Notes under the pieces: model-generated
What the model saw: only the letters and a program-made list of their open reading frames with translations
Databases searched by the model: none
What the model was told of the DNA's origin: nothing
Source: Candidatus Calditenuaceae archaeon HR02
GTDB taxonomy: Archaea > Thermoproteota > Nitrososphaeria_A > Caldarchaeales > Calditenuaceae
NCBI GenBank assembly: GCA_002898395.1
Contig: BEHE01000024.1
Coordinates: forward strand, 1 to 19,386
Length of the DNA stretch: 19,386 bases
Direction of reading: 5' to 3'
Translations under genes and position numbers: made by a program
In this document: positions 1-19,386 of the stretch, in pieces
How positions within the stretch are numbered: the stretch's first letter is position 1
Layout of the letters: every line of letters starts with the position of its first letter

Positions 1-325
1 CAGGCTCGCCTTCCCAGATGATGGCAATCTTGTTCTTCCTCCAAGACTTTACATGACGGTCCAAGCAGAGATAGGACAGGTTTAGACGGCCGCCCACAAA
101 CCATTTGTAGACGTTCGGATAATCCCCCCGCTCTACAACCTTCTCAAAGTCTTTAAACCACTCAAGCTCTCTAGCCACACCAGCCCAGAACTCCTCAAAC
201 CTCTCAAGAGTCTCCCGGTGGAAAGAGTGGTAATCCCTGATCGAGACCTGTCTATGTACCCAGTTATCCAAAGTTATTCTCTCCTCAAAGTTCAGCGCTT
301 CACGCAGGGATTCCGATTGACCCAT
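1..325 (-). CDS. acs: Acetyl-CoA synthetase (AMP-forming), N-terminal part, truncated by the window edge
   Basis: Not in the ORF track. Manual translation from ATG at 325: MGQSESLREALNFEE...FEEFWAGVARELEWFKDFEKV...YKWFVGGRLNLSYLCLDRHVKSWRKNKIAIIWEGEP, the characteristic ACS N-terminal motifs (FW..A..L.WF, WF.GG.LN...CLDRH, K.AIIWEGEP). Confidence 0.93.
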   Translation of the reverse strand, partial: MGQSESLREALNFEERITLDNWVHRQVSIRDYHSFHRETLERFEEFWAGVARELEWFKDFEKVVERGDYPNVYKWFVGGRLNLSYLCLDRHVKSWRKNKIAIIWEGEP

Positions 326-454
326 GGATCGTCTCGAGGATATAGGTTGCTTACCTCATTAATAAACTTCTGTTATAGTGAGACGAGGTTTTTACATTAA
401 ATTGTTTAAACTATTCTACATTTTATCATATCTTATTAATACCTACATGGCTTT

Positions 455-808
455 TTATAATAGCTTTAAGTGTCGAGTTGTTTTATCGATAAGGGGTTCG
501 GGTGCAGGTCCGACCGCGAGCGCTGTAATGGTTCCCGCCTCTACTTGTGTTAAGCCTGCATCCTCTATCAGGGCGGCTGGTAGCCCTTCCTCCTCTACCC
601 TATGCTTGATTGTTAGGAGTTCGTCTAGGTTCTGTGCAGCTAAAACGACTTTTCTCTGCCCTGTTTCCAGCCACTTTGCAGCCCATTCGGGTCTGAGCCT
701 AGAGGCTTCCAGGTAGGCTGTCAGTGAGGCGTGGGCTACTTGGGCTGCTAGCTTTCCGCGGCCCAGCTTTAGGTCCCGCCTGACGACGATAACCTGTTTA
801 AACACCAT
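455..808 (-). CDS. pth2: Peptidyl-tRNA hydrolase Pth2
   Basis: KQVIVVRRDLKLGRGKLAAQVAHAS, GQRKVVL, IEDAGLTQV..GTITALAVGP and terminal LKLL are Pth2 motifs. Start placed at ATG 808 (MVFKQ), 1 nt after the aroK stop; the track start of 841 overlaps aroK. Confidence 0.95.
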   Translation of the reverse strand: MVFKQVIVVRRDLKLGRGKLAAQVAHASLTAYLEASRLRPEWAAKWLETGQRKVVLAAQNLDELLTIKHRVEEEGLPAALIEDAGLTQVEAGTITALAVGPAPEPLIDKTTRHLKLL

Positions 809-809
809 A

Positions 810-1691
810 TTATCCAAGCTTGATGTGTCTGTCATGCCCATCTGTGGGAGGGTTAACGACTCTCTTAACCACTATGTTTTTTCCATGCTTTGATAGCGCG
901 GCCGAGACTGGTTCGACGTACTCTTGGGTGGTTATAGCCGCTATTGCGGGTCCTGTTCCAGTGACTCCAGCTCCTAGGGCACCGGCTGACAGGGCGTCTA
1001 TTATCGGCCGGGTTGGCAGGTTTAGGGCCGCCGCATGGAGTAGGCCATTGAGCGTCATTGCCCTCCAGTAGTCCCGGCGCTCCGCTATCTTGAACGCCTC
1101 CATGACCAAGTCTCTGATGGGCGCCAGTGTCTCCCTCCTGAAGCTCTTAGTGTATGTCTTCTCCGCGGGTATTAGAATTACGACGGCGAGGTCTTGGTCT
1201 ACTGCTTCGTGTCTGAGTATCTTTCTGCCGTAGTTATCTGTGAGGACTATGCCTCCAAGCATGCATGCAGCTGCATCGTCGATGGCCCCTGTTATCGAGA
1301 CGCCAGACCTCTGCGAGGCCTCCGCTACCGCTGCGAGGAACGCACCGATATCAGCCGTCTCCCCTAAGGCATCTAGCACTGCTAGGCCCACCGAGACTGC
1401 GGCCGAGCTTGAACTCTTCAGACCGACCGCTATAGGAATGTCTGACTGGGTTGTGACCCTGAAGCCCAAACCCTTAACCCCCGCAAGTTCCGAGACAGTC
1501 CTCACAACTTCTTTGACTAGCGAGTCATCACCTACAGAATCCTTGTTAACAAGCATGGTCTCGCCCCCCTCCACCACCTCCACATAAGCCCGCGTATAGA
1601 AGTCAATCCCCAGCGCGCCGCCAAACCCTGTAGAGATTGCATTGATTATTGAGACTGCGCCGTGGGCCTCGCCTACACCTCTTCTAACCAT
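810..1691 (-). CDS. aroK: Archaeal shikimate kinase (GHMP superfamily)
   Basis: GAVSIINAISTGFGGALGID, SDIPIAVGLKSSSSAA (GHMP P-loop), SITGAIDDAAACMLGG, GVTGTGPA; adjacent to an aro operon. Confidence 0.95.
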   Translation of the reverse strand: MVRRGVGEAHGAVSIINAISTGFGGALGIDFYTRAYVEVVEGGETMLVNKDSVGDDSLVKEVVRTVSELAGVKGLGFRVTTQSDIPIAVGLKSSSSAAVSVGLAVLDALGETADIGAFLAAVAEASQRSGVSITGAIDDAAACMLGGIVLTDNYGRKILRHEAVDQDLAVVILIPAEKTYTKSFRRETLAPIRDLVMEAFKIAERRDYWRAMTLNGLLHAAALNLPTRPIIDALSAGALGAGVTGTGPAIAAITTQEYVEPVSAALSKHGKNIVVKRVVNPPTDGHDRHIKLG

Positions 1692-1713
1692 TCCCGGCGT
1701 TTTCCTGTCTGGG

Positions 1714-1727
1714 AAAAAATATAAATT
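1714..1727. promoter_or_regulatory. Bidirectional BRE/TATA element for aroK (-) and the leader-asd-aro operon (+)
   Basis: AAAAAATATAAATT is the only AT-rich element in the 200-nt intergenic region. It reads TATAAA on + (~30 nt before ATG 1752) and TTTATA on - (~30 nt before aroK ATG 1691), spacing consistent with leaderless transcripts in both directions. Confidence 0.7.
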
Positions 1728-1729
1728 GA

Positions 1730-1751
1730 GCGGGCTTCCTCTACAGCCCGC
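1730..1751. promoter_or_regulatory. Perfect inverted repeat GCGGGCT-N8-AGCCCGC, candidate operator
   Basis: GCGGGCT 1730-1736 and AGCCCGC 1745-1751 lie between the TATA box and the predicted + strand start site. Confidence 0.4.
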
Positions 1752-1841
1752 ATGAGTAGGGGGAGGGGCGTAGGTCGTAGCAACTCAACACCTCAAACGG
1801 GTACTACGACCTATGCCTATTTCTTTGGACCCACTGCTTAG
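1752..1841 (+). CDS. Putative leader peptide, 29 aa, MSRGRGVGRSNSTPQTGTTTYAYFFGPTA
   Basis: ATG 1752 to TAG 1839-1841, below the ORF-track cutoff. Codons ACT ACG ACC TAT GCC TAT TTC TTT (1803-1826) encode TTTYAYFF directly upstream of asd and the Phe/Tyr pathway operon. Confidence 0.65.
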   Translation: MSRGRGVGRSNSTPQTGTTTYAYFFGPTA

Positions 1842-1871
1842 TAGGTCCTCTTTCCCCCCTCCCCCCTGCTC
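1752..1871 (+). promoter_or_regulatory. Structured 5' leader RNA (three-way junction, candidate attenuator)
   Basis: P1: 1754-1766 with 1858-1871 (13 bp, one G-U, one bulged C). P2: 1767-1780 with 1804-1817 (14 bp, one G-U). P3: 1827-1835 with 1840-1848 (8 of 9 pairs), followed by TCTTT and C-tracts. The G-U pairs indicate the + strand. Confidence 0.75.
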
Positions 1872-1894
1872 TGCGGATGTGTGGTGGATGTATC

Positions 1895-2947
1895 ATGCCT
1901 AGGTTAGGTGTAGCTATACTTGGAGCGACTGGGATGGTTGGACAGATATACGTGCAGATGCTGAGCAGGCATCCGTGGTTCGAGATTAGAGCAGTAACGG
2001 GAAACTCGACAGTGGGTAAGACGCTCAGAGAGGCCTACCGAGGCAGAGGCTACGTACCGGAGAAGTATGCAGAGCTAGAGGTCCTCCCCTCCGATCCTTC
2101 TAAGATAGATGCTGACTTGGTCTTCAGCTGTCTTCCAGCCAAGTCTGCTAGGGAGGTTGAGCCCAGGTTCGCAGCTGCCGGCTTCCCAGTTGTAAGCGAC
2201 TCCTCAGCCCACAGATACCTGCCCGACGTCCCTCTAATCATTCCGGAGGTGAACCCGGAGCATCTCGACCTGATAGACGTTCAGAAGAGGAGGCGCGGCT
2301 GGGACGGATTCATAGTCACAACCCCCAACTGCACGACAGTCGGATTCGCTACCACACTCAAACCTCTAGCCGATGACTTCGGCCTAAGATATGTGAACGT
2401 CGTGACGATGCAGGCGGTGTCCGGAGCGGGCTACAGCGGCGTGCCGTCGATGGCCATTCTAGGAAACATTATACCCTATATTGAGGGGGAGGAGGTGAAG
2501 GTCTCCGAAGAGCCTAGAAAGATTCTGGGCAGGCTGGTAGACGGGGAGGTTCAGCCCATGGATGTTCCAATAGATGCGACATGTTTTAGGGTACCGACGA
2601 TTGTAGGTCACCTCGAATCAGTCCAGGTTGAGCTAGGGAGGGAGGTCGCTATAGGGGATGTTGTAGATTCTCTCGCAGGATTTATCGGGCTTCCTCAGAA
2701 GCTGGAGCTGCCGACCGCACCGCGGCGCCCAATATGGGTTTTCAGCGACGAGGAGAGGCCTCAGCCCAGGCTGGACTCGGATGCAGGCGAGGTGCCGGGA
2801 ATGGTTATCTCCGTGGGCAGGATTAGGAAGGGAAAGAAGCCGGAGACGGTGATGTTTGTCACGTTGAGCCACAATCTTATAAGAGGCGCCGCCGGCGGAG
2901 CTATATTGACGGCCGAGCTGCTATACGCTCTGGGGAGGTTGGATTAG
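1895..2947 (+). CDS. asd: Aspartate-semialdehyde dehydrogenase (archaeal type)
   Basis: ILGATGMVGQ, VPLIIPEVNPEHL, PNCTT (catalytic Cys), QAVSGAG, RVPTIVGH, HNLIRGAAG. Start at ATG 1895 preferred (SD-like GGTGGA 1883-1888); in-frame alternative ATG at 1877. Confidence 0.96.
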   Translation: MPRLGVAILGATGMVGQIYVQMLSRHPWFEIRAVTGNSTVGKTLREAYRGRGYVPEKYAELEVLPSDPSKIDADLVFSCLPAKSAREVEPRFAAAGFPVVSDSSAHRYLPDVPLIIPEVNPEHLDLIDVQKRRRGWDGFIVTTPNCTTVGFATTLKPLADDFGLRYVNVVTMQAVSGAGYSGVPSMAILGNIIPYIEGEEVKVSEEPRKILGRLVDGEVQPMDVPIDATCFRVPTIVGHLESVQVELGREVAIGDVVDSLAGFIGLPQKLELPTAPRRPIWVFSDEERPQPRLDSDAGEVPGMVISVGRIRKGKKPETVMFVTLSHNLIRGAAGGAILTAELLYALGRLD

Positions 2948-3747
2948 TGATGGTGACGGGGAAAAAGGTCAGGCTTTCCAGACTAACCGAGCGGGGTAGG
3001 ATGCTTTGCATTCCCATGGACCATGGAATAACCGCTGGGCCGATGAAGGGGCTTGACACGATCTATCAGACGATTCGTGAGGTGGAGAAGGGTGGGGCCA
3101 CAGCATTCCTAGTCCAGAAGGGGATAGTGAAGCACATGCCTGACCCTCCGCGGATCGGGTTCATAATCCATGTCTCTGGAAGCACTTCGCTGGGCCCAGA
3201 CCCCAACTGGAAGGTTCGCGTCGGAGGTGTTCAGACCGCACTACTACTGGGCGCCGACGGTCTCTCTGTCCACATAAACATCGGTAGTAAGGCTGAGCCC
3301 GAGATGCTTAGGAAGCTCGGAGAAGTGGCCGACGAGTGCGAGTCCTGGGGTGTCCCGCTGATCGCTATGATGTATCCGAGGGGCGAGGGGATTAAGGATC
3401 CGAATGACCCGAATGTTCTGATGCACGTCGCAAGGATTGGCGCTGAGCTGGGGGCCGACATAGTAAAGGTGCCCTATAGTGGAAGTGTAGAGACTTTCAG
3501 ACGGGTTGTGGAGGCCTGTCCGGCCCCAGTCGTCATGGCGGGCGGTCCAAAGATGGATGACGACCTGGCGGTCTTGAGGATGGCTCGTGAGGCTATGGAT
3601 GCAGGGGCGATGGGGGTGACGATAGGTAGAAACGTCTTCATGCACGGGAGGCCGGCGGCAATCGTCAGGGCGTTACGCGCAATAGTAATCGAGGATAGGA
3701 GTGTAGAGGACGCTCAGAGCCTGCTTGGACGTGAGGTTAGGGGTTGA
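2947..3747 (+). CDS. aroA': 2-amino-3,7-dideoxy-D-threo-hept-6-ulosonate (ADH) synthase, DhnA-family class I aldolase
   Basis: PMDHG, HVSGSTSLGPDPNWKV, MMYPRG, ELGADIVK (Schiff-base Lys), AGGPK, GRNVF; lies between asd and DHQ synthase II. Confidence 0.92.
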   Translation: MMVTGKKVRLSRLTERGRMLCIPMDHGITAGPMKGLDTIYQTIREVEKGGATAFLVQKGIVKHMPDPPRIGFIIHVSGSTSLGPDPNWKVRVGGVQTALLLGADGLSVHINIGSKAEPEMLRKLGEVADECESWGVPLIAMMYPRGEGIKDPNDPNVLMHVARIGAELGADIVKVPYSGSVETFRRVVEACPAPVVMAGGPKMDDDLAVLRMAREAMDAGAMGVTIGRNVFMHGRPAAIVRALRAIVIEDRSVEDAQSLLGREVRG

Positions 3748-4742
3748 GCCCAAACGAGCCGAAGGAGATAGTAATAGAGGTGTCCGATGAAAAGGAGGCT
3801 GAAGAGGCTGCAGCAGCCGGCGCCCCCACACTACTCTATACAGGAGGCGAGACGCCCGCAAGTCTGAAAGCCCGTGCAAAGATATACTCTCTCGGCAGAG
3901 AGATAATCTCCGTCAAGGTCTCCAAGCCTGGAGATATTGACGAGGTGGCCCGGCTAGCGCGGACTGGGGTCGGGTCCATACTTGTGGAGACAGCAGATAT
4001 TAAGATTATTCCATTGGAGAACATCCTAGCTAGTCTTCAAGGGTCTGGGACGAAGGTTTACGTGAGGATTGGGAGTGTCGAAGAGGCTGAGGCTATGCTA
4101 GGGGTGCTTGAGAAGGGTGTTGACGGGGTTGTCTACAGACCATCTAGCCCGAGTGAGATAGGTCTTCTCCTCGACCTCCTGAGGCAAGTAAGGAGGGTTG
4201 AGCTAAGGTCTGCTAGGGTGACCGATGTCTTCGATGTTGGTATGGGTGAGAGAGCGTGTGTTGACACAACATCAATGCTGAGGTATGGTGAGGGGATGCT
4301 TGTGGGCAGCATGGCGAGGATGCTCTTCCTAGTCCACAACGAGTCTGTTGGTTCGAAGTTCACACCACCAAGACCCTTCAGGGTCAACGCAGGGGCGGTC
4401 CACCTCTACACCCTGGGGCCGACCGGAAAAACGCTGTACCTCTCTGAGCTCAAATCTGGTATGCGGGTCCTGATGGTGTCTAGGGATGGTGCTGCGAGGA
4501 TTGTAACCGTGGGTAGGGTGAAGATTGAGAGGAGGCCGATGGTGCAGGTTAACGCCGAGACCAACGGAGTCTACGGCTCAGTAACTCTTCAGAAGGCTGA
4601 GACGATAAGGCTTCTGACAGCAAAGGGCGAGATAGTAGATGTCACCTCGCTCGCGCGGGGGGAGGAGGTGTTGGTCTGGCTCTCGAGCAAGGCTGCACGG
4701 CACATGGGTATGGAGGTAGACGAGTTCATAGATGAGGTCTAG
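3744..4742 (+). CDS. aroB': 3-dehydroquinate synthase II
   Basis: IIPLENILA, LEKGVDGV, GERACVDT, RPFRVNAGAVHLY, YLSELKSG, GRVKIERRP, LQKAETIRL, ARHMG; TTG start overlaps the aroA' stop. Confidence 0.95.
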   Translation: MSPNEPKEIVIEVSDEKEAEEAAAAGAPTLLYTGGETPASLKARAKIYSLGREIISVKVSKPGDIDEVARLARTGVGSILVETADIKIIPLENILASLQGSGTKVYVRIGSVEEAEAMLGVLEKGVDGVVYRPSSPSEIGLLLDLLRQVRRVELRSARVTDVFDVGMGERACVDTTSMLRYGEGMLVGSMARMLFLVHNESVGSKFTPPRPFRVNAGAVHLYTLGPTGKTLYLSELKSGMRVLMVSRDGAARIVTVGRVKIERRPMVQVNAETNGVYGSVTLQKAETIRLLTAKGEIVDVTSLARGEEVLVWLSSKAARHMGMEVDEFIDEV

Positions 4743-5445
4743 CCTCGCTGAGAAGGTCTGCGTCTCGATACTGCCCCGAAGTATCGGAGAGCTCAGACAG
4801 CTATGTGAGAGTGCCTTAGAGCTTGGGGCCAAGCTCATAGAGCTGCGCCTAGACGGTCTACAGGAGCTCGAGATGGGAGAGGCGGCAAAAATATCCAATG
4901 ACATGGGCTTCCGTAGGATCATCACACTCCGACCCAGCTGGGAAGGTGGGCTCTACGCCGGAGACGAGCAGAAGAGGCTTGAGCTTCTATCGAGTGTGTC
5001 TACGGGTGTAGAGTGTGTTGACTTGGAGTTTAAGACTATTGAGTCCAATCCTAGACTTGTCGAGGAGCTGAAGAGTTTGGGTGTCAAGGTAATCTCCTCC
5101 AGACACTATTTCAACGAGGCTCCTTCGAGCCTCGAGCTGCGGAGGATTGTTGCGAAGGGATTAGAGTCCGCGGATATAGTCAAGGTGGTCAATAATCCGA
5201 GGAGAGTGTCGGAGGCTATGGACGTCCTCGCGCTCTATTCTGAGGCCTCCTTCAGAGGTAGGGTCGTCGCGTTCAGTATGGGTGAGAGGTGGTGCCTCAC
5301 AAGGGTGCTTAGCATCTTGTTGGGTTCTCCCTTCACCTACGCATCTCTCCCCGGCCAGCCTGTGGCTCCGGGCCAGCCCAGCTTCTCCGAGGCCTTAGAG
5401 GCCTTAGAGGTGTTCCTAACAAGTTGGCCCTCCTGGCAGTTATAG
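4732..5445 (+). CDS. aroD: Type I 3-dehydroquinate dehydratase
   Basis: IELRLD, TLRPSWEGG, VDLE, SSRHYF (catalytic His), DIVKVV (Schiff-base Lys), FSMG, APGQ. Confidence 0.93.
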   Translation: MRSSLAEKVCVSILPRSIGELRQLCESALELGAKLIELRLDGLQELEMGEAAKISNDMGFRRIITLRPSWEGGLYAGDEQKRLELLSSVSTGVECVDLEFKTIESNPRLVEELKSLGVKVISSRHYFNEAPSSLELRRIVAKGLESADIVKVVNNPRRVSEAMDVLALYSEASFRGRVVAFSMGERWCLTRVLSILLGSPFTYASLPGQPVAPGQPSFSEALEALEVFLTSWPSWQL

Positions 5446-6263
5446 GCTACCCAATATCACACTCAGCCTCGCCAGTCATGCATAATGCGGCCCTACGCGC
5501 ACTCGGCCTCCCAAACCGCTACATAGCGATAGAATCCCACCCCGAGACGCTCCAGAAAACCTTGAAAACACTCCACAAACTCGGCTTCAAGGGCCTCAAC
5601 ATAACTATCCCACATAAAGAGGCAGCGGCCCGAGAGGCCGTTAAGCTCTCCGAAGAGGCCGAGGCGATAGGCGCTGTAAACACGCTTCAGAGGCTGGACG
5701 ACGGATGGGTGGGATACAACACCGACGTCGAGGGCGTTGAGAGGTGCTTATCGCCCCATGTTGAGGGACGTCTCAACAGGGTGCTGGTTCTGGGTGCCGG
5801 CGGCGCTGCTGCAGCTGCCCTCTATGCCCTTTGGAGGATGGGAGTTGAGAAGGTGATTGTGGCTAACAGGAGTAGGGAGCGGGCCGAGGTGCTAGCCAAG
5901 CGATTTAGGGACAAAGTGGGGCTTAATGTCCGAGTAATAGGGCTGGAGGAGGCCAGCCGTGAAGCGCGCAGTGTAGAGATCGTCATAAACGCGACCCCAC
6001 TCGGCATTACTTACCATGAAAGCATGATAGGCCCTGAAGACCTAACTAAGCACCACATAGTCCTTGACATGGTTTACTCAAATCTGCCAACGCCTCTCCA
6101 GAGAGCCGCCATCTCAACCGACGCATTGTATATCGATGGAGTGAAGATGCTTGTTGAGCAGGGGGCTAGGGCATTCAAGATTTTCCATGGAGTCGAGCCC
6201 GACAGGGCCTTGATGGAGAGGGCTGTTAGATCGTGGCTTGCACGGCGCGGTGTGCCGGGATGA
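5424..6263 (+). CDS. aroE: Shikimate dehydrogenase
   Basis: IGYPISHSASP, NITIPHK, GAVNT, YNTD, GAGGAA, NATPLG, GVKMLVEQG; TTG start. Confidence 0.96.
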   Translation: MALLAVIGYPISHSASPVMHNAALRALGLPNRYIAIESHPETLQKTLKTLHKLGFKGLNITIPHKEAAAREAVKLSEEAEAIGAVNTLQRLDDGWVGYNTDVEGVERCLSPHVEGRLNRVLVLGAGGAAAAALYALWRMGVEKVIVANRSRERAEVLAKRFRDKVGLNVRVIGLEEASREARSVEIVINATPLGITYHESMIGPEDLTKHHIVLDMVYSNLPTPLQRAAISTDALYIDGVKMLVEQGARAFKIFHGVEPDRALMERAVRSWLARRGVPG

Positions 6264-7531
6264 TCGTGAAGATTAGGGCAGAGAAGGTCTCCGGAGAGGT
6301 CAGGGCACCACCCAGCAAAAGCTACACGCACAGGTCCATCGCTGCTGCACTCCTAGCGCCGGGGGAATCTCGCATATATAACCCACTATACTCCCGCGAC
6401 ACTGAGGCGACAATCAATGCCGCAAGACTCTTCGGCGCGAGACTCCAATCCAAAAAGGATGAGGTCAAGGTCGAGGGTGTGGAGGTTCCCAAGACGCCGG
6501 AAAACGTCATTGACGCGATGAACTCCGGCACTACACTCAGAATTATGACCTGCATCGCAGGTCTCACCGAGGGGGGATACACTGTTTTGACGGGTGATGA
6601 GAGCCTCCGGAAGAGGCCGATGCAGCCCCTCCTAGAGGCTCTCGCCCAACTGGGTGTCAGGGCATGGTCTACAAAGCTTGATGGCACGGCACCAATAATC
6701 GTCGAGGGCGGAAGAATGGGTGGTGAGTGCGGTATCAGGGGCGATATTAGCAGCCAGTTCGTATCCGGCCTCCTCATAGCAGGCGCAGCCGCAGATAAGC
6801 CTCTAACGATCAACATTCAAGGATCCCTTGTCTCAAGGCCCTACATCGACGCCACGATAACAGTCCTCAGACTCTTCGGCGCCACAGTCAAGAGGGAGGG
6901 CTACAGCCGCTTCTATACAGAGCCTACCGGCTATAGGCCTGCAGAGTTCACGGTCCCAGGCGACTATGGCCTGGCCGGCTTCATAATGGCTGCCCCACTG
7001 ATGGCGGGTGGGAGGATCAGGGTGGCCGGCCTCGACCCTAAGCTTCCACAGGCTGACTATAGGCTGGTCGAAGTGCTGCGGGACATGGGGGCGCGCGTGA
7101 TAGAGGGCGATGGGTTTGTAGAGGTTAGCGAAGCTTCTCTAGCAGGAGTCGATGTTGACCTAAGGGACTCCCCGGACCTCCTACCCATAGTCTCTGTACT
7201 GGCAGCAGTCGCAGAAGGCGAGACGAGGATTAAAGGTGTTACGCATGCTAGGTTTAAGGAGAGCGATAGAATCCATGCGCTAGCCGTCGAGCTCGCCAAA
7301 GCATCAATCCACGTAGAAGAGACCTCAGACGGATTGACTATAAGGCCTGGGAAGTTGGTGAAGGCGCGACTAGACCCTAGAGGAGACCATAGACTATTCA
7401 TGGCATTTGCCCTTCTCTCACTGGCCACTGGAGGGCTTATCGAGGTCTTGGGCCCCGAGTCGGCATCCGTCTCCTACCCCAACTTCATGGACGACCTAAA
7501 GCTATTGGGATGCGAGGTTGAGATTTCTTGA
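6260..7531 (+). CDS. aroA: EPSP synthase (3-phosphoshikimate 1-carboxyvinyltransferase)
   Basis: PPSKSYTHR, NSGTTLR, SLRKRPM, SSQFVSGLL, SRPYID, KESDRI, DHRL. Start placed at ATG 6260 (ATGA overlap with the aroE stop) rather than track start 6233. Confidence 0.96.
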   Translation: MIVKIRAEKVSGEVRAPPSKSYTHRSIAAALLAPGESRIYNPLYSRDTEATINAARLFGARLQSKKDEVKVEGVEVPKTPENVIDAMNSGTTLRIMTCIAGLTEGGYTVLTGDESLRKRPMQPLLEALAQLGVRAWSTKLDGTAPIIVEGGRMGGECGIRGDISSQFVSGLLIAGAAADKPLTINIQGSLVSRPYIDATITVLRLFGATVKREGYSRFYTEPTGYRPAEFTVPGDYGLAGFIMAAPLMAGGRIRVAGLDPKLPQADYRLVEVLRDMGARVIEGDGFVEVSEASLAGVDVDLRDSPDLLPIVSVLAAVAEGETRIKGVTHARFKESDRIHALAVELAKASIHVEETSDGLTIRPGKLVKARLDPRGDHRLFMAFALLSLATGGLIEVLGPESASVSYPNFMDDLKLLGCEVEIS

Positions 7532-8634
7532 GCGGAAACATCCTAGGTAAAAGGTTCGTGGTCGTGAGCTTCGGAGAGAGCCATGGCAGATGCGTCGGAG
7601 CGGTTGTGGACGGCTGTCCCGCGGGCCTGAAACTCTCTGAACAAGACATACAGACTCTCCTAGACTTGAGGCGGCCTGGACAATCAATCGTCACCACGCA
7701 GAGGAGGGAGGAAGACAAGGTGGAGATTTTAAGCGGGGTCTTCAACGGACACACCACCGGCGCACCAATCGCGATGCTCGTATGGAACAAGGACGTAGTG
7801 TCCAGAGACTACGACAAGGTGTTAGAGACGCCAAGGCCGGGCCATGCAGACTTAATCGCGAGGCTGAAATATGGCGGCTTCAATGACCATCGAGGCGGCG
7901 GCAGATTCTCGGGGAGGATAACGGCTGGCTTCGTGATGGCTGGTGCCATCGCCCTGAAGCTGCTGAAGCAAGCGCTAGGGGTAGAAGTTCTCGCCTACAC
8001 TAAGCGGATAGCAGGCATCGAGGCTAGGCCCCTCTCCATAGAGTCTATCAAGGAGAGGAGGTGGCTCAACGAGGTAAGATGCCCAGATGAAGAGGCTGCA
8101 GAGGCTATGAAACGCGCAATCCTCGAAGCCAGGTCCTCGGGTGACTCTGTAGGCGGAATTGTGGAATGCATAGCCCAGAATGTCCCACCATGCCTCGGAG
8201 AACCAGTATTCGACTCACTGGATGCTGACCTCTCAAAGGCACTCTTCAGCATCCCCGCCGTAAAGGGCATAGAGTTCGGAGCAGGGTTTAGGGCGGCCGA
8301 CATGAGAGGGTCGGAGCACAACGACCCACTTGGAATAATAGATGGAGAGGTCAGACCATTGACAAACAACGCGGGCGGAATAGTCGGTGGCCTCTCAACT
8401 GGCAGGGAGATAATCATTAGGGTGGCGTTCAAACCTGCGGCCTCTATATCGAGACCCCAACACACACTCAACATTAAGAAGAGGGAGATGGAGGAGGTTG
8501 TTGTGACGGGGAGACATGACCCATGCGTAGTGCCGAGGGCCGTCCCCATCGTAGAATCAGTTGTCGGCATTGTTCTCGCGGACCACGCCCTCCGGGCGGG
8601 CCTCATACCACCAGTCCTAAGAGGTGTAGAGTAG
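7528..8634 (+). CDS. aroC: Chorismate synthase
   Basis: FGESHG, RPGHAD, RGGGRFSGRIT, DSVGG, IPAVKGIEFG, GRHDPCVVPRA; TTGA overlap with aroA. Confidence 0.97.
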   Translation: MSGNILGKRFVVVSFGESHGRCVGAVVDGCPAGLKLSEQDIQTLLDLRRPGQSIVTTQRREEDKVEILSGVFNGHTTGAPIAMLVWNKDVVSRDYDKVLETPRPGHADLIARLKYGGFNDHRGGGRFSGRITAGFVMAGAIALKLLKQALGVEVLAYTKRIAGIEARPLSIESIKERRWLNEVRCPDEEAAEAMKRAILEARSSGDSVGGIVECIAQNVPPCLGEPVFDSLDADLSKALFSIPAVKGIEFGAGFRAADMRGSEHNDPLGIIDGEVRPLTNNAGGIVGGLSTGREIIIRVAFKPAASISRPQHTLNIKKREMEEVVVTGRHDPCVVPRAVPIVESVVGIVLADHALRAGLIPPVLRGVE

Positions 8635-10029
8635 TTGGGAAGGGACGAGATCCAGAGCCTGAGGGAGGAAATAAGGGTAGTGACAGAGGAGATTATTCGA
8701 GGCATAGCCAGGAGGAGGCAGCTGGCAGAGAGGCTAGGCGAGATAAAGAGGGCGCTGGGCTTAGACCCTGTTGACCTTGACGCAGAGTCAGAGCTTAGAT
8801 CCCAAGTAGTCAATGCGGCAAAGGAGATCGGCCTAGACCCTGAGACAGCCCAGAGGATGCTCAGCCTTCTCATCCAAGACGCGATACTCGTCCAGCAGCC
8901 AAAGACCAAGCCAAAGATAACCCACATGGACATCTTCAGGAGGGCCAAGCAGCTGGAGATTAGCGGCGAAAAGATATACCACCTCGAGGTCGGTGAGCCG
9001 GACCTAGGGGCTCCAGCCCGGGTCGCGGAAGCCCTAAGCTGGGCGGCCCTGAATGGCTTCGCAGCCTATGGTGAGGCTAAGGGTAGGCCAGAGCTGCGGG
9101 GCGCGATAAGAGAGCTCCTCCGTGAAAGGACCGGCGTAGACGTTTCGGAGGACCAGATAGTAGTCACTCCTGGCGGGAGATTCGCAGTATACTTGGCCGC
9201 GGCCTCCACACTGATGCCAGGCGACCAGGCCGTAGTCATAGACCCATCATGGCCGCTATACAAGCAGGTCATCGAGATGATGCATGCAAGAAGCCTAGTA
9301 GTACACTCCACACTTGAGGATGGTTGGCGGCCCAGACAAGACGTCTTAGACAAATTCCTCAAACAGAAGCCGCGGGTAGTGTTCATCAACTATCCCAACA
9401 ATCCCACAGGCATAACGCTAAGACGCAACGAGTTAGAGGAGCTTGTTGAAGATATAGGACGCACAGACGCATACATAGTCAGCGACGAGGTCTACATGGA
9501 CTACTGCTTCACAGACTTCACATCAACCCTCGAGATGGGGTATGAGAAGACCATAATGATAAACTCGTTCTCGAAGAGCTGGGGAATGACAGGATACAGG
9601 ATAGGATACCTCGTGGCGAGCAGGGAGATAGCGGACAGGGCTGCTAGAATCCTGTCCCAGCTAATAACATGCGTCCCCGAGTTTATACAAATGGCCTCAA
9701 TAAAGGCTATCGAGGATAGGGAGACGCCGAAGAGGTATGGCGACATAATGAGGCGACGGATAGAGATGGTGTGTAGAGAACTTGATAAAATCGGCGCAAC
9801 ATACGTAAAGCCTAACGGTGGTATGTACGTCTTCCCCAAGATTGGGGGCGAAGGGTTCGACTCGGCCGAGTTTGCCCTAAACCTTCTCGAAACTGCCAGG
9901 GTCGCGGTTGCCCCGGGCACGGCGTTCGGCAACTACCCAGAGTACATCAGGATATCAGTGGGCCTTGGGGAAGAAGACCTCAGGAAAGGGTTGCGAATGC
10001 TCGCTGAAAGTCTCCAGAAAACCCGGTGA
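8635..10029 (+). CDS. Fusion of an AroQ-type chorismate mutase domain and a class I/II PLP-dependent aminotransferase
   Basis: The first ~90 aa are AroQ-like (LREEI...IARRRQLAERLGEIKRALGLDPVDLDAE...VQ). The remainder has EVGEPD, NYPNNPTG, SDEVY, SFSKSWGMTGYRIGY (PLP Lys), YIRIS. TTG start immediately follows the aroC stop. Confidence 0.9.
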   Translation: MGRDEIQSLREEIRVVTEEIIRGIARRRQLAERLGEIKRALGLDPVDLDAESELRSQVVNAAKEIGLDPETAQRMLSLLIQDAILVQQPKTKPKITHMDIFRRAKQLEISGEKIYHLEVGEPDLGAPARVAEALSWAALNGFAAYGEAKGRPELRGAIRELLRERTGVDVSEDQIVVTPGGRFAVYLAAASTLMPGDQAVVIDPSWPLYKQVIEMMHARSLVVHSTLEDGWRPRQDVLDKFLKQKPRVVFINYPNNPTGITLRRNELEELVEDIGRTDAYIVSDEVYMDYCFTDFTSTLEMGYEKTIMINSFSKSWGMTGYRIGYLVASREIADRAARILSQLITCVPEFIQMASIKAIEDRETPKRYGDIMRRRIEMVCRELDKIGATYVKPNGGMYVFPKIGGEGFDSAEFALNLLETARVAVAPGTAFGNYPEYIRISVGLGEEDLRKGLRMLAESLQKTR

Positions 10030-10039
10030 CAGGAGGAGA

Positions 10040-11131
10040 CTAGACAAGCAGCTGCTCTGTCTTCCCATCATATATATGTATTTTACTCTCCTCGAATCCA
10101 ACCCAGACTTTCTGACTAATCTGCAGTGGTAGGGGTGGCGTAACAGCCTTAATAATCTCCGAGTCTATTTTGAGGTCTACAACAAGGTTTGCACCTTGAT
10201 GCTCGACTACGTAAACCTCGCTCTGGAAGACCGAAGTGCCGGCCTTCTCAAAAGTTATGATTATGTCCTCCGGCCTCACGCCTAGGAAAGCCTCGCTGGA
10301 CTGCGCGCCCTTCAACACTGCCTCAGAATATTCCGGCGAGAGTGTATAGCTGAAAGACCCCGCATCGAGAACTACATTGCCCCCTACCTGCTTTATGGCT
10401 GTCTTTATCATGTTCATGGGTGGGCTCCCGATGAATGTTGCGACGAAGGCGTTTGCAGGCCTGCTATAGATCGTGTTGGGGTCGGCATATTGCTGCACTT
10501 TACCCTTGTTCATGACTGCAATCTTATCAGCCATAGCCATAGCCTCGGCCTGATCGTGGGTCACATACACAGTAGTAGTCTTCAACTCCCTCTGAAGCCG
10601 CTTAAGCTCGGCCCTCATGAAGAGCCTCAACTTAGCGTCTAGGTTGCTGAGCGGCTCATCCATGAGAAAGACGCGGGGCCTCCTAATAATCGCCCTCCCT
10701 AGGGCGACACGCTGCTGCTCGCCCCCACTAAGCTGCCTAGGCTTCCTATCAAGGAGATGCGAAATACCTAGAAGGTCCGCAACCTCTTTAACCCGTCTAT
10801 CAATCTCCATCTTTTCAACCTTCCTCATCTTCAGCGGGAAGGCCAAGTTGTCATATACCTTCATGTGGGGATAGAGTGCATAGTTCTGGAAAACCATCGC
10901 TACGTCCCTATCCTTTGGTGGAAGATCATTCACTATGCTGTCACCTATCCATATCTCGCCCGCGTCGGGGGTCTCTAGGCCGGCGATGCAGCGAAGCGTA
11001 GTCGTCTTTCCACAGCCCGAAGGCCCCAGCAAGACCACGAAATCACCGTCAGGAATGTCCAGCGTGACACCGTCAACCGCTATCACCCTGTCAAACTTCT
11101 TGTGAAGATTCACCAGCCTAACCGAGGCCAT
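10040..11131 (-). CDS. Carbohydrate ABC transporter ATP-binding subunit (MalK/MsmX family)
   Basis: GPSGCGKTT (Walker A), VFQNYALYPHM, LSGGEQQRVALGRA, FLMDEPLSNLDAKLR, YVTHDQ, FIGSPPMN, C-terminal OB/TOBE-type regulatory region. Confidence 0.96.
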   Translation of the reverse strand: MASVRLVNLHKKFDRVIAVDGVTLDIPDGDFVVLLGPSGCGKTTTLRCIAGLETPDAGEIWIGDSIVNDLPPKDRDVAMVFQNYALYPHMKVYDNLAFPLKMRKVEKMEIDRRVKEVADLLGISHLLDRKPRQLSGGEQQRVALGRAIIRRPRVFLMDEPLSNLDAKLRLFMRAELKRLQRELKTTTVYVTHDQAEAMAMADKIAVMNKGKVQQYADPNTIYSRPANAFVATFIGSPPMNMIKTAIKQVGGNVVLDAGSFSYTLSPEYSEAVLKGAQSSEAFLGVRPEDIIITFEKAGTSVFQSEVYVVEHQGANLVVDLKIDSEIIKAVTPPLPLQISQKVWVGFEESKIHIYDGKTEQLLV

Positions 11132-11150
11132 CCGGAGACTATCTATCGGA

Positions 11151-11162
11151 CTTTTTAATAAG
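11151..11162 (-). promoter_or_regulatory. Probable TATA box of the MalK-family gene
   Basis: The minus strand reads CTTATTAAAAAG, 20-31 nt upstream of ATG 11131, consistent with a leaderless monocistronic transcript. Confidence 0.55.
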
Positions 11163-11184
11163 TTTTCCCACCTAGAAAATTATT

Positions 11185-11330
11185 TCTCCTAAGCATTCTC
11201 CCACATATGGGGCACTCTTCTCCGCCTCCTCCTCAGGCCTACAAGACATATACAAAACCCCATCACCACCTCATAAATCAACATAGATGACCCTACCACC
11301 TCGGTGTCTGGGGATTAGTCTTACCTTGAT
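11185..11330 (-). pseudogene. Decayed paralog of the Zn-ribbon gene at 18194-18511
   Basis: Minus strand reads GGRVIYVDL*GGDGVLYMSCRPEEEAE versus GEKLIRIDLWIGGDGIPCISYRPGEKAD, then in another frame GEECPICGRMLRR (11223-11185) versus GDKCLYCGTKLRR. Shows a TGG to TGA change, an internal deletion and a frameshift. Confidence 0.7.
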
Positions 11331-11563
11331 TGGCCTCTCCCTATCTGATAACAGGTGATAATCATGTATTGGGTGGGGAGGCTCTAGCTGAGCTACGAAG
11401 GGTTCGTGGATATTTGAGGCTGTATCGGGAACGGTCGTATAATAGGAGGTATGGACATGCGACGCGTGAAGCATTAGTAAGACTTAGGATGGCGGTAATT
11501 GGTAAATATGAGCCGAGGGCTAGGTATCAGGAGGATGTGCCGAAGATATGGCTGATGTTCTGA
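11330..11563 (+). CDS. Hypothetical basic small protein or gene remnant (77 aa)
   Basis: Open frame with a TTG start, Arg/Tyr-rich, no recognisable motif. Its stop abuts the structured element at 11564. Confidence 0.25.
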   Translation: MASPYLITGDNHVLGGEALAELRRVRGYLRLYRERSYNRRYGHATREALVRLRMAVIGKYEPRARYQEDVPKIWLMF

Positions 11564-11745
11564 GGGGAGACATGGAGGCCGGCGGGCATACTAGCCCAGC
11601 AACAGGGATAAAACCCAGGGGGCAGGTATGTCAGAAAATTAAATAGACTGGCATTTTCGCCAGTCATGTCATAGCTCTTAACAACCGGCCTCGTTTGGGT
11701 TTCCTAGGTGTTGTTGGGATGGTTGTCCGCCGGCTAACACTCCCC
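11564..11745 (+). ncRNA. Unclassified rod-shaped structured RNA candidate
   Basis: Nested pairings: GGGGAG 11564-11569/CTCCCC 11740-11745; 11577-11588/11724-11735; 11590-11604/11709-11723; 11612-11618/11695-11701; 11619-11627/11684-11692; inner perfect hairpin GACTGGC 11646-11652/GCCAGTC 11659-11665. Several G-U pairs on the + strand. Confidence 0.6.
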
Positions 11746-11748
11746 CCA

Positions 11749-11762
11749 TTTTTCTCTTCTTT
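11749..11762 (+). terminator. T-rich tract, candidate archaeal terminator for a + strand transcript
   Basis: TTTTTCTCTTCTTT just after the closing stem of the structured element. Confidence 0.45.
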
Positions 11763-11781
11763 AAACTCATTTTGTTATCCA

Positions 11782-12498
11782 TTATTTAAGCGAGGTTAGG
11801 ATGGAGAGTGCGTCGCGGGTTGTCAGATGATATATTCGCTTGTTTGCGAGCTCTTGTGGCGGCTCGAACCCCATCTTCCTTAACACCTTCCCCACCACAT
11901 GCCTCCTGTCTGTAAATATTTGCTTCAAGATTCGGAGCTGGTTGTCTTCGAGGGGTGTTTGCTCATTTCTCATTAGCCTTACTATGCTAGACGAGACCCT
12001 CGGTCTCGGCCTGAAGGCGGATGGAGGTATCGTGTCGAGGACCTCAACCCTGTAGAAAAGCTGAGAGAGCAGGCTTATGTACAGATAGTCTCTGTATCCG
12101 GGTGGCGAGGATAGTTTTCTGGCGAACTCCCTCTGGAGCGTCATGACCACTAAGCGTGGCGCGGGTCTCAGAGCTATCCATTCGATGAGGGGTCTAGATA
12201 TATGGTAGGGGGGATTGCCGACAATCATTGTGAAATGTTCGGGATTAAGCTCCAGCACGTCTCCAGTTACCACCTCGACGTTGGGCCAGCCTCTCAGCCT
12301 CCACCGCGCCTCCTCCGCGAGCCTAGAATCTATCTCCACCGCTAGAACTTTGCATCCACGCTCGGCTAAGAGCTCGGTAAGCCTTCCATCCCCACAACCA
12401 GGCTCTAGTACGACATCGCTAGCGGTCGGGTTGGCGAGCTCGACAATCCTCTCAAGCACTCGCCTGTTTATGGTGAGGTGTTGGCTCAGCCTAGTCAT
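11782..12498 (-). CDS. rsmA: 16S rRNA adenine dimethyltransferase RsmA/KsgA/Dim1
   Basis: LSQHLTIN, VLEPGCGDGRLT, AVEID, VGNPPYHIS, TLQREFARKL, AFRPRPRVSS; conserved position after DUF655. Confidence 0.94.
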   Translation of the reverse strand: MTRLSQHLTINRRVLERIVELANPTASDVVLEPGCGDGRLTELLAERGCKVLAVEIDSRLAEEARWRLRGWPNVEVVTGDVLELNPEHFTMIVGNPPYHISRPLIEWIALRPAPRLVVMTLQREFARKLSSPPGYRDYLYISLLSQLFYRVEVLDTIPPSAFRPRPRVSSSIVRLMRNEQTPLEDNQLRILKQIFTDRRHVVGKVLRKMGFEPPQELANKRIYHLTTRDALSILTSLK

Positions 12499-13082
12499 AT
12501 ACCCTGGTGCGCGGGGGGGCGGGTGAATAGCCAGTGCTTCGTGTTGGGGTCCGATAGTTCTTGAATGATCCTCTTAATTATTATCTTGTCCACATTCTGG
12601 ATGCCTATCCTCTTTTCAATGTCCGCGAAACTTTTGAATGGCTCTTTGCTCCTCTCCTCAATAATGCGCATGGAGAGTTTTCTTCCTATCCCTGGGAGGG
12701 CCTCCAGCGCATGGAGTCTCGGGGTAAGGGGTCCACAGGTGTTGATGAACTGGACAATCCTCTCTTCCCTCGACTTGACAAGTTCCTCGACCGCTCTTTC
12801 CAGCTCGTATTTAGCATTCTCTGTCAGCTCATGGTAACCCATTCGCCTAACTATTCTGATGAGGGGTCGGGGCACATCCTTTCCAATATATATCCTCATG
12901 CCCGGCCTTGGGTTAAGACTCTGATTGATGGCCGCCTCTAATAGTGTGAAGTGTTCGACACCCAGTACCTGGGCCAGAAGCATGTTCTTCTCTATGTGTG
13001 AAGCCCTTTCAAGCCTTGTCGATGGCAGTATGTCAAGTACTATTGCCTCGTCCTCGTAAAGTTTTGGCTTGGCACTCCTCAT
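12495..13082 (-). CDS. DUF655 family putative RNA-binding protein (helix-hairpin-helix)
   Basis: YEDEAIVLD, FTLLE, RIYIGKD, PLTPRLHALEALPGIGRK, FKSFADIEKR; conserved location between rpo4 and rsmA. Confidence 0.92.
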   Translation of the reverse strand: MRSAKPKLYEDEAIVLDILPSTRLERASHIEKNMLLAQVLGVEHFTLLEAAINQSLNPRPGMRIYIGKDVPRPLIRIVRRMGYHELTENAKYELERAVEELVKSREERIVQFINTCGPLTPRLHALEALPGIGRKLSMRIIEERSKEPFKSFADIEKRIGIQNVDKIIIKRIIQELSDPNTKHWLFTRPPAHQGI

Positions 13083-13090
13083 GACTCTTC

Positions 13091-13465
13091 CTATTCTTGA
13101 ACCTGCTTTGCGTCAACCTCTTCGCGAAGGTAGGACTCTATTGTCTGGACTATCTCGGAGAGCTTCTGGTCGGAAAAAAGAATGCTTGAGATGAGCCTCT
13201 TATAGCCTGACAGGACAGCCCTAAGCTCATTAACATCTCTGGGGCAGATGTTCACTATCTGACAGGCCTCCTCCAGCTCAAGCCCGAATTTCTCCTGAAG
13301 CTCCTGCACAAGCTTCCTAGCCCTTTCGGCGGAGAGCTTCGCGAATGTTGTGACATAGTTGTAGACCCTTAGCTGGAGGGGTGTGAGCTCCTCCTTCTTG
13401 ACGGAGAGTAGCTCGGCAACCTCTGGAATAGTTATGGGCGTGTAGGATACTATCTTTCTCGGCAC
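13091..13465 (-). CDS. rpo4: DNA-directed RNA polymerase subunit Rpo4 (RpoF)
   Basis: ITIPEVAELL, YVTTFAKLSAERARKLVQEL, QIVNICPRDVNELRAVL; follows rpl21e; GTG start. Confidence 0.92.
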   Translation of the reverse strand: MPRKIVSYTPITIPEVAELLSVKKEELTPLQLRVYNYVTTFAKLSAERARKLVQELQEKFGLELEEACQIVNICPRDVNELRAVLSGYKRLISSILFSDQKLSEIVQTIESYLREEVDAKQVQE

Positions 13466-13472
13466 CTTACTA

Positions 13473-13769
13473 TCACCCTGAGGATAGAGGTTTAATATGT
13501 TCAGGCAGAACGTGTAGCTTTTTCAGCTTCCCACCGAGCTCTACCTCCACCACATACCCCCTCCCTCTCCGCTCCACCACTCTACCAATCTTCCCCTGAT
13601 ATCGCTTATGCGGCATCCCCTTGTGGGTTGAGGGGTCTATATCTATGGCCACAGCCTGACCTATCACGTACTCTTGGAGGTATACCTCTGGCCTAGGCCC
13701 ACTTCTCGCACCTACCTCCCGAGTAAAGAGACGTCTAGTCCTGTGTCTATATCCGCTATGCCTAGTCAA
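13473..13769 (-). CDS. rpl21e: 50S ribosomal protein L21e (eL21)
   Basis: SGYRHRTRRLF, IDIDPSTHKGMPHKRYQGKIGRVV, PEHIKP. Start placed at TTG 13769 (GGAGG just upstream; TTTATATA at 13810-13803) rather than track start 13817. Confidence 0.95.
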   Translation of the reverse strand: MTRHSGYRHRTRRLFTREVGARSGPRPEVYLQEYVIGQAVAIDIDPSTHKGMPHKRYQGKIGRVVERRGRGYVVEVELGGKLKKLHVLPEHIKPLSSG

Positions 13770-13890
13770 CCCTCCTCTACCCCATTTAGCATTATGAAGC
13801 CCTATATAAAGAGACACGCCCGCCCTCTAGCATAAACCCCGCTTTAACTCCGACCGTGTTTGAAGCGCCTCTACATTGTTACGGGGTATT

Positions 13891-15249
13891 TTAATGGCGT
13901 AGCGTCTTGAGGACGCCGAGGAATTTGAGCTTTATGCTGGTGGGATGGTTGTCTAGTATCTCCGCTACATTGGGCCGGGTTCTGCCAGAGTCTCCGTGTA
14001 TGAGTTCCTTGACATATAGCCCGCCGTCAACCTCAACGTAGAGCTCTACAGTGTAAGAGTCTATTAGCCTCGATTCTATATTGAGTATCCTCTTTCTCCT
14101 TAACCTCTCCCCCCTCCTCTTCAGGACGCGGGTAGGGGTTTGCTGCTCTATGACGGCCCCCCTGAGAGAGGCATCGAGTCTGGCTAGGTCCTCACTGCTC
14201 ACTGGCTTCGAAAACTGGATGGTGGCCATGTACCGCTTGGTAGATCCTTCTATCGTTTCCTTAAGCATCTTTAGGTCGCTGTGCGTGGCGGGTCTGAGCC
14301 CCTCAACCTCAACTCGCCCCTCAGAGCAGCTCTTTACCGCTTCTTTCAGGGCTTCGAGAGATACCATCCTTCTCCTCGGCATTATCAACTCGACTATGAA
14401 TGGCCGCCCTGTACCTTCCACAGTCACGTCAACATCTTCTCTCCCAGCAGCGTGGAACTTGTATCCAATTGCCCCAGCCAGCCTCATCGCAGGTTCACCA
14501 ATATACTCGGCCACCGAGTCCGGATACATCCTTCCTAGGCCTCCGCACCTCTCGCACCCAGCCCCCCAACAGGCTGAGCAGTACCAAGGCGTCTGCGGGA
14601 TGTCTATCCTGTTCTTGAAATAGTGGCCGTAGATGTATAATGGTGTGGGCTTGGCCTCGGCAGTCCCAGTAAATATGTCGACTAGTATGAGCATCTCGGG
14701 GGAAGTGAAGTTAGCCGGCTTCCCCAGCACCGCCTCAAGCCTCTTCCCCACTTCTCTTGTAATCTCTTTCCTCAGCGTCTCTGACTCGGTGAGACCAAAC
14801 TCCGAGAATATACGCTCCTCGATCGCGGTTATGTACTTAGGGACATACGCGCCGACGAGGAAGTCTTCAAACTCGTAGCCGGAGACCCTTCTGACTGCTT
14901 CTGCCACAACTGCATCGATCACCTCGTCTGTAAGCCTGTCTAGGCAGATTGGGCATGTTTTCTCCTTGACATCCAGTCCGTAGTTCAGTGCGTCATCCTG
15001 TGCCGCCCTATACCCTGATTCTGATAGAGCCTTGATAAGAGCTATGGCTTCTTCCGGGTGTTGGGCTGCCAGGGCGCGAGCCTCCTCCAGCAGCCCCGCC
15101 TTGATTACTTCACCCGTGTTAAGAAGTTCGGGGCCAGGCCAGCTTGAGGCTAGGAGGCGCCCTAGACACTTGTTGCAAAGCCGATATCTTAGGAGGATCT
15201 GCTTAGCCTTTGAGAGTGTCTCTCTCAAATTCTTTACGCCCCAGACCAA
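13891..15249 (-). CDS. pus10: tRNA pseudouridine(54/55) synthase Pus10
   Basis: LCNKCLGR and CPIC Zn ligands, THUMP region, IPQTPW, CSACWGAGCERC, FHAAGREDVDV (catalytic Asp), QQTPTRV, GGLYVKELIHGDSGRTRP. Start uncertain (TTG 15249 or 15228); overlaps the srp54 3' end. Confidence 0.95.
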   Translation of the reverse strand: MVWGVKNLRETLSKAKQILLRYRLCNKCLGRLLASSWPGPELLNTGEVIKAGLLEEARALAAQHPEEAIALIKALSESGYRAAQDDALNYGLDVKEKTCPICLDRLTDEVIDAVVAEAVRRVSGYEFEDFLVGAYVPKYITAIEERIFSEFGLTESETLRKEITREVGKRLEAVLGKPANFTSPEMLILVDIFTGTAEAKPTPLYIYGHYFKNRIDIPQTPWYCSACWGAGCERCGGLGRMYPDSVAEYIGEPAMRLAGAIGYKFHAAGREDVDVTVEGTGRPFIVELIMPRRRMVSLEALKEAVKSCSEGRVEVEGLRPATHSDLKMLKETIEGSTKRYMATIQFSKPVSSEDLARLDASLRGAVIEQQTPTRVLKRRGERLRRKRILNIESRLIDSYTVELYVEVDGGLYVKELIHGDSGRTRPNVAEILDNHPTSIKLKFLGVLKTLRH

Positions 15250-16552
15250 GAAGGAGGTCTCGCGGCATCCTGCCGGCGCTACGCTTCAGCGTCTTCATAA
15301 GTCTCCTAGTCTCGTTATACCGTTTGATTAGTTGTTTAACATCTCTTTCAGCCACGCCCGCACCCCTCGCAATCCTTCTAGCTCTTGACGAGTCTATTAT
15401 TGTAGGGTCTCTCCTCTCCTCTGGTGTCATGGAGTTCACCACCGCTTCCCACCTTTTTACCTGCTCCTCCAACTCCTCAACATCTATCGACTTAACCTTG
15501 GGAAGTGGAAGCATAGAGAAGAGTCTGTCAAGAGGCCCCATCTTGGCGACCTCTTTCAGCTGGTTTATCATGTCGGGCAGGGTGAATCGCCCACTCATCA
15601 TCTTCTCCGCCGCGTCCTCAGATATTCTCACCTCTGCGAGCTTCACTCTCTCTACGAGGCCGGCTAGATCAGGCATGCCGAGTAGCCGCGCCAAGTATCT
15701 GTCGGCTGAGAATGTCTCTATGTCCTCGAGATGCTCACCTGTCCCTATGAAGCGGATAGGCGCGCCTGTTGCAGCAACGGCCGAGAGCGCGCCGCCCGCC
15801 CTGGCGGATGTGTCCATCTTCGTGAGCATGACCCAACCAATCTTAGCTACGCGGTTGAACGCCTCAGCCTGGCTCCTCGCCCTCTGACCAATGGTTGCGT
15901 CCAGAACGAGAACAACTTCGTCCGGGCTCAGGGTCTTTAGTATCTCTTCCATCTCCCTCATCAGCGAGTCCTGGTCCTTATGCCTTCCCGCAGTATCGAC
16001 TATTATTATGTCGAGACCCTTCGACTTGAGGTTCTCTATGCCCCGCCTAGCTATCGATGTAGAGTCTGAGGAATCCTCCTCACCATATACGGGGATACCC
16101 TTGTCCTGAAGGAGCTGTTGCAGCTGTATAAGGGCTGCGGGCCTATAGGTGTCTGCGCAGACAACCCCCACCTTATACCCGTGTTTGACCAAGTAGTATG
16201 AGAGCTTGGCGACACTAGTTGTTTTCCCCGACCCCTGTATGCCAACTGTCACCAGCACGTGTGGCTTACCCCGCGGCTTGTAGGGGGGCTGGACACCTCC
16301 CAGAAGTCTCACAAGCTCTTCATAGAGTATCTTGAAGATGTGGTCCCTTCTTGAGACCCCTGGGGGCGGCCTGGACTCGGCTGCTTTCCTCCGGATATTC
16401 TCTGAGAGCTCCATGACCAGCTCAACATTCACGTCTGCAGAGAGCAAGGCCCTCTGAATGTCCCTGATAAGCTCCTCTAGGGCCTCCTTATCGTGTGACG
16501 CCTGACCCATGAAGCGGGAGATCGCCTTCCTGAGCGCCTCACCTACGTCCAT
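15203..16552 (-). CDS. srp54: Signal recognition particle protein SRP54/Ffh
   Basis: LLSADVNV, GIQGSGKTT, DTYRPAA, DTAGRH, TKMD, GGALS, IGTGE, and an M domain with SMTPEER and SRARRIARGAG. Confidence 0.97.
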   Translation of the reverse strand: MDVGEALRKAISRFMGQASHDKEALEELIRDIQRALLSADVNVELVMELSENIRRKAAESRPPPGVSRRDHIFKILYEELVRLLGGVQPPYKPRGKPHVLVTVGIQGSGKTTSVAKLSYYLVKHGYKVGVVCADTYRPAALIQLQQLLQDKGIPVYGEEDSSDSTSIARRGIENLKSKGLDIIIVDTAGRHKDQDSLMREMEEILKTLSPDEVVLVLDATIGQRARSQAEAFNRVAKIGWVMLTKMDTSARAGGALSAVAATGAPIRFIGTGEHLEDIETFSADRYLARLLGMPDLAGLVERVKLAEVRISEDAAEKMMSGRFTLPDMINQLKEVAKMGPLDRLFSMLPLPKVKSIDVEELEEQVKRWEAVVNSMTPEERRDPTIIDSSRARRIARGAGVAERDVKQLIKRYNETRRLMKTLKRSAGRMPRDLLLGLGRKEFERDTLKG

Positions 16553-16680
16553 TCCCTAACCCCCTATCCTACAAACTTAAGCCCCTATCCAGATAATAAA
16601 GCCGAACAACTTACACAGCGCATCCCACTACACCTAAGTAAAAAATGAGGTTTATCTCGGAGCAGATTAATTTGTGAACT

Positions 16681-16747
16681 AGGCGATGATGTAGGACTCA
16701 GTGAGGATAGTCCTTGATGAATTCTCCTGGGGTATCTGAGCCCGCCT
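16681..16747 (+). ncRNA. Box C/D methylation guide sRNA
   Basis: Terminal stem AGGCG 16681-16685/CGCCT 16743-16747; C box ATGATGT 16686-16692; D' GTGA 16701-16704; mini-stem GGA-TAG-TCC; C' TTGATGA 16714-16720; D CTGA 16736-16739. Intergenic, typical length, with TTTATC ~25-30 nt upstream. Confidence 0.85.
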
Positions 16748-16761
16748 CTAGGACCGCTTCA

Positions 16762-17994
16762 CTATCTCGCCTTTACAGGGATCTTCCTCTCTGGCATCGC
16801 TGGCGGTTTGAGCATGAGGTTTGAGACGGCTAGGCCGAGCGCGCTGAGGGCTGCCACAGTCATGAAGACAGGCGAATAGTGTCCCAGTAGTTCCCACAGA
16901 GACGCTGATAATGTAGGGCCGGCTAGAGCCGAGGCTCCGTAGGCTGTGAATACTATCCCATAGTTAACGGACAGGTTTTGAGCACCGAAAAAGAGCGACG
17001 TGGCCTTGGGTGCTAGGGCTAGCCATCCTCCGAAGACGAGCCAGAGAATCGAGTAGGAGATAATGTAGATGGTGAGGGAGCTTGCTTGTGTCGCCAGTAA
17101 GGCCGCCGCGATGGCCAGTAGGAAGGAGATGCTGGACACGACATTTATCTTCACCCTGTCCGCGAGGTATCCGAACAAAGGCCTCCCGAGCCCATTGAAT
17201 ATTGCAAAGACTCCAGTGGCAACAGCAGCCAGCCCGGGGCTTAGCCTAACCACCTCCTGCCCAAACTTAGCCGCCTGGCTTATAGCAATAAATCCCCCCA
17301 GGGTCCCAAGAACATATGCAAGCCAGAGCCCCGCGAAACTCTTTGTCCTAACCATCATGCCCGGCGTGAATTCTCTTATCCCCATTGACTGCTGCAAGCT
17401 ACCCCCCATCTGCCCTCCGCGCGCCTCGAGCCTCGGAAGCACCATCAAGTAGGAGAGGGCGAGAAGGATCAACCCATAGATCCCTCCAAGTATGATGAAT
17501 GAGTTCTTTACACCATGGTAGGCTATCAAATAATTTGCGAGGGGAGCCGTTATGAGGGGTGAGATGCCGAAGCCCAAGACGGTCAGGCCGACTGCCAACC
17601 CTCTCCTCTCAGGGACCCAATAGCTTGAGACGGTGATCGTCGAGTTATAAATCAATGCAACCCCAGACCCTGCCATGACGCCATAAAAGAGGATGACGTA
17701 TAGCAATGGAGATTGTGTCTCTAGAGTAAGCGCGGATAAAATCCAGCCGCCTCCTACTAGCAGCGCGCCTAAGAACACTGCACGCCTAGTGCCATAGGTC
17801 TTTAAGATCCTACCACCCAGCGGCATACAGATCGCAAAGAATAGGAGGAATATTGAGAAGGGAATGCCTGATTCAAAGCTTCCCCAGCCGAGAAGAATCT
17901 CAAGGGGCTTTCGGAAAACGCTCCAGCTGTATATCGTTCCAAGGATCAGGTTGGCACCAAGACCTGCGAAGACATAGATCCACCTATTCACCAT
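16762..17994 (-). CDS. MFS transporter, oxalate:formate antiporter (OFA)/monocarboxylate-like family
   Basis: About 12 hydrophobic segments; LGTIYSWSVFRKPL, WVPERRGLAVGL..LGFG, FNGLGRPLFGYLADR, FFGAQNLSVNYGIVFTAYG are typical OFA-family motifs. Substrate not determinable. Confidence 0.9.
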   Translation of the reverse strand: MVNRWIYVFAGLGANLILGTIYSWSVFRKPLEILLGWGSFESGIPFSIFLLFFAICMPLGGRILKTYGTRRAVFLGALLVGGGWILSALTLETQSPLLYVILFYGVMAGSGVALIYNSTITVSSYWVPERRGLAVGLTVLGFGISPLITAPLANYLIAYHGVKNSFIILGGIYGLILLALSYLMVLPRLEARGGQMGGSLQQSMGIREFTPGMMVRTKSFAGLWLAYVLGTLGGFIAISQAAKFGQEVVRLSPGLAAVATGVFAIFNGLGRPLFGYLADRVKINVVSSISFLLAIAAALLATQASSLTIYIISYSILWLVFGGWLALAPKATSLFFGAQNLSVNYGIVFTAYGASALAGPTLSASLWELLGHYSPVFMTVAALSALGLAVSNLMLKPPAMPERKIPVKAR

Positions 17995-18193
17995 TTGAAA
18001 ACACCGAACAGAGTGTATAATGGTTTATATTTTAACTGTCTTTAAAAAATGCATACTATACTATAACCATGAATAATAAAGAATAAAAATGAATACGAAG
18101 CACTTTTGTAAAATTATGGATGTTTTAAGGCGATAACTCGCTGGTCATAATGGGTGGTCCACCAGCACCCTGCGCCGCTATTCCAGGCCTAAA

Positions 18194-18511
18194 CTATTCC
18201 AGATCCTCTATTTCTGGGTTTATGTATTTCTTCTCACTGTTATTTATCTTTCTTGACCTCCTTCTGAGCTTTGTTCCACAGTATAGGCACTTATCACCTA
18301 TGGGTCTCTCCCAGCTGACCATGCATCTGGGGCAGTAGCCGTCACCAGCCCCATAGTTGGGATGGATGTGTGGTAGTGGATTATCAGCCTTCTCCCCAGG
18401 CCTATACGATATACAAGGTATCCCATCCCCACCAATCCATAAATCGATACGTATGAGCTTCTCCCCGACCAGTAGCTCTGGCTGGAGTAGATATTTCTTG
18501 CTCACAGGCAT
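18194..18511 (-). CDS. Small Zn-ribbon protein (CPRC-x10-CLYC) with a basic tail
   Basis: GYCPRCMVSWERPIGDKCLYCGTKLRRRSRK. Coding status is supported by a homologous decayed copy at 11185-11330. Confidence 0.65.
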   Translation of the reverse strand: MPVSKKYLLQPELLVGEKLIRIDLWIGGDGIPCISYRPGEKADNPLPHIHPNYGAGDGYCPRCMVSWERPIGDKCLYCGTKLRRRSRKINNSEKKYINPEIEDLE

Positions 18512-18559
18512 CCTAAGCCTGAAGCCAGCAGTAACGTCATATCTACAAGTAAAAGTCTT

Positions 18560-19312
18560 CCACTAAAACTGCTAGGGTCTAGCATCTAGCTGTCTATCTC
18601 TGGAGGAGATGTGTTGGGGTTGGAGATGTTGTTATAGGTCCTATGGCCGGGGTAGGGGGTACTCCCCAATACATGTAGGGGGCCTAGATTTATCCCCGCC
18701 ATATCCTGCAGGCTCACAGACAACAACCACCTAATAGTCAACGATGTCGAGCCGACGTATGCTAAGATTGCTGAAGAGCTCTTGGGAGAGATGATTGCCG
18801 TGACAAACCACGGCACACTACTAGACGCCTACAGCATGAATGCGGCATGTCTATATGGGGCTATAAGGCCTAGGGGGCGCCTCAACGGTGAGGGACGCCG
18901 CGTAATAATAACATCGCCGCCATACGGCCTGCTGGTGAACAGCGGGTTCAGGCCAAGGCTTGAGAAACTAGTCATTACTAGTGGTGGGAATCTTGTATTG
19001 ATGATTGGGAGACATCTAAGGGCGGCGTGGCTAGGGATACTGGCCTCGATGTACCTATGTCTAAGCAGAAGCAACAATAACAGAGACATCTGCGTGATAG
19101 TCCTAAAGAACTTCAGGAATAACAAGCTACACAAGATCTCGAGAGACCTAGTAAGCCTGACAATAGAGCTGGCAGAGATTGTAGGGTTTAAACACGTAGA
19201 GACATTGAAGTTCAGACTATCAAACACCGGCCTAGCCAGATACCATACAGTAAAGGGACACAGCCACGACCTATGGCACGAATACGTCCTAGCATTCAGA
19301 AAGGTGGTGTAG
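18560..19312 (+). pseudogene. Disrupted DNA amino-methyltransferase (SPPY type, N4-C/N6-A family)
   Basis: Frame 1 (18595-18666): YLWRRCVGVGDVVIGPMAGVGGT, a degenerate motif I (GDxVLDPxAGxGTT). After a +1 shift near CCCC 18664-18667, frame 2 gives IVNDVEPTYAKIAEE (motif II-like), VIITSPPYG (motif IV), VIVLKNF, TIELAEIVGF and HEYVLAFRK. In-frame stops at 18580-18582 and 18676-18678. Confidence 0.75.
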
Positions 19313-19313
19313 A

Positions 19314-19386
19314 ATGAGTGGTAGGGGCGAGGAAATAGTGGGGAAGAGAAGGGGAAGTTATCGTCCCAGAGAGCTGAGGATAAGGA
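19314..19386 (+). CDS. Possible start of a downstream ORF (MSGRGEEIVGKRRGSYRPRELRIR...), truncated by the window edge
   Basis: ATG 1 nt after the methyltransferase stop, open to the window end; too short to assign. Confidence 0.3.
   Translation, partial: MSGRGEEIVGKRRGSYRPRELRIR

Follow-up and report, generated by a model that had tools for sequence, protein, structure and literature searches.

A conserved aromatic-codon leader ORF before the asd-aro operon of Calditenuaceae, a candidate ribosome-based amino-acid sensor in Archaea

Analysis of the DNA upstream of the aromatic amino-acid operon in Candidatus Calditenuaceae archaeon HR02 suggests that positions 1752-1894 (143 nt) are probably the 5' leader of the asd-aro mRNA and encode a leader peptide through which the ribosome senses amino-acid supply. 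Comparison of related genomes shows, at the level of sequence, that the short ORF in this leader is under coding selection for its aromatic codons, that the helices around it are under selection as well, and that the two are interlocked. As an archaeal variant of leader-peptide control, the candidate element is well supported by these comparisons. The core idea of an initial annotation of this DNA, a translated leader ORF with Tyr/Phe control codons serving an aromatic operon, is thus sustained by conserved aromatic-rich upstream ORFs in orthologous and non-orthologous leaders. All coordinates refer to contig BEHE01000024.1 (assembly GCA_002898395.1), and the window is the whole stretch of 19,386 nt that was analyzed. 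The organism is known solely from metagenome bins. Hereafter, f1 denotes the family Calditenuaceae (Aigarchaeota), g1 the genus of HR02, and g2, g3 and g4 the other genera of f1.

The leader ORF and its operon

The leader occupies the end of the intergenic interval 1692-1894, which separates a divergent shikimate kinase gene on the reverse strand from an eight-gene aromatic operon on the forward strand. The features of the locus are as follows.

810-1691, reverse strand: archaeal-type (GHMP family) shikimate kinase gene, divergent from the leader (Pfam GHMP_kinases_N and GHMP_kinases_C; NCBIfam TIGR01920, 227 bits against a cut-off of 127)
1713-1727, forward strand: putative promoter read from the sequence, an A-rich BRE-like stretch and a TATA-like octamer (1720-1727)
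1752-1841, forward strand: leader ORF of 29 codons (ATG 1752-1754 plus 28 sense codons) ending in TAG at 1839-1841; frame, start and aromatic cluster are kept in 18 of the 18 f1 genomes that hold asd
1812-1826, forward strand: candidate aromatic control-codon cluster TAT GCC TAT TTC TTT (Y-A-Y-F-F); in the family, its aromatic columns hold TAT, TAC, TTC or TTT exclusively
1883-1897, forward strand: asd ribosome-binding site GGTGG (1883-1887) and start codon ATG (1895-1897) read from the sequence; the ATG and the Shine-Dalgarno (SD) block are kept in 8 of 8 g1 genomes
1895-10029, forward strand: aromatic operon of asd, ADH synthase (aroA'), DHQ synthase II, aroD, aroE, EPSP synthase, chorismate synthase and a chorismate mutase-aminotransferase fusion (ORF list, Pfam, NCBIfam)

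Much of the initial description of this locus agrees with the sequence. It had placed a 29-codon ORF with ATG 1752 behind a TATA box, named Y-A-Y-F-F as the sole aromatic residues of that ORF, and set its stop codon 53 nt before asd, the head of an operon ending in chorismate mutase-aminotransferase; each of these points was found as described, the operon by the ORF list, Pfam and NCBIfam. The TATA block is kept in all eight g1 genomes, while the remaining upstream 60 nt are only 35-87% identical. The usual archaeal spacing between TATA box and start site, counted from the octamer at 1720-1727, puts the transcript start at about 1750-1752, and therefore the leader ORF would be leaderless or nearly so. 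The asd genes of the genus are 76-92% identical, and an in-frame ATG at 1877 near the asd start is not conserved among its eight genomes. A genome-wide copy search found the leader element once in the 1.73-Mb assembly; the several genomic copies of a repeat or mobile element were not found there.

In addition to the Phe/Tyr branch, the operon covers the common pathway to chorismate. The absence of a Trp codon from the ORF had been taken as the mark of a Phe/Tyr-branch operon, an argument that fails, as 13 of the 18 family leaders carry Trp codons (5 of 8 in the genus). Such codons fit an operon that makes chorismate, not one confined to the Phe/Tyr branch.

In a single genome and by itself, the codon cluster is not significant. 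At least four aromatic codons in five were found in 32 of 5325 intergenic short ORFs genome-wide (0.6%), and dinucleotide shuffling of the leader gave an equally rich short ORF in 137 of 2000 cases. The cluster being weak alone, the case rests on comparison. These weak single-genome statistics are also what speaks for chance, that is, for an ordinary structured 5' UTR with an incidental frame of four aromatic codons; conservation within f1 and recurrence in unrelated leaders, described below, make this explanation extremely improbable.

Two further biosynthetic genes of HR02 were inspected for cognate leaders. Upstream of hisG lies a 47-aa ribbon-helix-helix-like ORF with no His run. At trpE, a 9-codon ORF with two Trp codons lies upstream of a conserved TATA, is not conserved in five relatives and was hence attributed to chance. 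Since neither gene has a cognate leader, the element does not belong to a general regulon in this organism. Another aromatic-rich short ORF, on contig C17, was rejected because no same-strand ORF of at least 100 aa follows it for about 490 nt. The first same-strand ORF beyond it overlaps an ORF on the opposite strand, and none of these is annotated.

Conservation and predicted fold of the leader in Calditenuaceae

The leader was present in all 18 f1 genomes that hold asd. DNA similarity identified it in 7 of 7 other g1 genomes (8 of 8 counting HR02), and two covariance models, R1 and R2, added it in 3 of 3 genomes of g4 and 6 of 7 of g2. The single g3 genome has a diverged copy, missed by both models and recovered upstream of asd. 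The sole f1 genome without the leader, a bin 73% complete (G017), has no asd match either. Across 76 genomes of the order, R1 and R2 matched the element in f1 only; a weak R1 match in G048 (E = 0.07), apparently within coding sequence, was dropped. The 143-nt leaders of the genus share 69-92% identity, compared with 49-77% at asd third codon positions, and this conservation begins at the predicted 5' end.

The aromatic frame is open, with an in-frame start, in 18 of 18 f1 leaders, and the start codon itself changes between genera. All eight g1 leaders have a 5'-terminal ATG, the g2 leaders three ATG and three GTG, the g3 leader ATG and the g4 leaders three GTG. The position of the g1 ATG reads AAG in g4, so that the start is shifted between genera with the aromatic frame kept. 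In g2, g3 and g4 the start lies inside the 5' strand of helix H1 (see below), 5-6 nt past a G-rich SD-like run in the 5' strand of helix P1; therefore, this P1 strand would double as the Shine-Dalgarno element of the leader ORF. The aromatic columns of f1, like those of the genera g9 and g14 of the same order, vary at codon positions 2 (T/A) and 3 (T/C) and never at position 1, and in one f1 genome F-Y-F replaces Y-F-F. The 5' third of the ORF shows zero synonymous change within the genus. Selection there acts on RNA structure, and the open frame of that part is therefore not independent evidence of coding.

The leader is predicted to fold into a Y-shaped three-way junction of helices P1, H1 and H2. 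The fold of 1740-1900 reaches -76.7 kcal/mol, compared with -51.5 ± 4.2 kcal/mol for 200 shuffles (z = -6.0), none of which (0 of 200) was as good. The helices are as follows.

1754-1767, forward strand: P1 5' strand (fold), G-rich, pairing with 1857-1871; SD-like element of the leader ORF in sister genera
1768-1816, forward strand: H1 (fold and alignment), a stem of 1768-1780 with 1804-1816 and a variable loop; its 3' strand bears the Thr codons and the first Tyr codon
1827-1848, forward strand: H2 hairpin (fold) enclosing the leader stop codon; its arms vary between genomes with complementarity kept
1857-1871, forward strand: P1 3' strand (fold and alignment), C-rich and anti-SD-like; C-to-U changes are tolerated as G-U pairs

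Both H1 and H2 had been noticed before, and P1, which closes the junction, had not. The 14-bp stem with the first Tyr codon in its 3' arm is real and measures 13-14 bp (1767/1768-1780 with 1803/1804-1816). The hairpin said to precede a pyrimidine tract is likewise real (1827-1848), but the tract is not a terminator tail: because 1857-1871 pairs with 1754-1767, it is the 3' strand of P1.

The helices are supported by compensatory change in a 16-sequence alignment. The ten core pairs of P1 were 96.9% paired, two of them with changes on both sides, and the 14 pairs of H1 were 88.8% paired, five of them with changes on both sides. For the 24 pairs together, 92.2% of the cells were paired, compared with 44-51% when the partner strand was slid, changes on both sides occurred in 7 of 24 pairs, and the covariation score was reached by 0 of 500 shuffles. 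Many helix changes are between G-U and A-U or G-C, which are compatible with plus-strand RNA alone. The leader stop codon is enclosed by at least five local pairs in 17 of 18 f1 leaders; in 7 of 18 its position is strictly within the terminal loop. Rfam gave no match at gathering score over the window, and in 1690-1910 it gave only chance-level matches (E ≥ 1.7) to seven microRNA families and one lncRNA family. A tRNA scan of the window found none.

Two other readings of the leader were tried and rejected. Sensing of Thr by a T-T-T run was dropped, as the run occurs in 6 of 8 g1 genomes, its codons form the H1 stem, and g2, g3 and g4 have one or two Thr. A four-segment trp-like scheme relied on a 7-mer repeat that is common to H1 and H2 in the genus and is not conserved in g2 or g4.

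A structure so strongly conserved and covarying could itself be the functional unit, a Y-shaped RNA bound by a protein or small ligand, with the open frame as a by-product. The invariance of the 5' third of the ORF even at synonymous sites and the onset of conservation at the predicted transcript start would suit such an RNA, and so would the ribosome-masked folds discussed below, which show no switch. However, variation in the unpaired junction follows a strict three-base T-[T/A]-[T/C] periodicity, the start codon is replaced between genera while the frame is kept, the same aromatic ORF recurs in other families despite unrelated sequences and folds, and no Rfam family matches. We therefore consider an RNA acting without translation quite unlikely and favor a translated leader.

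Aromatic leader ORFs in other lineages

In the tested genomes, asd and aroA' remain neighbors, and the aspartate kinase gene ask precedes asd in families f2 and f3 and in part of f4. In other genera of the order, an aromatic-rich ORF of 17-26 codons was found before ask of the ask-asd-aroA' cluster, with no alignable similarity to the f1 leader. These ORFs end in aromatic runs and lie 38-95 nt (mostly 56-95 nt) before the KxGG motif near the ask start. Outside f1, such an ORF was found in 23 of 40 genomes of the order, distributed over the genera as follows.

g9: ORF in 8 of 8 genomes
g6: ORF in 7 of 7 genomes
g14: ORF in 3 of 3 genomes
g10: ORF in 2 of 2 genomes
g11: ORF in 2 of 2 genomes
g12: ORF in 1 of 1 genome, read by eye and without a canonical start
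g7: ORF in 0 of 12 genomes, a tally that counts loci L114 and L119, both scored as none
g5: ORF in 0 of 3 genomes
g15: ORF in 0 of 2 genomes

The 17 of 40 genomes in which no aromatic-rich ORF was found thus belong to g7, g5 and g15. Shuffle tests on representatives of the order ranged from 0 to 249 of 2000; representatives of g9, g14 and g10 reached 0-34 of 2000, and one of the two g11 representatives 27 of 2000.

Outside the order, 40 loci from other families of the phylum were collected and 39 were evaluated; locus L179 was dropped because its gene chain reaches the end of the locus. At a threshold of at most 25 of 500 shuffles, 14 of 24 ask-led operons had such an ORF, compared with 0 of 15 aroA' loci without ask. 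One of these ORFs ends like that of the HR02 genus. In family f16 (0 of 3 with an aromatic ORF), the conserved ORF found instead is 36 aa long and does not form an aromatic run. Counted by family, putative aromatic leader ORFs occur in no fewer than three families of Caldarchaeales and in seven or more others of the phylum. The initial annotation had proposed looking in related leaders for a conserved aromatic upstream ORF despite nucleotide divergence, and such ORFs were found in both orthologous and non-orthologous leaders.

The distribution bears on whether the ORF simply encodes a functional aromatic-rich micropeptide, such as a small subunit or membrane peptide, that is co-expressed with the operon and has no regulatory role. 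Such a peptide would be expected to have a translatable frame that is conserved and fixed in position, with C-termini conserved within each lineage, and this is what is seen. However, nothing but composition is common to the lineages, and the N-terminal halves vary and lack hydrophobic character. RNA helices and the ribosome-binding regions of the operon are interlocked with the ORF, whose presence tracks ask-led aromatic operons, as the two proportions above indicate. A mere micropeptide is in our judgment highly improbable.

A second alternative keeps the regulatory role and changes the signal: the translated leader would respond to free aromatic amino acids instead of tRNA charging, via its nascent chain within the exit tunnel and a TnaC-like arrest near the stop codon. 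The aromatic cluster always lies in the last ten or so codons, as a tunnel-acting motif would, each lineage has a fixed C-terminal motif (for example the FWSY.YFALA type of the g9 and g14 leaders), and the stop codon has a special context, in a hairpin loop. Against this, the motifs are wholly different between lineages and share only their composition of F, Y and W, which is more in keeping with codon sensing than with a specific arrest peptide, and Y and F interchange freely. Arrest by the nascent peptide thus seems unlikely, and we retain the sensing of charged tRNA as the preferred reading.

Proposed mechanism, output and relation to known systems

Based on these comparisons, we propose the following mechanism for the leader of HR02. 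Transcription would start at or within two bases of ATG 1752, and the 29-codon leader ORF would be translated. Its Tyr and Phe codons at 1812-1826, to which Trp codons are added in relatives, would report the supply of charged aromatic tRNAs. When the supply is low, a ribosome would pause at 1812-1826, where it would cover the H1 3' strand together with the H2 5' strand, so that the Y fold could not form as it does on an untranslated or a fully read leader. Loss of the Y fold would in turn shift operon expression upwards. Taken as a whole, the element is most likely a ribosome-stalling sensor whose output differs between lineages and is translational in the HR02 genus. In this genus, the output is most likely asd translation or the fate of the mRNA, controlled via the C-rich 3' strand of P1, an assignment in which our confidence is much lower than in the sensor. 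That strand would alternate between the 5' end of the leader, which is the ribosome-binding site in sister genera, and, more weakly, the asd SD.

The output was modeled by folding with masked ribosomes. For five f1 leaders, the footprint of a ribosome was masked over the aromatic cluster or over the stop codon, and the constrained folds kept P1, left the accessibility of the asd SD unchanged and gave no alternative helix. At 75 °C, the predicted unpaired probability of the asd SD in the HR02 genus is 0.61 and 0.51, whichever state is modeled. Therefore, no simple thermodynamic switch explains the output here, and a simple SD-sequestration switch in the HR02 genus, which had been considered, is not supported by these folds. 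Masking of the P1 5' strand lowered the predicted unpaired probability of the asd SD from 0.95 to 0.38 in g4, from 0.64 to 0.27 in g2 and from 0.61 to 0.47 in the HR02 genus. In these models, the released C-rich 3' strand of P1 pairs with the asd SD in g4 and g2, and weakly in the HR02 genus. If anything, queued ribosomes covering the 5' strand would thus favor pairing of the asd SD in g2 and g4, which is the wrong sign for a starvation response.

Control by transcription termination was also considered. Archaeal termination relies on oligo-U tracts, and no run of at least four U was found in 1842-1894, where H2 is followed by the C-rich P1 strand. With no oligo-U tract after H2, classical termination is therefore unlikely in this window. 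Factor-dependent termination in archaea is carried out by aCPSF1/FttA, which may act at this leader. A conserved pair of alternative helices across the f1 genera was not found, and pairings seen by eye in one genus were not conserved in the others. The layout of pheL and trpL, which had been invoked for this leader, is thus not borne out, as alternative terminator and antiterminator hairpins were not found and the masked folds keep P1.

Ribosome-mediated attenuation by leader peptides is a textbook mechanism in bacteria. To our knowledge, the regulation of archaeal aromatic amino-acid synthesis via the aspartate-semialdehyde/ADH route is largely unknown. A full-text literature search, judged from its search results, returned bacterial, plant or general matches and no described case of an archaeal leader-peptide attenuator. 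In Corynebacterium glutamicum, according to the passage on aroR-aroF in an article that cites Neshat et al. 2014 (PMC11802643), a Phe-Tyr-Phe leader raises transcription under Phe limitation. The leader of HR02 resembles aroR-aroF as described there, and likewise pheL-pheA and trpL-trpE of E. coli, in having a short 5' ORF with a run of end-product codons before an aromatic operon. As in these systems, the ORF is embedded in RNA helices and the expected signal would be pausing at a scarce charged tRNA. It differs from them in its archaeal host, in that no intrinsic terminator before asd and no alternative antiterminator were found, and in that the ORF of the HR02 genus would be leaderless, with its own start or SD region paired with the aromatic codons or with the strand 3' of the stop codon.

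A closer parallel in one respect is provided by the leaderless polycysteine short ORFs of mycobacteria, reported as cysteine-responsive attenuators that act translationally, via SD availability and with no terminator (bioRxiv 10.1101/834739). As there described, they share with the HR02 leader a leaderless first cistron that has a run of end-product codons. Unlike them, the HR02 leader would respond to another amino acid and belongs to another domain of life, and in the models asd SD access in the HR02 genus is unchanged by ribosome position.

If the proposed mechanism is correct, Archaea would gain their first described case of amino-acid attenuation, and with it a natural system for studying how transcription and translation are coupled in them. 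A conserved sensor defined by its sequence would give a testable handle on translation-coupled gene control in archaea, on leaderless versus SD-led initiation, since the same leader appears to use either in sister genera, and on what RNA structure contributes at high temperature. Small unannotated ORFs overlooked by gene callers would come to notice as well.

The arrangement of the ORF within its helices recurs in other lineages. The SD or start region of the leader pairs with the aromatic codons in f1 (H1) and in g9 and g14, and with a C/U-rich strand at or just past the stop codon in f1 (P1), g6, g10, g11 and g12. We lean somewhat towards a widespread archaeal form of ribosome-based sensing that works with no terminator/antiterminator pair, and in which the start region pairs with the aromatic codons or with an anti-SD strand at the stop codon. 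With such pairing, where a single ribosome stands would govern further translation of the leader as well as access to the first biosynthetic gene.

Other lineages appear to wire the sensor differently, either through an anti-SD strand beside the stop codon or by placing the stop codon in or before a GC hairpin followed by U-runs. In g9 and g14, the stop codon lies in the loop of a GC hairpin of 7-10 bp in 10 of 11 leaders. Families f13 and f20 have a strong hairpin directly 3' of the stop codon, which in f20 is followed by a U-run; arrangements of a hairpin plus a U-run were found in f20 and g9. Only g10, g11 and part of g6 gave a predicted SD-occluding helix adjoining the leader stop codon. 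In the free state, the ask SD is buried in the predicted fold (unpaired probability 0.00-0.03) of G048 (g10), G047 (g11) and G020 (g6), and a ribosome modeled at the end of the leader opens it to 0.51 in G048 and 0.66 in G047, but to 0.11 in G020. In ermC/cat translational attenuation, a ribosome stalled in the leader ORF opens a helix that hides the SD of the next gene. The leader at 1752-1894 does not show this geometry, and what stalls the ribosome would be the supply of amino acids instead of a drug. In the models of g10 and g11, the strand right after the stop codon pairs with the ask SD, and the predicted geometry is erm-like with the right sign.

The start of asd in the genera g1 and g4

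The ATG at position 1877 of the window is in frame with asd and was taken as its start by ORF calling. Since this position is CTG or GTG in the other genomes of the genus (g1), the start of asd is likely at 1895 rather than at 1877. In the sister genus g4, the interval between the leader and asd contains a second short ORF, 15-17 codons long, at equivalent places in two loci:

L010:1570-1642, plus strand, second short ORF
L017, equivalent place, minus strand, second short ORF

This ORF opens with ATG TCT, preceded by GAGGTG, and ends in a TGA that overlaps the ATG of asd (ATGA). Because the first bases of this ORF line up with the beginning of asd in genus g1, the start region of asd seems to be displaced in g4.

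Neighbourhood of the leader and operons without it

The shikimate kinase gene does not always adjoin the leader. About 675 nt are inserted between the two in genome G005 (locus L004), and no kinase was found within 1.5 kb upstream in G002 (L005) and G001 (L009). The leader remains joined to asd in all three genomes.

The aromatic-run leader is absent from the ask-asd-aroA' operons of family f16, outside the order (L156, L157 and L174). These operons are preceded by a conserved ORF of 36 aa whose N-terminal half is hydrophobic, some 85-89 nt ahead of the aspartate kinase gene. In g7, a genus of family f4 (L105-L119), asd-aroA' has no aspartate kinase in front, and in none of 12 genomes do the 150-300 nt upstream of asd-aroA' contain an aromatic short ORF. 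This genus may employ a different control.

Other short ORFs in the genome of the window

Three further short ORFs were found on other contigs of this genome:

C17:27349-27423, plus strand, 24-codon ORF with an F-Y-F-G-F-W-S stretch
C1 ~92591-92620, minus strand, 9-codon ORF with two Trp codons, upstream of trpE
C14 ~47215-47358, plus strand, 47-aa ORF, ribbon-helix-helix (CopG/NikR-like) in appearance, family by eye

The F-Y-F-G-F-W-S stretch is similar to the leader motif of the genera g9 and g14. No same-strand ORF of at least 100 aa follows it for about 490 nt; the first, at 27915-28323, overlaps an opposite-strand ORF, and none was annotated. The two-Trp ORF lies upstream of the conserved TATA box of trpE and probably arose by chance, because it is not conserved in the five relatives checked. 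The long trpE frame just 3' of this TATA box has no evident canonical start codon. The 47-aa ORF, upstream of hisG and flanked by hisG and a divergent gene, may encode a small regulator of the his operon.
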